Numbered from the stretch's first letter, positions 1 to 64,000 are shown. The stretch: DNA of 64,000 nt from a bacterium HR10 (GCA_002923315.1 BEHM01000017.1:1000-64999), one strand, 5' to 3'. Notes: a model not told the origin generated them from the letters alone. A program made the numbers and translations.

Positions 1-581
1 CGGTAGAACTCCTCAGCGGCGATCGTGCGCTCCCCGCGCGGACCGATGAGTCGAAGTCGAGCGCCTAAGGCGATCATCACCGGAGCACCGTCAGAGGAGG
101 AGACAGCCCAACAGCGCGTTCCGCCAGGAGCGACGGGACAGGTTGTTCCATCCTTTTTCAAGCAAAATCCGATCGCTTCGCGCCAGAAGAAGGTTTGATC
201 GTAGTAGGTGCAGCGCGTATCCACGCAGAGGTTCCCCCCGACCGTGCCCATGGAACGGATCGGCGGATGAGCGACCATCGCGAAGGCTCGCGCGAGAGCC
301 GGATAGGCGAGGACCACTTCGCTCTGTGCGAGCACGTGCGCGAGCGTGAGACCTGCGCCGAGCGTCACGCCCTCGCGTCCGGTCCATGCGAGACGGGTCA
401 GCTCAGGAATGTGCCGTACGCTGACGAGAACGGCGGGTTCGATCTGTCGCCGCTTCATCTTCGGATAGAGATCCGTCCCTCCGGCGACGATCCGAGCCCG
501 CGAGCCGTGATCGCTCAAGATGCGGAGCGCCTCCTCCAGCGACCGCGGAGCATAGTATCGAAACGGTGGAAGTCGAAGCAT
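1..581 (-). CDS. FAD-binding medium subunit of a xanthine-dehydrogenase-family molybdoenzyme (HcrB/CoxM-like); C-terminus cut by window edge
   Basis: Not in the ORF track because it runs off the window. Hand translation of the minus strand from ATG 581 (GGAGGGG 4 nt upstream, 12 nt after the large-subunit stop) gives MLRLPPFRYYAPRSLEEALRILSDHGSRARIVAGGTDLYPKMK...GTVGGNLCVDTRCTYYDQTFFWREAIGFCLKKDGTTCPVAPGGTRCWAV. This is a typical FAD-subunit N-terminus plus a Cys-rich loop. Confidence 0.8.
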   Translation of the reverse strand, partial: MLRLPPFRYYAPRSLEEALRILSDHGSRARIVAGGTDLYPKMKRRQIEPAVLVSVRHIPELTRLAWTGREGVTLGAGLTLAHVLAQSEVVLAYPALARAFAMVAHPPIRSMGTVGGNLCVDTRCTYYDQTFFWREAIGFCLKKDGTTCPVAPGGTRCWAVSSSDGAPVMIALGARLRLIGPRGERTIAAEEFY

Positions 582-593
582 TGTGCCCCTCCT

Positions 594-2984
594 TCACGTG
601 AGATCACCGAGCGATCGCCATTCCGGTGGCGGCTCGACGCGAATCGGCTCCGGCCAGGCGAGCGAGGGAATGGAGGTGGGGCCGATGCGTCCAGATCCGC
701 CGCGCGCCTTATCCTCCAAGCCCTTGAGCACCTTCTCCGGCGTGATGGGCAGCTCATCAATCCGCACTCCGACGGCGTCATAGACGGCATTGGCGATGGC
801 CGGCGGGATGGGAAGCAAAGGGCCTTGTCCGGCTTCCTTCGCTCCGAATGGACCGTGGGGATCATCGGTCTCGATCAGAAAACACTCCACCTCCGGCATC
901 TCCCATGTCGTCGGGCTTTTGTAGTCGAGCATCGAAGGCGCCGTGTGCACTCCGAGACGCGAGCGGAAAGTTTGTTCCTCCATGAGCGCTTCCCCCAAGC
1001 CCATATAGACGCTGCCGTGAATCTGTCCTTCGACCAGGCGGGGATTGATCGCGCGCCCGATGTCATGAGCGATCCAGATCTTCTCGACCCGAACGAATCC
1101 GGTCTCCGGATCCACGGACACCTGAGCGACGCACGCCGAATAGCTATAGGACGGCGAAGGTCCCACCCCCGCCCCCTTGTATCGTCCCAGCGGTTTCGGT
1201 GGCGTATAGCTGCCGACGGCCCCCAATGTACCGAATCGCGCTTCCGCGAGCTGAGCGGCCTCAGCGAAATCCAATCCCCGATCCGGATCAGCACGATCGA
1301 AGATGCGCCGCCCGCGCGCCAGGAGCTGATCTTCGGGGACATCGAGGCGCTCGGCCGCCGCGCGAAAGAGCAAGTGCCGCAGCCGCTCGGCCGCCTCCAC
1401 AGCCGCATTTCCCGCCATGACGGTCACGCGGCTCGAATAGCTCCCCAAATCTACCGGTGTCAGGTCCGTATCCGCCGTCACGACGCGGACATCTTCTGGG
1501 AGAATCCCGAGGATCTCGGCGACGATGTAGGCGAGGATGGAGTCTGACCCCTGTCCGATGTCCGCGCTCCCGCAGAAGACGGTCACCCCTCCCTCTCGAT
1601 CAATTTTGATCTGAACCCCGGAATGCGGCATGTCGTTCCAATAGATCGGCAATCCCGCCCCGCTCAAATATGCGCTGCAGGCGAAGCCCACCCCCCGCCC
1701 GAACGGCAAGCGCCGGAACTTCTCGCGAAATCCCGAGGCCTCGACGACGCGATCAATACACGCTCGGAGCCCGCAACTGGAGATGCGCAGCCAGTTCACG
1801 GTGAGCGATGGGGCCTCGACGATCTGACGCCGCCGCATCTCGACGGGATCGAGGCCTAAGTCTTCGGCGATCTTGTCCAGATGCACCTCCAGCGCGAAGC
1901 GCGGCTGCGGGGTCCCGTGCCCGCGTTTGGGACCGCACGGCGGCTTGTTCGTGAAGACGCGCACGCCCTCGAACTTGTAGCGCGGGATCTTGTAGGTGAC
2001 CGTCTGCAGCGCTCCCGTATAGTACGTCGTCGCGACGCCATAGCTGCCATACGCCCCTCCGTCGAGGAAAGATCGAACATGCATGGCCGTGATCGTCCCA
2101 TCGCGCCGAACGCCCGTCTTGATCCACATGAGCACGGGATGCCGCCCCCGATGCACATAGAACACTTCCTCGCGCGTGAGCGTGATCTTCACCGGGCGAC
2201 CGGTCAACATGGCGAGCTTCGCGACGACGATCTCGTGCGAGAACGGATCGCTCTTGCCGCCGAACCCCCCGCCGACGGGCGTCGCGATCACGCGAATACG
2301 ATGGGGAGGCAGGCCGAGCACCTTCGCCAGCGCGCGATGCACATAGTGGGGCGTTTGCGTGCTGCTCCAGAGCGTGAGCCGACCATCGGGCCCGTAGTGC
2401 GCCACGGCGGCATGCTGCTCCAGAGGCAGGTGCGTGCTGCCGGCGTAGAAGAAGATGTCCTCCCGCACATAGTCCGCCTGCGCGAACCCCTCGGCCACAT
2501 CCCCGAACTCCAGTGAGACCAGCTTGTGCATATTCGGCCCATCCCCGTACTCGTGAATGCGCACGGAGGATTCGGCCAGTGCCTGTTCCATGGTCAGGAG
2601 GGCGGGCAGCGGTTCGTATTCGACCTCGATGAGTCGGAGGGCCTCCTCGGCCGTCCATTCATCAACGGCGGCGACGGCGGCCACCGGATCGCCCACGAAC
2701 CGCACCTTCTCCACGCAGAGCGCTTCTTCATCCTGGCTCACCGGGAGAATCCCGAAGCGCGTCGGCAGATCCCGCCCGGTGAGGACGGCGTGGACCCCGG
2801 GCACAGCCCGCGCGCGGCTCACGTCTATCCGCCGAATCCGCGCATGCGCGTGCGGACTGCGGAGGATCTTCGCATAGAGCATGCGCGGCAAGTGAAGATC
2901 GTCCGCATAGCGCGTCTCTCCCGTACACTTCGATAATGCGTCCACCTTGGGCCACGGCTTACCGATCACGTTGAGGTCACGCAT
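594..2984 (-). CDS. Xanthine-dehydrogenase-family molybdopterin-binding large subunit (HcrA/CoxL-like)
   Basis: Track ORF 594..3092 trimmed to ATG 2984 (MRDLNVIGKPWPKVDALSKCTGETRYADD). CAGGAGG lies 6 nt upstream and the start is 17 nt after the small-subunit stop. GGGFGGK and GLGEALMEE family motifs are present. Confidence 0.9.
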   Translation of the reverse strand: MRDLNVIGKPWPKVDALSKCTGETRYADDLHLPRMLYAKILRSPHAHARIRRIDVSRARAVPGVHAVLTGRDLPTRFGILPVSQDEEALCVEKVRFVGDPVAAVAAVDEWTAEEALRLIEVEYEPLPALLTMEQALAESSVRIHEYGDGPNMHKLVSLEFGDVAEGFAQADYVREDIFFYAGSTHLPLEQHAAVAHYGPDGRLTLWSSTQTPHYVHRALAKVLGLPPHRIRVIATPVGGGFGGKSDPFSHEIVVAKLAMLTGRPVKITLTREEVFYVHRGRHPVLMWIKTGVRRDGTITAMHVRSFLDGGAYGSYGVATTYYTGALQTVTYKIPRYKFEGVRVFTNKPPCGPKRGHGTPQPRFALEVHLDKIAEDLGLDPVEMRRRQIVEAPSLTVNWLRISSCGLRACIDRVVEASGFREKFRRLPFGRGVGFACSAYLSGAGLPIYWNDMPHSGVQIKIDREGGVTVFCGSADIGQGSDSILAYIVAEILGILPEDVRVVTADTDLTPVDLGSYSSRVTVMAGNAAVEAAERLRHLLFRAAAERLDVPEDQLLARGRRIFDRADPDRGLDFAEAAQLAEARFGTLGAVGSYTPPKPLGRYKGAGVGPSPSYSYSACVAQVSVDPETGFVRVEKIWIAHDIGRAINPRLVEGQIHGSVYMGLGEALMEEQTFRSRLGVHTAPSMLDYKSPTTWEMPEVECFLIETDDPHGPFGAKEAGQGPLLPIPPAIANAVYDAVGVRIDELPITPEKVLKGLEDKARGGSGRIGPTSIPSLAWPEPIRVEPPPEWRSLGDLT

Positions 2985-3001
2985 CGCCCGCCTCCTGATG
3001 C

Positions 3002-3502
3002 TCAGCGACCATCGGTCGCCGCCGAACGCACGTCCCGCAGCTGCGCGGCCGCGCGCTCGACCGCCTCCAGGATTTGGATGTACCCCGTGCACCGACAGAG
3101 ATTCCCAGAGAGCGCTTCTGCGATCTCCTGCCGCGTCGGGGTCGGATTTCGATCAAGCAGAGCCTTCGCCGAGAGCACAACGCCCGGCGTGCAATATCCG
3201 CACTGCGCTGCCCCCATCTCGGCGAAGGCTTGCTGCAAGGGATGCGGACGTCCGCGCTCCATGAGTCCCTCGATGGTGAGGATCTCCCGCCCCTGCAGCT
3301 CGATCGGCAGCACCAGGCACGAGAGCACCGGCTCTCCATCCACCAGGACCGTGCACGCGCCGCATTCCCCAAGTTCGCACCCATGCTTCGTCCCAGTCAA
3401 GTTCAGATCCTCACGCAGGACTTCCAGAAGCGTCTTGAACACGGGCACGGCGAGCGTGTGCAGTTCTCCATTGACCTTCAGCGTGATGAGATGTTTCTCC
3501 AT
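3002..3502 (-). CDS. Molybdenum-hydroxylase small subunit with two [2Fe-2S] clusters (HcrC/CoxS-like)
   Basis: Track ORF, 166 aa. Contains GCELGECGAC...C (plant-type cluster) and CGYCTPG...LCRCTGY (second cluster). Confidence 0.9.
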   Translation of the reverse strand: MEKHLITLKVNGELHTLAVPVFKTLLEVLREDLNLTGTKHGCELGECGACTVLVDGEPVLSCLVLPIELQGREILTIEGLMERGRPHPLQQAFAEMGAAQCGYCTPGVVLSAKALLDRNPTPTRQEIAEALSGNLCRCTGYIQILEAVERAAAQLRDVRSAATDGR

Positions 3503-3511
3503 CCCTTCCTC

Positions 3512-4135
3512 CTACTTCGCAGTCCCGGTCTCGCGAGCTTTCAAGCCCCGGACCAAATAATCGGCGAAGACCTCACCGATCTCCTGCGCCGACCGAGGGC
3601 CATGCGGGGAGAACCACCGGACCGTCCAATTGATCGCCCCCAGGATGGCGAACGCCATGAGCTTCGGATCCCCCTCCCGAAAGATCCCCCGCTCCATGCC
3701 CTCCCGGATGATCTCTCGCACTCCGCGTTCATACCGATCGCGCTTCTCAATGATCTTCCGCAGCCGACGCGGGGAGAGCAGATGGAAGTCGGCGTGCATG
3801 GCCGAGGCGTTCAACTCATCCAGGATGATGCCCACCTGTTCTCGGATCAGCCGATGCAGTTGCTCATCGGGAGGAACCCCGCTCCGTCGGATCTCCTCCA
3901 GCCGAGCGAGCAGCAGATCGAGCGAATAGTCCTGGCAGAAGTAGAGGATCTCCTCCTTGCTCCGGAAATAGTAGTAGAGATTCCCCTTGGTCATGTGCAG
4001 CCGCCGCGCGATCTCCTCCATCGTCGTCGCCGAGACCCCCCGTTGTCGGAACGCCTCAGCAGCGCACCGCAAGATCTCGAGCTTCGTCCGCTCGATCCTC
4101 TGCCTCCGCCTGAGGTCTCTTGACCGTTTGTTCAA
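3512..4135 (-). CDS. TetR-family transcriptional regulator
   Basis: HTH region ILRCAAEAFRQRGVSATTMEEIARRLHMTKGNLYYYFRSKEEIL. The track ORF 3512..4378 runs across the tRNA gene, so I trim to TTG 4135 (GGAGGA 8 nt upstream). The start is uncertain. The gene ends 9 nt before the small-subunit start. Confidence 0.75.
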   Translation of the reverse strand: MNKRSRDLRRRQRIERTKLEILRCAAEAFRQRGVSATTMEEIARRLHMTKGNLYYYFRSKEEILYFCQDYSLDLLLARLEEIRRSGVPPDEQLHRLIREQVGIILDELNASAMHADFHLLSPRRLRKIIEKRDRYERGVREIIREGMERGIFREGDPKLMAFAILGAINWTVRWFSPHGPRSAQEIGEVFADYLVRGLKARETGTAK

Positions 4136-4167
4136 TTTTCCGATCCTCCGGTCAAAAGTTCGAGGAA

Positions 4168-4197
4168 ATGATACGCGAACGGGTCGAGGATCGTCAA
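4168..4197 (-). promoter_or_regulatory. Sigma70-type promoter for tetR and the hydroxylase operon: TTGACG-18-TATCAT
   Basis: Minus strand reads ccgTTGACGatcctcgacccgttcgcgTATCATttcc, about 30 nt upstream of the TTG start. Confidence 0.5.
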
Positions 4198-4317
4198 CGG
4201 GTGAAGGGCGCGGGGACTCGACGCGCCTCTCGCCCCGTCCCCGGCCCTCAAGGCCGCATGATCGGGCGAAAGGGCACGAGGCCTTCTGCGTCCCTGCGAG
4301 GGCGCGGACGTCGGTTC

Positions 4318-4347
4318 TTGACAATCCCACCAAACCCTGGCTATAGT
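4318..4347 (+). promoter_or_regulatory. Sigma70-type promoter for tRNA-Gln: TTGACA-18-TATAGT
   Basis: cTTGACAatcccaccaaaccctggcTATAGTgagaaatcgaacgagc is followed by tRNA position 1 at 4364. Confidence 0.6.
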
Positions 4348-4363
4348 GAGAAATCGAACGAGC

Positions 4364-4438
4364 TGGGAGCTCGTCCAATTGGCAGGACAGCGGACTCTGG
4401 ATCCGCGAATCGGGGTTCGAATCCCTGGCTCCCAGCCA
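4364..4438 (+). tRNA. tRNA-Gln (anticodon CUG), CCA encoded
   Basis: Folded by hand, 75 nt. Acceptor TGGGAGC/GCTCCCA, D arm GTCC-AATTGGCA-GGAC, anticodon arm GCGGA-CTCTGGA-TCCGC, T arm CGGGG-TTCGAAT-CCCTG, discriminator G plus CCA. It has the U1-A72 pair typical of bacterial tRNA-Gln. Confidence 0.9.
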
Positions 4439-4460
4439 TTTTCGTTATCGGTGCGCGAAG

Positions 4461-5750
4461 ATGGACGGAGCCCGCTCACCCCAGCTCCTCTCGCCCTCCA
4501 CACGCGAAACGCTCGCAGCGATACGGCGTCCCGGGTTCTCCACCGTCTTTCGGAACCGGGGGTTTCGCACCCTCTGGCTCGCGCAGGCCGTGAGCGGGAT
4601 GGGGAGTTGGCTCGTGGTGTTCGCTCTCCTGAATCTGGGAGGCTTCCGATTCCAGCTCTCGGCCGGCGCACTTGGGGGAATGGCCGCGCTCTTCTTCCTG
4701 ACGCTCGCATTGGTCTTCCCGCTGGCGGGAGCGTTCGTGGATCGGGCGAGCCCACGACGGGTGATGATCATGGCCGACAGTCTCCGTGCCGGCGTGATGG
4801 CCCTGCTCTGGCTCGCGTGGGAGCCGCCGCTCATCTATCCGGTCATGCTTCTGACCGGATGCATGACGTGTTTCTTCCTCTCGGCGCAGATGGCCCTGCT
4901 CCCGTCGGTGGTGGAGCGGGAAGAGTTGCTCGTCGCCAATGCCGTGAGCGCTCAGACGCAACAGGTGAACGGGATCCTGGCTCCACTTCTGGCTGGTGCG
5001 CTCATCGCGCGTCTGGGCGAGCGCCTGTGTTTCGCTCTGAACGGGTTGAGCTTTCTCTTCTCCGCCCTCTGCCTCTCTCGCCTCGCGCCGCGCCAGGAGG
5101 GCCACATCGCGCGCGCTGAGCGCCGCTCCTATCGCCCTCGGGCATTCACGCGCGAGCTTCGGAGCGCCCTCAATCTGTTCCTGCGCGATCGCCTCCTTGT
5201 CTCGGTGATGGGATTGGCCATGCTGCTGATCGTGGCAGCGAGCGCCGTCAATGTGTTCGGGGTCATCTACGTGCGCGACGTCTTGCGCGCCGGTCCACAT
5301 GCTTTCGGATCGCTCCTCTCCGCCCTTGGCGCCGGCATGGCGATCGGGATCGGGCTCGTGGGGAGATATGCCCACGCCGTCCGGCGCATCGCCCTCATTC
5401 GCGCGAGCGCAGTGGCGATTGGCCTCGGCTTGATCAGCGTGACGTGGTTCACCCGTGTGCTCGACGTACTCATCGGCGCCTTCCTCATGGGCGTGGCGGC
5501 AGCGGCCTTCCTCATCCCGACGCAGACGCTCGTTCAAGAGCGCACACCTGCGCGGTTTCTCGGGCGCATGAGCGGCCTCTTGTGGTCGCTCGTGTTCGCC
5601 ACTCAAGCCCTCTCGGTCACGCTCGTCGGCGGCTTGGCCTCGGTGCTGACGCTGCCGTCCCTCTACCGCGCGCTGGGGATGGGGCTCTTGGTTTTCACGG
5701 GCCTCACGACGCTCTATGCGCAGGAACCCCGACGCCTCGCCTCGGCGTGA
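4461..5750 (+). CDS. MFS transporter
   Basis: Track ORF, 429 aa. Multiple hydrophobic spans and an N-terminal FRNRGFRTLWLAQAVSGMGSW motif typical of MFS_3/EntS-like exporters. Confidence 0.8.
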   Translation: MDGARSPQLLSPSTRETLAAIRRPGFSTVFRNRGFRTLWLAQAVSGMGSWLVVFALLNLGGFRFQLSAGALGGMAALFFLTLALVFPLAGAFVDRASPRRVMIMADSLRAGVMALLWLAWEPPLIYPVMLLTGCMTCFFLSAQMALLPSVVEREELLVANAVSAQTQQVNGILAPLLAGALIARLGERLCFALNGLSFLFSALCLSRLAPRQEGHIARAERRSYRPRAFTRELRSALNLFLRDRLLVSVMGLAMLLIVAASAVNVFGVIYVRDVLRAGPHAFGSLLSALGAGMAIGIGLVGRYAHAVRRIALIRASAVAIGLGLISVTWFTRVLDVLIGAFLMGVAAAAFLIPTQTLVQERTPARFLGRMSGLLWSLVFATQALSVTLVGGLASVLTLPSLYRALGMGLLVFTGLTTLYAQEPRRLASA

Positions 5751-5851
5751 ATATGGTCTCCCCCGCTGCTTCTGGGCCTTGCGTGGGGGTGAGCCTTGTT
5801 ACGGTCGCACGGGCGACGTACAATTGATCTCCCAATCCTGAGGAGGCGACG

Positions 5852-6991
5852 ATGAAGGAGCTGCAGGACATTTTGCGAGCGCTCGGCGAAGGCCATGACA
5901 AGGGAGGACCGATGGCCTTGGCCACGGTCGTTCATGTCGAGGGATCGGCCTATCGGCGCGAGGGAGCGAAGCTGCTGCTCTCCCCCAAGGGTGAGATGGT
6001 GGGCAGCATCAGCGCTGGATGCTTAGAGGGGGATGTCCTGGAGTGGACGCGCCGCGTCCTCGAAAGCGGAACGCCGATATTGCGGCACTATGATCTCACC
6101 AGTGAAGACGAGCTGGTGTGGGGATTCGGCATGGGCTGCAATGGCCGGATTGAAGTGTGGATCGAACCGCTCACGCTGGCGCAGCCATATCTGGAGCGCG
6201 CGCGCGAGGTCTTCGAGCGCGAGCGAGCCGTGGCTGTAGCAACGCTCGTCGGCGTCTCGGAAGGTTCGACGTTGAAACCCGGGTCGAAGCTCCTGATCCC
6301 CGCCGAAGGGAACCCCTCGGGCACTCTCGGCGACGCCGCCTTGGATGCCGCCGTCGAGCGCGATGCGCGCGCGCTTCTGGAAACCGGGCGATCGAAGACC
6401 GTGGCCTATGAGGCCGCTCACCTCGGGAGCGCGGCCTGGGTGGGAGAAGCGCGCGTGTTCATTGACTGTTTCCTCCCCCCTCCGCACTTGGTTGTCTTCG
6501 GAGCAGGAGCCGATGCGATCCCTCTGGTCCGATTTGCGAAAGAAGCGGGGTTTCGCGTCACGGTCGTGGACCATCGGCCGCGGTTCGTCACGCCGGACCG
6601 TTTCCCCTGGGCGGACCGTCTGATCCTGGCCCACCCGGAGGAAGCGCCGCATCGGCTCGCGCTCACCCGAGGGATGTATGTCGTCGTGCTCACGCACAAC
6701 TTCCACGTAGATGCGAAGCTGTTGGCGTGGTTGCTCGCGAGTCCGGTGGAGTATATTGGTCTGCTCGGCCCACGAGAGCGACGCGAGCTGCTGTTGCGCA
6801 ATCTGCGCGAGCAGGGGATCGAACCGTCTCCGGAAGGGATGCGGAAGCTCTATGCTCCGGTCGGCTTGGACATCGGCGCGGAGGGACCGGAGCAGATCGC
6901 CCTTTCGATCGTGAGTGAAATCCTGGCTGTGAAGAACCGCCGCGCGGGGACCTTTCTCCGCGAGCGTCAGAAGCCCATTCACGCCGATTGA
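5852..6991 (+). CDS. xdhC: XdhC/CoxI-family molybdenum-cofactor insertion chaperone
   Basis: Track ORF, 379 aa. MALATVVHVEGSAYRREGAKLLL...GSISAGCLEGDV N-domain and a Rossmann-like C-domain (VVFGAGADAIPL). GAGGAGG Shine-Dalgarno sequence. Confidence 0.85.
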   Translation: MKELQDILRALGEGHDKGGPMALATVVHVEGSAYRREGAKLLLSPKGEMVGSISAGCLEGDVLEWTRRVLESGTPILRHYDLTSEDELVWGFGMGCNGRIEVWIEPLTLAQPYLERAREVFERERAVAVATLVGVSEGSTLKPGSKLLIPAEGNPSGTLGDAALDAAVERDARALLETGRSKTVAYEAAHLGSAAWVGEARVFIDCFLPPPHLVVFGAGADAIPLVRFAKEAGFRVTVVDHRPRFVTPDRFPWADRLILAHPEEAPHRLALTRGMYVVVLTHNFHVDAKLLAWLLASPVEYIGLLGPRERRELLLRNLREQGIEPSPEGMRKLYAPVGLDIGAEGPEQIALSIVSEILAVKNRRAGTFLRERQKPIHAD

Positions 6992-7002
6992 GCGCATGAG
7001 GC

Positions 7003-7893
7003 TCATCCGGAGGAGTCCCGCGCGCCGATCCCCGGCGATGCGAGCACGCGGTCGGCGATCATCTGCCGATATGCGGCGTAGAGCTGTCGAAAGACCGGAC
7101 CTGGGACTCCACTCCCTATCGGCTCCCCGTCCACAGCGATGACGGCCAGAAGTTCCGTGACCGTGCCCGCGATGAGCACCTCGCGCGCTGATCTCAACTC
7201 CGCGAGCGGAAGGTCGCGTTCCTCCGTGCGATACCCCAACTGCTGAGCCAACCGCAGGATGAAGCCTCGCGTGATGCCCGCCAGAATGCGATGATCGGCG
7301 ATGGGCGTCACCAGCGCTTCGCCCGTCCAGGCGAAGACATTGCTGCTGGTTCCCTCCATCACCAACCCATCGCGCACGAAGAGGGCCTCGAAGGCCCCTG
7401 CGCGATGCGCGCGCTCTTTGGCCAGGACGTTCGGGAGCAGGCAGATGGATTTGATGTCGCAGCGCGCCCATCGCTCATCCGGCACGGTGAGCGCGCGAAC
7501 CCCGTGCTCGCGCAGCTCCGGCGGGATGAGGCGGACCGAGCGCACCGTCATCACGAGCGTCGGGCGCGCGTCCTCGGGGAAGAGGTGATTGCGGCGGGCC
7601 GCGCCGCGCGTGACCTGAATATACAGCTCAGCCTCGGCGATCCCCGCGCGCGCGACGAGTTCCTCGGCCACTACTGCCAGCTCTCCGAGTGAGAGCGGGA
7701 GCGACAGCTCGATCTCCCGCGCGCTGCGCTGCAAGCGCTCCAGATGCTCCGCGAGCGCGAAAGGCCTCCCGCCATAAACGCGCACGACCTCGTACACCCC
7801 ATCGCCGAACTGAAACCCGCGATCTTCGACGGAGACTTTCGCCGAGGCGAAATCGAGAATCTCTCCGTTGAGCCAGACCAATCCGTCCGACAT
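7003..7893 (-). CDS. Class IV (D-amino-acid / branched-chain) aminotransferase
   Basis: Track ORF, 296 aa. VSVEDRGFQFGDGVYEVVRVYGGRPFALAEHLERLQRSA is the fold-type IV signature region. ATG 7893 has a GGAGGGAGGA Shine-Dalgarno sequence. Confidence 0.85.
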   Translation of the reverse strand: MSDGLVWLNGEILDFASAKVSVEDRGFQFGDGVYEVVRVYGGRPFALAEHLERLQRSAREIELSLPLSLGELAVVAEELVARAGIAEAELYIQVTRGAARRNHLFPEDARPTLVMTVRSVRLIPPELREHGVRALTVPDERWARCDIKSICLLPNVLAKERAHRAGAFEALFVRDGLVMEGTSSNVFAWTGEALVTPIADHRILAGITRGFILRLAQQLGYRTEERDLPLAELRSAREVLIAGTVTELLAVIAVDGEPIGSGVPGPVFRQLYAAYRQMIADRVLASPGIGARDSSG

Positions 7894-7936
7894 GTGTTCG
7901 TCCTCCCTCCTCGCTCTCAGCTCCTTCGGCTTCGCT

Positions 7937-8929
7937 TCAGAAGGCCGCCACGAATCGCATCGGGATGTCCAGCACCGTTCGCAATCCGGGCGGCGCCTGC
8001 ATCACCAAAGGGATGGCGTTCACGACGACGGCGGCCGTCGCCAAATCGCCGGGCGTGCCCCCGGGAATCTGCAGGCCGATCTCCGGCGTCCCAAAGAGTC
8101 GGATCTCGTCCACGGGGTTCTTCGCCCCCACATACATGTGCAGATCGAGGTGGATGCGCTCCTCGCCGCGCGCGATTCCCCGAGCGATCTGGCGCACGCC
8201 GGCCACGTGTCCCTTCCGCACCCGGAGGTACTCGGTCGTCACGTCCTCCTCGGCGAGGATCGGCTCGATCGTCTCCGAGATCGCTTCCACCTCCATCCCC
8301 AATCCCTCGGCGATCAGCGCGACCGATTCCGGCAAGCCGACGTGCCGGATGCGCCCAGCATCCACCGCCTCGCGGAACTCTTCGACGGTCATTCCAGCCC
8401 CGATCTTCCGCTGCAGCGGGAGACGACGTTGCGAAGCATCCACGACGCGACGCACAAAGACGCGCTCGATGCGCTGGCAGACAGCCGCCAGCGTCAGCAC
8501 CAACTTATCCATCACGAACCCCGGATTCACTCCCGCCCCGAGCACGGCGACGCCAGCCGCCTTCGCCGCTTCGTCCAAACGACGGGAGAGCTCGGGATAT
8601 TTGCGGAAAGGATACGCCAGCTCCTCGCACGTCGAGACGACATGCGAGCCCGCGCGCACGCAGGCGAGCACCTGATCGAAGACCTGTTCGAAGGATGAGG
8701 ACGTGGAATGCACGACGACATCGGCCCTTTGGGCGAGCACCTCGTCCGCGCGATCGGAGATCGTGATTCCAAGAGGGCGACCGCCGATGACTTGGCCGAG
8801 ATCTCGCCCGACCTTCTCCGCCGCAATATCAATGGCGCCGATGATCATGACGCCCGCTCGCTCCAGGAGCGCGCGCACGATGGCGCTGCCGATCGGTCCC
8901 ACGCCGTATTGAATGATGCGCACAGGCAT
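7937..8929 (-). CDS. NAD(P)-dependent amine dehydrogenase, DapB-like / 2,4-diaminopentanoate dehydrogenase family
   Basis: Track ORF, 330 aa. N-terminal Rossmann motif MPVRIIQYGVGPIGSAIVRALLER. The assignment comes from overall resemblance to the Ord/DapB-like family and is not verified by search. Confidence 0.65.
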   Translation of the reverse strand: MPVRIIQYGVGPIGSAIVRALLERAGVMIIGAIDIAAEKVGRDLGQVIGGRPLGITISDRADEVLAQRADVVVHSTSSSFEQVFDQVLACVRAGSHVVSTCEELAYPFRKYPELSRRLDEAAKAAGVAVLGAGVNPGFVMDKLVLTLAAVCQRIERVFVRRVVDASQRRLPLQRKIGAGMTVEEFREAVDAGRIRHVGLPESVALIAEGLGMEVEAISETIEPILAEEDVTTEYLRVRKGHVAGVRQIARGIARGEERIHLDLHMYVGAKNPVDEIRLFGTPEIGLQIPGGTPGDLATAAVVVNAIPLVMQAPPGLRTVLDIPMRFVAAF

Positions 8930-8995
8930 AAGCTCCTCCTCTGAAAGGCTTCCGCTTCGACCTCTCTCGCGAGCATGACGACGGTCGGGAGACGC

Positions 8996-9973
8996 TCACG
9001 GGAGGGCCATCGCGGCGACGGCATCGCGAGCGAGCATGGCAGCGCCGATGATGCCGGCGTCCTGCCCGAGCGCGCTGCTGGTGAAGCGACATCGCTCGAA
9101 GATCACGCGCAGCGTATGCTTGCGCGCTTCCTTCCGAACGGCGTCGAGCAAGATCTCGCCGGCCAGCATGACCGGTCCGCCCAGACAGACCATCTCGACA
9201 TCGAGCAGGTTCAGGACGTTCGCGATCGCCATCCCGAAATATCGTCCCGTCTCCCGAAGCACGGTGCGCGCCAACTCATCGCCGTCGAGCGCTGCTTGGA
9301 CGATCAGCGGGACGGTCAAGGTTCCCTCCATTTGCGTGGCCAGGGGCGAGAGCGAGAACGCGGGATCGGAGAAGAGTCGCTCGCGCACGCGCCGCACGAT
9401 ATTGGGGCCGGACGCGATCGTCTCCAAGCAGCCGCGCCCTCCGCAGCCGCACTCGATCCCCCCCGGCTCGACTTTCACATGCCCGAACTCTCCGGCGAAC
9501 CCATGCGCCCCTCGCTGCAGGCGCCCGTCGAGGATGAGCGCCGCTCCGATGCCGGTTCCGATCGTCACGTAGAAGACGTCCCGAAGTCCCCGAGCGACGC
9601 CACAGGTCCATTCACCGTAAGCCGCGGCATTAGCCTCATTCTCGAAAACGAGCGGCACCCCGAGTGCCGCCCGAACCTCCCCGTAGACATCGCATCCTGT
9701 CACATCCACCAGGTGCGACGCCAGCTCGATACGCTGCGTCTGCCGGCCGACCAATCCCGGCCATCCGATCCCGATGGCCGCGATCCTCCCCCGCGCGATC
9801 TCGGAATCGCGCAACGCGCGAAGCACGGCGATCACTTGCATGAGGAACGCGCGCGGATCGGTCCGTTCGGCCAGGATGCGGCTCTGCAGCCACACGCGCC
9901 CGGTCTCATCCACGAGGGCGGCGCGAATCGTCCGCCCGATATCCACACCGATGAAGAACGGCGATTCCGACAC
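8996..9973 (-). CDS. ROK-family sugar kinase (glucokinase-like)
   Basis: Track ORF 8996..10186 trimmed to GTG 9973 (GAGGAG 4 nt upstream), giving VSESPFFIGVDIGRT. ROK zinc motif GHVKVEPGGIECGCGGRGCLE is present. Confidence 0.85.
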   Translation of the reverse strand: MSESPFFIGVDIGRTIRAALVDETGRVWLQSRILAERTDPRAFLMQVIAVLRALRDSEIARGRIAAIGIGWPGLVGRQTQRIELASHLVDVTGCDVYGEVRAALGVPLVFENEANAAAYGEWTCGVARGLRDVFYVTIGTGIGAALILDGRLQRGAHGFAGEFGHVKVEPGGIECGCGGRGCLETIASGPNIVRRVRERLFSDPAFSLSPLATQMEGTLTVPLIVQAALDGDELARTVLRETGRYFGMAIANVLNLLDVEMVCLGGPVMLAGEILLDAVRKEARKHTLRVIFERCRFTSSALGQDAGIIGAAMLARDAVAAMALP

Positions 9974-10010
9974 GCTGCTCCTCGTCCATGACGATCGCCG
10001 GGGATCACCG

Positions 10011-12047
10011 TCACGGCACCGATGACGATCCCGTGCGATCCCCATCCTCCGACGCGGGAGGACACGGAGCGGAGGTTTCAGGTGGGTGCCGCCGTCGGAT
10101 GCGCGCCAGCGCCCATCGCGCCTGAGCCCGCACGCCTTCGTCCTCGTCCCGCAAGCACTCCTGCAGCGCTGCGTGCGCCCGCGCATCCGCGATCTGTCCC
10201 AAGGCGGAGACCACCGCGAAGCGCACGTTCCGATCTTCGATCGCGAGCATCTCCAGAAGTCGCGGCACGGCCTCTCGATCGCGCAGCCGACCGAGCGCCA
10301 GTGCGATCTCGGCGACGACGAACCGATCCTCGCTCGTCAGCAGCTCGCGCAACACCGGGGCGATCGCCCCGTCGCCGATCAAGCCGAGCGTCTTCGCCGC
10401 GAAGCGCGCCGTCACGACATCGCCGGCATCCAGCGCCTCCGTCAACCGCTCGATCGTCGGGCCGACGGCTGCGCTCCCCTTGCGCACGAGCGCCTCGGAG
10501 GCCGCGGCTTTGACCCCGAGACTGGGATCCGCCAGAGCCTCCACGAGCGCGGGGATCGCGCGCGAATCGCGCGAGAACGCGAGCATACGCACGGCGTCCA
10601 TGCGAACGGCCTCGTCTTCGTCCCGCACCAACTCCAGCGGATTGACTGGCACCGCTCCGGCCGCCAAGCCCTCGATCACCTTCTGCGAGATGCGGTCCTG
10701 AAGCGCCAGGACGTCCTCCAGACGAGAATCAATCTTCTCGCTCCAGAGGATGTCGCCGCTGCGCGCGTCCAGCAGTTGCGCCGTCACCCGCAGGCGCTCG
10801 CCCGATCGGAAGAAGGCCCCCGTCAGCACGGCATCCACCTGGAGTTGTCTCCCAATGCGGCGCGGATCGCCGAGGCGATCCCCCTCACCCCCCAACCAAC
10901 TCGCCGGACGAACCGTCACCGTCCTGAATCTCGCCAGCTCGGTCGTCAAATGCTCCGCCAGAGAGCGCCCGTAGACCTCGTCCTCAGGATGACCGCTCAA
11001 GTTGCGGAAGGGGAGGATGGCGAGCGCGCGCCGAGGCCCTTCGATGAGCGAGAAGTCCATGCTCGCCGAAGCGCGCGCTTCGCCGGAGAGGGTCCGCTCT
11101 CGACGCCTCAGGCCGACGAGGGCTCGCATCTTCCGCCACACGGCCTGAAGACGCGCGGGCCGACTCGCCGGGATGAACGGCGTCATCACGCCATCAGGCA
11201 CGCGCGCGATGAGTCCGACATCGGCGGCCACCTGCTTCAACTCCGCGAGCAGATCGGTCATGGTCTGATACCGATCGCTCGGGTCTTTCTCAATCGCGCG
11301 CTCGATGAGGGCTGCCAGACGAGGGGGGATGCGCGGATTCAGATCGCGAACGGGTCGCGCGCGCTCGTGAATGACGGCGTGCATCGTCTCGACGCGGCTC
11401 TCGCCCTTGAAGGGCACGCGCCCGGTCGCCATCTCATAGAGCACCACGCCGAAGGAGAAGATGTCGCTCCGATGATCCACGCGCTCGCCCCGCGCCTGCT
11501 CGGGCGACATATAGGAAGGCGTTCCCAGCGTCGCGCCAGCCTGCGTCAGATCCGCCGTTTCCGCCGCGCGCGATCTCTCGACGAGCTTCGCCAATCCGAA
11601 ATCGAGCACCTTGACCTGCCCGCGCTCCGTCACCATGATATTGGCCGATTTGATGTCCCGATGGACGATGCCCCGCGCATGAGCCGTCGCCACCGCATCT
11701 GCCGCCTGCAGGGCGATGGAGAGCAACCCCTCCAGCCGAAGGGGACGCCCGTTGATGATCCGCTTCAACGTCTTCCCCTCGACGTACTGCATCACGATGA
11801 ACGAATACCCATCGGCCTCCTCGATCCCGTAGATCGTGCAGATATTCGGGTGATCCAAGGCCGAGGCCAAGCGCGCTTCGCGCCAGAAGCGACGCCGAGC
11901 ATCCGCATCCGCCATGAGATCGGGTGAGAGGACTTTCACCACGACGGTCCGATCCAGCGCCAGATCGCGCGCCTTGTAGACCGTCCCCATGCCGCCATGT
12001 CCGAGCTCCTCCAGGAGCTTATAATGCCCGAGTGTCCTTCCGATCAT
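10011..12047 (-). CDS. Ser/Thr protein kinase with a TolB-N-like middle domain and C-terminal HEAT repeats
   Basis: Track ORF 10011..12431 trimmed to [26 protein letters not shown] (ATG 12047; ATG 12068 is also possible). Kinase motifs [10 protein letters not shown] and DFGLAK. C-terminal repeats [13 protein letters not shown] / [12 protein letters not shown] / [13 protein letters not shown]. Confidence 0.85.
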
Positions 12048-12079
12048 CCCCCTCACAGCGCTCCGCATCCTCCCGCCTA

Positions 12080-12109
12080 ATTGTAGGGGGGGCGCCCGAG
12101 GATGAGCAA
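12080..12109 (-). promoter_or_regulatory. Promoter candidate for the kinase gene: TTGCTC-18-TACAAT
   Basis: Minus strand reads gaagTTGCTCatcctcgggcgcccccccTACAATtaggcgggagg. Confidence 0.4.
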
Positions 12110-12128
12110 CTTCTGAGCGAGGACTTCC

Positions 12129-12157
12129 TTGCCCCCTGCGCGCGCCGATCTTAAGAT
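12129..12157 (+). promoter_or_regulatory. Promoter candidate for the oxidoreductase gene: TTGCCC-17-TAAGAT
   Basis: ccTTGCCCcctgcgcgcgccgatctTAAGATtctc is followed by an AAGGAGGGGG Shine-Dalgarno sequence before ATG 12190. Confidence 0.4.
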
Positions 12158-12189
12158 TCTCACGGATCGCTCGCACAAGGAGGGGGATC

Positions 12190-13092
12190 ATGCGCGACAT
12201 CGGCTTCATCGGTTTGGGCATCATGGGGCGTCCGATGGCCGAACGACTCTTGGACGCCGGATATGTGCTGACGGTCTTCAATCGCACGCCGCAGAAAGCG
12301 GAACCGCTGCGCGCCCGAGGAGCCCGGTGGGCGGACTCCCCCAAAGAGGTCGCGCGCCGGAGCGAACTCCTCATCACGATGATCGCCGATTCCGAAGCCC
12401 TGGAGGAGATCGCGCGCGGCCCAGAGGGCATCCTGCAGGGGATTCGTCCCGCCGCGATTCACGTGGATATGAGCACGGTCTCGCCGGAGACGACCGAACG
12501 CTTGGAGCGCGCTTATCGCGAGCGTGAGGCGGCCTTCCTCCATGCGCCGGTGCTGGGGAATTGGCGACATGCCGCCGAAGGAAAGCTTTTGATCTTCGTC
12601 GGTGGAGATCCCCAGGCCTACCAGCGGTGCGAGCCCGTCTTGCGCGTGCTCGGACACCGGATCTGGTACTTCGAACGGATCGTGCAGGCGACGCACATGA
12701 AGCTCATCGCCAATTCGTTCATCGCCGGCATGATCCTCACGCTCGCTCAAGCGTTCGTCTTTGGCCGCCGCGTCGGCATCTCGCCTGACTGCCTTCTCGA
12801 AGTCCTGGAGGCCTCGGCCTTGAACGCCCCGATGTATCAATCGAAGGGGCGAACGATGCGGGAGCGGGACTTTCGCCCGAATTTCTACGCGCGACATATG
12901 TTGAAGGATGTGGACCTGGCGCTCGAAGCCGCTCGGCGCGCGAACGTCCCGCTGCCCGTCCTGAGCGTCATCCGCGAGCTCTTCATCAGCACGGTGGCCC
13001 GAGGCTTCGGCGAGGAGGATTACTCGGCCGTCCTCAAGGTCCTTGAGGAGATGGCCGGCGTGACGCCACAAGAGCAAACGCTCCAGGGGTGA
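12190..13092 (+). CDS. NAD(P)-dependent beta-hydroxyacid dehydrogenase (3-hydroxyisobutyrate / semialdehyde reductase family)
   Basis: Track ORF, 300 aa. [33 protein letters not shown] dinucleotide fold. Confidence 0.85.
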
Positions 13093-13100
13093 GCTCGCCT

Positions 13101-14030
13101 ATGGCGCGCATCTGTGCCGTGTGCGGAGATGACCGCTTCGCGCCGTTTCTGGAGAAGAACGGGTACATGATCGTGCGTTGCTCGGCGTGCTCCTTTCTCT
13201 TCGTTCATCCACCACCGACGCCCGACGCTCTTCGGACGCTCTACACCGATCCCTCGTATTTTCGCGGTGCCGGACCTTTCGGCTACGCGGACTACGCGGC
13301 CTTGCGCCCCGTGTGGGAAGCACAAGCGCGCGAGCGCCTGGCGGTGATCGAACGCTACGTGAAGCCGGGGGCACTCCTCGATGTCGGATGCGCGACGGGC
13401 ATCTTCCTCCGGATCGCGCAAGAGCGGGGGTGGATCGTCTCGGGCATCGAGATCGCGCCGGAGGCGGCGCGCGAGGCCGAGCGTCTCACGGGGCGACCGA
13501 TCATCGCCTCGCCCGCTCCCCTTCTCCGCGAAGGGCGCACATTCGACGTCATCACCCTGTGGGAATATCTCGAACACATTCCCGATCCGCGCGCCGAGCT
13601 GCGACGGCTGAACCGGCTCCTGCGTCCGGGCGGACTCCTGGCGCTCTCGACGCCGAATGCCGGACATCGCACCGTCTCTCGCGCTCCGGCCCGCTGGACG
13701 GAATTCAAACCGCCGGAACATGTGAGCTTCTTCACCGCGCGGACGCTCACGCGCTTGCTCACCGCGTGCGGGTTCCACGTGCTGCGCGTGCGCCCGATCG
13801 CTCCCGACTATCGCGCGCCGGACCATATTGAGCATGGACTCGCGCATCTGCGCGAGCGCCTGGGGGATCGCCATGATCGGCGAACGCCGCTGTGGTTCCT
13901 CTTCTCGATCGCCCGACGCCTCGTGCGCTGGACGCTCATCGCCCACCACAAGCTCTTTCTCTCGCCCCTGGACTACGCCGCGGGCCTTGAGGTCTACGCG
14001 CGCAAGGCGCGCGAGCTGACCGAAGAGTAG
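13101..14030 (+). CDS. Class I SAM-dependent methyltransferase with N-terminal Cys4 zinc ribbon
   Basis: MARICAVCGDDRF...VRCSACSFLF followed by SAM motif I LLDVGCATGIF. Start moved from GTG 13089 to ATG 13101. Confidence 0.8.
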   Translation: MARICAVCGDDRFAPFLEKNGYMIVRCSACSFLFVHPPPTPDALRTLYTDPSYFRGAGPFGYADYAALRPVWEAQARERLAVIERYVKPGALLDVGCATGIFLRIAQERGWIVSGIEIAPEAAREAERLTGRPIIASPAPLLREGRTFDVITLWEYLEHIPDPRAELRRLNRLLRPGGLLALSTPNAGHRTVSRAPARWTEFKPPEHVSFFTARTLTRLLTACGFHVLRVRPIAPDYRAPDHIEHGLAHLRERLGDRHDRRTPLWFLFSIARRLVRWTLIAHHKLFLSPLDYAAGLEVYARKARELTEE

Positions 14031-14062
14031 TGACGTCTCACGAGGCGATGGCCTCGCGCACC

Positions 14063-15208
14063 ATGAGGGGACAAGAACGAAAGCCGAGGCTCATGTACAT
14101 CCTGGAGAGCCGCAGCTGGGGCGGCGCGGAAGCCTACGTGCGCCACCTCATCGAGGGCTTGGAGCGCGAGGCGTGGGCCGTGAGCCTGGTCTGCCCGCAG
14201 ACGGAGGCGCTGGCGCCGCTCCTGGAGTGGGCGCGCCGCGTCGGCGTGCGCCTGCACCGGTTGCCCGGCGAGCGCCCTCAGCACGTGCCCGCCCTGGTCC
14301 GGTTCTTCCGACGCCATCGGCCGGACCTTGTCCATTTCAATCTGCATCACCCGTTCGCCTGTCGGTACGCCATCCTGGCGGCCGCGCTGGCGGGCGTTCC
14401 CGCGCGAATCGCGACGAATCATCTGCCCACGCTGCCTCCGACCGCCTACACGTGGAAGGGACGTCTCGCCCTCCGACTCGCCTATCGGTACGTGCACCGC
14501 ATGCTCGTGGATTCGGAGACGAATCGGCAGCGAGCGCTCGCGCAATATCCCATCGCCCCGGAGAAGCTCTCGGTCGTCCCGCACGGCATTCGCCTTGAGG
14601 ACTTCCCCTGTGAGGGAACGCGCGCCTCGGTCGCGGAGGAATTCGGGTTGAACATCCGCGCGCCTATTGTGGGGACGGTGGGTCGGCTCTCGCCGCAGAA
14701 AGCGACCGAAGACTTCATCGAAGCGGCGGCGAGCCTACACCGGCGCTTTCCCCAGGCGCAGTTTCTCATCGTCGGCGATGGAGAGCGCCGCGCCGCATTG
14801 GAACGGCTGGTCGAAGCGCGGGGGCTGTGCGCGAGCGTGCGCTTCACCGGATATCGCGAGGACGTGCCGCGCCTTCTGGCGGCCATGGACGTCTTCGTCC
14901 TCTCGTCGCTCTACGAAGGGATGCCGTTCTCGGTCCTGGAGGCGATGGCAGCTGCACGCCCGGTCGTGGCCACGCGCGTGGATGGCGTACCGGAAGTCGT
15001 GGTGGATGGGGAGACCGGCCTCTTGGTCTCTCCGCGCGCGCCTGAGCAACTGGCTGAGGCTATCGCCGCCCTCCTCGCCCATCCGGAGCGCGCCCGTGAG
15101 ATGGGACGACGGGGCCGCGAGCGCGTGCGCCGGCACTTCTCCCGCGAGCGCATGGTTGAGGCGATCACGAACCTCTATCGCGCGATGATCGCGCAAAAGA
15201 TCGGGTGA
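14063..15208 (+). CDS. Glycosyltransferase family 4
   Basis: Track ORF 14030..15208. GT-B C-terminal E-x7-E region SSLYEGMPFSVLEAMAAARPVVAT. The start is uncertain, with in-frame ATGs at 14048, 14063 and 14093. Confidence 0.8.
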   Translation: MRGQERKPRLMYILESRSWGGAEAYVRHLIEGLEREAWAVSLVCPQTEALAPLLEWARRVGVRLHRLPGERPQHVPALVRFFRRHRPDLVHFNLHHPFACRYAILAAALAGVPARIATNHLPTLPPTAYTWKGRLALRLAYRYVHRMLVDSETNRQRALAQYPIAPEKLSVVPHGIRLEDFPCEGTRASVAEEFGLNIRAPIVGTVGRLSPQKATEDFIEAAASLHRRFPQAQFLIVGDGERRAALERLVEARGLCASVRFTGYREDVPRLLAAMDVFVLSSLYEGMPFSVLEAMAAARPVVATRVDGVPEVVVDGETGLLVSPRAPEQLAEAIAALLAHPERAREMGRRGRERVRRHFSRERMVEAITNLYRAMIAQKIG

Positions 15209-15274
15209 CCATGGCGCAGCGCCTGCTCCCGACCTGTTTGCGCGCCTCCTGAGCGACTGAATATAATCACGCTC

Positions 15275-16870
15275 GTGACCGGCCTCGCGCAGGCTCCAGA
15301 CGCGAGATCGTCCGAGGAGAGGCGGTCGGAACGCGCCGTCTCGCGACTCGCGCTCCTGCCGCTGGCTCAAGGACTGCTGGGACTCACCGATGCCATGCTC
15401 GCCTGGGGGACGTTCCTCATCGCCTACCGGCTGCGCTACATCCCGTGGCCGCCGGCGGTGAGCGACCTCCTCGCTCTCCTGCATCCGCGCGAGCTGGCGG
15501 GGACGCTCGCGCTCGAGGCGTTTCGCCCCTATCTGGAATTGTGTGTGCTCGCTCCGGTCCCGCTGATCCTCTGGCTGCGATCAGGGCGGCTCTACGCGCT
15601 CAAAGGGGAGTTCTCGTGGCTCGACGATGTCTTCGGCGCCCTGCGAGCGACGACGATGACTTCGCTCGTCCTCATCGTCGTCGCTTTCATGTACCGGGGC
15701 ATCTTCGAATTCCGCGAGTTCTCGTACTCGCGCGGCATCTTCCTCCTGCACTGGGGACTGCTCACGCTCGCCGTACTCGGCGTGCGCGGGATCGTGCGCC
15801 ACCTGCAAATCCTCGCGCGACGACGTGGCCGCAATCTCATCCCGGCGGTGATCGTGGGCGAGGGCGAGCTGACCGATCTCTGCCTCTCCGAGATGCGCGC
15901 GAAGCCGCAGCTCGGGTATCACATCGTGGGCGTGCTCTCCACAACCCCGCGCGCGGAGCGCGCATCGGCGCCCTCCTCGTCGTGCCTGGGGCACGTCGAG
16001 GACCTGCCGGAGATCGTCCGCCGATTCCGCATCGAACAGGTCTTCATCACCGACCCGAAGATGAACCCGGACGTGCTCTTTGAGACGATCCTGCGCTGCT
16101 GGCGCGTGAGCCGCGTCGCCTTCAGCCTCGTGCCCAATCTCCTGAGCTGCCTCCCCAGGAAGACCGAGCTGGAGCAGATCGGCGCGCTCCCGATGATCAA
16201 GCTCTTTCAGGATCCCTTGCGGGGCCCGAACCGCTATCTCAAACGCGCCTTCGATGTGACCCTCTCGCTGTTGGCGCTGGTCCTCCTGAGCCCCCTGCTC
16301 TTGCTCATCGCAGTGCTCATCAAGCTCGATTCGCGCGGCCCCGTCCTCTTTCGTCAGGAGCGCGTCGGCATGGACGGGCGCTTGTTCACCCTCTACAAAT
16401 TCCGCACGATGCGCGCCGATGCTGACGAACAGCCGCATCGGGAGGTCATGGCGCACCTGATTCGCGGCGCGCTTCAGGTGACAGGATCTCGAACAGGGCG
16501 GGAGCGCTCTTCACCCCTCTACGGGAAAGTCCCGAATGATCGGCGGATCACCCGCTTGGGGCGATGGCTGCGCCGCTGGAGCCTCGATGAACTGCCGCAG
16601 CTCTTCAACGTCCTCAAGGGAGAGATGAGTTTGGTCGGACCGCGCCCGCCTATCCCGTACGAGGTCGAGCACTACTCGAATTGGCACCGGAAGCGGCTCG
16701 ACGTGAAGCCGGGGATCACCGGACTCTGGCAAGTGAGCGGGCGCAATCGTCTCCCCTTCGAGCGTATGGTGGAGCTGGATCTCTACTACATCGAGCACTG
16801 GTCGCTCTGGCTCGATGTGAAGATTCTCCTCAAAACGATCCCCGCTGTTCTTCGGGGCGAGACGGAGTGA
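15275..16870 (+). CDS. Polyprenyl-phosphate glycosyl-1-phosphate transferase (WbaP/EpsE-like initiating sugar transferase)
   Basis: Track ORF, 531 aa. N-terminal TM spans and a C-terminal bacterial sugar-transferase domain ([22 protein letters not shown]...[21 protein letters not shown]...[12 protein letters not shown]). Confidence 0.85.
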
Positions 16871-16939
16871 CCCTCCCCGCGAGATGCCCCGGCCGAGCTG
16901 ATGGGACGACCGGCGCGCCGAATCGAGGCGCGGGGAGGG
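16871..16939. repeat. 11-bp perfect inverted repeat (CCCTCCCCGCG / CGCGGGGAGGG) flanking 47 nt, directly after the sugar-transferase stop
   Basis: Read directly: arms at 16871-16881 and 16929-16939. Possible terminator or structured element, with no U-tract. Confidence 0.3.
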
Positions 16940-16986
16940 GACGTCGCCGAATGCAGGGCTGATCACTCCTTTCTGTGCTATCATTC

Positions 16987-17060
16987 CTCAGTGCGCTCGA
17001 CGCGGATTTCGATCGCACCGCGCGCGGGCGGATGACGCCGGAGCACGCATCGGGAGGACG
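16987..17060 (+). pseudogene. Decayed 3' fragment of a vapC (PIN) paralog
   Basis: 17002-17045 matches 17729-17772 (the vapC 3' end) at 43 of 44 nt. It translates as ..SALDADFDRTARGRMTPEH.. versus VapC ..VSFDADFDRTARGRMTPEQ... There is no N-terminal PIN domain, and an in-frame stop at 16960-16962 lies just upstream. Confidence 0.7.
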
Positions 17061-17148
17061 AAGGGGGCGGGCCTTAAGGGCGCTGCTGCCACCGCGCGTG
17101 TGACGGCCGGCGCACAAGTTCATGCGCCTCTCATTGGAGGAGATGGCG

Positions 17149-17400
17149 ATGGCATCAACTCCGACAAGATCTCTCGAGGACTTGATCCGTCAGCTCCCAG
17201 AGGAGCTGCGCCAAGAGGTACGGGACTTCGTGGAATTTCTGATGAGCAAACGGCGAGCCCCTCAGCAGCCTCACGGCCGGCTCACGATGGCGTGGGCCGG
17301 TGGACTGCGAGAGTATCGCGACAGGTTCACCAGCATGGAGCTCCAGCAGAAGGCATCGGAGTGGTGGGCGCAGGACGTCCGCGATGAAATATCTCGTTGA
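17149..17400 (+). CDS. Type II antitoxin (DUF2281-like, VapB role)
   Basis: Track ORF 17122..17400. Preferred start is ATG 17149 (GGAGGAG 6 nt upstream). Contains the LPEELRQEVRDFVEFLMSKR motif and overlaps the vapC start by 17 nt. Confidence 0.7.
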   Translation: MASTPTRSLEDLIRQLPEELRQEVRDFVEFLMSKRRAPQQPHGRLTMAWAGGLREYRDRFTSMELQQKASEWWAQDVRDEISR

Positions 17401-17800
17401 CACCAACATCTGGCTCGAACTCTTGCTGGAGCAGGATCGCGCTGAAGCTGTGCGCTCATTCCTGGGACGATGCGCGGGGCCGGATCTGGCCCTGACCGAA
17501 TTCTCACTCTACTCCATCGGGCTCGTCATCACGCGGCTGGGACAGAAGGCGCTCTTTGCGAGTTTCGTTGAGGATCTGTTCATCATGGCCGGTGTGAGGC
17601 GAATCATCTTGGAAGCCGAGCACCTGATTCGGATCCCGGACACGATGTCTCGCTTTCAATTGGATTTCGACGATGCCTATCAATACGTCGCGGCAGAGAC
17701 GCACGATCTGGTGCTCGTGAGCTTCGATGCGGATTTTGATCGCACCGCGCGCGGGCGGATGACGCCGGAGCAAGCGCTGGAGCACCTCGCGGGAGGATGA
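17384..17800 (+). CDS. vapC: PIN-domain ribonuclease toxin VapC
   Basis: MKYLVDTNIWLELLL... (first acidic PIN residue in LVDTN) and ...DFDDAYQYVAAE.. acidic residues. Track ORF 17300..17800 trimmed to ATG 17384. Confidence 0.85.
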   Translation: MKYLVDTNIWLELLLEQDRAEAVRSFLGRCAGPDLALTEFSLYSIGLVITRLGQKALFASFVEDLFIMAGVRRIILEAEHLIRIPDTMSRFQLDFDDAYQYVAAETHDLVLVSFDADFDRTARGRMTPEQALEHLAGG

Positions 17801-17867
17801 ACAGGGCCTGCCCCATGGCGCTCCCTGAAGGCGAAGAGGCGTCTCGTCCCCGCTTGCGCGAACTCGC

Positions 17868-20267
17868 TCAATACAGCAGATACCGCTGCCGGATCTGTCG
17901 AAATCGCTCCAGCTCAGCCTGCCACGCGCGCTCGATGGTCTCGGCATCGGCGCCACTTTTGAGCAACTCGAGCGTGCGGCGATGGGCGAGCAAGCGCCCG
18001 AACGCATCCACCTGCCAGGTTTCCGGATAGAGCCGATGCAAGACGACGGCGATCTCGATCCCCAGACGCACGGGGCGCACGGCCGCGCGTTCGGTGACGA
18101 CGATGGCCACTCCCCCGCATTCCTCTCCGGCGAACGGGCCCGCGCGGGGGGTGAAGCGGATGGGAACGAAGCGCACGCCGGGGATATCGCGCCGATTCAA
18201 CTCCTCGGCCACGCGCCGCCCGTCCATCCACGGCGCGCCGAACAGCTCGAAGGGCCGATCCGTCCCGCGCCCGACCGACACGTTGGTCGTCTCCAGAAGG
18301 GCGATCCCCGGATAGAGCATCGCCGCTGTCAAGCTCCGCATATTGGGCGACGGGTTCACCCACTCCTGATTCGTCTGATCGAACCAATACTCGCGCTTCC
18401 ATCCCTCCATCTTCACGACATGGAGATCGGCTCCGATCTTTCGCTCGGCGTTGAACAGCAGGGCCAGTTCGCCGATCGTCATCCCATGTCGGATGGGGAT
18501 CGGATGGTACGCCGTGAAGGAGAGGGCATCGGGATCGGCCACCGGCCCCTCCACGTCGCGTCCGGTGATCGGATTGGGACGGTCGAGCACAATGAAGTGG
18601 ATCCCCTGCGCGGCAGCCTCCTCCAGGGCATAGCCCATCGTCGTGATGTAGGTGTAGAACCGCGCCCCGATGTCTTGAATATCGAAGACGAGCGTATCCA
18701 GGCCGCGCAACATCTCGGCCGTCGGTCGCCGTCGCGGTCCGTAGAGGCTGTAGATGGGAAGTCCCGTCTTCTCATCCACGGCATCGCCGACGGGCCCGTC
18801 GGCTTGTCCGCGCAATCCATGCTCGGGACTGAAGAGGGCCACGAGCGTCACCTTCGGGGCGCGCGCGAGCAGATCAATGGTGCTCGTTCCATCGCGCGCA
18901 CGCCCCGTATGATTGGTGATCACTCCGACGCGCCGACCTTCGAGCAGCCGGAATCCATCGCGGCGCAAGACGTCAATGCCGTTGAGCACGGAGGCCGTCT
19001 CCACACGCGCCCGCGCTTGGGGACGCTCGAGGTGAGGTGAGATCGCCCAGGGAGAAGGCCATAGCTCCGGCAGGGGGGGTCGCAGGATCGCCGCGGCGAC
19101 GACCGAAGCCACGCGCCCGCGCAGCGACGTCACATCGCCACGACCGTCCGGATGCACGCGATTGCTCAGGAAGATGACGAAGGTCCGGCTCGCTGGATCA
19201 ATCCAGAGCGAGGTGCCCGTGAATCCCGTGTGCCCGAATGAACCGATCGGGAAGAGATCGCCGCGATTGGCGGAATATCCCGTATGGACATCCCAACCGA
19301 GGCCGCGCATCTCGCCCGGCGGCAGGTGGCGCACCTCGATCATGCGCCGCACGCTCAAGGGGCTGAGGATGCGCACCCCGCGAAATGTCCCCCCGTTGAG
19401 GAGCATCTGGCAGTAGATGGCCAGGTCGCGCGCCGTCGAGAAGAGACCGGCGTGACCGGCGACGCCGCCGAGCGCATACGCGCGCGGATCATGGACTTCG
19501 CCGATCATCCACCGCCCCTCGCGCCGCTCGGTCGGGGCGCAGCGCTCGCGCAGCGCTCCGGTGGGCGCGAACGTCGTCTCCGTCATGCCGAGCGGTCGGA
19601 AGATGTGCTCGCGGGCGAAGTCATCCAGGCGTTGCCCCGAGACTCGGCGCACGAGTTCCCCGAGCACGATATACCCGACATCGCTGTAGATGAAGCGCGT
19701 GCCCGGTTCGGCCACCGTCCCCAAGGCGTAGATCCGCTCCATGGCCTTCTCCGGTCCGTCCCGATAGTCGGCCAGATCGTTATCGGCGATGAGCCCCCCG
19801 CGATGCTGAAGCAATTGCTCGATCGTGATCCGCTCCTTCCCGTTCTGCGCGAATTCGGGGATATAACGGGCGACCGGATCCCCCAGGCGGATCTTTCCCC
19901 GCTCGACCAGGATCATCACCGAAGTCGCCGTCGCCACGACCTTCGTCAACGACGCGAGATCGAAGACGGTATCGCGCGTCATCGGCAGGCGCGTCGGCTC
20001 CAGGGCGCGATGTCCGAATGCCCGCCAATAGACGATGCGCCCTTGGCGTCCGACGAGGACGACGGCGCCGGGCAGCTCCCGACGCGCGATCGCCGCCTGA
20101 ACGATCGCATCAATATGCGCCAGATGTCGAGACGACATCCCGACCGCTTCCGGCGCGACGATAGGCAGCGGCGCCCCCCCTCGACGCGGCACCACCGCGG
20201 ACACACCGCCCGCACTGCTGATGCCGATGATCAGACTCAGCCCGATGCCTCGCGTCCACCCCCTCAT
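17868..20267 (-). CDS. Secreted fusion protein: beta-lactamase-fold serine hydrolase (AmiE/YbbE-like) plus DUF1343/NamZ-like exo-beta-N-acetylmuramidase
   Basis: Track ORF, 799 aa with a signal-like N-terminus. The N-half has S-x-x-K (ASLTK, nt 19941-19952), YSD and HTG motifs. The C-half (from about aa 410) has NGIDVL...VGVITNHTG...FSPEHG...DIQDIGARFYTY typical of DUF1343. Confidence 0.85.
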   Translation of the reverse strand: MRGWTRGIGLSLIIGISSAGGVSAVVPRRGGAPLPIVAPEAVGMSSRHLAHIDAIVQAAIARRELPGAVVLVGRQGRIVYWRAFGHRALEPTRLPMTRDTVFDLASLTKVVATATSVMILVERGKIRLGDPVARYIPEFAQNGKERITIEQLLQHRGGLIADNDLADYRDGPEKAMERIYALGTVAEPGTRFIYSDVGYIVLGELVRRVSGQRLDDFAREHIFRPLGMTETTFAPTGALRERCAPTERREGRWMIGEVHDPRAYALGGVAGHAGLFSTARDLAIYCQMLLNGGTFRGVRILSPLSVRRMIEVRHLPPGEMRGLGWDVHTGYSANRGDLFPIGSFGHTGFTGTSLWIDPASRTFVIFLSNRVHPDGRGDVTSLRGRVASVVAAAILRPPLPELWPSPWAISPHLERPQARARVETASVLNGIDVLRRDGFRLLEGRRVGVITNHTGRARDGTSTIDLLARAPKVTLVALFSPEHGLRGQADGPVGDAVDEKTGLPIYSLYGPRRRPTAEMLRGLDTLVFDIQDIGARFYTYITTMGYALEEAAAQGIHFIVLDRPNPITGRDVEGPVADPDALSFTAYHPIPIRHGMTIGELALLFNAERKIGADLHVVKMEGWKREYWFDQTNQEWVNPSPNMRSLTAAMLYPGIALLETTNVSVGRGTDRPFELFGAPWMDGRRVAEELNRRDIPGVRFVPIRFTPRAGPFAGEECGGVAIVVTERAAVRPVRLGIEIAVVLHRLYPETWQVDAFGRLLAHRRTLELLKSGADAETIERAWQAELERFRQIRQRYLLY

Positions 20268-20373
20268 GGTCCGCTCCTCCCGAGGATGTGCTGAAGGTCT
20301 CGAAGGCGGGAGGATACCGGATCGGCCTCACCGCGCGCAATGCGGCATCCGCTTCTCCTCAGGGGTCACGCGC

Positions 20374-21450
20374 ATGGAGCCTTTCTTGCCGTCCGCCAAA
20401 CGGTTTGATACCCTTCTGCCGATGGACGAAGCGCCGGTGGTCGTCGAAGTCACGCGCGGTGCTCTCGTGGAATCGCGCCATCGCGCGATGATCGTCGCCT
20501 GCGATCCGCGTGGGCGCGTGTGCTTCGCCCTGGGGAACCCTCGCTCGATGACGTACCTGCGGTCTGCGGCGAAGCCGATTCAGGCGCTGCCGCTTGTCAC
20601 CAGCGGCGCCGCGCGCTCCTTCGGGATCACGTCGAGAGAGTTGGCCATCATCTGCGGTTCCCACAGTGGTGAAGCCGTGCATACGGAGACGGTCGCGCGG
20701 CTTCTGCAGAAGATCGGCCTGCCGGAGACGGCACTTCGCTGTGGTCTCCATCCCCCGTTGGATACGGAGACGGCGCGCCGCGTGGGCCCCGAGGGCGTGA
20801 CGGTGTTGCACAACGCGTGCTCAGGCAAGCATGCGGGGATGCTCGCCCTGGCCCGCTTCCTCGGCGCCGATGCGGACACTTATCTCGATCCCGCGCACCC
20901 CGTTCAGCAACAGATCCTCGACGCGCTCGCCCATCTGAGCGATCTCCCGCTCTCGGCGATCGGCATCGGCGTGGATGGATGTGGCGCGCCCACGTTCGCG
21001 ATGCCGCTGGAGCGGATAGCCCTCGCCTATGCGCGATTGGTGAATCCCGATGGCCTGCAGGAGCCGCTTCGCGCCGCCATCATTGAAGTCACGCGCGCTA
21101 TGCGCGAGCATCCGGAGATGGTGGGGGGAACGCGCCGCCGTTTGGATACGGACCTCATTCGGGTGAGCGAGGGGCGAATCCTCGCGAAAGCGGGCGCTGA
21201 AGGAGTCCACGCGATGGGCATCTTCCCCACTGCGCGCTTCCCCGAAGGGCTCGGCATCGCCATGAAGATCGAAGACGGGGACGAACGACGCGCTCGCAAT
21301 CTCGTCGTCCTGGAGGTCCTGCGCCAGCTCGGGTTGCTCGATCGCCCCGCCCTTGATAAGCTTTCCGCCTATCACAGGCTGGAGGTGAAGAACCATCGGG
21401 GCATGGTGGTAGGACACATCCGACCGTGCTTTCGACTCGAGGGAACATGA
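20374..21450 (+). CDS. Class 3 L-asparaginase (Asparaginase_II, Rhizobium etli type)
   Basis: RSAAKPIQALP, CSGKHAGML, DGCGAPTFAMPL, HPEMVGG and KIEDG blocks. Track ORF 20221..21450 trimmed to ATG 20374 (ATG 20422 is also possible). Confidence 0.8.
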   Translation: MEPFLPSAKRFDTLLPMDEAPVVVEVTRGALVESRHRAMIVACDPRGRVCFALGNPRSMTYLRSAAKPIQALPLVTSGAARSFGITSRELAIICGSHSGEAVHTETVARLLQKIGLPETALRCGLHPPLDTETARRVGPEGVTVLHNACSGKHAGMLALARFLGADADTYLDPAHPVQQQILDALAHLSDLPLSAIGIGVDGCGAPTFAMPLERIALAYARLVNPDGLQEPLRAAIIEVTRAMREHPEMVGGTRRRLDTDLIRVSEGRILAKAGAEGVHAMGIFPTARFPEGLGIAMKIEDGDERRARNLVVLEVLRQLGLLDRPALDKLSAYHRLEVKNHRGMVVGHIRPCFRLEGT

Positions 21451-22580
21451 ACGACACCATTCGGCAGCTCTTCCCGATCACGGAGCGCTACATCTATATG
21501 AACCATGCCGCCGTCTCCCCCCTGCCGCGACCGGCGGTCGAAGCGATGACGCGTCACGCCGATACTGTCATGCGGCATGGGACGACGAAGCTCGCCGAAT
21601 GGTGGGAAGCCATCGAACACACGCGCCGGAAGGTGGCGCGCCTGGTGAATGCCCGCCCGGAGGAGATCGCGTTCGTGCGGAATACGTCCGATGGGCTCTC
21701 GCTCATCGCCAACGGGCTGCGATGGCGAGAGGGGGATAACGTCGTCACGGCCGGATGCGAGTTCCCGGCCAATGTCTACCCCTGGATGCGCCTGCGGGCG
21801 CAGGGCGTTCACCTCCGCATGGCTCCCGAGCGCGAAGGGCGCATCGAGATCGAGGACCTGCTCGCGCTCGTGGACCGGCGCACGCGCGTGCTGGCCATCA
21901 GCTTCGTCCAATTCGCCAGCGGATTCCGTATGGACCTGGAGCGGCTGGGCGAATTCTGCCGGAAGCGCGGCATCCTCCTGGTCGTGGATGCCATTCAAGG
22001 CCTGGGCGCCCTCTCGTTCGATGTCGAGCGCTTCCATGTGGATGCGTTCGCCGCCGATGGCCACAAATGGTTGCTGGGGCCGGAAGGGACCGGCGTCCTC
22101 TATATCTCCTCCCGCGCGCTGGATCATCTGGAGCCGACGCTCGTCGGCTGGATGTCGGTGCGAAATTGGAAGGACTCGATCGCCGCTGAGGAGCTGACCT
22201 ATGATCTCATCTATCGCGAGGGCGCGCTCCGCTTCGAGTCGGGGACGCTCAATGTCTGCGGCCTCTGCGGCCTCGGCGCCTCGGTGGAACTGTTGCTCCA
22301 GGTGGGCGTCTCGACGATCGAGGAGCACCTGGCCGCGCTCGGGCGAGAATTGTGCGACCGGCTGCAGGCGAAAGGGTATCACGTGATCAGCTCGCGGCGT
22401 CCCGGTGAGACCTCGGGCATCTTCTGCTTCACGCACCCGCATTATCCGGCGCATGCGCTGGTCGAGCGGCTCCAGGAGCAGAGGATCATCGTCTCGGCGC
22501 GCCTGGGACGCTTGCGCATCTCCCCACATCTCTACAACACGTGGGAGGAGGTCGTCGAAGTCGCGGCGCACTTGCCATGA
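21447..22580 (+). CDS. Class V PLP-dependent aminotransferase / cysteine-desulfurase-like enzyme
   Basis: YMNHAAVSPLP N-terminus and PLP-lysine region DAFAADGHKWLLGPEGTGVLY. ATG 21447 overlaps the asparaginase stop (ATGA). Confidence 0.85.
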   Translation: MNDTIRQLFPITERYIYMNHAAVSPLPRPAVEAMTRHADTVMRHGTTKLAEWWEAIEHTRRKVARLVNARPEEIAFVRNTSDGLSLIANGLRWREGDNVVTAGCEFPANVYPWMRLRAQGVHLRMAPEREGRIEIEDLLALVDRRTRVLAISFVQFASGFRMDLERLGEFCRKRGILLVVDAIQGLGALSFDVERFHVDAFAADGHKWLLGPEGTGVLYISSRALDHLEPTLVGWMSVRNWKDSIAAEELTYDLIYREGALRFESGTLNVCGLCGLGASVELLLQVGVSTIEEHLAALGRELCDRLQAKGYHVISSRRPGETSGIFCFTHPHYPAHALVERLQEQRIIVSARLGRLRISPHLYNTWEEVVEVAAHLP

Positions 22581-24478
22581 GCACTGCCGTCGTACGTCCT
22601 GAAGCATCCTCACGTCGGCGATCCGGGGGGGCCACGACGACTCCCGCGCCGGGCTCGCGCCGATGGGAGGAATTCCGCCGACTCCTCGGCTACGTGCGCC
22701 CCTACTGGGGGGCCTTCCTCCTGGCGCTCATCTTGATGAACGTCGTCGCCGTACTGGAAGGCGCCCTGCGCAGCCTGCTGGTCCCGATCTCCGATGGCCT
22801 GCTGGCCTCCAGCGGCGTCGTCGCCTCGGCCCCGCGCGCCAAGAATCTCCTGGACTTTCATCGCTATCTCCCGCTGGAGGACGAGCGGAGCTGGTACCTG
22901 TTGGCCGCCCTGATGATCCTGATCACGATCGGGAAGGGAGCGGCCGAATTCTTCTCCAACTACCTCATGGCGCGCATCGGGCAACGCGCCGTCTTTGATC
23001 TCCGCTGCGCGCTCTACGATCATCTGCTCCGACAATCGGCCCCTTTCTTCTCCCGCTATTCGACGAACGCGCTCGCGTCGCATCTGGTCAACGATGTCGA
23101 GAAGATCGAGATGGCCGTCTCGCGCACGCTCACGGACGCGCTGCGCGAATCCTTCACGCTCATCGTCTTCCTGGTCATCGTCTTCAAGCTGAACTGGAGG
23201 CTGGCGCTGCTGGCGCTGGGGCTGGGACCGCTCGTCTACCAGGCGACGGTCTATTTCGGTCGCCATCTGCGACGAACGGGGCGGCGCGTGCAGGAGGGAT
23301 ATGAGCAGATCTTGAACGTCGCGCAGGAGACGCTCTCGGGCAACCTGGTGGTGAAGGCCTTTGGGACGGAGGCCTGGGAATCCGAACGGTTTCGCCGCGC
23401 CGCGCACGCCGTCATGCGCTCGGTCCTGAAGGCGGCGCGCACGGCCGCGCTCTCGCCGCCGATCATCGAGCTGATCGGGATCATCGCGGCCTCCGGCTTC
23501 ATCCTCTACGCCCAGCGCATCATCGCCCGGCGCGAGATGACGCCCGGGGAATTCTTCGTCTTCCTCTTCTTCCTCTTCAGCCTCTACGATCCGGTGCGCA
23601 AGCTCAGCCGCATTCAGAACGCGATGCAGCATGCGCTGGCCGCCTGCCAGCGGGTCTTCACGCTGCTCGATACGCACACGGAGCTGGTGGATCGGCCGCA
23701 GGCCGTCGCGCTCACGACCTTCCGCGAGAAGATCGAATTCCGCAACGTCTCCTTCCGCTATCCCGACGCGGAGGAGTACGTCCTGCGAAACGTGAATCTC
23801 ACGATTCGCGCCGGCGAGATGGTCGCCATCGTCGGAATGAGCGGTGTCGGGAAGACGACGCTCGTGAAGCTACTGCCGCGCTTCTATGACGTCACCGAGG
23901 GGGCCATCCTCATTGATGGGGTGGACATCCGCGATGTGCGTTTGGATTCACTGCGGCGCCTGATCGCCGTCGTCACGCAAGAGGTCATCCTCTTCAACGA
24001 CACCGTGCGCCACAATATCGCCTACGGCCGACCGCAGGCGACGCCGGAGGAGATCGAGCGAGCCGCGCGCGCGGCACTCGCGCACGAATTCATCCGGGAG
24101 CTGCCCCGACAGTACGAGACGGTGATCGGCGAGCGGGGGATTCGCCTCTCCGGTGGCGAACGCCAGCGAATCGCCATCGCGCGAGCCATCCTCAAGGATG
24201 CCCCCATCTTGATCCTGGACGAAGCGACCTCGGCGCTCGATGCGGAATCCGAGCACGGCGTGCAGCAGGCGTTGCTCAACCTGATGGCCGGACGGACGGT
24301 CATCGTCATCGCGCATCGGCTCTCGACCGTCCGTCGTGCGGATCGCATCGTGGTCCTGGACGGCGGGATGATCGTCGAAGAGGGGACGCACGCCGAGCTG
24401 TTGCGTCGAGGGGGCGTGTACAGTCGCCTCTACGAACGGCAATTCGCCGATCAGATGTCCGCGGTCCTCTCCGAATGA
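22577..24478 (+). CDS. ABC exporter, fused permease/ATPase (MsbA-like)
   Basis: Six-TM domain followed by Walker A GMSGVGKTT, signature LSGGERQRIAIARA and Walker B ILILDEATSALD. ATG 22577 overlaps the upstream stop (ATGA). Confidence 0.85.
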   Translation: MSTAVVRPEASSRRRSGGATTTPAPGSRRWEEFRRLLGYVRPYWGAFLLALILMNVVAVLEGALRSLLVPISDGLLASSGVVASAPRAKNLLDFHRYLPLEDERSWYLLAALMILITIGKGAAEFFSNYLMARIGQRAVFDLRCALYDHLLRQSAPFFSRYSTNALASHLVNDVEKIEMAVSRTLTDALRESFTLIVFLVIVFKLNWRLALLALGLGPLVYQATVYFGRHLRRTGRRVQEGYEQILNVAQETLSGNLVVKAFGTEAWESERFRRAAHAVMRSVLKAARTAALSPPIIELIGIIAASGFILYAQRIIARREMTPGEFFVFLFFLFSLYDPVRKLSRIQNAMQHALAACQRVFTLLDTHTELVDRPQAVALTTFREKIEFRNVSFRYPDAEEYVLRNVNLTIRAGEMVAIVGMSGVGKTTLVKLLPRFYDVTEGAILIDGVDIRDVRLDSLRRLIAVVTQEVILFNDTVRHNIAYGRPQATPEEIERAARAALAHEFIRELPRQYETVIGERGIRLSGGERQRIAIARAILKDAPILILDEATSALDAESEHGVQQALLNLMAGRTVIVIAHRLSTVRRADRIVVLDGGMIVEEGTHAELLRRGGVYSRLYERQFADQMSAVLSE

Positions 24479-24485
24479 GGGCGCT

Positions 24486-25364
24486 ATGGTGCGCAGCATG
24501 ACCGGTTACGGCAGCGCCGCCTATGAGGGCGAGGAGTTCTCGCTGCGGGCGAGCGTCTCCAGCGTGAACCACCGGTTCCTGGAGATCCACGTGCGCCTCC
24601 CTGAGGCGCTCGGCGCCTGGGAGCCCATCGTGCGGCGGAAGATCCAGGAGCGCTTCGAGCGCGGGCGCATCGTCTTCGCGCTCGATTTCATTCCGATGAC
24701 CCCCACCTGGCTCACCTATGAGCTGAATCGTCCGCTAGTGATGGCCTACGTGACGGCACTGCGCCAGCTTCGAGAGGAGTTCGGCGTCTCGGGAGAGGTG
24801 GACGTGAACGCGCTCCTGCAGGTGCGCGATCTGGTGCAACCGCGCCCGCTCGCGGAGATCCCGCCCGCACTGGCCGAGAAGCTCGAGGAAGTCACCGAGA
24901 GCGCCCTGCGCGCGCTCGCCGAGATGCGCGCGACCGAGGGCGCGCACCTTCGCGACGATCTGCTCGGGCGGTTGGAGCGCATCGCCGACCACCTGCGCGC
25001 CATCGAGCAGGAAGCCGCGGCCCTCCCGGAGCTGTACCGGCAGAAGCTCCTGGAGCGCGCCAGTGAATGGATGCGCGAGTTGCCCCTGGATTCTGCGCGC
25101 CTCGCGCAAGAGGTCCTCTATTTCGTGAATCGCGCCGACATCAGCGAGGAGATCACGCGGCTGCGCGGCCATCTCACGCAGTGCCGCGCGCTGCTGGACG
25201 CGCGCGAGGCCGTGGGCAAACGCCTCGACTTCCTCTTCCAGGAGATGCAGCGGGAGATCAACACGATCTTGGCGAAAGCGGGGAATCTGGCGCTCGCGAC
25301 GGAAGCGCTCGCCATCAAAGCCGAGATCGAGAAACTGCGGGAGCAGGTGCATAATGTCGAGTAA
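24486..25364 (+). CDS. yicC: YicC/YloC-family protein
   Basis: Track ORF, 292 aa. MVRSMTGYGSA N-terminus and C-terminal DISEEITRLRGHL...GKRLDFLFQEMQREINT. Confidence 0.85.
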   Translation: MVRSMTGYGSAAYEGEEFSLRASVSSVNHRFLEIHVRLPEALGAWEPIVRRKIQERFERGRIVFALDFIPMTPTWLTYELNRPLVMAYVTALRQLREEFGVSGEVDVNALLQVRDLVQPRPLAEIPPALAEKLEEVTESALRALAEMRATEGAHLRDDLLGRLERIADHLRAIEQEAAALPELYRQKLLERASEWMRELPLDSARLAQEVLYFVNRADISEEITRLRGHLTQCRALLDAREAVGKRLDFLFQEMQREINTILAKAGNLALATEALAIKAEIEKLREQVHNVE

Positions 25365-26007
25365 GCGCGGCCTGCTCTTCATCGTCTCGGGCCCCTCGGG
25401 CGTGGGGAAATCCACGCTCGTCTCGCGCGTGATCGCGCGCGTGCCCGATCTCGTCTACTCGGTGTCCTATACGACGCGCCCGCAGCGTCCGACGGAGATC
25501 GAGGGGCGCGATTACCACTTCGTGTCGCGTCGCGAATTCGAACGCATGCGCGAGGCTGGGGAACTGATCGAATGGGCGGAGGTCTACGGACATCTCTACG
25601 GGCGCTCGCACGCGGCGTTGGAGCGAGAGTTGGCTGCTGGGCGCGATGTGATCCTGAGCATTGACGTGCAGGGGGCCGCCGCCTTTCGACGATTGCCGCT
25701 GGAGCTGGTGAGCATCTTCGTCCTCCCCCCCTCGTTCGAGGTCCTGGCCGAGCGGCTGCGCGCGCGGGCGACCGAACTCTCGCGGAGCCTGGAGCAGCGC
25801 CTGGCCATCGCCCGCGAGGAGGTCCAGCACTATCGCGACTTCGATTACGTGATCATCAACGATCGGCTGGAGGAAGCGCTCGCGCTGCTAGAAGCGATCA
25901 TCCTGGCCGAGCGCCATCGCCGACATCGCCGTGAAGAAGAGGTTCATGCCATCCTGCGCACATTCGCCTCGAGGGCCGAGGCGCGAGATCGCACGGAGTC
26001 GGTATGA
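25354..26007 (+). CDS. gmk: Guanylate kinase
   Basis: Track ORF, 217 aa. P-loop SGPSGVGKST, TTRPQRPTEIEGRDYHFV. Overlaps yicC by 11 nt. Confidence 0.9.
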   Translation: MSSKRGLLFIVSGPSGVGKSTLVSRVIARVPDLVYSVSYTTRPQRPTEIEGRDYHFVSRREFERMREAGELIEWAEVYGHLYGRSHAALERELAAGRDVILSIDVQGAAAFRRLPLELVSIFVLPPSFEVLAERLRARATELSRSLEQRLAIAREEVQHYRDFDYVIINDRLEEALALLEAIILAERHRRHRREEEVHAILRTFASRAEARDRTESV

Positions 26008-27254
26008 GCGAACGTCCGTATCATGTCGTCCTCGGCATCACCGGCGGGATCGCGGCGTACAAGGCGCCGGAGATCCTGCGGCAACTGCAGCAACGGGGCG
26101 CTGAGGTGCGCGCCGTCCTGACGCGGGCGGCGACCCGCTTCATCGGGCGCGTGACGCTGGAGGCACTCTCGCGCCATCCGGTCGTCGTCGAGATGTTCGA
26201 GCCGAACGTGAACGTCGCTGTTCGACACGTGGAGATGGCGCGCTGGGCGGATTTGCTCTTGGTCGCCCCGGCAACAGCACACACCTTGGCGCGCTTCGCA
26301 CATGGACTGGCCGATGACTTCCTCACGACGCTCTACCTCTCGGCGCGCTGTCCGGTGCTCGTCGCCCCAGCCATGGACGCCGAGATGTGGGAGAACGCAG
26401 CGACGCAGGAGAACCTCGCGCGCCTGCGGGAGCGCGGCGTCGCCGTCATCCCCCCTGAGCGGGGGTATCTCGCCTCGGGGATCGAGGGCGAGGGTCGCCT
26501 GGCCGATCCCGAACAGATCGTCGCGCGCGCCCTGGTGATCCTGGCCGCGCGGCCGTACGCTCGTGACCTGGAGGGAGAGCACATCCTCATCACCGCCGGC
26601 CCGACCTGCGAGGACCTCGATCCGATCCGCTATCTGACCAACCGCTCCACGGGCAAAATGGGCTACGCCCTCGCTCACGCGGCGCTGGCGCGCGGCGCGC
26701 AGGTGACGCTCATCAGCGGTCCCACGACGCTCGCCCCCCCTCCCGATGCCCAGGTGATCCTCGTGCGCCGCGCCGAGGAGATGTATCGCGCCGTCCTCGC
26801 GCACATGGAGGCGGCCACGGTCATCATCAAGGCGGCCGCTGTCGCCGATTATCGCCCCAAGGCGTTCTCTCCCACGAAGCTCAAGAAGACCGGCGCCGAT
26901 CTCACACTCGCGCTCGAACGCACGCCCGATATCCTGGCCGAAGTGGGGCGTCGCAAGGGGTCGCGCCTGCTCGTCGGATTCGCCGCGGAGACCGAAGCCC
27001 ATCTCGAACACGGGCGACAGAAGCTCCTCCAGAAGAACCTGGATCTCATCTTCATCAACGATGCCGCGAGCGCGGAGACGGGATTCGCAGCCGACGAGAA
27101 TGCCGGCTTCCTCCTGGATCGCGAGGGCGACGTCGTGGAGTTGCCGAGGATGTCCAAGTACGAGCTGGCCATGCGTCTGCTCGATCGCGTGCGCGAACGT
27201 CTCGCCCGACGCCGCGGGGACGCCCATCGCGAGCGCGCGGAGGAACGGGGATGA
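26004..27254 (+). CDS. coaBC: Bifunctional phosphopantothenoylcysteine decarboxylase / phosphopantothenate-cysteine ligase
   Basis: Track ORF, 416 aa. Flavoprotein N-domain GITGGIAAYKAPEILRQL and DFP C-domain ITAGPTCEDLDPIRYLTNRSTGKMG. ATGA overlap with gmk. Confidence 0.9.
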   Translation: MSERPYHVVLGITGGIAAYKAPEILRQLQQRGAEVRAVLTRAATRFIGRVTLEALSRHPVVVEMFEPNVNVAVRHVEMARWADLLLVAPATAHTLARFAHGLADDFLTTLYLSARCPVLVAPAMDAEMWENAATQENLARLRERGVAVIPPERGYLASGIEGEGRLADPEQIVARALVILAARPYARDLEGEHILITAGPTCEDLDPIRYLTNRSTGKMGYALAHAALARGAQVTLISGPTTLAPPPDAQVILVRRAEEMYRAVLAHMEAATVIIKAAAVADYRPKAFSPTKLKKTGADLTLALERTPDILAEVGRRKGSRLLVGFAAETEAHLEHGRQKLLQKNLDLIFINDAASAETGFAADENAGFLLDREGDVVELPRMSKYELAMRLLDRVRERLARRRGDAHRERAEERG

Positions 27255-28189
27255 GCGATGTCCGTGAGGAAATCCGGTCTCGCCTGCTCGAGCTGATTCG
27301 AGACGTCCGCGAGCACCTCCGGTATCTCGAGGAGCTGGGCGTGACGCACTGGGAGGATCTTCCGGCCACGGACGATCTCCGCGCGTGTATTTCCGCGCTC
27401 GCGGCTTCGGAGAGGACGGGCGAGGCGCCCTCCGAACCGCGCGCGGAAGCGGCGCGCGCTCAGGCCACGCTCGATGAAGAGATCCGCAAGGAGGGAGACC
27501 CTATGACGAGCAAGCGACGCGCAGCGCGTTCGGCCACCGCATCACCTGAACGCGCCTCGGAACAACCGACGCTCTTCGGCCACCTCCCCCTGCTGCAGAC
27601 GGCGCCGCCGACCGAGGACCGTACGCTGGAGGAGATTCGCGCCGATGTGGGTGACTGCACGCGCTGCAAGCTGCATCGGTCGCGCACGACGATCGTCTTC
27701 GGCGAAGGTGATCCGCGCGCGCGCATCATGTTCGTCGGCGAAGGACCGGGAGCGGAAGAGGACGCCCAGGGACGCCCCTTCGTCGGCCGCGCGGGACAGC
27801 TGCTCAACCGGATGATCGAAGCCATGGGATTCCGGCGCGAGGAGGTCTATATCACCAACGTCGTCATGTGCCGCCCGCCGAACAATCGCACGCCCGAGCC
27901 CGATGAGATCGCGACCTGCGAGCCGTTCCTCTTCCGGAAGATCCGCGTGATTCGGCCCGATGTCGTCGTCGCTCTGGGCGCCATCGCCGCGCAGTCGCTG
28001 CTGGGGACGAAAGCCCCCATCGGGCAGATCCGCGGACGCTTCTTCGAGGCGCACGGGACGAAGGTCATGCCCACCTTCCATCCCGCCTTCCTGCTGCGCG
28101 CACCCGAGAGGAAACGCGAGGCGTGGGAGGACCTGCGCAAGGTGCGGGATTACGTCCTGAGCCTCTCGCGGGAGCGAGCCTCGCGCTGA
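27251..28189 (+). CDS. Family 4 (Fe-S) uracil-DNA glycosylase with an approximately 125-aa N-terminal extension
   Basis: CTRCKL, GEGPGAEED, VMCRPPNNRTP...C and HPAFLLR motifs. ATGA overlap with the coaBC stop. Confidence 0.85.
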   Translation: MSDVREEIRSRLLELIRDVREHLRYLEELGVTHWEDLPATDDLRACISALAASERTGEAPSEPRAEAARAQATLDEEIRKEGDPMTSKRRAARSATASPERASEQPTLFGHLPLLQTAPPTEDRTLEEIRADVGDCTRCKLHRSRTTIVFGEGDPRARIMFVGEGPGAEEDAQGRPFVGRAGQLLNRMIEAMGFRREEVYITNVVMCRPPNNRTPEPDEIATCEPFLFRKIRVIRPDVVVALGAIAAQSLLGTKAPIGQIRGRFFEAHGTKVMPTFHPAFLLRAPERKREAWEDLRKVRDYVLSLSRERASR

Positions 28190-28205
28190 GTCCGAGCCCG
28201 TGCTC

Positions 28206-29072
28206 TCACCGTGTGGCAGCTTCGATCTCCCGTACGAGATCGAGCGCCGTCCACTCGTTGCCGCGAAAGACCGCCTGCAATTTCCCATCGGGACGAATCA
28301 CAGCCGTCGCGAGATTGTGCGTGATCGTCCCGCCTTCGGTCCAGAACGAGAGCCCGAAGCTCGCACCAAATCGCGCCATCTCGAGCGCCGGACTCGTGGC
28401 GAACGTCCAATGCCGGAAGTCAGCGTTCCACCGCTCCCCATAGGCCTTGAGCACGGCCGGCGTATCATATTCGGGATCGAAGCTGAGCGTCAGGAACCGC
28501 ACGCGATCCTGCTGGAACCACTCCGCCCGCCGTTTCCCCAAGGCTTCCTGCGCTTCGACGAACCGGCGCGTCATCAACGGACAGTAGTTCGGGAAGGGGC
28601 ACCGCGTGAAGATGAACGTGAGGACGATCGTCTTCCCGCGCCATTCGCTGAGCCGAAACGTGCGCCCATCTTGATCCGTGAGCGCGATGTCCGGAACATC
28701 ATCGCCCGGATTGAGCAGATATTCGATCGGAAGGGCCTTGGACCGATCCCAGGTGGGCGGCTCGCCCTTCTTCACCACGCGCAGGCGGGAGATCCATCCC
28801 TCCTCCTCGGTGACGACCAGCTCCCCCTCGACCTCATCGCCGGGCTCGACGCCCTCGAGCACGCGCGGGTCTTTGATGGGAAACGGCATCGTCATCGCCT
28901 TCATGTAACCGGGGATCTCCTCATGCGCGAGCGTGACCGATTGCCGATTGGCGGCCACGGCGACGACGCGCCCCCGGATGGCATACGTCCGTTCGGACGC
29001 GCGCTCCCGACATCCGAGAAGCGAGGTCAGCAGCAACAGCAGGATCGCACCGATGCTCCACTTCCGCCGCAT
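28206..29072 (-). CDS. Lipoprotein fusing a CusF-like copper-binding domain to a Sco1/SenC thioredoxin-fold domain
   Basis: C-terminal 288 aa of track ORF 28206..30275, starting at ATG 29072. Signal and lipobox MRRKWSIGAILLLLLTSLLGC. CusF-like HEEIPGYMKAMTMPF. Sco-like FIFTRCPFPNYCP...THN. Confidence 0.8.
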   Translation of the reverse strand: MRRKWSIGAILLLLLTSLLGCRERASERTYAIRGRVVAVAANRQSVTLAHEEIPGYMKAMTMPFPIKDPRVLEGVEPGDEVEGELVVTEEEGWISRLRVVKKGEPPTWDRSKALPIEYLLNPGDDVPDIALTDQDGRTFRLSEWRGKTIVLTFIFTRCPFPNYCPLMTRRFVEAQEALGKRRAEWFQQDRVRFLTLSFDPEYDTPAVLKAYGERWNADFRHWTFATSPALEMARFGASFGLSFWTEGGTITHNLATAVIRPDGKLQAVFRGNEWTALDLVREIEAATR

Positions 29073-29133
29073 AAGGCATACAGTGTATCGGCCCCCGCGC
29101 CATGCGCGCAAATCGCGCGCGAGCTGCCGCCCC

Positions 29134-29162
29134 TTGTTCGACGCTCCCCGCCTCAGTACAAT
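29134..29162 (+). promoter_or_regulatory. Promoter candidate for the HEAT-repeat gene: TTGTTC-17-TACAAT
   Basis: ccTTGTTCgacgctccccgcctcagTACAATgctcc, about 30 nt upstream of GAGGAGGG and GTG 29196. Confidence 0.4.
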
Positions 29163-29195
29163 GCTCCTTCGAGCGCCCGTATGAGGAGGGAGAAC

Positions 29196-30038
29196 GTGTC
29201 GGAGAGAACGACGCCGCAACGTTCGCGGTCGGTCCTGCTCTTGATGCTGCTGGCCTTCCTCTTCATCCTCGTCCCTTTTCTGACCTGGTATCTCACCTGG
29301 TTCGGGCGCCCGCTCACGGATCGCCAGATCGAACGCTACCTCAACGATGAGGAGAAGCCGCGCCGCGCGCAACACGCGCTCTCGCAAATCGCCGATCGGA
29401 TCCTGCGCGGCGATCCTTCGGTCCGGCGCTGGTACCCGAAGATCGTGAGCCTGGCTGAGCATCCGCGCCCGGAGATTCGCCTGATGGCGGCCTGGGTGAT
29501 GGGGCAAGACAATCAGGCCGAGGAGTTTCACCGCGCCCTCAAACGGTTGTTGGCCGACGCCGTCCCGATGGTTCGGCGGAATGCGGCGCTCGCCCTGGTG
29601 CGCTTCGGAGATGAGAGCGGACGGTCGGAGATCCTCCAGATGCTTCGCGCCGAGCCGATCCGGGCACCGGATGAGGGGACGATCACGCTGAGCGTCTCGG
29701 CCGGAGATGACGTGCGGGCGGAGACGCTGCTGGCGCGCATTCGCTGCGAGGACGGACGCCAGGTGGATGTGCGCGCGCCTTGGCCGGGACGCATCGAGCG
29801 CGTGCTCACGACAAGCGGAGCGCGCATGCGCACGGGGGAGGAGATCCTCCACCTGGCGCCCGAGCGTCAACAGGTCTACGAAGCCCTGCGCGCGCTCTAT
29901 TTCATCGGGCGAGCGGAGGACCTGCCCGAGGTCGAACGCTACATCAATGCGGGCCCAGAGTGGCCCGAGACCGTGCGCGAACAAGCGCGCCGCACCGCTC
30001 ACGCCATCCGACAACGGACGGCCCAGCCCGCACCTTAG
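29196..30038 (+). CDS. Membrane-anchored HEAT-repeat protein with a C-terminal lipoyl/HlyD-like barrel-sandwich motif
   Basis: C-terminal part of track ORF 28200..30038. GTG 29196 lies 5 nt after GAGGAGGG (ATG 29181 is also in frame). One TM span SVLLLMLLAFLFILVPFLTWYL. HEAT-like EIRLMAAWVMGQD / PMVRRNAALALVRFGD. Confidence 0.65.
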   Translation: MSERTTPQRSRSVLLLMLLAFLFILVPFLTWYLTWFGRPLTDRQIERYLNDEEKPRRAQHALSQIADRILRGDPSVRRWYPKIVSLAEHPRPEIRLMAAWVMGQDNQAEEFHRALKRLLADAVPMVRRNAALALVRFGDESGRSEILQMLRAEPIRAPDEGTITLSVSAGDDVRAETLLARIRCEDGRQVDVRAPWPGRIERVLTTSGARMRTGEEILHLAPERQQVYEALRALYFIGRAEDLPEVERYINAGPEWPETVREQARRTAHAIRQRTAQPAP

Positions 30039-30184
30039 CCCGATCGCGCTCGCACGGCTGAGCCCAAGAAGCAGCCGCGTGGGCATGCTCTCGCTCCCGC
30101 ACGCTCGGGGCCGTCTGTCGCATCGCGAACGCGTGTGGGGGCACGCCCGCCTCTGTCCCACGAGCAGAGGGCGAGAGCCCTCTC

Positions 30185-30214
30185 TTGACACCCACACAAG
30201 GCGCGATATATATT
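30185..30214 (+). promoter_or_regulatory. Promoter candidate for the peptidase/amidohydrolase genes: TTGACA-18-TATATT
   Basis: tcTTGACAcccacacaaggcgcgataTATATTctcg. A 7-bp hairpin AGAGGGC-gaga-GCCCTCT (30166-30183) abuts the -35 element. Confidence 0.5.
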
Positions 30215-30266
30215 CTCGCTCGCCCGAAAGGAGGTTCAATATCGCCACGATGAGGAGAGGGGGACT

Positions 30267-31661
30267 ATGGGACACATGACGCGACGATCCTTTCTGACTT
30301 CCCTGGGCGTCTCAACGGTCCTCGCGCGTTCGCAGTCTCTCTTCGGATCGCGCGAGGACCACATGGGATCACCGCCGCTTCCCCTCCCTTCGGAGCTGGG
30401 GCGCGAGCCGCTGTTGCAGGTGACCCCGCTCTCGCCGCCGTTTCGCCTGCCGGAGAGTTGGTACCGCCAGACGGTGAGGCGGCTGCAAGAGCGGTTGGCC
30501 GAACGCGGGCTCGACGGCATCATCCTGAAAGATCGGTGGAACATCATCTACGTCTCCGGCCTCTTCCACACGACGACGGAACGACCGTTCTGGCTCTTCG
30601 TCCCCACGCGGGGGGAGCCAATCTTCTTCTACCCGGGGCTCGATAAGGACCTCGTCAACACGTGGTGGATCAAGGAGGGCGAATGGTACTTCGATTATCC
30701 GCATGCCGGGTCGTTCAACGCGCTCGCGTATAAGGCGGGGCTGAAGGCCGATCTCTTGCAGTGGATGCTCAGGGGGTTGGCCAAGCGCGGATTCGGGCGC
30801 GCGCGCCTGGGCATCGAAGAGGAGGTCGGGCCGACGACGATGAAGCGCATGCAAGAGGCGCTGCCCGAAGCCCGGTTCGAGGTGGCTGGCGACGTGCTCC
30901 TCCGCATGCGCATGATCAAGACGCCCGAGGAGATCGAGCTGACGCGCAAGGCGATCGCGCTGCACGATCGGATGCTCGCCTTCGCCCGCGACTACATCCT
31001 GCAGCGGGGGACCGACGCCACCGATTTCGAGGTGCGGCATCGGACAGAGGAATTCGCCACGCACGAGCTGATGAAGCTCATGCAGCCCACCGGGCGTCCC
31101 CATCAGGCCGTCGGCGTGAACTTGCGCTTCAGTTGCCGCGCGGGCGTGGCCACGGCTTACCCGCATCCGAATCAGTTCTTCTACGCGCGCATTCGGCGGG
31201 GCGATGCCGTTCAAATCGCCGCCGTCATCACCATCGGCGGCTATGGAGGCGAAGGCTACCGCGCCCTGCATATCGAGCCGATGACCGATCACCAGCGGAA
31301 GCTGTGGGACGTGCACACGGAGATGGTCCTCAAGCAACAGGAACTCAGCCGAGCCGGCGTCCGATGCAACGAAGTCGCCGAGAAGGTCCTGGAGATCGCC
31401 GTCCGCGCCGGACTCGAACGATACATCTACCACCGCCCGGCGCACGGTCAGGGGATGGAGGGGCATCAGGCGCCGTACATCGCTCCAGGCGATGACACCG
31501 TCCTCGAAGAGGGGATGATGTTCAGCAACGAGCCGGGGCTCTACGATCCCGAAGGCGGCTTCGGCTACAACCATTCCAATTGCGTGCTCGTGACGAAGGA
31601 TCGAGGTGTGGCCTTGAACCAAACGCCCCTCACGCGCGAGTGGTGCTGGCTGAAATTGTGA
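30267..31661 (+). CDS. M24-family metallopeptidase (Xaa-Pro aminopeptidase / creatinase-like) with Tat signal
   Basis: Track ORF, 464 aa. Twin-arginine motif MTRRSFLTSLGVSTVLA. Pita-bread C-domain with H..G.G.E.H / SNEPGLY residues. Confidence 0.8.
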   Translation: MGHMTRRSFLTSLGVSTVLARSQSLFGSREDHMGSPPLPLPSELGREPLLQVTPLSPPFRLPESWYRQTVRRLQERLAERGLDGIILKDRWNIIYVSGLFHTTTERPFWLFVPTRGEPIFFYPGLDKDLVNTWWIKEGEWYFDYPHAGSFNALAYKAGLKADLLQWMLRGLAKRGFGRARLGIEEEVGPTTMKRMQEALPEARFEVAGDVLLRMRMIKTPEEIELTRKAIALHDRMLAFARDYILQRGTDATDFEVRHRTEEFATHELMKLMQPTGRPHQAVGVNLRFSCRAGVATAYPHPNQFFYARIRRGDAVQIAAVITIGGYGGEGYRALHIEPMTDHQRKLWDVHTEMVLKQQELSRAGVRCNEVAEKVLEIAVRAGLERYIYHRPAHGQGMEGHQAPYIAPGDDTVLEEGMMFSNEPGLYDPEGGFGYNHSNCVLVTKDRGVALNQTPLTREWCWLKL

Positions 31662-31698
31662 GGAGCGGTTTGCGAAACATCGCACACGGGAGGAAGCG

Positions 31699-33339
31699 AT
31701 GCTCCGAATGACGAGGAACGCCTGGATGATGGGACTGGTCCTCACCCTCGCCGGGATGAGCCTCTCGGCATGGCCGCAGACGCCGCCGCAAGAGCGGCGC
31801 AGCATCCCGCCGGCGCCGGATCGGCGGCCGGACGAAGGCGAGGGGCCGTTTGAGCGCTTGATCATTCGCGGCGCGACGCTCATTGATGGGACGGGCGCGC
31901 CGCCCATCGGCCCTGTGGATATCGTCATCGAAGGGAACCGCATTCGGGAGATCCGAAGTGTCGGATACCCGGGAGTCCCCATTCGCGACGCTGGCCGGCC
32001 GCAGGGGGCGACGCGCGAGATTGATGCGCACGGCATGTACGTGCTGCCCGGATTCGTGGACCTGCACGGGCACATCGGTGGCGTCGCCCAGGGCACGCCG
32101 GCCGAGTACGTCTACAAGCTCTGGATGGCGCATGGGATCACCACCGTGCGCGATCCGGGTTCGGGTAATGGCGTGGACTGGACACTGCGCGAGCGAGAGC
32201 GCAGCGCGAAGAATCAGATCGTCGCTCCGCGCATCTTCGTCTACGTCCGTCCCGGCATGGGATGGGATCGGGGGCCGATCACCACGCCCGAGCTGGCGCG
32301 CGAGTACGTCCGATGGGCGGCGGCCAAAGGCGTGGACGGGCTCAAGCTCACGGCGTACGATCCCGAGATCATGGCCGCGCTCATTGACGAAGCGAAGAAG
32401 CACGGGCTGGGGACGGCGGCGCATCTGGCCCAGACGGGCGTCGCCCGGATGAATGCTCTGGACGCCGCGCGCCTGGGGCTCACGACGTTGGAACACTGGT
32501 ACGGCTTGCCGGAAGCCCTCTTCGCCGATCGCACGGTTCAGGACTTCCCCTACGACTACAACTACAATGACGAACAGCACCGCTTCGGGCAGGCTGGGCG
32601 ACTGTGGAAGCAAGCGGCGCCCCCCGGAAGCCCGAAGTGGAACGCCGTCCTGGAGGAGATGATACGTCTGGGCCTCGTGCTCGATCCGACCTTGAGCATC
32701 TACGAAGCGAGCCGCGATCTGATGCGCGCGATGCGCGCCGAGTGGCACGATACGTACACGCTCCCATCGCTGTGGGCTTTCTATCAACCCAATCGCGAGG
32801 CGCACGGTTCGTTCTTCTTCTACTGGACGACTCAGGACGAGATCGAGTGGAAGAACAATTACCGCCTGTGGATGACCTTCGTGAACGAATACAAGAATCG
32901 CGGTGGGCGCGTCACGACCGGATCGGACTCGGGATTCATCTTCAAGCTCTACGGCTTCGATTACATTCGTGAGCTGGAGCTCCTGCAGGAAGCGGGCTTC
33001 CATCCCCTGGAGGTCATTCGCTCGGCCACGCTCTGGGGCGCGGAGGCGCTCTTCAAGCCCAAGGGGAAGCCGATCGAATTCGGAATTGTTCGCCCGGGCA
33101 TGCTCGCTGATCTGATCCTCGTCGAGGAGAATCCCCTTCAGAACCTGAAGGTCCTCTACGGCACGGGGGCGATGCGCCTCAATGATCGAACCCGTCGGGT
33201 CGAGCGCGTCGGTGGCGTGAAGTACACGATCAAGGATGGGATCATCTACGACGCGAAGAGGCTTCTGGCCGATGTCGCGCGCATGGTCGCCGAGGCCAAA
33301 CGACGCCAGGTGCCAGAGGCGAATGCCGCATCGCGATGA
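31699..33339 (+). CDS. Secreted amidohydrolase-superfamily metal hydrolase
   Basis: Track ORF, 546 aa. Signal-like N-terminus and PGFVDLHGHIGG metal-binding HxH motif. Confidence 0.8.
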   Translation: MLRMTRNAWMMGLVLTLAGMSLSAWPQTPPQERRSIPPAPDRRPDEGEGPFERLIIRGATLIDGTGAPPIGPVDIVIEGNRIREIRSVGYPGVPIRDAGRPQGATREIDAHGMYVLPGFVDLHGHIGGVAQGTPAEYVYKLWMAHGITTVRDPGSGNGVDWTLRERERSAKNQIVAPRIFVYVRPGMGWDRGPITTPELAREYVRWAAAKGVDGLKLTAYDPEIMAALIDEAKKHGLGTAAHLAQTGVARMNALDAARLGLTTLEHWYGLPEALFADRTVQDFPYDYNYNDEQHRFGQAGRLWKQAAPPGSPKWNAVLEEMIRLGLVLDPTLSIYEASRDLMRAMRAEWHDTYTLPSLWAFYQPNREAHGSFFFYWTTQDEIEWKNNYRLWMTFVNEYKNRGGRVTTGSDSGFIFKLYGFDYIRELELLQEAGFHPLEVIRSATLWGAEALFKPKGKPIEFGIVRPGMLADLILVEENPLQNLKVLYGTGAMRLNDRTRRVERVGGVKYTIKDGIIYDAKRLLADVARMVAEAKRRQVPEANAASR

Positions 33340-33451
33340 GATCCAGGGGCGGAGAGATCGGAGGGTAACGTCCCGATCTCTCCGCGCACTGTGAGGGTTG
33401 CTCTGATGCCCGCCCATTCGTGGGACATATTCAACGCATCAGGAGGGGAAG

Positions 33452-36340
33452 ATGAGGACAAAGGTACATGGTCATCACTTGTGGCGCGTTTTCGGGAAGC
33501 TGGCCATGCTGGCCACCCTCGTCCTTTGGTCCTCCGCGGAGACGTCCGCGCAAGTTCAGGTCGGTTCGATCGCGGGGACCGTGAGGGACGCCAGAGGGGC
33601 GGTCCTTCCTGGTGTCACCGTCACCGTGAGCGGACCGGCGCTCATCGGCGGTCCTCGCACGGTGACCACGGATGAGAACGGCTACTACAAGTTCCTCGAT
33701 CTGAAGCCGGGCGAATATACGCTCCGCTTCGAGCATCCCGGCTTCAAGACGCTCGTGCGAGAACGGATCGTCGTCACCTCGGCCTTTCAAGCGACGGTCA
33801 ATGTCCAACTGGATGTGGGGGAGGTGGTCGAGGTCGTCACCGTCAGTGGAGAATCTCCCGTCATTGACACGAGTAACGTCGTGACGCAGACGGTGATCTC
33901 GCAAGACATTCTCGAGCGCATCCCCAATCCCCGCGATCCGTGGGTCCTCGCGCGGATGGTCCCCGGTGTCGCCTCTGGCCGATTCGATGTGGGCGGGACG
34001 GAGGGGATGCAACAGTACGCGCTGACGATTCATGGCTCGCGCGACAGCGATAAGAAATTCGCCATTGACGGTCTGGAGATCAATTGGCCGGGGAGCACCG
34101 GAGGCGCGACGGCGATCTACTACGATGCCGGCATGTTCAAAGAGGTCAACTATCAGGTCGGTGCGTTGCCCGCCGAGATCTCTCAAGGGGGCGTCTACAT
34201 GAACATGGTGACCAAAGATGGCGGGAATGAGATTCACGGCTCCATCCTCTTCTTCGGCGCCACCGATGCGCTGCAGGCCAATAACGTGAGCCCTGAACTG
34301 CGGGAGAAACTGCTGGCGCGCGTGCCCGCCCGACTGCGGCAGCGCCCGGACGTGAAGGCGGGGAATCCCATCAAGAACGTCTACGACCTGAACGGCAACG
34401 TCGGCGGGCCCTTCATCAAGGATAAGCTCTGGTGGTTCGTCTCTGTGCGCCAATGGGGGGTGGATCAGCTCGTCTCCGGGGCGTTCAATCCCGACGAGAC
34501 GCAGGCGATTGACGACAACCGCATCCGCAACGCGTCGGCCAAGGTGACCTGGCAGGTGAACGCACAGCATCGGCTCTCGTTCATGTATAACCGCAACGAG
34601 AAGAACCGCTTCCACCGTCGGGACACGCCCCCGTTCTTCATCGAGGACAAAGCCTCCTGGCTGCAGGATCAGCCCGGATATAGCGCGCACATCAAATGGA
34701 CCTATGCGCCCTCAGCGAAATGGGTCATTGACTCCGGGATTGCCGGCATGCACATCGTCTTCCCGTTGCGGTATCAGAAGGAGGTGCGACCGACCGACAT
34801 CATGCGGGAAGACATCACGCTCTCGACGCGCAGCAATGCGGCGCTCTACAACTACCTGAACCCCAACTATCGCATCTCCATTGATTCGGCGGCCTCGTAC
34901 GTGACGACGGGGTTGGGCGGAGCGCACAGCTTCAAGTTCGGCATTCAATTCATGCGCAGCCTCTTTCGCCAGATCTATACGATGAACGGCGATCACGGAT
35001 TGATCTTCGATAACGGGCGTCCGGCCTTCGTGCGCGTCTACAACACGCCGATCGAGCAGGCGAACTATCTCCACCAGTTCGCGTGGTTCGTGCAAGATGC
35101 CTGGACCATTCGCGGACGGCTCACGCTGAATCTGGGCCTGCGCTACGAATATGCGCTGGGCGTGATCCCCCCGCAACGCTCGGCGGCCGGAACGTTCGTC
35201 CCCGAGCGGAGTTTCCCGGAGATTCGCAATGTGCCCAACTTCAAGGACTGGGCGCCGCGGCTGGGCCTCTCCTGGGACATCATGGGAACCGGTCGAACGG
35301 TCCTCAAGGCGAGTGCCAGTCGGTACCTGCAAAACGTCGGCATGGCCTATCCGGTGAGTGTGAATCCTCTCGGCTTGAGCGTGGAGACGCGCACGTGGAC
35401 GGATCGCAACGGCGATGGGCTCGCCCAGCGGGATGAGATCGGGCCAGGCCCGGGCTTCGTCGGGGGATTGACGACGCGCATGGATCCGAATCTGGAGCGG
35501 CCCTATTCGTGGGAATACTCGCTCGGCATTCAGCAGCAGATCTATCGCGATCTGGTCGTCTCAGTCATCGCTTGGCACCGCGACAATCGGCGACAGGTCG
35601 GACGCGCGAACGTGGCCGTTCCCCCGTCGGCGTATATCCCGGTGCGCCTCACGCTCCCGGCGGATCTCCCCGCGCCTTTTGCCGGACAGACGATCACCGT
35701 CTACAATCAGGACCCGGCGACGCGGGGACGGGTGGACTTCCTCCTCACGAACTTCAAGGAGCTCGATAGCGAATACAACGGTGTGGACATCACCTTCATG
35801 AAGCGGATGTCGCAGCGATGGCAATTGTTGGGCGGTCTGACCATCGGGCGAGAACGCGGCGCGTTCCGCGGAGACCTCGTCAACGGCCTCGACGACCTGA
35901 ACAATCCGAACTTCAACATCAACCGGAAGGGCATCGTGGGCAACGACTCCCCCTACATCTTCAAGCTCGCCGGGACGTACCAGCTCCCCTGGGGCTTCGA
36001 GGTGAGCGGGAACTTCCAACATTTCACCGGCTATCCCCTGCGGCGCATCTTCACCGTGAGGACAGCCCACATTCCGAATCTCACCCAGGTCAGCCAGGCG
36101 ATTGATCTGGTCGAGCGCGGCACGGTGCGACTGCCTAACATCAACCTCCTTGATCTCCGCATCTCGCGCATCTTCGGCATCGGCGAGCGATGGCGGATCG
36201 AGCCGGCGCTCGACATCTTCAACGTGGGGAACGTCGCCACCACAACGGCGGTGATCGAAGCTGTGGGGCCAGCGCTCGATCAGCCGACGGTGATCGTCGC
36301 CCCGCGCCTCTTCAAACTGGGCGTGAAGGTGAACTTCTGA
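33452..36340 (+). CDS. Oar-like TonB-dependent-receptor-type outer-membrane protein with CarboxypepD_reg N-domain
   Basis: Track ORF, 962 aa. Signal peptide, then GSIAGTVRDARGAVLPGVTVTVSG...DENGYYKFLDLKPGEYTLRFEHPGF, a long beta-barrel-like region and a C-terminal Phe (..KVNF). Confidence 0.8.
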   Translation: MRTKVHGHHLWRVFGKLAMLATLVLWSSAETSAQVQVGSIAGTVRDARGAVLPGVTVTVSGPALIGGPRTVTTDENGYYKFLDLKPGEYTLRFEHPGFKTLVRERIVVTSAFQATVNVQLDVGEVVEVVTVSGESPVIDTSNVVTQTVISQDILERIPNPRDPWVLARMVPGVASGRFDVGGTEGMQQYALTIHGSRDSDKKFAIDGLEINWPGSTGGATAIYYDAGMFKEVNYQVGALPAEISQGGVYMNMVTKDGGNEIHGSILFFGATDALQANNVSPELREKLLARVPARLRQRPDVKAGNPIKNVYDLNGNVGGPFIKDKLWWFVSVRQWGVDQLVSGAFNPDETQAIDDNRIRNASAKVTWQVNAQHRLSFMYNRNEKNRFHRRDTPPFFIEDKASWLQDQPGYSAHIKWTYAPSAKWVIDSGIAGMHIVFPLRYQKEVRPTDIMREDITLSTRSNAALYNYLNPNYRISIDSAASYVTTGLGGAHSFKFGIQFMRSLFRQIYTMNGDHGLIFDNGRPAFVRVYNTPIEQANYLHQFAWFVQDAWTIRGRLTLNLGLRYEYALGVIPPQRSAAGTFVPERSFPEIRNVPNFKDWAPRLGLSWDIMGTGRTVLKASASRYLQNVGMAYPVSVNPLGLSVETRTWTDRNGDGLAQRDEIGPGPGFVGGLTTRMDPNLERPYSWEYSLGIQQQIYRDLVVSVIAWHRDNRRQVGRANVAVPPSAYIPVRLTLPADLPAPFAGQTITVYNQDPATRGRVDFLLTNFKELDSEYNGVDITFMKRMSQRWQLLGGLTIGRERGAFRGDLVNGLDDLNNPNFNINRKGIVGNDSPYIFKLAGTYQLPWGFEVSGNFQHFTGYPLRRIFTVRTAHIPNLTQVSQAIDLVERGTVRLPNINLLDLRISRIFGIGERWRIEPALDIFNVGNVATTTAVIEAVGPALDQPTVIVAPRLFKLGVKVNF

Positions 36341-36349
36341 TCTCGCCGA

Positions 36350-36403
36350 GGGCATCGCCCCGAGCGTGGACGGAGCACCCCTCTCCCACGTCGGGCGATG
36401 CCC
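36350..36403 (+). terminator. GC-rich stem-loop 10 nt after the outer-membrane protein stop (no U-tract)
   Basis: GGGCATCGCCCCGAGCGTGG-acggagcacccctctc-CCACGTCGGGCGATGCCC. Arms pair with two single-nt bulges. Confidence 0.4.
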
Positions 36404-36663
36404 CAGCTCCCATACGAACAGGCGTCTTCTTCCACCTGCACGGACTCCTCGCAGAGCCGCCGTGATGACCTCCGCCCGAGCCCCCTCTTCCGTCATGATG
36501 TTCCGCACGAAGTCGAGGAATCCCTCTCGCCCGATTCTGAGAGGTGGTTCGCCCCGCCCTCCCCTCATAAGGAGGCCAGCGGCTTCCCTTCACTCCCGAG
36601 AAGGGGAACTCCACACCGGGAAGAGTGCTCATCAGAGTGACGAATCCACACTCCTGGGACCGT

Positions 36664-37860
36664 TCAAGCAGTCGGCGCGTATCTTCGAAGAAAGCCGTCG
36701 TAGAGGCGGCGGAGGTGCAGACGTGGATTCGCGAGAAAATCTTGCGGAGCGATGTCAATCCACGTGAAGTCCGCGTGGGGGGGATGGCGCGGGACACCGC
36801 TCCAGGAGCGGACGACATCAACAGTGGGTTTGGGTGTGCCGTCGGCGCGCCAGAGGCCGAAGTATCGCTCATGAGGGGCCTCATCAAAGGGCGGGCGAGC
36901 ACTGAGCTCCGGCGCGTAGTCGCTGTAGCACCAGAGCAAAGCACCAATGAATCCGAAGCGGTGCAGGAGCGCCAGGGCCTCGCCCGTGAACCGCGCGGCT
37001 TCTTCCTCCTCAAGCAGCGGGATGCGCGAGAGCAGCTGCTCGCCAGCGGGGCGCGTGGGCGCACCGAATTCCTCAAACAGCAGATCGCGACCATCGCCCA
37101 GCCAGCGGGTGATGAGGCCGAGGAAAGGAAGGAGCCAAGCATCCGTCGGCCCGCGCGCCCAATCCGCATAAACCGGATAGCCGTGCATCGAGAGCAGATC
37201 GCACGCGCGCGCCACTTCAGCCGGGCCCAGGTGCCGATCCTCTTCCAGGTCCTCCATGTGAAGGCCCAGTGTGATCGGATGAGAGGAACCGGCAGCGCGA
37301 ATCTCCGCGACCATGCGCTCGAGCCATCCCAGGCCGGATTCGCGCGAAGGGGGGATCGTGCAATTTGAGGGTTCGTTCCCCAGGTCCCACCCCCAGAGGG
37401 CGGGGTGCCCGCAGAGCGCGCTCGCGACATGACGCGCCAATTGCGCTTGAGCCTCCAGGAGGCGCGCATCCGCATACCAGTTTTTCGGACGAGCCGGGAC
37501 GACGCGATCACCTGCGATCGTCCGAAAGCGCCAGGGGCGATCGCTCGGCTCACACGCCCACAGGGGTATCCAATTGGCGCCGCTCATATGACCGGTGAAG
37601 AGGGTGGGCAGAAGTTGCAGATGGTGACGCGCCGCCAGATCGGCGACCACGCGCAGCCGTTCGATCGCCTCCGGCGCGATGCGCTCCGGCGCGGGCTGAA
37701 AGTCCTCCCAGAGGAGGAAGAGGCGAACGAGATCGAATCCGGCTTCTCGAAGGCGGGCGAAGTCGCGCTCGACCTCTTCGGCCTCGAACGCGCGCCACCA
37801 GGACATGGCCCGGCGCGCGGGCCAATAATTGATGCCGAGTCGAAACGCACCCTCCGTCAT
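36664..37860 (-). CDS. Clan GH-A glycoside hydrolase (GH5/GH113-like, beta-mannanase-like), no signal peptide
   Basis: Track ORF 36664..37959 trimmed to ATG 37860 (MTEGAFRLGINYWP). Acid/base motif WDLGNEP and nucleophile motif LLFEEFG. Confidence 0.75.
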   Translation of the reverse strand: MTEGAFRLGINYWPARRAMSWWRAFEAEEVERDFARLREAGFDLVRLFLLWEDFQPAPERIAPEAIERLRVVADLAARHHLQLLPTLFTGHMSGANWIPLWACEPSDRPWRFRTIAGDRVVPARPKNWYADARLLEAQAQLARHVASALCGHPALWGWDLGNEPSNCTIPPSRESGLGWLERMVAEIRAAGSSHPITLGLHMEDLEEDRHLGPAEVARACDLLSMHGYPVYADWARGPTDAWLLPFLGLITRWLGDGRDLLFEEFGAPTRPAGEQLLSRIPLLEEEEAARFTGEALALLHRFGFIGALLWCYSDYAPELSARPPFDEAPHERYFGLWRADGTPKPTVDVVRSWSGVPRHPPHADFTWIDIAPQDFLANPRLHLRRLYDGFLRRYAPTA

Positions 37861-37870
37861 GGCTGCCGCT

Positions 37871-38890
37871 TCAGCGCGAACCGCGCTGCTGAAGGATCGC
37901 CTCGTAGACGCGCAAGTATTCCTCCACCATGCGATCGCGGCTGAAGTGCTCAGCGACATGCTGGCGAATGCGCGCGCGATCGAGCTCGGGCACGCGCCGG
38001 ACAGCTTCGACGGCGTCTTCGATGGTCTCCACGATGAATCCGGTTTCGCCGTGTCGGATGATCTCCGGGACGGCGCCGCGTCCGCGGGCGATCACCGGCG
38101 TGCCGCAGGCCATCGCCTCGATCATGCTCAGGCCGAAGGGCTCCTCGAAGTTGATCAGGTGCAGTAGGGCCAGCGCGCGGCCGAGCACTTCGTCTCGACG
38201 ATCGGGCCCGACCGAGCCGATATATTGAATCTGCCCATCGAGCTTCGGCGCGACTTCGCGTTCGAAATACGCCGGGTCCTGGACGATGCCCGCGATGACC
38301 AGCGGCAACCCCGTGCGCCGGGCGACCTCGATGGCTTCGGCCGTGCCCTTCTCATGATGAATGCGGCCGAAAAAGAGCAGGTACTCCCCCTGCTCGATGC
38401 GCAGGGTGAACTCCTCCAGCGGGATGCCGTGGTGGATCGTCGCGATGTAGTCGAGCTGTGGGCGGCGATCGGCCCAGCTGATGGCCACATAGTAGGTCCG
38501 CCCGTTGTACTTCTCGTAGACGGGCAGGATGCGTTCGGAAGAGAAGCCGTGGATCGTCGTCAGCACGGGAGTGCGCACGAGCCCGCTGTAGGTGAGGGGG
38601 AGGAAGTCGAAGTGATTGTGGATGAGGTCGAACTCCGCGGCGCGCTCGAAGACGGCGGAGATGTGGAGGCATTCCCAGACCTTCGGGTCGAGCGTGGGAT
38701 CCTCCGAATACGGGCGCGGGCAGACGGCCACCAGCCGCGCGCGGGTGATCGAATCGGCTGTGGCGAAGAGCGTGACGTCCACGCCGCGTTCGACCAAGCC
38801 CTCGGTCAACAGTGAGACGACGCGCTCCCACGGGCCGTAATGTCGCGGGGGGACGCGCCAGGAGATGGGAGCGAGCATGGCGATGCGCAT
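37871..38890 (-). CDS. Glycosyltransferase family 4
   Basis: Track ORF 37871..39019 trimmed to ATG 38890 (MRIAMLAPISWRVPP), with GAGGAGG 5 nt upstream inside the end of the previous gene. EEPFGLSMIEAMACGTPVIA motif. Confidence 0.8.
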   Translation of the reverse strand: MRIAMLAPISWRVPPRHYGPWERVVSLLTEGLVERGVDVTLFATADSITRARLVAVCPRPYSEDPTLDPKVWECLHISAVFERAAEFDLIHNHFDFLPLTYSGLVRTPVLTTIHGFSSERILPVYEKYNGRTYYVAISWADRRPQLDYIATIHHGIPLEEFTLRIEQGEYLLFFGRIHHEKGTAEAIEVARRTGLPLVIAGIVQDPAYFEREVAPKLDGQIQYIGSVGPDRRDEVLGRALALLHLINFEEPFGLSMIEAMACGTPVIARGRGAVPEIIRHGETGFIVETIEDAVEAVRRVPELDRARIRQHVAEHFSRDRMVEEYLRVYEAILQQRGSR

Positions 38891-38892
38891 CT

Positions 38893-39846
38893 TCAGCCTC
38901 CTCTCAAGAGCCAGTCGAGCATCTCGCGCACCTGGCCGATGGCGAGGGCGATCGAGGTATCCGCCGCGCCGTAGTAGAGGCGCAACTCGCCGGTCTTGGG
39001 GTCGAGGATCGCGCCGCACGGGAAGACGACGTCGGCCACATCGCCCACGCGCTCATAGGGCGCGTCAGGGCCGAAGATCCACTCATCGCTGCGGCGGATG
39101 ACGCGGCGCGGGTCCTCCAGATCAAGCAGGGCCAGACCGAGGCGGTAGAGACATCCGGCCGGCGTCAGGCGCACCCCGTGATAGATGATGAGCCAGCCTT
39201 CGGGCGTCTCGATCGGTGGAGGCGAGAGCCCGATCTTGTTCGCATCCCACCAGGCGCCTTGCCGCGCTTCGAGCAGAACGGCGTGATCACCCCAATGCTT
39301 GAGATCGGGCGAGAACGAGATCCAGATGTTCGCCCGCGTCGTCGGATATGTCGAGATGGGGCGATGGATGAGCGCCCATCGTCCATGGAATCGTCGAGGG
39401 AAGAGCGCCGCATCCTTATCCTCCGGCGGCATGATCACCCCCCGGCGCTCGAAGACCCGGAAATCACGCGTGAGGGCCAGCGAGACCAAGGGCCCGCTCG
39501 TCGAGAACGCGGTGTACGTGATGGCGTAGCGCTCCAGCTCCTCAATCCAGGTGATCCGCGGATCCTCGATCCCCCACACCTCCTCGGGATAGTGCTCCGG
39601 ATCCGGCAGGAGCGTCGGCTGCGGATCAATCTGCCAGTTCGTGATCCCATCCCGGCTCCGAGCCACAGTCAAGTGTGAGATGCCGCGCCGGTCCTCGACG
39701 CGAACCAGAAGCAGTGTCTCGCCGCTTGGCAGAAGTGTCGCTCCGGCGTTGAAGACGCTGTTAGCCGGATAGGGCCAGTCGGCTGTCGTGAGAATCGGAT
39801 TGCCCTCGTAGCGTCGCAGGAGCTCGCGAAATTTGTTCTTCTTCAT
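38893..39846 (-). CDS. GH130-family beta-mannoside phosphorylase/glycosidase-like protein, paralog A
   Basis: Track ORF 38893..39954 trimmed to ATG 39846 (GGGAGGA 6 nt upstream). MKKNKFRELLRRYEGNPILTTADWPYPANSVFNAGA, GIEDPRI. Confidence 0.85.
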   Translation of the reverse strand: MKKNKFRELLRRYEGNPILTTADWPYPANSVFNAGATLLPSGETLLLVRVEDRRGISHLTVARSRDGITNWQIDPQPTLLPDPEHYPEEVWGIEDPRITWIEELERYAITYTAFSTSGPLVSLALTRDFRVFERRGVIMPPEDKDAALFPRRFHGRWALIHRPISTYPTTRANIWISFSPDLKHWGDHAVLLEARQGAWWDANKIGLSPPPIETPEGWLIIYHGVRLTPAGCLYRLGLALLDLEDPRRVIRRSDEWIFGPDAPYERVGDVADVVFPCGAILDPKTGELRLYYGAADTSIALAIGQVREMLDWLLRGG

Positions 39847-39956
39847 GAGCGTTCCTCCCTCGCGCGAAGGTGAGAGGCGCGCACTCGGACGTGCGACCGA
39901 TTTAGATGCGAGTGGGAGAGGCCGCGATGGTCGTCCGGAAGAGGCGACGCGCATAG

Positions 39957-40922
39957 TCAGCAGGGAGCTTCAGGCAGGGTCTCCGACGGGCAGCGCTTCA
40001 GGTGTTCCAGGACCTCGTCGAGCGCGGCCGTGGCCAAGCACACAGTCGTATCCGCAGCGCCGTAGTAGAGGCGCAACAGGCGGGTGGAGCGTTCGAGGAT
40101 CGCCCCCGTGGGGAAGACGACGCCGGGGACATCGCCCCGACGCTCGTAGTCCTCATGAGGGGCGAAGACCCACGTCTCGGTCCGGCGGATGACCTTCCAG
40201 GGATAGTCCAGGTCCAACAGCGCGAGTCCGACGCGATAGAGGCTGCCGGAGGCCGTCACCCGCACGCCGTGATAGATGATGAGCCATCCCTCAGGCGTTT
40301 CGATCGGCGGCGGGCCCAGCCCCACGCGGTGCGAATCCCACCAGCCGGGCCGAGCCGGAATCAGAATCTGATGCTCGCCCCAGTAGCGCAAATCGGGCGA
40401 GGTGGAGATCCAAATATGCGCCTCGCCCCGAATGATGGGCCGATGCAGCAGGACGTATCGGTCCCGGATCATTCGGGGGAAGAGCGATGCGTCCTTATCC
40501 TCTGGAGGCAGGAGCGGGCCGACGCGCCGGAAATCCCGAAAGTCTCGGGTCAGCGCCAGGGAGATGAGCGGCCCACCGCGAGAGAACGAGACATAGGTGA
40601 TGGCGTATTCCTGCCGTTCCGGGAGCCAGACGATGCGGGGGTCTTCGATCCCCCAGCATTCCTCCTTGTAGCGCGCATCGGGTTCGAGCGTCGGCCGAGG
40701 CTCGATCCGCCAGTTGGTCCGTCCATCTCGACTGCGCGCGAGCGTCAGGTGCGAGAATCCTCGCAAGTCTTCGACGCGGACCAAGAGGAGCGTCTCCCCC
40801 TCATGCTCGATCGCCCCCGGATTGAAGACGGCGTTGGCCGGATAGGGCCAATCCGCCGGGGTGAGGATCGGGTTCCCCTCATAGCGGCGGAAGAGCAGCG
40901 ATGGGGCGCGCCATTCCATCAT
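39957..40922 (-). CDS. GH130-family beta-mannoside phosphorylase/glycosidase-like protein, paralog B
   Basis: Track ORF, 321 aa. LLFRRYEGNPILTPADWPYPANAVFNPGA, GIEDPRI. Alignable end to end with paralog A. The start abuts the stop of the upstream GT4 fusion gene. Confidence 0.85.
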   Translation of the reverse strand: MMEWRAPSLLFRRYEGNPILTPADWPYPANAVFNPGAIEHEGETLLLVRVEDLRGFSHLTLARSRDGRTNWRIEPRPTLEPDARYKEECWGIEDPRIVWLPERQEYAITYVSFSRGGPLISLALTRDFRDFRRVGPLLPPEDKDASLFPRMIRDRYVLLHRPIIRGEAHIWISTSPDLRYWGEHQILIPARPGWWDSHRVGLGPPPIETPEGWLIIYHGVRVTASGSLYRVGLALLDLDYPWKVIRRTETWVFAPHEDYERRGDVPGVVFPTGAILERSTRLLRLYYGAADTTVCLATAALDEVLEHLKRCPSETLPEAPC

Positions 40923-43289
40923 CTACTCGAACGCCGACAAGGTCCGTCCCTCCGCATCCGCGGCCGCGGAGAATCGGGTCTCCGTGGACTCCAGCTCGAT
41001 CGGCGCCACTCGAAGGCCTTCGCTCCGCTGCGCCTCTTGCTGAGCGACCGTGAGGAAGGCGAGCATGCAGCAGATCGCTGACTCCGCTCCCTGGTTCATG
41101 CTCGGGCCTTGAGGCTCCAACCCATCGGCGCACGCGCCCGTGCTCAGATCATAGAGCCGGGCGCCGAGCCGATTCCGCCCGAGCAACCACTCGGCCGCCG
41201 CGCGCGCCAATTCCAGGTAGCGTTGCTCTTGCGTCAACTTGAATGCCGTCAGGCAGGCCTCGGCCGTGTACCCGGCTTCGATCGGTTGCTGACTGAAGAT
41301 CGCGCGTTCGCCCCCGCGCCGATACCACCCCTGGTTCCCGATGAAATCGAAGTAGTCGTTGTGATAGGTCTGTGCGATCAGGAAATCCAGGGATTCAAGG
41401 CCAACGCGTTTGAACTCCTCCTCCCCCGTCGCGCGATAGGCCAGCAGGAGCGCCTGCGGGATCTTCGCGTTCCCGTAAGTCAACGCGTCCTGGAACCAGA
41501 GCCAGTCCTCCGCCCGATTCTGGACGTAGAGCTCCAGCAGTTGCGTCGCCAGCTCCGTCAACCGGCGGCGAACTTGCGCCGCACCGTCATAGCGGAGCAG
41601 GAAGTTGTAGAGGCCGCAGATCGCATAGGCGATCGCCCGGGGATGCCTCAGCGCAAGCTGTGGAAACGCGCGCTCGAACATCTCGCGGGCGAGGGCGCGC
41701 ATCCCCTCGTTCGGGCTGTAGGCGATGGCTGCGCCCAATCCCCACAGAGCACGCCCGAGCGTATCCTCCGATCCCACGTCATCGGTGAAGCGGCGCGTGT
41801 AGTCCATGAAGTTGTGGAAGCGCCCGTCCGGAAGCTGCGCGTAATGCAGGAAGCTCAGATATCGCACGGCCAGAGGGAGCGCCGCCTCATCCCCGAATTG
41901 ATGATGGTGCAGCAACGTCACGACCAGAGCCCGACCGACATCGTCGGTCGAATAGCCATAGCGCCGATCTGGAATGCCGTAGGTCGCATGCTGGATCAAT
42001 CCGGTATCGTCGGTCAGGCGGATCAGGTGGTCGAGCTTGATCTCCGGCAGCTCATAACCCGCGCTGAAGGCCTTGCGGAGCGAGAGCGTGACGGCCTTGG
42101 CCGGCGCATAGGCCGAGATCCGCTCAAAGAGCGCGAGATAGTGCCTGCCGACTTCGGGCCAAATCATCTGCCGCCCGAACTCATAGGCCCGCTTGCGCAT
42201 CTGGTGACGCAGGGGCTCGTTCTCGATCAGCTCCAAGAGCGCCTGCTGCAGGCCCCTCACATCCCCGAACTCCACGAGCCGTCCCCGGTTCTCGGCCAAC
42301 AGCTCCTCGGCGTAATAGTACGGGGTCGAGATGACGGCCTTCCCCATGCCGATGGCATAGGCGAGCGTCCCGCTCACGACCTGCTCCTTCGATTGATACG
42401 GCGTGATGTAGATATCGCATGCGCCGATGAATTCGCACAGCTCGCTCAGCTCCACATACCGATTGAAGAAGAGGACGTGTTCCTCCAGCCCCAATTGCTG
42501 CACGCGCCGTTGGAGGAAGAGGCGATATTCCTCACCCTCCTTCCGCTTCACGACGGGATGCGTCGCACCGAGCACGATGTAGACGACCTCGGGATGTCGG
42601 GCCACAATCTCCGGCAGCGCCTCCAGCACCATCTCGATCCCCTTGTTGCGGTTCAAGAGGCCGAAGGTGAGCAACACCAGTCGTCCCTCGACGCCGAACT
42701 TGTCCTTGTAGTAGTTCGGATCCACGAAGGGGACATTCGGGACGCCATGATGGATGAGGCTGACCTTCTCCTCACTGACGCCATAGACATCCCGAAGGAT
42801 GGGGATGGCCTTGCTGTTCATCACCACGAGATGATCCGAAGCGCGGGCGATCTGCCTCAAGACCTCCCGGTAGCTCGGCGGCGGGTTGAAGAGGACCGTG
42901 TGCAGTGTCGTCACGATCGGTTTGCGCAGTGACTCCAAGAAGTCGAGCACATACCGGCCCTGCTGCCCGCCGAAGATCCCGAATTCGTGCTGGAGGCAGA
43001 GGACATCGGCGCCGGAGAGGTTCGTATACTCCGCCGCCAGCCGATAATCGCTCAGACGATTGTGCCGGATCTCGAAGACGACCTCCGGCGGATAATCGTA
43101 TCCCTCCGGCGTGTCCGTCATGGCGATGACCGACGCCTGCACGTCCGAGTGGTGCTCGAGGATCGCATGGCAGAGGTCATACGTGAACGTCGCGATCCCG
43201 CATTCGCGCGGCGGATACGTGCCGATGAAGCAGACTTTCAAACGCCGCTTCCCTTTCTTGCGCGTTCTGGTCGTGTGCGCGGAGGCCAT
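40923..43289 (-). CDS. GT4 glycosyltransferase fused to an approximately 390-aa C-terminal helical (six-hairpin-like) domain of unknown function
   Basis: Track ORF, 788 aa. N-half LKVCFIGTYPPRECGIATFTYDL...E-x7-E region. The C-half is rich in W/Y/L helical repeats (ALWGLGAAIAY, IAYAICGLYNFL, NAKIPQALLLAY, AEWLLG), which resembles (alpha/alpha)6 barrels; the fold call is inference. Confidence 0.8.
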   Translation of the reverse strand: MASAHTTRTRKKGKRRLKVCFIGTYPPRECGIATFTYDLCHAILEHHSDVQASVIAMTDTPEGYDYPPEVVFEIRHNRLSDYRLAAEYTNLSGADVLCLQHEFGIFGGQQGRYVLDFLESLRKPIVTTLHTVLFNPPPSYREVLRQIARASDHLVVMNSKAIPILRDVYGVSEEKVSLIHHGVPNVPFVDPNYYKDKFGVEGRLVLLTFGLLNRNKGIEMVLEALPEIVARHPEVVYIVLGATHPVVKRKEGEEYRLFLQRRVQQLGLEEHVLFFNRYVELSELCEFIGACDIYITPYQSKEQVVSGTLAYAIGMGKAVISTPYYYAEELLAENRGRLVEFGDVRGLQQALLELIENEPLRHQMRKRAYEFGRQMIWPEVGRHYLALFERISAYAPAKAVTLSLRKAFSAGYELPEIKLDHLIRLTDDTGLIQHATYGIPDRRYGYSTDDVGRALVVTLLHHHQFGDEAALPLAVRYLSFLHYAQLPDGRFHNFMDYTRRFTDDVGSEDTLGRALWGLGAAIAYSPNEGMRALAREMFERAFPQLALRHPRAIAYAICGLYNFLLRYDGAAQVRRRLTELATQLLELYVQNRAEDWLWFQDALTYGNAKIPQALLLAYRATGEEEFKRVGLESLDFLIAQTYHNDYFDFIGNQGWYRRGGERAIFSQQPIEAGYTAEACLTAFKLTQEQRYLELARAAAEWLLGRNRLGARLYDLSTGACADGLEPQGPSMNQGAESAICCMLAFLTVAQQEAQRSEGLRVAPIELESTETRFSAAADAEGRTLSAFE

Positions 43290-43328
43290 AGGAATGCTCC
43301 TTGTAACCGGCGAGATATCGCATGGGGA

Positions 43329-43358
43329 ATTTTAGCCAGGGGGATGGAAATGGGTCAA
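43329..43358 (-). promoter_or_regulatory. Promoter for the glycan operon: TTGACC-18-TAAAAT
   Basis: Minus strand reads ccTTGACCcatttccatccccctggcTAAAATtcccc...AAGGAGcattcctATG(43289). The -35 hexamer overlaps the UDG family 5 stop codon. Confidence 0.55.
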
Positions 43359-44125
43359 GGCACGGACTCGCTCAACGCCACTTCGTCCTGCATGGATGCG
43401 ACATCAGTCATATCGAGCAGCTCGCGGGCGCGGCGGAAGATCGTCTCGAACATCGGTTCGGTGAGCCTCCCCGTGAAGGTGTTCTGCTGGCTCGGGTGGA
43501 ACGAGGCGAGCAGCGTCAGCGTCGGTGTCAATGCCAGCTCCAGTCCGTGCCGGAAGCGTGGACGCGCGCCCGATCGTCTCGCCGCCGATGGGTGCAGCGC
43601 GCTGACCGCGCGAAGCACGGCCAGATAAGCGATCTGCCCCAAGGCGACGACGACGCGCACGCTTTTGAGAAGCGCCCACTCGCGCTCGAGAAAGGCGCGG
43701 CAGTTCCGCAGCTCCTCAGCCTGCGGCTTATTCTGCGGGGGCGCACAGCGAAGAGCGGCGGTGATGTAACAGTCGCGGAGTCGGAGACCGTCCTCGCGAT
43801 GTCGGGACTCAGGACGATCGGCGAAACCGAAGCGATGGAGCACGCGATAGAGCCACTCCCCGCTCCGATCGCCCGTGAACATGCGCCCGGTGCGATTCGC
43901 CCCATGAGCCGCCGGGGCCAATCCCACAATGAGGAGGCGGGCGTGAGGGTCTCCGAATCCGGGGACGGGTTTAGACCAGTACTCCCACTCGCGATATCGT
44001 CGGGGCTTGTGGCGCGCGACTTCTTCTCGCCACGCCACGAGGCGGGGACAGCGGCGGCACGCCACGAGCTCCGCTTGAAGCTCGGCGAGCTTCTGCTCCG
44101 CCGGCGAGGTGCAAGCCCCCATCAC
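43355..44125 (-). CDS. Family 5 (UDGb-type, Fe-S) uracil-DNA glycosylase
   Basis: Track ORF, 256 aa. CRRCPRL, GLAPAAHGANRTGRMFTGD (GLAPA instead of GE[AG]PG), LRCAPPQNKP...C and FHPSQQN. Confidence 0.8.
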   Translation of the reverse strand: MMGACTSPAEQKLAELQAELVACRRCPRLVAWREEVARHKPRRYREWEYWSKPVPGFGDPHARLLIVGLAPAAHGANRTGRMFTGDRSGEWLYRVLHRFGFADRPESRHREDGLRLRDCYITAALRCAPPQNKPQAEELRNCRAFLEREWALLKSVRVVVALGQIAYLAVLRAVSALHPSAARRSGARPRFRHGLELALTPTLTLLASFHPSQQNTFTGRLTEPMFETIFRRARELLDMTDVASMQDEVALSESVP

Positions 44126-44128
44126 CGT

Positions 44129-44530
44129 TCAGACATATTCGGCCGGGACGACGCGCCACTCCGCGGGCGGGCGATCGGGCGTATCGGGCAACCTCACGCC
44201 GTGGCGGCGCTCCCACTCCTCGGTCGGGACCATGTCAATGGCATCCCAGGGACAGCCGTCCAGGAACGTCCCATCGGGCCCTTTGCTCGTGCATTTGGCG
44301 CAGCCGATGCAGAGCGTCTTGTCCACCTCGATCCGCCCGAAAGGTGGATGCTCTTCGTCGGGCACCCAGAACATGCAGGCCTCGACCGGACAGTACTCGA
44401 CGCACACGGGCGTGCCCGCGCATCCAGTGCAGTTCTCATTGATGACAGCCAGGAGTTTCGGCTTACGCTTTCGCAGATCGGTGCGCCCGTGCGACATCGG
44501 CGCGCGTTTCTCGATGAGGACCGTGCTCAT
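44129..44530 (-). CDS. 2x[4Fe-4S] ferredoxin-domain protein
   Basis: Track ORF 44129..44701 trimmed to ATG 44530 (AAGGAGGTGATC directly upstream). CTGCAGTPVCVEYCP and CIGCAKC...GCP motifs. Confidence 0.8.
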   Translation of the reverse strand: MSTVLIEKRAPMSHGRTDLRKRKPKLLAVINENCTGCAGTPVCVEYCPVEACMFWVPDEEHPPFGRIEVDKTLCIGCAKCTSKGPDGTFLDGCPWDAIDMVPTEEWERRHGVRLPDTPDRPPAEWRVVPAEYV

Positions 44531-44573
44531 GATCACCTCCTTCTCGAACCCCGCCGCCGGTGCAGTGAAGACA

Positions 44574-45503
44574 TTATGGTACGGCATGAGCGTGTTCTCC
44601 CTCAAGCCCCGGGAACAACCCCGAAGCCCGCAAGATGGCGCGAATCTCCGCGCGCATCTTCTCATCGGGCGCAGGGAGCGGCGAGCGCGGCGGCCCGCCA
44701 TAGAATCCGAGCAGGTCCAGAGCCGCTTTCAATCCGCTGATCCCGAACTGCGTGGTGACGGCGCGCGCCACCGGCAGCAGCTTCAGTTGCCACGCCGCGG
44801 CTTGCGCCGCATCCCCATTGCGCGCCAGGCGCATGATCGTCAAGCACGCCTCCGGAGCGATACAGCCGACGGCCAAGATGGCGCCTTTCGCGCCCAAGGC
44901 CATCGCCGCCTGAAGCAATGCCGCCGATCCGGTGAGAACGCTGAAGTCCGACGGGACAAGGCGCAGGATCTCAGCCAACGTCGCCAAATTCCCTCCGCTA
45001 TCTTTGATCCCGATGATGTTGGGATGCTCGGCCAAGCGGGCGACCGTCTCCGGATCGAGCGCGATCCCCGTGAATTGCGGGACACTGTAGAGGAGGATCG
45101 GGATCGGCGAGGCATCGGCGATCCGGCGATAGTGCTCCAGGAGAACCCGGGGCGTGATCTGGTCCCGATAGTAATGCGGCGTCCCGACCAGCAGCGCATC
45201 CGCGCGCAAACTGGCCGCGCGCTGAGCGAAGTCCATAGCTTCGCGCGTAGCGTTATAGCTGGCGCCGACGATGAGCAGCTTATCGCCGGGGATCGCCTCG
45301 CGCGCCGTCTCGACCACCTTCCACCGTTCCCCCTCAGTGAGATGCACGAACTCCCCATTGGAGCCGAGGACGACGTATCCCGCGTAATCCCACCGATTCC
45401 ACCGCTCGATGTTCGCGCGAAGGCGATCATAGGCGACCTGTTCCCGCTCATCAAAAGGCGTGGGGATAGGGGGGAGAAGGCCGACGATGAGTCGTTTCAT
45501 CAT
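44574..45503 (-). CDS. DHDPS/N-acetylneuraminate-lyase-family class I aldolase or dehydratase
   Basis: Track ORF, 309 aa. PIPTPFDE..., GYVVLGSNGEFVHLT, YSVPQFTG and GIKDSGG (Schiff-base Lys) blocks. Confidence 0.8.
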   Translation of the reverse strand: MMKRLIVGLLPPIPTPFDEREQVAYDRLRANIERWNRWDYAGYVVLGSNGEFVHLTEGERWKVVETAREAIPGDKLLIVGASYNATREAMDFAQRAASLRADALLVGTPHYYRDQITPRVLLEHYRRIADASPIPILLYSVPQFTGIALDPETVARLAEHPNIIGIKDSGGNLATLAEILRLVPSDFSVLTGSAALLQAAMALGAKGAILAVGCIAPEACLTIMRLARNGDAAQAAAWQLKLLPVARAVTTQFGISGLKAALDLLGFYGGPPRSPLPAPDEKMRAEIRAILRASGLFPGLEGEHAHAVP

Positions 45504-45544
45504 GCACCTCCCGACAGCTCTCGCTCGTCATATGGCCCATCTTT

Positions 45545-46327
45545 TTACTCGGCGCGCACGCGATTGCGCAAGGTCCCGATGCCCTCGATCTCCACCTCGA
45601 TGAGGTCGCCATCGGCGAGGGGGCCGACACCGGCGGGCGTGCCGGTGAAGATGAGATCGCCCGGCAGCAAGGTCATCACGTGCGAGATGAAGCGCACGAG
45701 CACGGGCACTGGGAAGATGAGATCGCGCGTTGAGGCTCGTTGCCGCACGCGGCCATTGACGCGCGTCTCGATCCGAAGATCGGAGGGATCCAGATCGGTG
45801 GCGATCACCGGACCAATGGGGGCGAACGTATCGAACCCTTTCGCGCGCGTGAACTGTCCGTCCCGCTGCTGCAGATCGCGCGCGGTCACATCGTTGCCGC
45901 ACGTATAGCCGAGGACGTACGCGAGCGGATCCTCGCCCTCTCCGAGGCGAGAGGCGCGTCGGCCGATGACGACGACCAGCTCGCCCTCGTAGTCCACTCG
46001 CATGGACATACGGGGGAGTCGGATCGTCTCCTCCGGACCGATCACCGCGCTCGGCGGCTTGAGGAAGATCAGCGGCTCGGCGGGCACGCCATGCCCGAGC
46101 TCGGCCGCGTGGTCGCGATAGTTCCGCCCGAGCGCCACGATCTTGCTCGGTTCACAGGGGGCGAGTAAGCGCGTGTGTGAGAGCGGCCGCGCTTCGGACT
46201 CCCGAGGCGTGATCGAACCGAAGGGATGATCTTCTGCGATGGGGATGACGCGCTCCCCCTCGAGCAATCCATAGCGCGCTCGTGGGGGATTCGGGGCGAA
46301 GAGATCGAGAAACCGACAGATGCGCAT
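45545..46327 (-). CDS. Fumarylacetoacetate hydrolase-family protein
   Basis: Track ORF 45545..46435 trimmed to ATG 46327 (AGGAGGT upstream). SKIVALGRNYRDHAAE, DYEGELVVVIG, GYTCGNDVTARD, PGDLIFTGTPAGVG. Confidence 0.85.
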   Translation of the reverse strand: MRICRFLDLFAPNPPRARYGLLEGERVIPIAEDHPFGSITPRESEARPLSHTRLLAPCEPSKIVALGRNYRDHAAELGHGVPAEPLIFLKPPSAVIGPEETIRLPRMSMRVDYEGELVVVIGRRASRLGEGEDPLAYVLGYTCGNDVTARDLQQRDGQFTRAKGFDTFAPIGPVIATDLDPSDLRIETRVNGRVRQRASTRDLIFPVPVLVRFISHVMTLLPGDLIFTGTPAGVGPLADGDLIEVEIEGIGTLRNRVRAE

Positions 46328-47465
46328 CTCTGAGGACCTCCTGGACGACGATCTCCGACGGGCGGCTCTCATTCCCGAAGCGATCCACCGCCGTGATGCG
46401 ATAGGCATAGCGCGCGCCCGGCTGCACGGCCTCATCGCGATAGGTTGTGAGCGGATGCGGTGTCGCGTTCAATCGCACCCACGCCGATTCCGGAGCGTCC
46501 GCCGAGGGAGCGCGATAGATATAATACCCCATGACGTCCGGCTCCCGGTTCGGCGTCCAGAAGAGGCTGACGATCCCATGCGCCGAAGCAGCGATCACGC
46601 CCTCGGGGGGAGCCGGTGGGAAGATGTCGCGCGGCGTGAAGCGAATCGGCGCCGCATCGCGGCTCTCGATGAGCGTCCCATCGCGCGCCGGGGCGACGGC
46701 CCTCACGACGTAGACATATTCGACACCGTATTGAAAGTCCCGATCGCGCCACTCCGTCTCCGTGACGAGTGCGGCGCCGTTGAGGGGAGGACCGAAGTGA
46801 GGGTCCTCGCCCCTTCGACGATACACGTTGTAGCCGAGGACGTTCGGCGGCGCGGATCCATCCACGTTGCGCGCGGGCGGTGCCCATGTGAGGAGGACGA
46901 CATCCTGAGCGGCATCCACGGCGCGGAGGGCGCGCGGGGGGGAGGGGACATCGCCCTGCGGCTCGATCTGCACAATGTTCGAGAGCGGTCCAGGACGTCC
47001 GCGGGCGTCCACCAAGCGCGCGGCGTAGAGCCACCGATGCCCGAAGGCGGTGATCGGCCCATCCTCCAGCGTGAGCGTCTCCTGGGGTGAGGCGCGCGCG
47101 AGCTCCTCGCGATCGAAGATGGCGATCAGGCGCGCGCGCTCCAGAAACGCGTCCTCCGAAGGGAGTTCGGAAGCCCCGCGCGGCTCCAGAGCGCGATAGA
47201 CTTCCAGACGATCCACGAGGAAGCCGCGCGCGGCGGAGGCATCTACATCCGGGCGCGGGAGCGTGAGCCGGAGCACGTCGCCCTGCTGCCGGACGCTCAC
47301 TCCCTCCAGACGCATCGGCGTGGGCCGAGGAGGCGGCAGAGGGGCGCCGACTCTCCCACACGAGCAGGAGAGCGCTCCACTGAGAAGGAGGACGGAGAGC
47401 AAAGGAAGAGCGCGGCAGGTGAAGGCGAAGTGGCATCGGCCGGAGATCGATCGCGCTCCCGTCAC
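46152..47465 (-). CDS. Secreted protein with three fibronectin-type-III-like repeats; the 3' tail overlaps the FAH gene
   Basis: Track ORF, 437 aa. GTG 47465 overlaps the hslU stop (GTGA). Signal-like [16 protein letters not shown]. Repeats end in VYRAL / GYNVYRRRG / GYYIYRAPS...[13 protein letters not shown]. The last 58 aa or so are low-complexity and lie out of frame over the FAH gene. Confidence 0.6.
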
Positions 47466-48904
47466 AGGATGTAGCGGCTGAGGTCCTGATTTTGCACGAT
47501 GCCCACGAGCTTGCGGCGTACGTACTCGGCATCAATCCGCTGATGTTTCTCCTTGAGATCGGGCGCTTCGAAGGAGATATCCTCGAGCACCTTCTCCATG
47601 ATCGTGTGCAGGCGTCGGGCGCCGATATTCTCCGTCTGCTCGTTCACGGCGTAGGCGAATTCCGCGATGGCGTCAATGGCGTCGGGCGTGAACTCGAGCG
47701 TGACCCCTTCGGTCGCCAGCAGCGCCGTATACTGCTTGATGAGCGAGTTCTTCGGCTCGGTGAGGATGCGTTTGAAGTCCTCGACCGTCAGCGGATCCAG
47801 CTCCACGCGGATGGGGAAACGACCCTGCAACTCGGGGATGAGGTCGGAGGGTTTGGTGACATGAAAGGCGCCAGCAGCGATGAAGAGGATATGATCGGTG
47901 CGCACGGTGCCGTAGCGCGTGCTCACGGTCGTCCCCTCGATGATCGGCAGCAGATCGCGCTGCACCCCCTCGCGCGAGACGTCCGGCCCATGCCCGGATT
48001 CTCGTCCGGCGATCTTATCAATCTCGTCCAGGAAGATGATGCCCGATTGCTCGACGCGCTCCAGGGCGATGCGCGCCACCTGCTCCATGTCAATGAGCTT
48101 CTGCTCCTCCTCCTGGATGAGATAGTCCATCGCCTCATCCACGCGCATCTTTCGCTTCTTGGTGCGGCCGGGACCGAAGAGACCGGGGATCAGCTCCTGA
48201 ATGGCGATGTCCATCTCCTCCACACCCTGGCTCGTGATGATCTCAAAGCGCCCGGGGAAGAAGCGTTCGCGAACCTCGATCTCGACGATGCGATGGTTGA
48301 GCTTCCCCTCGCGCAAGAGCTGGCGCAACTTCTCGCGCGTGCGCTGCAACTGCTCGAAATCGGCCCCCTCCTCGAGGAGGGCTGCCTCGCCCTCCTCCTC
48401 TTCCAAGAAATCGCCGAGCGCTTGTCGCCGCCCCTTGCGCTTTCGCCCCGAGGGCAGGAGCAGATCCAGAAGGCGCTCCTCCGCGTTCTGCTCCGCTTTA
48501 TCGGCCACCTCCTGCATCTTCTCAGCACGCACCATATCCACGGCGACGTCCACGAGATCGCGGATCATGGACTCGACATCACGCCCGACGTATCCGACTT
48601 CAGTGAATTTGGACGCTTCGACCTTCAAGAAGGGCGAATTCGAGAGGCGCGCCAGGCGACGCGCGATCTCTGTCTTGCCGACGCCCGTCGGCCCGATCAT
48701 GAGGATGTTCTTCGGGATGATGTCCTGAGCGAGATCAGGCGGGAGCTTCTGTCGGCGAATGCGATTGCGCAGGGCGATGGCGACGGCCCGCTTGGCCGCC
48801 GTTTGGCCGACGACGTACTTATCCAGCTCTTCGACGATCTGACGCGGCGTCAGCTCGTCCAATTTCGGCAGTGTCTCGACCTCGCTGGAGAGATAGATGA
48901 CCAT
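47462..48904 (-). CDS. hslU: ATP-dependent protease ATPase subunit HslU
   Basis: Track ORF 47462..49045 trimmed to ATG 48904. [31 protein letters not shown], Walker [16 protein letters not shown] and [10 protein letters not shown]. Confidence 0.9.
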
Positions 48905-48911
48905 AGCCGGG

Positions 48912-49454
48912 TCACAACTCCTCGATGATGAAGTGCTCATTCGTATAGACGCAGATCTGGCTCGCGATACGCAGTGCTTCTTCGGCGATCTCGCGAGCCG
49001 AGAGCGTCGTATGCCGGAGCAGGGCGCGGGCGGCCGCCAGCGCATACGGCCCGCCCGATCCGATGGCGGCGACGTCGTCGTCCGGCTCGATGACCTCCCC
49101 GCTGCCGGAGAGAATGAGCGAGCGTTCGCGATCGGCGACGAGCAAGAGCGCCTCCAGATGGCGCAAGTATCGGTCCGTGCGCCAATCCCGCGCCAGCTCC
49201 ACCGCCGCCCGATTCAAATTCCCGCGAAACTCCTCCAGTTTGCTCTCGAAGCGCTGAAAGAGCGCGAAGGCATCCGCCGTCGAACCCGCGAATCCCGCCA
49301 GGATGCGGTCATTATAGAGTCGGCGCACTTTGCGCGCGTTGTGCTTCAGGATCGTGTCCTGGAATGTGACCTGTCCATCACTGGCCATGACGACGCGACC
49401 CTGGCGGCGAACGCACAGGACGGTTGTACCCTTCATCTGCGCGTGACTCACCAT
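48912..49454 (-). CDS. hslV: ATP-dependent protease subunit HslV
   Basis: Track ORF 48912..49673 trimmed to ATG 49454 ([19 protein letters not shown]; ATG 49436 is the alternative). GTTV catalytic-Thr region, [10 protein letters not shown] and GSGGPYA. Confidence 0.9.
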
Positions 49455-49463
49455 TCGATTAGC

Positions 49464-49492
49464 ACTATAAGAGTCGCGCCCGGAATTGTCAA
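49464..49492 (-). promoter_or_regulatory. Near-consensus promoter for hslVU: TTGACA-17-TATAGT, 9 nt upstream of ATG 49454
   Basis: Minus strand reads tcTTGACAattccgggcgcgactctTATAGTgctaatcgaATG. Confidence 0.6.
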
Positions 49493-49519
49493 GAAAGCGC
49501 GCGCCGCGCCTGCGACGCT

Positions 49520-49549
49520 TTGACTCGGACGCGCGCGCCGACTTAGGAT
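49520..49549 (+). promoter_or_regulatory. Promoter candidate for the hypothetical/GT9 genes: TTGACT-18-TAGGAT
   Basis: ctTTGACTcggacgcgcgcgccgactTAGGATtaccgg, 24 nt upstream of ATG 49574. Confidence 0.45.
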
Positions 49550-49573
49550 TACCGGGGTCGTGGCAGAACGGCG

Positions 49574-50056
49574 ATGGAGACGGTGCAGCACGTGGCGGAG
49601 CGCGTGAAAGCGATCCTCGGCGCGGAGTGGATCCCCGCGATCTACCGCGATCACATTCTCGCGGACCGAACACGCCGCTATGCGCTCAGGTGTCCGCGTG
49701 GGGCTCGACGCGTGGAGATCGCGCACACACTGCTGGGCATCGAGGTGAAGGTGGATGGCCGACGACTGCTGGTTCCCGATCTGGCCGTCGCGCGCTATCT
49801 GGCCGTCTTCGCCCGCATCGGGGCGGAAGCCATCGCCATCCCCTATGACATCACGCGCCTGTCGCGCTTCGCGGATCAGTTGGAGCAGTCCTGGCAACGA
49901 CTTCTCCTGCTCGTGGAGCATGTCACCGAAGGGCGGAGCTCGCACTTTCGCGCCCGCGTGCGGGCCTGCTTGCTGCGGTGGATGCGGGATGAGCTGCGGA
50001 TGCTCGGCGCGGGGGCGCCCTATCCGTCCTTCGAGATGCCGACGCGGCGGCGATGA
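49574..50056 (+). CDS. Hypothetical protein (160 aa), family not recognised
   Basis: Track ORF. Strong G/C third-position bias when read codon by codon. Its stop overlaps the GT9 start (ATGA at 50053-50056). Confidence 0.6.
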
Positions 50057-51060
50057 GGTGGATCTCGATACGGCGACCGCTCTCGCGAATTCTCCTGCTG
50101 CACTTCGGGAGGCTGAGTGAGATCGTCTTCGCTCTGCCTGCGTGCTCGGCTGTGCGCGAGCGCTTTCCCGATGCCCGCATCACCGGGGTGGCGACGCCGT
50201 GGGGGTGCGAGCTGCTCGCCTTGAGCGGCGTCGTATCGGACTGCTGGCCGATCACGAGCACGCATCCGGCGGACCTGCTCCTCCCCTGGAACGCTCTTGA
50301 GGCCATCCAGGCGATGGGGGAGTTGCGGGAGCGACGGTATGAGCTGGCCATTGATTTCCACCCCTCAGGAGGGACGATCCTCATCGCCTTAGCCGCTGGC
50401 GTGCGCGCGCGTCTGGCCGCGGGGCGGCCAGAGGGGTTCGCCGGGCTCTTCTTCAACGTCTGGCGCGTGCCGGAGGACCCGCGCCGCCATCTCGTGGATC
50501 GGTATCTGGACGCTCTGCGCGCGCTCGATATCCCACCGACAGCTCGCATCCCCACGGTGCGCACCGATCCCGAGGCAGATGAGCGCTTCGAGCGGTGGCT
50601 CCGGGCCCAGGGGGTCGAGCCCGGGGAGCTTCTGATCGGACTCTCTCCAGAAGCCGACCCCAGTGCGACTCCGTGGCCGTGGGATCGGTTCCGCGATCTG
50701 GCGCAGCGTCTGGTCGCTCACTTCTGCGCCCGAATTCTCACTGTGGGGGGAGAGCGGCCGACGCGCCGGGGGCTCCCCAAAGGGACGCTGCGCGTGCGCG
50801 CGCGTGCGCTGCGCGAGTTGGCGTCGGCCCTGGCGCGCTGTGCGCTCGTCGTTTCGGGTGACGCCGGAGCGGGCCATCTCGCCGCCGCGCTCGGTGTTCC
50901 CACGCTCATGCTCGGATGTGCGAGCACACGGCGCCCGCTTGGGGACGAACACCGGTTCGTGGAACGCGCGGCTCTCGACCGATATTCTGTGGAGCGCGTC
51001 TTCGAAATGGCGAGTGAGATGCTCGGGCGCAGCCGGACGGCGACGCTCTTTCGTTCCTGA
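50053..51060 (+). CDS. Glycosyltransferase family 9 (LPS heptosyltransferase-like)
   Basis: Track ORF, 335 aa. ILLLHFGRLSEIVFALPACSAVRERFPDARI N-terminus and a C-terminal ...VSGDAGAGHLAAALGVPT motif. Confidence 0.8.
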   Translation: MRWISIRRPLSRILLLHFGRLSEIVFALPACSAVRERFPDARITGVATPWGCELLALSGVVSDCWPITSTHPADLLLPWNALEAIQAMGELRERRYELAIDFHPSGGTILIALAAGVRARLAAGRPEGFAGLFFNVWRVPEDPRRHLVDRYLDALRALDIPPTARIPTVRTDPEADERFERWLRAQGVEPGELLIGLSPEADPSATPWPWDRFRDLAQRLVAHFCARILTVGGERPTRRGLPKGTLRVRARALRELASALARCALVVSGDAGAGHLAAALGVPTLMLGCASTRRPLGDEHRFVERAALDRYSVERVFEMASEMLGRSRTATLFRS

Positions 51061-51068
51061 GGCTCTTT

Positions 51069-51097
51069 TTGACAATCCGGACGACCCGTGATAGAGT
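51069..51097 (+). promoter_or_regulatory. Promoter for the trm112-like gene: TTGACA-17-TAGAGT
   Basis: ttTTGACAatccggacgacccgtgaTAGAGTagcggagga, 29 nt upstream of ATG 51127. Confidence 0.55.
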
Positions 51098-51126
51098 AGC
51101 GGAGGATTCGGTGAGAGGGACGGACG

Positions 51127-51333
51127 ATGAGCATCAAACCGGAGCTGTTGGAGATTCTGGCCTGTCCCGCCTGCGTGCGCGAGATGAATGAGCGGGCGAA
51201 GGTTCGTCTGACGGCCGACGGGCAAGGGTTGCAATGCCCGATCTGTCGCCGCGTTTACCCCATTCGGGAGGGGATCCCCGTGATGCTCATCGAGGAGGCG
51301 CGCGTGGAGGAGCGAGAGCTGTGGCGGGAGTGA
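51127..51333 (+). CDS. Trm112/YcaR-family (UPF0434) small zinc-ribbon protein
   Basis: Track ORF, 68 aa. LLEILACPAC...LQCPICRRVYPIREGIPVMLIEEA. Confidence 0.8.
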   Translation: MSIKPELLEILACPACVREMNERAKVRLTADGQGLQCPICRRVYPIREGIPVMLIEEARVEERELWRE

Positions 51334-51408
51334 CGCATCCTGGTTGAGGACGGCGCGTACGGTTCAGGAGAGTGAGAGCTCAAGCGAGAGGAGGCATCAA
51401 GGGGGATC

Positions 51409-52530
51409 ATGGTGCGTTCGGATTCGGATCCTGTGGCGCATGCGGAGCTTCCCTGGGATCGCATTCGGCGCGTCCTGTTCATCCGGTTGCGCTCGATCGG
51501 AGATACGGTGCTCATGACGCCGTGCCTGACGGCGCTCAAGCAGTGGAAGCCGGAGCTGCAGATCAGCGTGCTCAGCGAAACCCTCTCGGCTCCGCTTCTG
51601 GAGGATCATCCGCACGTGGACGACGTGATCGTCCTGGAGCGGGACGAACGAGGGCTGCGTGACGGCATGCGCCGATGGCAGGTGGCGAAGCGCCTGCGCG
51701 AACAGGCCTTCGACGTCGCCTTCAATCTGCACGGAGGGCCGACGGCCACACTCCTCACGTATTTGAGTCGGGCCCCGGAGCGGATCGGATATCGGGGCTA
51801 TCGCTACGGGTGGTTGCACAACCGGCGAGCGCCGGATCCTCCGCATATCTGGCAGAAGGTGGAGATCCATTCGGTCGAACAGCAACTCGGGCTCTTGAAA
51901 TGGTGTGGCGTTCCCATCACGACGCCTCCACCGACCTCGCTGCGGGCGAATGAGCACGCTCTTATGAGCGTGCACCGACGCTTGAGACAGATGGGGATTC
52001 GCGGTCCATTCGCCGTGATCCATCCGGCCGCCACGCACGAGACCAAGCGATGGTCCGCGTACAAATTCGCTCAAGTCGTTCGCTACCTTGCGGCGAAGCA
52101 TGATCTGCCCTCGCTCGTCCTCGCGGCGCGACATGAGGGGCACATCACGGACGCTGTCAAAGGCTTCGCGGGAGTGGCCGCGCATCCGATCACTGATCTC
52201 ACCCTGAAGGAGGTCATCGCGTTGCTCAGCCGCGCGGCGCTCTTTGTGGGCAACGATAGCGGGCCGGCGCATATCGCGGCCGCCGTGGGCTGTCCGGGGG
52301 TCGTGATCTTCGGCGCTTCAGATCCGACAGTCTGGCGGCCCTGGGGCACGGCGCCCTCGGCCGTCGTGCAAGCGACGCGGGATCATATGGGTGTATCCCT
52401 TCCCCCATCCGAGCGCATTCGACATGTCCGCGTCGAGCACGTGATCGAGGCCATTGAGCGCGTGCTCGCCTCGATCAGCGGGGAAGTGATGTGGCGACCG
52501 TCGCTCGCTGATCGGGAATGGTCGCCATAG
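51409..52530 (+). CDS. Glycosyltransferase family 9 (LPS heptosyltransferase-like), second copy
   Basis: Track ORF, 373 aa. RVLFIRLRSIGDTVLMTPCLTALKQWKP and C-terminal FVGNDSGPAHIAAAVGCPGVVIFG. Confidence 0.8.
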   Translation: MVRSDSDPVAHAELPWDRIRRVLFIRLRSIGDTVLMTPCLTALKQWKPELQISVLSETLSAPLLEDHPHVDDVIVLERDERGLRDGMRRWQVAKRLREQAFDVAFNLHGGPTATLLTYLSRAPERIGYRGYRYGWLHNRRAPDPPHIWQKVEIHSVEQQLGLLKWCGVPITTPPPTSLRANEHALMSVHRRLRQMGIRGPFAVIHPAATHETKRWSAYKFAQVVRYLAAKHDLPSLVLAARHEGHITDAVKGFAGVAAHPITDLTLKEVIALLSRAALFVGNDSGPAHIAAAVGCPGVVIFGASDPTVWRPWGTAPSAVVQATRDHMGVSLPPSERIRHVRVEHVIEAIERVLASISGEVMWRPSLADREWSP

Positions 52531-52543
52531 GAGGCGAGATGCC

Positions 52544-53572
52544 ATGCTGCACCAGTTGGAACGTCTGACGCCCGAGCAGGCCGAGCGCGTGCTGGAGCGA
52601 TTCGCGGGTCGGCGATTGCTGGTGCTCGGGGACCTCATGCTCGACGAATACCTGTGGGGGAAGGCCCGGCGCATCTCGCCTGAAGCACCCGTGCCCGTGG
52701 TCGAGATCGAGCGCGAATCGTTTCGCCTGGGGGGAGCGGGCAATGTGGCGAGCAACCTGCTGGCGCTTGGGGCTCGAGCATGGCTGGTGGCCGTGACGGG
52801 GGCGGACGCGGCGGCCGAGCGCCTCCGCGCTCTGCTCGCCGAATGGCGGATTGAGGCCGATGGCCTCCTGACCGATATGACGCGTCCGACCACGGTCAAA
52901 ACGCGCATTCTGGCGCAACATCAACAGGTCGTGCGCGCCGATCGGGAGAGTCGAGCCCCGCTCTCGGAAGACCTCACGCGCCGCCTCCTGGCCCTGGTGC
53001 GGGAGCGATTGGACGCCGTCGAGGGCGTCGTCATCTCCGACTACGAGAAGGGGACGATCACGCCGCCGCTGCTGGAGGCGCTGCTGCCGGAGCTCCGACG
53101 TCGGCATCTCCCCGTCTTCCTCGATCCGAAGATGCGCAACTTCCCCTACTATCGGCCGGTGACGTGGATCAAGCCGAATCAACGCGAGGCCGAGGCCGTG
53201 ATCCATCGAGAGATCGCGGATGAGGCGACGCTCCTGGAAGCCGGACGCCAGCTGCAGCGCGCGGCCGACAGCGACTACGTGCTGCTCACGCGCGGCGAGC
53301 ATGGGATGACCCTGTTCGCCCGCGAGGGCTGGGTGCGACATATCCCCACCGTGGCGCGCGAAGTCTACGATGTGACGGGAGCCGGGGATACGGTCATGGC
53401 CGCGCTCAGCCTCTCGGTCCTGGCCGGCGCCGATCCGCTGCAGGCCGCGCAACTGGCCAATTATGCCGCCAGCATCGTCATCGCGAAGCTCGGGACGGCC
53501 GTCGTCACGCGCGAGGAAATTCAGAATGCCCTTCGCGCCGATTGGCTCCTGCGCCGGAGCGACGCGCGGTGA
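52544..53572 (+). CDS. hldA: D-glycero-beta-D-manno-heptose-7-phosphate kinase (RfaE domain I only; PfkB family)
   Basis: Track ORF, 342 aa. VLGDLMLDEYLWGKARRISPEAPVPVV, GGAGNVASNL and DVTGAGDTV. No cytidylyltransferase-like domain II is fused. Confidence 0.85.
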   Translation: MLHQLERLTPEQAERVLERFAGRRLLVLGDLMLDEYLWGKARRISPEAPVPVVEIERESFRLGGAGNVASNLLALGARAWLVAVTGADAAAERLRALLAEWRIEADGLLTDMTRPTTVKTRILAQHQQVVRADRESRAPLSEDLTRRLLALVRERLDAVEGVVISDYEKGTITPPLLEALLPELRRRHLPVFLDPKMRNFPYYRPVTWIKPNQREAEAVIHREIADEATLLEAGRQLQRAADSDYVLLTRGEHGMTLFAREGWVRHIPTVAREVYDVTGAGDTVMAALSLSVLAGADPLQAAQLANYAASIVIAKLGTAVVTREEIQNALRADWLLRRSDAR

Positions 53573-54757
53573 TCAACGCTCGCCGAGCAAGAGCTTGGCG
53601 ATCGTCTGAAGCTGCATATTCGACGTCCCCTCGTAGATCTTCCCGATCTTCGAATCGCGGAAGTACTTCTCAGCCGGATAATCCTTGGTGAATCCGTAGC
53701 CGCCGTAGATCTCGACGACATGGGAGGTGACCCTCTCGGCGACGACCGAGGCGTAATACTTGGCCATCGCCGCCTCCTTCACGAAGGGACGACCGGCGTC
53801 CTTCAAACGGGCGGCGTTATAGACGAGCAACCGCGCCGCCTCCAACTCCGTCGCCAGCTCCGCGATCAGGAATTGAATGGCCTGAAATTCGGCGATCGGC
53901 CGCCCGAATTGCTTCCGCTCCTTGGCGTATTGAATCCCGCACTGGAGCGCCCCCTGCGCCAGGCCAATCATCTGCGCGCCGATGCCGATCCGCCCCTCGT
54001 TGAGGGTCTCGATGGCGACCTTGTATCCCTTGCCCACTTCGCCGAGGATGTTCTCCTTGGGGACGGGGACGTCATCCAGAATGAGCTCGCACGTTGAGGA
54101 GGCGCGAATGCCGAGCTTGTCCTCCTTCTTCCCGACGGCGAATCCGGGGAAATCCCGCTCGACGAGGAAGGCCGTGATACCCCGATAGCCGAGTTCGGGA
54201 TTGACCGTGGCGAAGACGATGAAGAGACCGGCCTCCAGGGCATTCGTCGTCCAGAGCTTGCGCCCGGTCAGCACATAGTGGTCCCCGCGCTCGATGGCCC
54301 GGCATTGCAAGGCGAAGGCATCGCTGCCGGCCCCGGCTTCCGAGAGGGCGTACGCGCCGACGGTATCCGAAGCCAATCGCGGCAAGTATTTCGCCTTCAA
54401 CGCCGGCGATCCCCAGCGCGTGATCGCATTGTTGACGAGCGTATTCTGCACATCCACGACGACGCCCGCTGAGGCATCCACGCGCGAGAGCTCCTCGACG
54501 GCGAGCACGGCCATGAAGAAGCTGCTCCCTGCTCCGCCGTACTCCTCCGGGATATTGATGCCCATGAGGCCGAGTCGGAAGAAATCCTGCAGGAGCCCGG
54601 GATCGAATTTCCCCTCCTCGTCCATCTTCTTGACCAGGGGACGAACCCGCTCCTCGGCGAACTGCCGAACGTTGTGTCGGAACAACTCCTCCTCTTCGGA
54701 GAGTTGCGTCAGAGGAGGAACCGGGAGATGCCCTGTCGCCGCACTCTCGTGACTCAT
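53573..54757 (-). CDS. Acyl-CoA dehydrogenase (short/branched-chain type)
   Basis: Track ORF 53573..54991 trimmed to ATG 54757 (GAGGAGGAGAGG upstream). GAYALSEAGAGSDAF, catalytic-base region YEGTSNMQ. Confidence 0.9.
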   Translation of the reverse strand: MSHESAATGHLPVPPLTQLSEEEELFRHNVRQFAEERVRPLVKKMDEEGKFDPGLLQDFFRLGLMGINIPEEYGGAGSSFFMAVLAVEELSRVDASAGVVVDVQNTLVNNAITRWGSPALKAKYLPRLASDTVGAYALSEAGAGSDAFALQCRAIERGDHYVLTGRKLWTTNALEAGLFIVFATVNPELGYRGITAFLVERDFPGFAVGKKEDKLGIRASSTCELILDDVPVPKENILGEVGKGYKVAIETLNEGRIGIGAQMIGLAQGALQCGIQYAKERKQFGRPIAEFQAIQFLIAELATELEAARLLVYNAARLKDAGRPFVKEAAMAKYYASVVAERVTSHVVEIYGGYGFTKDYPAEKYFRDSKIGKIYEGTSNMQLQTIAKLLLGER

Positions 54758-54932
54758 CCTCTCCTCCTCGATGATGACGTCGTGTGAGAGGGCATAGTAT
54801 TCCATACGCGCGACCCGCGAGGCAATGTGCACCACGGAGGTCTGAGCAACGCTGAGGGTCGTTCCCCCGGCGCGTTGCGGCCCCGTCGGGGCTATGCTAG
54901 CATCTAAGCCTCTCAAGCGGCAGGCGGGTTGT

Positions 54933-56198
54933 ATGCGGCGCATTCGCAAGACGGTGACAGCGAGTGGGCTCACGGTCGTGAGCGAACGCATGGATCACCT
55001 CCGCTCGGTGAGCCTCGGCATCTGGGTGCGCGCCGGGTCCCGGCATGAGCCGATCGAGCAGTCGGGCATCGCGCATTTCATCGAGCATCTCGTCTTCAAA
55101 GGGACCGAGCGGCGGAGCACGCGCCAGATCGCGGAGGAATCCGATTGGTTGGGCGGTACGCTCGACGCCTTCACGAGCCATGAATGCGCGGCCTACTCGG
55201 CCAAGATCCTCGACGAGCATCTGGCGCGCGCGTTCGACCTCTTGGCCGATCTGGTGACGGCGCCGCGCTTCGAAGCGCCGGAGATCGAGAAGGAGCGGCA
55301 GGTGATCCTGGAGGAGATGCGCTTGGTCGAGGACACGCCCGATGATCTCGCCACCGAGATCTTCCTCCGGAATTTCTGGCCACAGCATCGGCTGGGACAG
55401 CCGATTCTGGGGACCGAGGAGACGTTGGCGCGGCTGACGCGCGAGGCGATCGTTGGGTATTGGCGGCAGCTCTACACCCCGCCGAATCTCGTCGTCTCGG
55501 CCGCCGGCCAGGTCGAACATGATCACCTGGTCGAGCTGGCGGCCCGCTATTTCGATCACATCCCCGATAGCGGGATGCGCCCTCAAGATACGCCCCCGCA
55601 GCCTTCCCCCCGCATCGTCGTGCATGAGAAAGAGCAGCTTTCGGAGACGCAGATTCTGCTCGGCGCGCAATGCCCCGGCTTGCGCTCGCGGGATCGGCAG
55701 GCCGTCCTGCTGCTCAGCTCCATCCTCGGTGGGGGGACCAGCTCTCGCCTCTTCCAGACCATTCGCGAGGATCATGGCCTGGCGTATGCGACCAGCGCCG
55801 GGACCATGCTCTTCTCCGATACGGGGCTTCTCCTCATCCACGCAGCAACATCGCCGAAGAATGTACGGCGCGTCCTCGATCTCATCGTCGCCGAACTCGG
55901 TCGCTTGAAGCGCGAACCGGTTCCCGCCGAGGAGCTGCAGCGGGCGAAGGAGCAGGCGAAGGCGGCGACTATGCTCAGCCTGGAATCCTCCAGCGCGCGC
56001 ATGGCCCACATCGCGCAGCAGGAGATCTACTTCGGCCATCAGACGACCTACGACCAGATCCTCAAAAGCATCGAGGCCGTCTCCGTGGACGATGTCCAGC
56101 GGTTGGCGCGAGAGATCTTTCAAACCGAGGCGCTCGCCCTCGTCCTCCTGGGACGATTGGACAGCGTGCGCGTGGATCACTCGCACTTGGCGTGCTGA
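54933..56198 (+). CDS. M16-family zinc peptidase (insulinase/pitrilysin-like)
   Basis: Inverted zincin motif GIAHFIEHLVFKGT (HxxEH). Track ORF 54894..56198 trimmed to ATG 54933. Confidence 0.85.
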   Translation: MRRIRKTVTASGLTVVSERMDHLRSVSLGIWVRAGSRHEPIEQSGIAHFIEHLVFKGTERRSTRQIAEESDWLGGTLDAFTSHECAAYSAKILDEHLARAFDLLADLVTAPRFEAPEIEKERQVILEEMRLVEDTPDDLATEIFLRNFWPQHRLGQPILGTEETLARLTREAIVGYWRQLYTPPNLVVSAAGQVEHDHLVELAARYFDHIPDSGMRPQDTPPQPSPRIVVHEKEQLSETQILLGAQCPGLRSRDRQAVLLLSSILGGGTSSRLFQTIREDHGLAYATSAGTMLFSDTGLLLIHAATSPKNVRRVLDLIVAELGRLKREPVPAEELQRAKEQAKAATMLSLESSSARMAHIAQQEIYFGHQTTYDQILKSIEAVSVDDVQRLAREIFQTEALALVLLGRLDSVRVDHSHLAC

Positions 56199-56226
56199 GC
56201 GCGCCAGCTTCGGTCGGAGGAGGGGG

Positions 56227-57021
56227 ATGCGGATCAACATCTTGGGCAGCTCCAGCTCGGGCAATGCGACCCTGCTGGTCTTCGGGACGACGCGCGTGCT
56301 GCTGGATGCGGGATTCTCGGCCCGCGAGTTGACTCGGCGACTTCGAGAGATCGGCGAGGACCCCGCCCGCCTCTCGGCCATCGTGCTCACGCACGAGCAT
56401 ACGGATCACATTCGGAGCGTCCCGCGCCTGGCGCGCACGCTCGGCCTCCCGATCTTCATCTCGCGAGCCAGTTGCGAGGCCTGGAACCGGATGAACCCCA
56501 CCGATCCGATCCACGCGGCCGAATACATCGCTGCCGAGTGTCCCTTCCAGATCGGGCCGATGACATTCCGCCCCTTCGCCGTGCCCCATGACGCGGCCGA
56601 TACGCTCGCCTTCACCATCGAGGCCGGAGGCGTGAAGGTGGGGTACGTGACCGATCTCGGCTATATCCCGAAGCTGGTCGCCGAGCGCGTGAGGGGATCG
56701 GATGTTCTCATCCTGGAAGCCAATCATGATCTGGAGATGTTGCGCAATGGTCCCTATCCGTGGAGCGTCAAACAGCGTATCCTCAGCCGGCACGGCCATC
56801 TCTCCAATGAGGAGATGGCGCGCTTCTTGCGCGAGGATTTCGATGGACGCGCTGAGCACATCGTGCTCGTGCATCTGAGTCGGACGAACAATCATCCGGA
56901 GCTGGCGCGTCTGGCGGCCTTGGAAGCGCTCGGGGCGCGCGGCTCCGCCTTCGCGCGCGACGCCGAACGACGCGTGCGCGTCGCCGCGCACGATCGCCCG
57001 GGTCCGTGGATCGAGCTATGA
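56227..57021 (+). CDS. MBL-fold metallo-hydrolase
   Basis: Track ORF 56092..57021 trimmed to ATG 56227 (GGAGGAGGGGG upstream). MRINILGSSSSGNATLL and LTHEHTDH motif. Confidence 0.8.
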   Translation: MRINILGSSSSGNATLLVFGTTRVLLDAGFSARELTRRLREIGEDPARLSAIVLTHEHTDHIRSVPRLARTLGLPIFISRASCEAWNRMNPTDPIHAAEYIAAECPFQIGPMTFRPFAVPHDAADTLAFTIEAGGVKVGYVTDLGYIPKLVAERVRGSDVLILEANHDLEMLRNGPYPWSVKQRILSRHGHLSNEEMARFLREDFDGRAEHIVLVHLSRTNNHPELARLAALEALGARGSAFARDAERRVRVAAHDRPGPWIEL

Positions 57022-58348
57022 TCCCGCGCTACACGCTGCCCGAGATGGGCGCCATCTGGAGCGAGGAGAATAAGTTCCGCACGTGGCTCGAGGTGGAACT
57101 GGCCGTCTGCGAAGTCCTCGCCGAGCGCGGGCGCATCCCCAGATCGGCGCTGGAGCAGATCCGCGCGCGCGCGCGGGTGGACGTCGCGCGCATTCACGAG
57201 ATCGAGCGCACGACGCGGCATGACGTGATCGCCTTCCTCTCGGCGGTGGCCGAAGCCGTCGGCCCCGAGGCTCGCTACATCCACCTCGGCCTCACCTCGT
57301 CGGACGTCGTGGATACGGCGACGGCGCTGCTGCTGCGCGCGTCGGCCGATCTGATCCTCGCGCGTTTGGAACGCTTGGCGGAGGTCCTGCGCCGCCGCGC
57401 CTTCGAATTCAAGGACACGCCCATGGTCGGGCGCACACATGGCGTCCACGCCGAACCGATCACCTTCGGATTGAAGCTCGCCCTGTGGTACGCGGAGACG
57501 GAGCGGAATCGGGAGCGCGTGCGCCGCGCGCGCGAACAGATCAGCGTGGGGAAGATCTCGGGCGCCGTCGGCACGTTCGCCCATCTCGATCCCGAGGTGG
57601 AGGAGGCCGTCTGTCGTCGCTTGGGACTTCGGCCCGAGCCGATCTCCTCGCAGATCATCCCGCGCGATCGCCATGCCGAATTCCTGGCAGCCCTGGCGCT
57701 GGTCGCCGCGAGCCTGGAGAAGATCGCCCTGGAGATCAGGCATCTGCAGCGCACCGAGGTGCGCGAGGCTGAGGAGTTCTTCGCTGTCGGGCAGAAGGGG
57801 TCCTCGGCCATGCCGCATAAGCGAAACCCCATCACGGCGGAGCAGATCTGCGGCCTGGCCCGCGTCGTGCGCGCGAATCTTCACGCGGCGCTGGAGAACA
57901 TCCCCCTCTGGCACGAACGCGACATCTCACATTCCTCGGTCGAACGCCTGATCCTCCCCGAGAGTTGCATCCTCACCGATTACCTGCTCCATCGGACGAC
58001 GGAGCTGCTGGAGCGGCTCGTCGTCTCCCCGGAGCGCATGCGGGCGAATCTCGAGGCGACGCGTGGATTGATCTTCAGCGGGGCGCTGCTGTTGGCGCTC
58101 ACCGAGCGCGGCCTCTCGCGGGAACAGGCCTATGTCCTCGTGCAGCGCCACGCCATGCGCGCCTGGGACGAAGGCGCCGATTTTCGAGACCTCGTGCGCG
58201 CCGATCCCGAGATCCGCGCGCGGCTCGCGCCGTCGGAGATCGAGGAGATCTTTCGCCTGGATCGCGCGCTGCGGCATGTGGACGCCATCTTCCGCCGCGT
58301 CTTCGGCGAAGCGGCGCGCCCCGCCCGAACGGAGGGAGACGGAGCATC

Positions 58349-58352
<4 letters not shown>
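57018..58352 (+). CDS. purB: Adenylosuccinate lyase
   Basis: MIPRYTLPEMGAIWSEENKFRTWLEVE and GSSAMPHKRNP signature. ATG 57018 overlaps the upstream stop (ATGA). Confidence 0.9.
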
Positions 58353-59304
<952 letters not shown>

Positions 59305-59320
59305 TCACGTCCGCTCCCAG

Positions 59321-60193
59321 ATGGAGAAGACGAAGCGCCAGTCCAGACGTCGTCCGAAGATCGGCGTGGTCCTCGGCGGAGGAGGGGCGAAGGGACTGGC
59401 GCACATCGGCGTCTTGAAGGTCCTCGAGGAAGCCGAGATTCCCATTGACGGGATCGTGGGGACGAGCGTCGGCGCCTTCATCGGCGGCGCCTACGCCAGC
59501 GGCGTCCCCATCCCGCAGATGATCGAGATGGCGCGCCGCATCCGCTGGAGCGATCTGGGGCGCCTCCGCCCCTCGCGACTCGGCCTCCGCGATGGGCGAC
59601 GCATGGAGGACTTCATTCGCGCGCATTTCCCGGTCACGCGCTTCGAAGAGCTGCGCATTCCGCTGGCCGTCGTCGCCACCGACATCGCCACCGGCCAGAT
59701 GCGCGTTTTCACCACGGGAGACCTCGCCTTCGCCATTCGCGCCAGTTGCGCCATCCCGGGATACTTCACCCCGGCCCTCGATGAGGAGGGACGGATGCTT
59801 GTGGATGGCGCCATCGTCGCGAACCTCCCGACGCTCGTGGCGGTGACGCTCGGCGCCGAACGCGTGATCGCCGTGGATGTGAACGCGTATCCCATCATGG
59901 AGACGCCGCCGCGAAACGCCTTCCAGATCTACACGCAAGCCCTCGCCATCCTCTCCTTCACGGCGCAATCCTATATGGCCGAGCATGCCGATGTGCTCAT
60001 CTCCCCGGACGTGGCCTCGTTCTCGTGGGATGAATTGGAACGCGCGGATGAGCTGATCCGAGCCGGGGAAGAGGCCGCGCGCAAGCGTCTCCCCGACTGC
60101 CGAGCCCTGCTCTCCCGACGGGAGGGGTTCTTCCGCCGATTGCGTCAGGCGCTGCTCATCGCGCGCCATCGCGCCGTCCCCCTTCGACGCTGA
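59321..60193 (+). CDS. Patatin-like phospholipase
   Basis: Track ORF, 290 aa. GVVLGGGGAKG oxyanion motif, GTSVG nucleophile elbow, DGAIVAN catalytic Asp. Confidence 0.85.
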   Translation: MEKTKRQSRRRPKIGVVLGGGGAKGLAHIGVLKVLEEAEIPIDGIVGTSVGAFIGGAYASGVPIPQMIEMARRIRWSDLGRLRPSRLGLRDGRRMEDFIRAHFPVTRFEELRIPLAVVATDIATGQMRVFTTGDLAFAIRASCAIPGYFTPALDEEGRMLVDGAIVANLPTLVAVTLGAERVIAVDVNAYPIMETPPRNAFQIYTQALAILSFTAQSYMAEHADVLISPDVASFSWDELERADELIRAGEEAARKRLPDCRALLSRREGFFRRLRQALLIARHRAVPLRR

Positions 60194-60250
60194 GGGCGCT
60201 TCCGGCTTGCCTCCCCGCCATCGGCTGTAATATATTGACCGGGGCGAACG

Positions 60251-60511
60251 ATGCGGATCACGCGGGCGGATGCCATCTTCGTCGGATTCATCTTGAGTGT
60301 CCTCCTCTTCCTCGTGTTCCTCTCGACCCGATCTCGACGATCTCCATTGCTGCCGCCAGACGAGGCGCACCGCACGGCGCGCACGCGCTCCGAGTGTTTG
60401 ACGTGTCATGATCCGGAGAACCCAACCGCGCTTCGTCCGCTTCGTTCGTCCCATCCGCAGAAATGGCGCGATGCGACCTTCGCGTGTACGCGGTGCCATC
60501 CGCGCGAATGA
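60251..60511 (+). CDS. Small membrane-anchored di-haem c-type cytochrome
   Basis: Track ORF, 86 aa. One N-terminal TM helix (AIFVGFILSVLLFLVFL) and two CxxCH motifs: CLTCH (nt 60395-60409) and CTRCH (nt 60485-60499). Two further His (H40, H68) are available as distal ligands. Confidence 0.6.
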   Translation: MRITRADAIFVGFILSVLLFLVFLSTRSRRSPLLPPDEAHRTARTRSECLTCHDPENPTALRPLRSSHPQKWRDATFACTRCHPRE

Positions 60512-60541
60512 GCTCGAGAATCTCGAAGAAGGGGGAGGGAT

Positions 60542-62122
60542 ATGGCGAAAGCAAAGACAGCGATCACTCGATCCAAAGTGGCGAGGAAGGCCCCAGCCAT
60601 CCGGACGGCGACGGCTCCTCGCTTCTTCAATTACATCAACGGGGAGTGGGTTCCGTCGGTCACCGGGGAGTATTTCGAGAACCGGAACCCAGCCGACACG
60701 CGCGATCTCATCGGCCTCTTCCCAAAGTCGAATGCCGAGGACGTGGCGCGCGCCGTGGCCGCAGCGCGCGAGGCCTACGAGAAGTGGCGTTTGGTTCCGG
60801 CCCCCAAGCGCGCCGAGATCATGTTCCGCCTGGGGGAGATCCTGATCCGCCGCAAGGAGGCCTATGCGCGCGAGATGACGCGCGAGATGGGGAAGATTCT
60901 GAAGGAATCGCGGGGGGATGTGCAGGAGGCCATTGATATCTGCTACTTCACGGCGGGTGAAGGTCGCCGCCTGTACGGGCAGACGACGCCTTCGGAGCTC
61001 CCGAACAAGTTCGCCATGTCCGTCCGCATGCCCGTGGGCGTATGCGCGATCATCACCCCGTGGAATTTCCCCATGGCGATCCCCGCTTGGAAGCTCATGC
61101 CCGCGATCCTCTGCGGCAATACGGTCGTGATGAAGCCGGCGACGGATACGCCGCTGTCGGTCTACAATCTCGTCAAGGCGTGCGAGGAGGCCGGCGTTCC
61201 GCCCGGTGTCGTCAATCTCGTGACCGGTTCGGGGTCGAGCGTGGGCACGCCGCTCATGACCCATCCCGACGTGCGGTTGGTGTCGTTCACGGGCTCGACC
61301 GAGGTCGGTCGCAAGGTCTCCGAAGCCTGCGCCCCATCGTTCAAGAAGTGCAACCTGGAGATGGGGGGGAAGAACGTCATCATCGTCATGGACGATGCGA
61401 ATCTGGACCTGGCCGTGGATGGCGCCGTCTGGGGCGGATTCGGCACGAGCGGACAACGCTGCACCGCCTCCAGCCGCATCGTCGTGCATAAGAAGGTCTA
61501 CAAGAAGTTCCTCACGCAATTCGTCGAGCGCGCTCGCGCCCTGCGCGTCGGCAACGGGCTGGACGAACGGACGGAGATGGGACCGATCATCAACGAGGCG
61601 CAAGTGGAATCCATCCTGCGCTATATCGAGATCGGGAAGACTCAGGACGGGGCCAAGCTCATGTGCGGGGGGAATCGACTGACGCACGGGGAGTATGCCC
61701 ACGGGTACTTCATCGAGCCGACGGTCTTCGCCGACTGCCATCCGGATATGGTCATCTGTCAGGAGGAGATCTTCGGCCCGGTCGTCTCCGTGATCCCCTG
61801 CAATTCGCTGGAGGACGCCATCCAGATCGGCAACAACGTGCGCTACGGGCTCTCGTCGGCCATCTACACGCAGGACATCAACAAGGCCTTCATCGCCATG
61901 CGCGAGATGTACACGGGGATCTTCTACGTGAACGCGCCCACGATCGGCGCCGAGACCCATCTGCCTTTCGGCGGGACGAAGGAGACCGGCAATGGACATC
62001 GAGAGGCCGGCGTGCAGGCGCTCGAACTCTTCACTGAGTGGAAGGCCGTGTACATCGACTACAGCGGCCGATTGCAGCGGGCGCAGATTGATACGGAGGA
62101 GCTCACCCGACTCGCGTCGTGA
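60542..62122 (+). CDS. NAD(P)-dependent aldehyde dehydrogenase
   Basis: Track ORF, 526 aa. ITPWNFP, LEMGGKN (catalytic Glu), GQRCTASSR (catalytic Cys), EEIFGPV. Basic 25-aa N-terminal extension. Confidence 0.9.
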
Positions 62123-62188
62123 TGCGCGTGGCGTCCCGCGCGGAGATCGTCTCCCCGCGGGGCGCTTGTCTTCCTGGAGGAGACACGC

Positions 62189-63301
62189 ATGATCATCGGT
62201 GTTCCGAAAGAGCTCAAGCCCGATGAGTATCGCGTCGGCTTAGTCCCGGCCGGCGTGAAGGCGCTCAGCGAGGAGGGACATACCGTCTACGTCGAGACCG
62301 GGGCCGGAGAGGGGAGCGGCATTTCGGATCGGGAATACGAAGAGGCCGGAGCGCAGATTCTGGAGGATCCGGATGAAGTCTGGGCGCGCGCCGATCTGAT
62401 CATCAAAGTGAAGGAGCCGATCCCGGTCGAATACGCGCGGTTGCGGGAGGGACAGATCCTGTTCACGTACCTGCATCTGGCGCCCGCGCCGGAGTTGACG
62501 CGCGAGTTGCTCGCGCGCAAGGTCACCGGCATCGCCTACGAGACGATCACCGATGCCGAAGGTCGCTTGCCGCTGCTCACGCCGATGAGCGAAGTCGCCG
62601 GACGTATGGCCGTGCAGGTCGGCGCGACGTATCTGCAGAAGACGCATGGGGGGCGCGGCGTCTTGCTCGGCGGCGTCCCCGGTGTGCTGCCGGCGAAAGT
62701 CGTCATCCTCGGCGCCGGCGTCGTCGGCACCAACGCCACGCGCATCGCCGTCGGCATGGGCGCGCAGGTGACCGTCATTGATAAGAATCTCGATCGGCTT
62801 CGCTACTTGGATGACATCTTCGGGAGCCAGATTCGCACGCTCGTCTCGAACACCTACAACATCTGGAACGCGATCGAGAACGCGGATCTCGTCATCTGCG
62901 GCGTGCTGATCCCGGGGGCGGCGGCCCCCAAGCTCATCACCCGCGAGATGCTCGCCTGCATGCACAAGGGAGCCGTCATCGTGGACGTATCGGTGGATCA
63001 AGGGGGGTGTGTGGAGACCTCGCGGCCGACGACGCATAGCGATCCGGTCTTCTTCGTGGACGATGTCTTGCACTATTGCGTGCCGAATATGCCGGGGGCG
63101 GTGCCGCGAACTTCGACCTTCGCGCTGACGAATGTGACGTTGCCGTATGCGGTGAAGCTGGCCTCGCTGGGGTTCTGGGGGGCGATTCGGTCAGACCCGG
63201 GGCTGCGCTCGGGCGTCAACACGTATCGAGGATACATCACCCATCCGGCTGTGGCCGAGTCGCAGGGGCTGGAGTACACGCCCCTGGAGGACATCGCCTG
63301 A
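62189..63301 (+). CDS. ald: Alanine dehydrogenase
   Basis: Track ORF, 370 aa. [38 protein letters not shown]. Confidence 0.9.
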
Positions 63302-63505
63302 GCCCCCGCCCTCCCCCGCGGCTCCGGAGAGGAGAAGGACGCTCCGCTGCTCACGGCCATCTCCGAAAATGAGAAAGGGGCTTGACGGATAGTATAATTA
63401 CTGAAGGCCACCAAGAAGCGAAGACATCCTCTGCGAGGAGGTCAAGCGAGGGATGGCTTTCGACGAAGGGATTCTCAGGAAGCGGCCATTGGGATCGCAC
63501 GGGGG

Positions 63506-63952
63506 ATGCTGAGGAGGACAGGAAGGGGATCATTCATCGCCCTGCTTTCTATCGGGATGCTGGCGGGACATCCGAGCGACCACCAAGCTCCGACCTCGAA
63601 GATCGAGTGCTGCTCCTCCCAGACCCCATCGGCTTGTCCTCAGCTCGCTGGACTCCCCCGCGGGACATGGGGCTTCTCGGCCGGCCCGACCGCGCGTCCC
63701 GGTTATCCCGTTGATGTCCCAAGCGTGACCTCCGATGCCTGTCGAGGCCTCGCCGTCACGAAGGTTCAGTTAAAGAACCGTTCCGCCAAAACGGTCGTGG
63801 CCGTTCGCCTGACCTGGGATGTGGTGGAGCGCTCGAACTCAAACCACATCCTCCTTCAGGGACAGACGCCGCTCATCTGGCTGAAAGCACCGCTTCGGGC
63901 TGGAGAGGAAGCCGCCCTGGAACAGTTCATCGTCGCCTTTGCCGAGAGGTAA
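63506..63952 (+). CDS. Hypothetical secreted protein, Cys-rich N-region
   Basis: Track ORF, 148 aa. Hydrophobic N-terminus GSFIALLSIGMLAG. It lies in a visibly less GC-rich stretch and I recognise no family. Confidence 0.4.
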   Translation: MLRRTGRGSFIALLSIGMLAGHPSDHQAPTSKIECCSSQTPSACPQLAGLPRGTWGFSAGPTARPGYPVDVPSVTSDACRGLAVTKVQLKNRSAKTVVAVRLTWDVVERSNSNHILLQGQTPLIWLKAPLRAGEEAALEQFIVAFAER

Positions 63953-64000
63953 AATCAAAGGGTGTGGAAATTCTGCTGAAGGCGGTGTATCCTCCCTTCT

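What the first reader, a model, noticed from the sequence alone, without database searches (positions are those of the whole stretch)
1..3502. hcrCAB-ordered molybdenum hydroxylase whose FAD subunit carries a four-Cys loop (predicted extra [4Fe-4S])
Seen in sequence:
- Gene order is small 2x[2Fe-2S] subunit, then Mo large subunit, then FAD subunit, all tightly spaced behind a tetR gene.
- The FAD subunit, which I translated by hand because it is absent from the track, contains NLCVDTRCTYYDQTFFWREAIGFCLKKDGTTCPVAPGGTRCWAV (nt 111-227).
- Its Cys spacing is C124-x15-C140-x7-C148-x8-C157.

Established knowledge:
- Ordinary CoxM/XdhB-type FAD subunits lack such a loop.
- 4-hydroxybenzoyl-CoA reductase of Thauera aromatica (hcrCAB, the same gamma-alpha-beta order) has an insertion in the beta subunit that binds a [4Fe-4S] cluster. 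That cluster lets ferredoxin drive the enzyme in the reductive direction.
- From memory its ligands are Cys122/138/146/155, which would be identical spacing. This needs checking.

Inference: this is a ferredoxin-dependent reductive dehydroxylase-type member, not an oxidase or CO dehydrogenase. Its substrate is unknown. That would be unexpected next to otherwise aerobic-looking housekeeping genes.
Basis: partly seen in the sequence, partly recalled or inferred. Interest (0 to 1): 0.6.

Follow-up and report, generated by a model that had tools for sequence, protein, structure and literature searches.

The report
Hydroxybenzoyl-CoA reductase-like enzyme, variant clade
A hot-spring acidobacterium carries a three-gene molybdenum enzyme closely modelled on the anaerobic 4-hydroxybenzoyl-CoA reductase, including its extra iron-sulfur loop, but it belongs to a widespread, unstudied sister clade that has lost the family's catalytic glutamate and travels with benzoyl-CoA degradation genes, among them oxygen-dependent ones.

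Summary
On the minus strand lie tetR, a 2x[2Fe-2S] subunit (3002-3502), a molybdenum large subunit (594-2987) and an FAD subunit (3-581; 336 aa once completed outside the window). The genes are 9-14 nt apart.

**HcrB-type loop.** The FAD subunit aligns without gaps to Thauera aromatica HcrB through the insertion. C124/C140/C148/C157 fall on HcrB's four loop cysteines (C-x15-C-x7-C-x8-C) and are invariant in 37 relatives.

**Placement.** The large subunit scores twice as high on HcrA as on any other solved enzyme, and two trees place it in a supported clade with true HcrA.

**Not an orthologue.**
- Identity to HcrA is 43%, and all three subunits fall below NCBI's curated cut-offs.
- Its clade occurs in at least 584 genome loci of Acidobacteriota, Methylomirabilota, Chloroflexota and Gemmatimonadota.
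- In all 80 members read, the family's catalytic Glu is Gln.

**Context.**
- In relatives the operon abuts boxC, boxB and aryl-CoA ligase genes.
- This genome has boxB, boxC and a bcrCBAD-like cluster.
- Across 151 Blastocatellia genomes the enzyme co-occurs with these genes.

It is most likely a ferredoxin-driven reductive dehydroxylase that makes benzoyl-CoA. One caveat: oxidising PaoB-type enzymes also carry a Cys4 insert, so the cluster alone does not set the direction.

The parts
3512..4378 (-). tetR-family regulator gene, co-oriented with the operon and ending 9 nt before the small-subunit gene. The start codon is uncertain; the domains lie within 3512-4090.
   Evidence: ORF. PF00440 TetR_N 2e-16 and PF17932 TetR_C_24 1.1e-31. 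The same TetR cluster (c18) stands upstream in the close relatives L005-L008 and in L031.
3002..3502 (-). Small subunit (HcrC-like, 166 aa) with two [2Fe-2S] domains. It has no signal peptide.
   Evidence: PF00111 and PF01799. TIGR03193 scores 184.4 bits, below its 257.8 cut-off. The PaoA model aligns only from its position 52, so no Tat leader is present. Hits 1rm6_C at 1.5e-46.
594..2987 (-). Molybdenum-cofactor large subunit (HcrA-like, 797 aa).
   Evidence: PF01315, PF02738 and PF20256. 1rm6_A at 1.1e-198, 665.7 bits, against 331 bits for the next hit. TIGR03194 scores 907.7, below its 994.55 cut-off. Trees.
825..827 (-). Codon CAA = Gln721 of the large subunit. It stands where the xanthine-oxidase family has its conserved catalytic Glu (HcrA Glu at PDB sequence position 726). 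Glu718, three residues upstream, is shared with HcrA.
   Evidence: Coordinates. Alignments to HcrA, NdhM, CoxL and PaoC. Q in 80 of 80 window-clade loci and E in 79 of 80 Thauera-clade loci. E in 106 of 119 other representatives.
3..581 (-). First 193 codons of the FAD subunit (HcrB-like). The gene continues to contig position C17:570 (L001:570-1580), giving 336 aa.
   Evidence: PF00941 and PF03450 on the full protein. TIGR03195 scores 279.8, below its 404.55 cut-off. The AlphaFold2 model has pLDDT 87.6 and its top PDB fold match is 1rm6_B.
111..212 (-). Codons C124 to C157: the C-x15-C-x7-C-x8-C insertion predicted to bind a [4Fe-4S] cluster.
   Evidence: Coordinates. Gap-free alignment to the HcrB loop. 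Invariant in alignment A2. The exact spacing occurs in 68 of 72 window-clade and 75 of 75 Thauera-clade FAD subunits; the other four have four Cys with a longer Cys2-Cys3 spacer.
4461..5750 (+). Divergently oriented MFS transporter gene. It may import the substrate; this is an inference.
   Evidence: PF07690 MFS_1 2.9e-33. Syntenic in L004-L008 as cluster 14.
5852..6991 (+). XdhC/CoxI-family gene, encoding a molybdenum-cofactor insertion chaperone of xanthine-oxidase-family enzymes.
   Evidence: PF02625 and PF13478. Syntenic in L004-L008 as cluster 12, and also next to the operon in L039 and L040. The role of XdhC is described in PMC2997495 (abstract).

Best explanation

**Proposed mechanism, by analogy with T. 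aromatica 4-HBCR.** Electrons from a reduced low-potential ferredoxin enter at a [4Fe-4S] cluster held by C124/C140/C148/C157 of the FAD subunit. They pass through FAD and the two [2Fe-2S] clusters of the small subunit to the molybdenum cofactor. There the para-hydroxyl of 4-hydroxybenzoyl-CoA, or a closely similar para-substituent such as the amino group of 4-aminobenzoyl-CoA, is removed reductively to give benzoyl-CoA. Benzoyl-CoA is then consumed by this genome's BoxB/BoxC epoxide pathway (contig C29) and/or its bcrCBAD-like reductase (contig C24).

**Shown here.**
- The subunit and cofactor-binding architecture.
- Identity of the loop with HcrB's.
- Phylogenetic placement next to true HcrA.
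- Loss of the hydroxylase-type catalytic Glu.
- Gene-neighbourhood and co-occurrence links to benzoyl-CoA metabolism.

**Inferred.** The electron donor, the direction, the exact substrate and the TetR control.

The enzyme is not an orthologue of HcrCAB. It belongs to a distinct sister clade that is widespread outside the Proteobacteria.
For: **Architecture**
- Domains of all three subunits and the C-A-B gene order.
- The Cys4 loop aligns gap-free with HcrB and is invariant.
- The FAD-subunit model's best PDB fold match is 1rm6_B.

**Placement**
- HcrA is by far the best solved relative.
- The HCR models are the best NCBIfam hit for the large and FAD subunits; for the small subunit the HCR model is second by 2 bits (186.5 against 184.4).
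- The window clade and the Thauera HcrA clade share a clade with support 95 in two trees. That clade lies inside a clade with support 100 whose three sampled members (P0021, P0023, P0032) all have loop-bearing FAD partners.
- 31 alignment columns are shared by both clades and rare in other family members.

**Direction**
- Gln721 replaces the Glu that the family needs for hydroxylation, in 80 of 80 clade members. PMC11760930 calls this Glu essential.

**Substrate class**
- 40 of 81 loci have acyl-CoA or box genes within 6 kb: 21 have boxB/boxC, 25 an aryl-CoA ligase, 14 a CoA-transferase.
- The sampled BoxC and BoxB score above their equivalog cut-offs.

**Own genome**
- BoxB scores 734 bits against a 499 cut-off.
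- BoxC scores 754.5 against 712.3.
- A bcrCBAD-like cluster lies next to a BadH-like gene.
- There are five 2-oxoacid:ferredoxin oxidoreductase hits.

**Co-occurrence in 151 Blastocatellia genomes**
- 31 of 39 BoxB+ genomes and 24 of 24 BcrC-like+ genomes have the enzyme.
- Only 24 of 96 genomes with neither gene have it (Fisher p = 4e-13, not corrected for phylogeny).
Against: - All three subunits score below NCBI's equivalog cut-offs for HcrCAB. Identity to Thauera HcrA, HcrB and HcrC is only about 43, 33-36 and 51%.
- The Glu that true HcrA keeps is Gln here, so the chemistry may differ.
- In this genome no CoA ligase or benzoyl-CoA gene lies next to the operon. Its three benzoate-CoA-ligase-like genes are below the family cut-off.
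- 24 of 71 Blastocatellia genomes with the enzyme have neither boxB nor a bcrC-like gene.
- 64 columns are fixed differently in the two clades.
- A [4Fe-4S] insert also exists in oxidising PaoB-type enzymes.
- No transcript or biochemical data are available.
Confidence: 0.6

Rival explanations
1. It is a reductive dehydroxylase or deaminase of the same design, but its substrate is not a benzoyl-CoA precursor. Candidates are a free phenolic or heteroaromatic compound, as with the xanthine-oxidase-family urolithin dehydroxylase UcdCFO, or a different aryl-CoA.
For: - The subunits are below the HcrCAB equivalog cut-offs.
- 64 columns differ between the clades and the Glu is Gln.
- In this lineage the operon sits beside an MFS transporter, tetR and xdhC, and not beside CoA genes.
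- 24 of 71 carrier genomes lack boxB and bcrC-like genes.
- Family members that dehydroxylate non-CoA phenols exist (PMC11760930).
- HCR-like proteins are proposed for 4-aminobenzoyl-CoA deamination (PMC7500099).
Against: - Half of the relatives' loci carry aryl-CoA ligase, CoA-transferase or boxBC genes directly beside the operon.
- All 24 bcrC-like-positive genomes in the class carry the enzyme.
- UcdC lacks the [4Fe-4S] loop.
Confidence: 0.22
2. It is an oxidising hydroxylase or aldehyde oxidoreductase like PaoABC or the Methylobacillus aldehyde oxidase. In this reading the [4Fe-4S] cluster is an exit point for electrons to an acceptor.
For: - PaoB and the 5y6q medium subunit carry a Cys4 insert at the same site.
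- The host class is largely aerobic (own knowledge).
- xdhC and an MFS transporter are ordinary companions of oxidising family members.
Against: - The general-base Glu is Gln in every clade member.
- The Cys pattern is HcrB-type and not PaoB-type; only three of four Cys align with PaoB.
- There is no Tat leader on the small subunit.
- PaoC scores 293.9 against a cut-off of 1180.
- The large subunit groups with HcrA.
Confidence: 0.08
3. It is an accessory redox module of the BoxA-less box pathway. It would either feed electrons to the BoxB di-iron epoxidase or oxidise the aldehyde product of BoxC, and would not act upstream of benzoyl-CoA.
For: - The operon lies directly upstream of boxC-boxB in many Methylomirabilota loci.
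- BoxA is absent from this genome, from 8 of 8 genomes with such clusters, and from all 39 BoxB+ Blastocatellia genomes.
Against: - 8 of 39 BoxB+ genomes lack the enzyme and 40 of 71 carriers lack BoxB.
- It co-occurs at least as tightly with bcrC-like genes.
- In Chloroflexota the operon stands with CoA ligases and no box genes.
- Aldehyde oxidation would need the missing Glu.
- An aldehyde dehydrogenase already sits next to boxC here.
Confidence: 0.05

Closest known systems
4-hydroxybenzoyl-CoA reductase HcrCAB of Thauera aromatica (PDB 1RM6/1SB3); HbaBCD of Rhodopseudomonas palustris
   Same: - Gene order gamma-alpha-beta.
- The same three subunits and domains.
- A beta-subunit insertion with four Cys at identical spacing.
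- Best solved relative of the large and FAD subunits, and third by score for the small subunit (nicotinate dehydrogenase and glyceraldehyde oxidoreductase small subunits score higher).
- Shared clade on the large-subunit tree.
- Shared 'GAKE' glutamate (Glu718) and 31 signature columns.
   Different: - Identity is only 43, 33-36 and 51% for the three subunits.
- All three fall below NCBI's equivalog cut-offs.
- The catalytic Glu is Gln.
- 64 columns are fixed differently.
- Hosts are Acidobacteriota, Methylomirabilota, Chloroflexota and Gemmatimonadota, not denitrifying or phototrophic Proteobacteria.
- Neighbours are often the oxygen-dependent boxBC genes.
PaoABC periplasmic aldehyde oxidoreductase of E. 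coli (PDB 5G5G) and Methylobacillus aldehyde oxidase (PDB 5Y6Q)
   Same: - Three-subunit xanthine-oxidase-family enzymes.
- The FAD subunit has a Cys4 insertion at the same site, binding a [4Fe-4S] cluster.
   Different: - They oxidise their substrates.
- PaoABC is exported via a Tat leader.
- Their Cys pattern differs.
- They keep the catalytic Glu.
- Their large subunits are distant (about 215 bits against 666 for HcrA).
Urolithin C dehydroxylase UcdCFO of Enterocloster (PMC11760930)
   Same: A xanthine-oxidase-family enzyme that removes a phenolic hydroxyl reductively.
   Different: - UcdC lacks the [4Fe-4S] loop.
- UcdO keeps the Glu (E741).
- Its substrate is a free polyphenol.
- It is stimulated by NADH.
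Aerobic CO dehydrogenase CoxSML and xanthine dehydrogenase XdhABC types
   Same: The overall fold and cofactor set (Mo cofactor, two [2Fe-2S] clusters, FAD).
   Different: - Their FAD subunits have no insertion. This genome's own CoxM-like paralogue on C24 shows this.
- They have the Glu.
- They score half as high.
- The sampled XDH-like representative has the gene order B-C-A.

Membership tests
Xanthine oxidase family, three-subunit Mo-FAD-FeS enzymes | Large subunit with a/b-hammerhead and two Mo-cofactor-binding domains; small subunit with two [2Fe-2S] domains; FAD subunit with FAD_binding_5 and CO_deh_flav_C | tested here: met
   Pfam hits are all far above the gathering scores.
Xanthine oxidase family, three-subunit Mo-FAD-FeS enzymes | Conserved active-site glutamate (bovine XO Glu1261 equivalent), the general base for hydroxylation | tested here: not met
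   The window has Gln721, aligned to the Glu of HcrA, NdhM, CoxL and PaoC. Q stands there in 80 of 80 clade members.
4-hydroxybenzoyl-CoA reductase (HcrCAB/HbaBCD) | Insertion in the beta (FAD) subunit with four Cys that bind a [4Fe-4S] cluster | tested here: met
   Gap-free alignment to 1rm6_B with the same spacing; invariant in 37 sequences. Actual cluster binding is not testable here.
4-hydroxybenzoyl-CoA reductase (HcrCAB/HbaBCD) | Gene order hcrC-hcrA-hcrB | tested here: met
   The same order is seen around the Thauera-clade large subunits.
4-hydroxybenzoyl-CoA reductase (HcrCAB/HbaBCD) | Large subunit falls within or next to the clade of characterised HcrA | tested here: met
   It forms a sister clade inside a clade with support 95. 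It is not inside the Thauera/Rhodopseudomonas-type clade itself.
4-hydroxybenzoyl-CoA reductase (HcrCAB/HbaBCD) | Scores above NCBIfam equivalog cut-offs TIGR03194, TIGR03195 and TIGR03193 | tested here: not met
   907.7 against 994.55; 279.8 against 404.55; 184.4 against 257.8.
4-hydroxybenzoyl-CoA reductase (HcrCAB/HbaBCD) | Genomic link to 4-hydroxybenzoate-CoA ligase and a benzoyl-CoA degradation pathway | tested here: inconclusive
   Such genes are not adjacent in this genome. boxB, boxC and a bcrCBAD-like cluster lie on other contigs. They are adjacent in 40 of 81 related loci. Co-occurrence across the class is shown.
4-hydroxybenzoyl-CoA reductase (HcrCAB/HbaBCD) | [quoted passage not shown] | not testable with these tools
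   This needs an enzyme assay.
PaoABC-type aldehyde oxidoreductase | Tat leader on the FeS subunit, PaoB-type Cys4 pattern, and PaoC equivalog score | tested here: not met
   The PaoA model aligns only from its position 52, and PaoC scores 293.9 against 1180. Only three of four Cys align with PaoB.
Aerobic CO dehydrogenase (CoxSML) | CoxL equivalog score; FAD subunit without insertion | tested here: not met
   TIGR02416 scores 320.7 against 991.15. The FAD subunit has the insertion, unlike CoxM.

The most novel reading that the evidence does not exclude
The Gln-type HcrCAB clade defines a hybrid route for phenolic acids in largely aerobic or microaerobic soil and hot-spring phyla.

**Proposed route:**
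1. CoA activation of the phenolic acid.
2. An 'anaerobic-style' ferredoxin-driven reductive dehydroxylation to benzoyl-CoA.
3. Oxygen-dependent ring epoxidation by a BoxB/BoxC pathway that works without BoxA.

On this reading, the replacement of the family's catalytic Glu by Gln, with Glu718 retained, marks an enzyme committed to the reductive direction. It may also be adapted to work when oxygen is present.
Probability: 0.3. Interest if true: 0.7.

Novelty: new variant of a known kind. Interest (0 to 1): 0.52.

Why it matters
4-HBCR is the textbook example of a xanthine-oxidase-family enzyme that runs 'backwards'. It has been studied almost only in a few anaerobically growing Proteobacteria.

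This work shows that a sister clade with the same [4Fe-4S] entry loop is common:
- It is in about half of the sampled Blastocatellia genomes.
- It is in at least 584 genome loci across several phyla usually regarded as aerobic.
- It is often wired to the oxygen-dependent box pathway.

The clade also provides a natural Glu-to-Gln variant at the residue thought essential for the family's chemistry. That makes the role of this residue in reductive dehydroxylation directly testable.

For annotation, these genes should not be named xanthine, CO or aldehyde dehydrogenases. Their presence also should not be read as proof of anaerobic aromatic degradation.

Tried and rejected
- **Ligand numbering.** I tried to read the 4-HBCR structure paper (Unciuleac 2004) to confirm the ligand numbers and substrate-pocket residues. 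It is not held. The numbering therefore rests on the PDB sequence alignment and a secondary citation.
- **Cys geometry.** I wanted Cys-Cys distances from the AlphaFold2 model, but coordinates are not exposed. Only confidence and fold matches were usable; loop pLDDT is about 70.
- **Transcription.** 20 DNA runs, mostly from hot springs, hold part of the locus. The only RNA run offered holds none of the sampled words. There is no expression evidence.
- **Earlier notes.** Earlier notes on this genome held nothing on aromatic metabolism.
- **The idea that the loop is unique to HCR.** Rejected.
  - PaoB-type inserts exist.
  - HcrB-type loops also partner more distant large subunits (P0021, P0023, P0032).
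- **The idea that this genome's other two family enzymes are similar.** Rejected. The C24 FAD subunit has no insert, and the C8 one has an insert without the Cys.
- **ORF picking.** My first greedy ORF picker chose antisense ORFs in this high-GC DNA. I corrected it with a GC3 filter and with the ORF listing.

Full report
**What is there**

The window is contig C17:1000-64999 of a 3.13-Mb, 87.5%-complete assembly. Four co-oriented genes lie on the minus strand:

| Gene | Window coordinates | Evidence |
|---|---|---|
| TetR regulator | ORF 3512-4378 | Domains within 3512-4090 |
| 2x[2Fe-2S] subunit | 3002-3502 (166 aa) | Pfam domains |
| Large subunit | 594-2987 (797 aa) | Hammerhead and two Mo-cofactor-binding domains |
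| FAD subunit | 3-581 (cut by window edge) | Complete gene C17:570-1580, 336 aa, FAD_binding_5 plus CO_deh_flav_C |

The genes are 9, 14 and 12 nt apart, each preceded by an AGGAGG-like site. An MFS transporter gene (4461-5750) and an xdhC-family chaperone gene (5852-6991) lie divergently upstream.

The closest public relatives are hot-spring MAGs labelled Acidobacteriota or Blastocatellia, 90-97% identical in the large subunit. They share this gene layout.

**The loop**

The quoted peptide and the positions C124/C140/C148/C157 are exact.

- Against all PDB sequences, the best hit of the 193 residues is the beta subunit of T. aromatica 4-HBCR (1rm6_B, 3.4e-36). The alignment crosses the insertion without a gap and places the four Cys on four HcrB Cys with the same C-x15-C-x7-C-x8-C spacing.
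- CoxM, CutM, QorM, NdhF and XdhA-type chains align only up to residue about 119 and resume after the insertion, so they lack it.
- In 37 FAD subunits from the window's clade and from the Thauera clade, the four Cys are invariant.
- The exact spacing occurs in 68 of 72 and 75 of 75 complete subunits respectively. The other four have four Cys with a longer Cys2-Cys3 spacer.
- An AlphaFold2 model (pLDDT 87.6) has 1rm6_B as its best PDB fold match.
- PMC11760930 states that this HcrB loop binds a 4Fe-4S cluster. I could not open the structure paper to confirm ligand numbers.

**Is the loop diagnostic?**

It is not diagnostic by itself, for two reasons.

First, E. coli PaoB (5g5g_B) and the Methylobacillus aldehyde oxidase medium subunit (5y6q_B) are oxidising enzymes. 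Both carry a Cys4 insertion at the same site, with another pattern, and only three of the four Cys align. A 2026 preprint describes this motif as characteristic of PaoABC.

Second, HcrB-type loops also partner more distant large subunits:

| Representative | Spacing in partner FAD subunit | Gene order |
|---|---|---|
| P0021 | C-x16-C-x7-C-x8-C | C-A-B |
| P0032 | C-x15-C-x7-C-x9-C | A-B-C |
| P0023 | C-x13-C-x7-C-x8-C | A-B-C |

These all fall in one large-subunit clade with SH-aLRT support 100. A representative outside that clade (P0041) has a 289-aa loop-less FAD subunit in B-C-A order next to purine-type genes.

**Placement of the large subunit**

- HcrA scores 665.7 bits (1.1e-198) and the next solved enzyme 331.
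- The best NCBIfam model is 4hydrxCoA_A at 907.7 bits, against 567 for XdhA.
- All three subunits are below the curated equivalog cut-offs: 907.7 against 994.55, 279.8 against 404.55, and 184.4 against 257.8.
- Identity to Thauera-clade HcrA, HcrB and HcrC is about 43, 33-36 and 51%.

I built trees from the best 150 representatives of 1.84 billion proteins, 25 members of the window's clade, 15 named HcrA relatives and this genome's two paralogues. In those trees:

- The window clade has support 99-100.
- The Thauera clade has support 100.
- The two clades sit together with a few intermediate lineages in a clade with support 95, by both FastTree and IQ-TREE.

So the enzyme is a sister lineage of true 4-HBCR. 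It is not nested in aldehyde, nicotinate or CO enzymes.

**A difference from HcrA**

The motif G-A-K-E-A-S-E-G of HcrA reads G-A-K-E-A-G-Q-G here.

- Gln721 (codon 825-827) aligns with the Glu of HcrA, nicotinate dehydrogenase NdhM, mycobacterial CoxL and PaoC.
- PMC11760930 calls this Glu essential for catalysis across the family, and the urolithin dehydroxylase keeps it.
- All 80 loci of the window clade have Gln, and 79 of 80 Thauera-clade loci have Glu.
- 106 of 119 other representatives have Glu, and most nearest outlying lineages keep it.
- Both HCR clades share an extra Glu three residues upstream (Glu718), where most others have Gly.
- 31 columns are shared signatures of the two clades, and 64 are fixed differently.

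Loss of the general base argues against an oxidising hydroxylase. It also means the enzyme cannot be assumed to work exactly like HcrA.

**Context in relatives**

At least 584 genome loci encode a large subunit of this clade. The 80 best are 65-97% identical and come from Methylomirabilota, Chloroflexota, Gemmatimonadota, Acidobacteriota and others.

I clustered the ORFs around those 80 loci:

- The C-A-B order is conserved.
- 40 of 81 loci have acyl-CoA or box genes within 6 kb.
- 21 have boxB/boxC, 25 have an aryl-CoA ligase (benzoate-CoA-ligase family or PaaK-like), and 14 have a two-subunit CoA-transferase.
- The recurrent Methylomirabilota layout is hcrC-A-B, an XRE-cupin regulator, boxC, boxB, a RidA-like gene and a benzoate-CoA-ligase-family gene.
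- The sampled BoxC (910 bits against a 712 cut-off) and BoxB (862 against 499) are above their equivalog cut-offs.

**Context in this genome**

No such gene is adjacent to the operon here, but the genome is built around benzoyl-CoA:

- BoxB lies at C29:29105-30499 and scores 734 against a 499 cut-off.
- BoxC lies at C29:14470-16113 and scores 754.5 against 712.3, with an aldehyde dehydrogenase beside it.
- Contig C24 carries a Thauera-order bcrC-B-A-D-like cluster with two different ATPase subunits, next to a BadH-like dehydrogenase and a sigma-54 activator. All best hits are benzoyl-CoA reductase models, below their cut-offs.
- Five 2-oxoacid:ferredoxin oxidoreductase genes could supply reduced ferredoxin.

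**Co-occurrence**

In 151 Blastocatellia genomes:

| Genome set | Number | With the HcrA-like enzyme |
|---|---|---|
| All genomes | 151 | 71 (30 of 53 genera) |
| BoxB+ | 39 | 31 |
| BcrC-like+ | 24 | 24 |
| Neither BoxB nor BcrC-like | 96 | 24 |

Fisher's exact test gives p = 4e-13, without correction for shared ancestry. The 24 carriers that have neither gene remain unexplained.

**Conclusion**

However, the argument 'extra cluster, therefore reductive' needed other support. That support comes from the missing catalytic Glu, the phylogeny and the benzoyl-CoA context.

The most likely function is ferredoxin-driven reductive removal of a para substituent from an aryl-CoA, with 4-hydroxybenzoyl-CoA as the first candidate, to give benzoyl-CoA. 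Donor, direction and substrate are inferences.

The setting among aerobic-type genes is typical of this clade. That is the interesting point: an 'anaerobic' enzyme design is coupled in many genomes to the oxygen-dependent box pathway.

Noticed in passing
Own genome contig C24:11139-18818 (locus L090:2140-9819): A Thauera-order bcrC-B-A-D-like four-gene cluster with two HGD-D subunits and two different BcrAD-type ATPases. It lies next to a BadH-like dehydrogenase, an Amidohydro_2 protein and a sigma-54 activator. The best hits of the four bcr-like subunits and the BadH-like gene are benzoyl-CoA reductase/pathway models but fall below their equivalog cut-offs; the Amidohydro_2 protein and the sigma-54 activator have no such hits. 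BcrC-like genes occur in 24 of 151 Blastocatellia genomes, a class regarded as aerobic.
   Followed up: partly
Own genome contig C29:22510-30514 (locus L175): boxB is followed by a PNPOx-like 184-aa flavoprotein, two family-III CoA-transferases, a 575-aa UbiD-family decarboxylase, a GntR regulator, a thiolase and UbiX. The transferase, UbiD and UbiX set resembles the succinyl-CoA:phthalate CoA-transferase / phthaloyl-CoA decarboxylase route to benzoyl-CoA (own knowledge). Here it is joined to the aerobic box pathway.
   Followed up: partly
Own genome; genomes behind L022, L028, L034, L047, L048, L052, L062, L079; 151 Blastocatellia genomes: BoxB and BoxC are present without any BoxA reductase. 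There is no BoxA hit in this genome, in 8 of 8 genomes with hcrCAB-boxCB clusters, or in any of the 39 BoxB+ Blastocatellia genomes. What reduces BoxB in these organisms is open. The PNPOx-like protein beside boxB is a candidate.
   Followed up: partly
L001:1-522 minus strand (contig C17:1-522, just left of the window); also L004 and L005 downstream of the operon: The gene downstream of the FAD subunit encodes a coiled-coil protein with tandem copies of EERVGRLEERVGRLEEAMARLAEAQART. It is cut by the contig end here. It is complete (about 370-415 aa, with a non-repetitive C-terminal domain) in the close relatives. Its function is unknown.
   Followed up: no
Own genome contig C8:36814-40411 (locus L091): A third xanthine-oxidase-family enzyme. 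Its FAD subunit has an insertion at the same site as HcrB but without three of the four ligand Cys (it keeps only the Cys aligned with C119 and C124), so it looks like a degenerate or different loop.
   Followed up: partly
Protein representatives P0002, P0007, P0011, P0013, P0035, P0036, P0050: Several close relatives of the large subunit are 890-950 aa long and match the query only from about residue 165-185 onward. This suggests natural fusions of the small FeS subunit to the large subunit in lineages between the window clade and true HcrA.
   Followed up: no
L016, L030, L039, L040 (Bipolaricaulota, Acetothermia, Fraserbacteria): In these FAD subunits the spacer between the second and third loop Cys is about 19-20 residues longer (for example ...WCKKAPGPEGWPLVPERAPEKNEVPCRV...). 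All four Cys are kept.
   Followed up: partly
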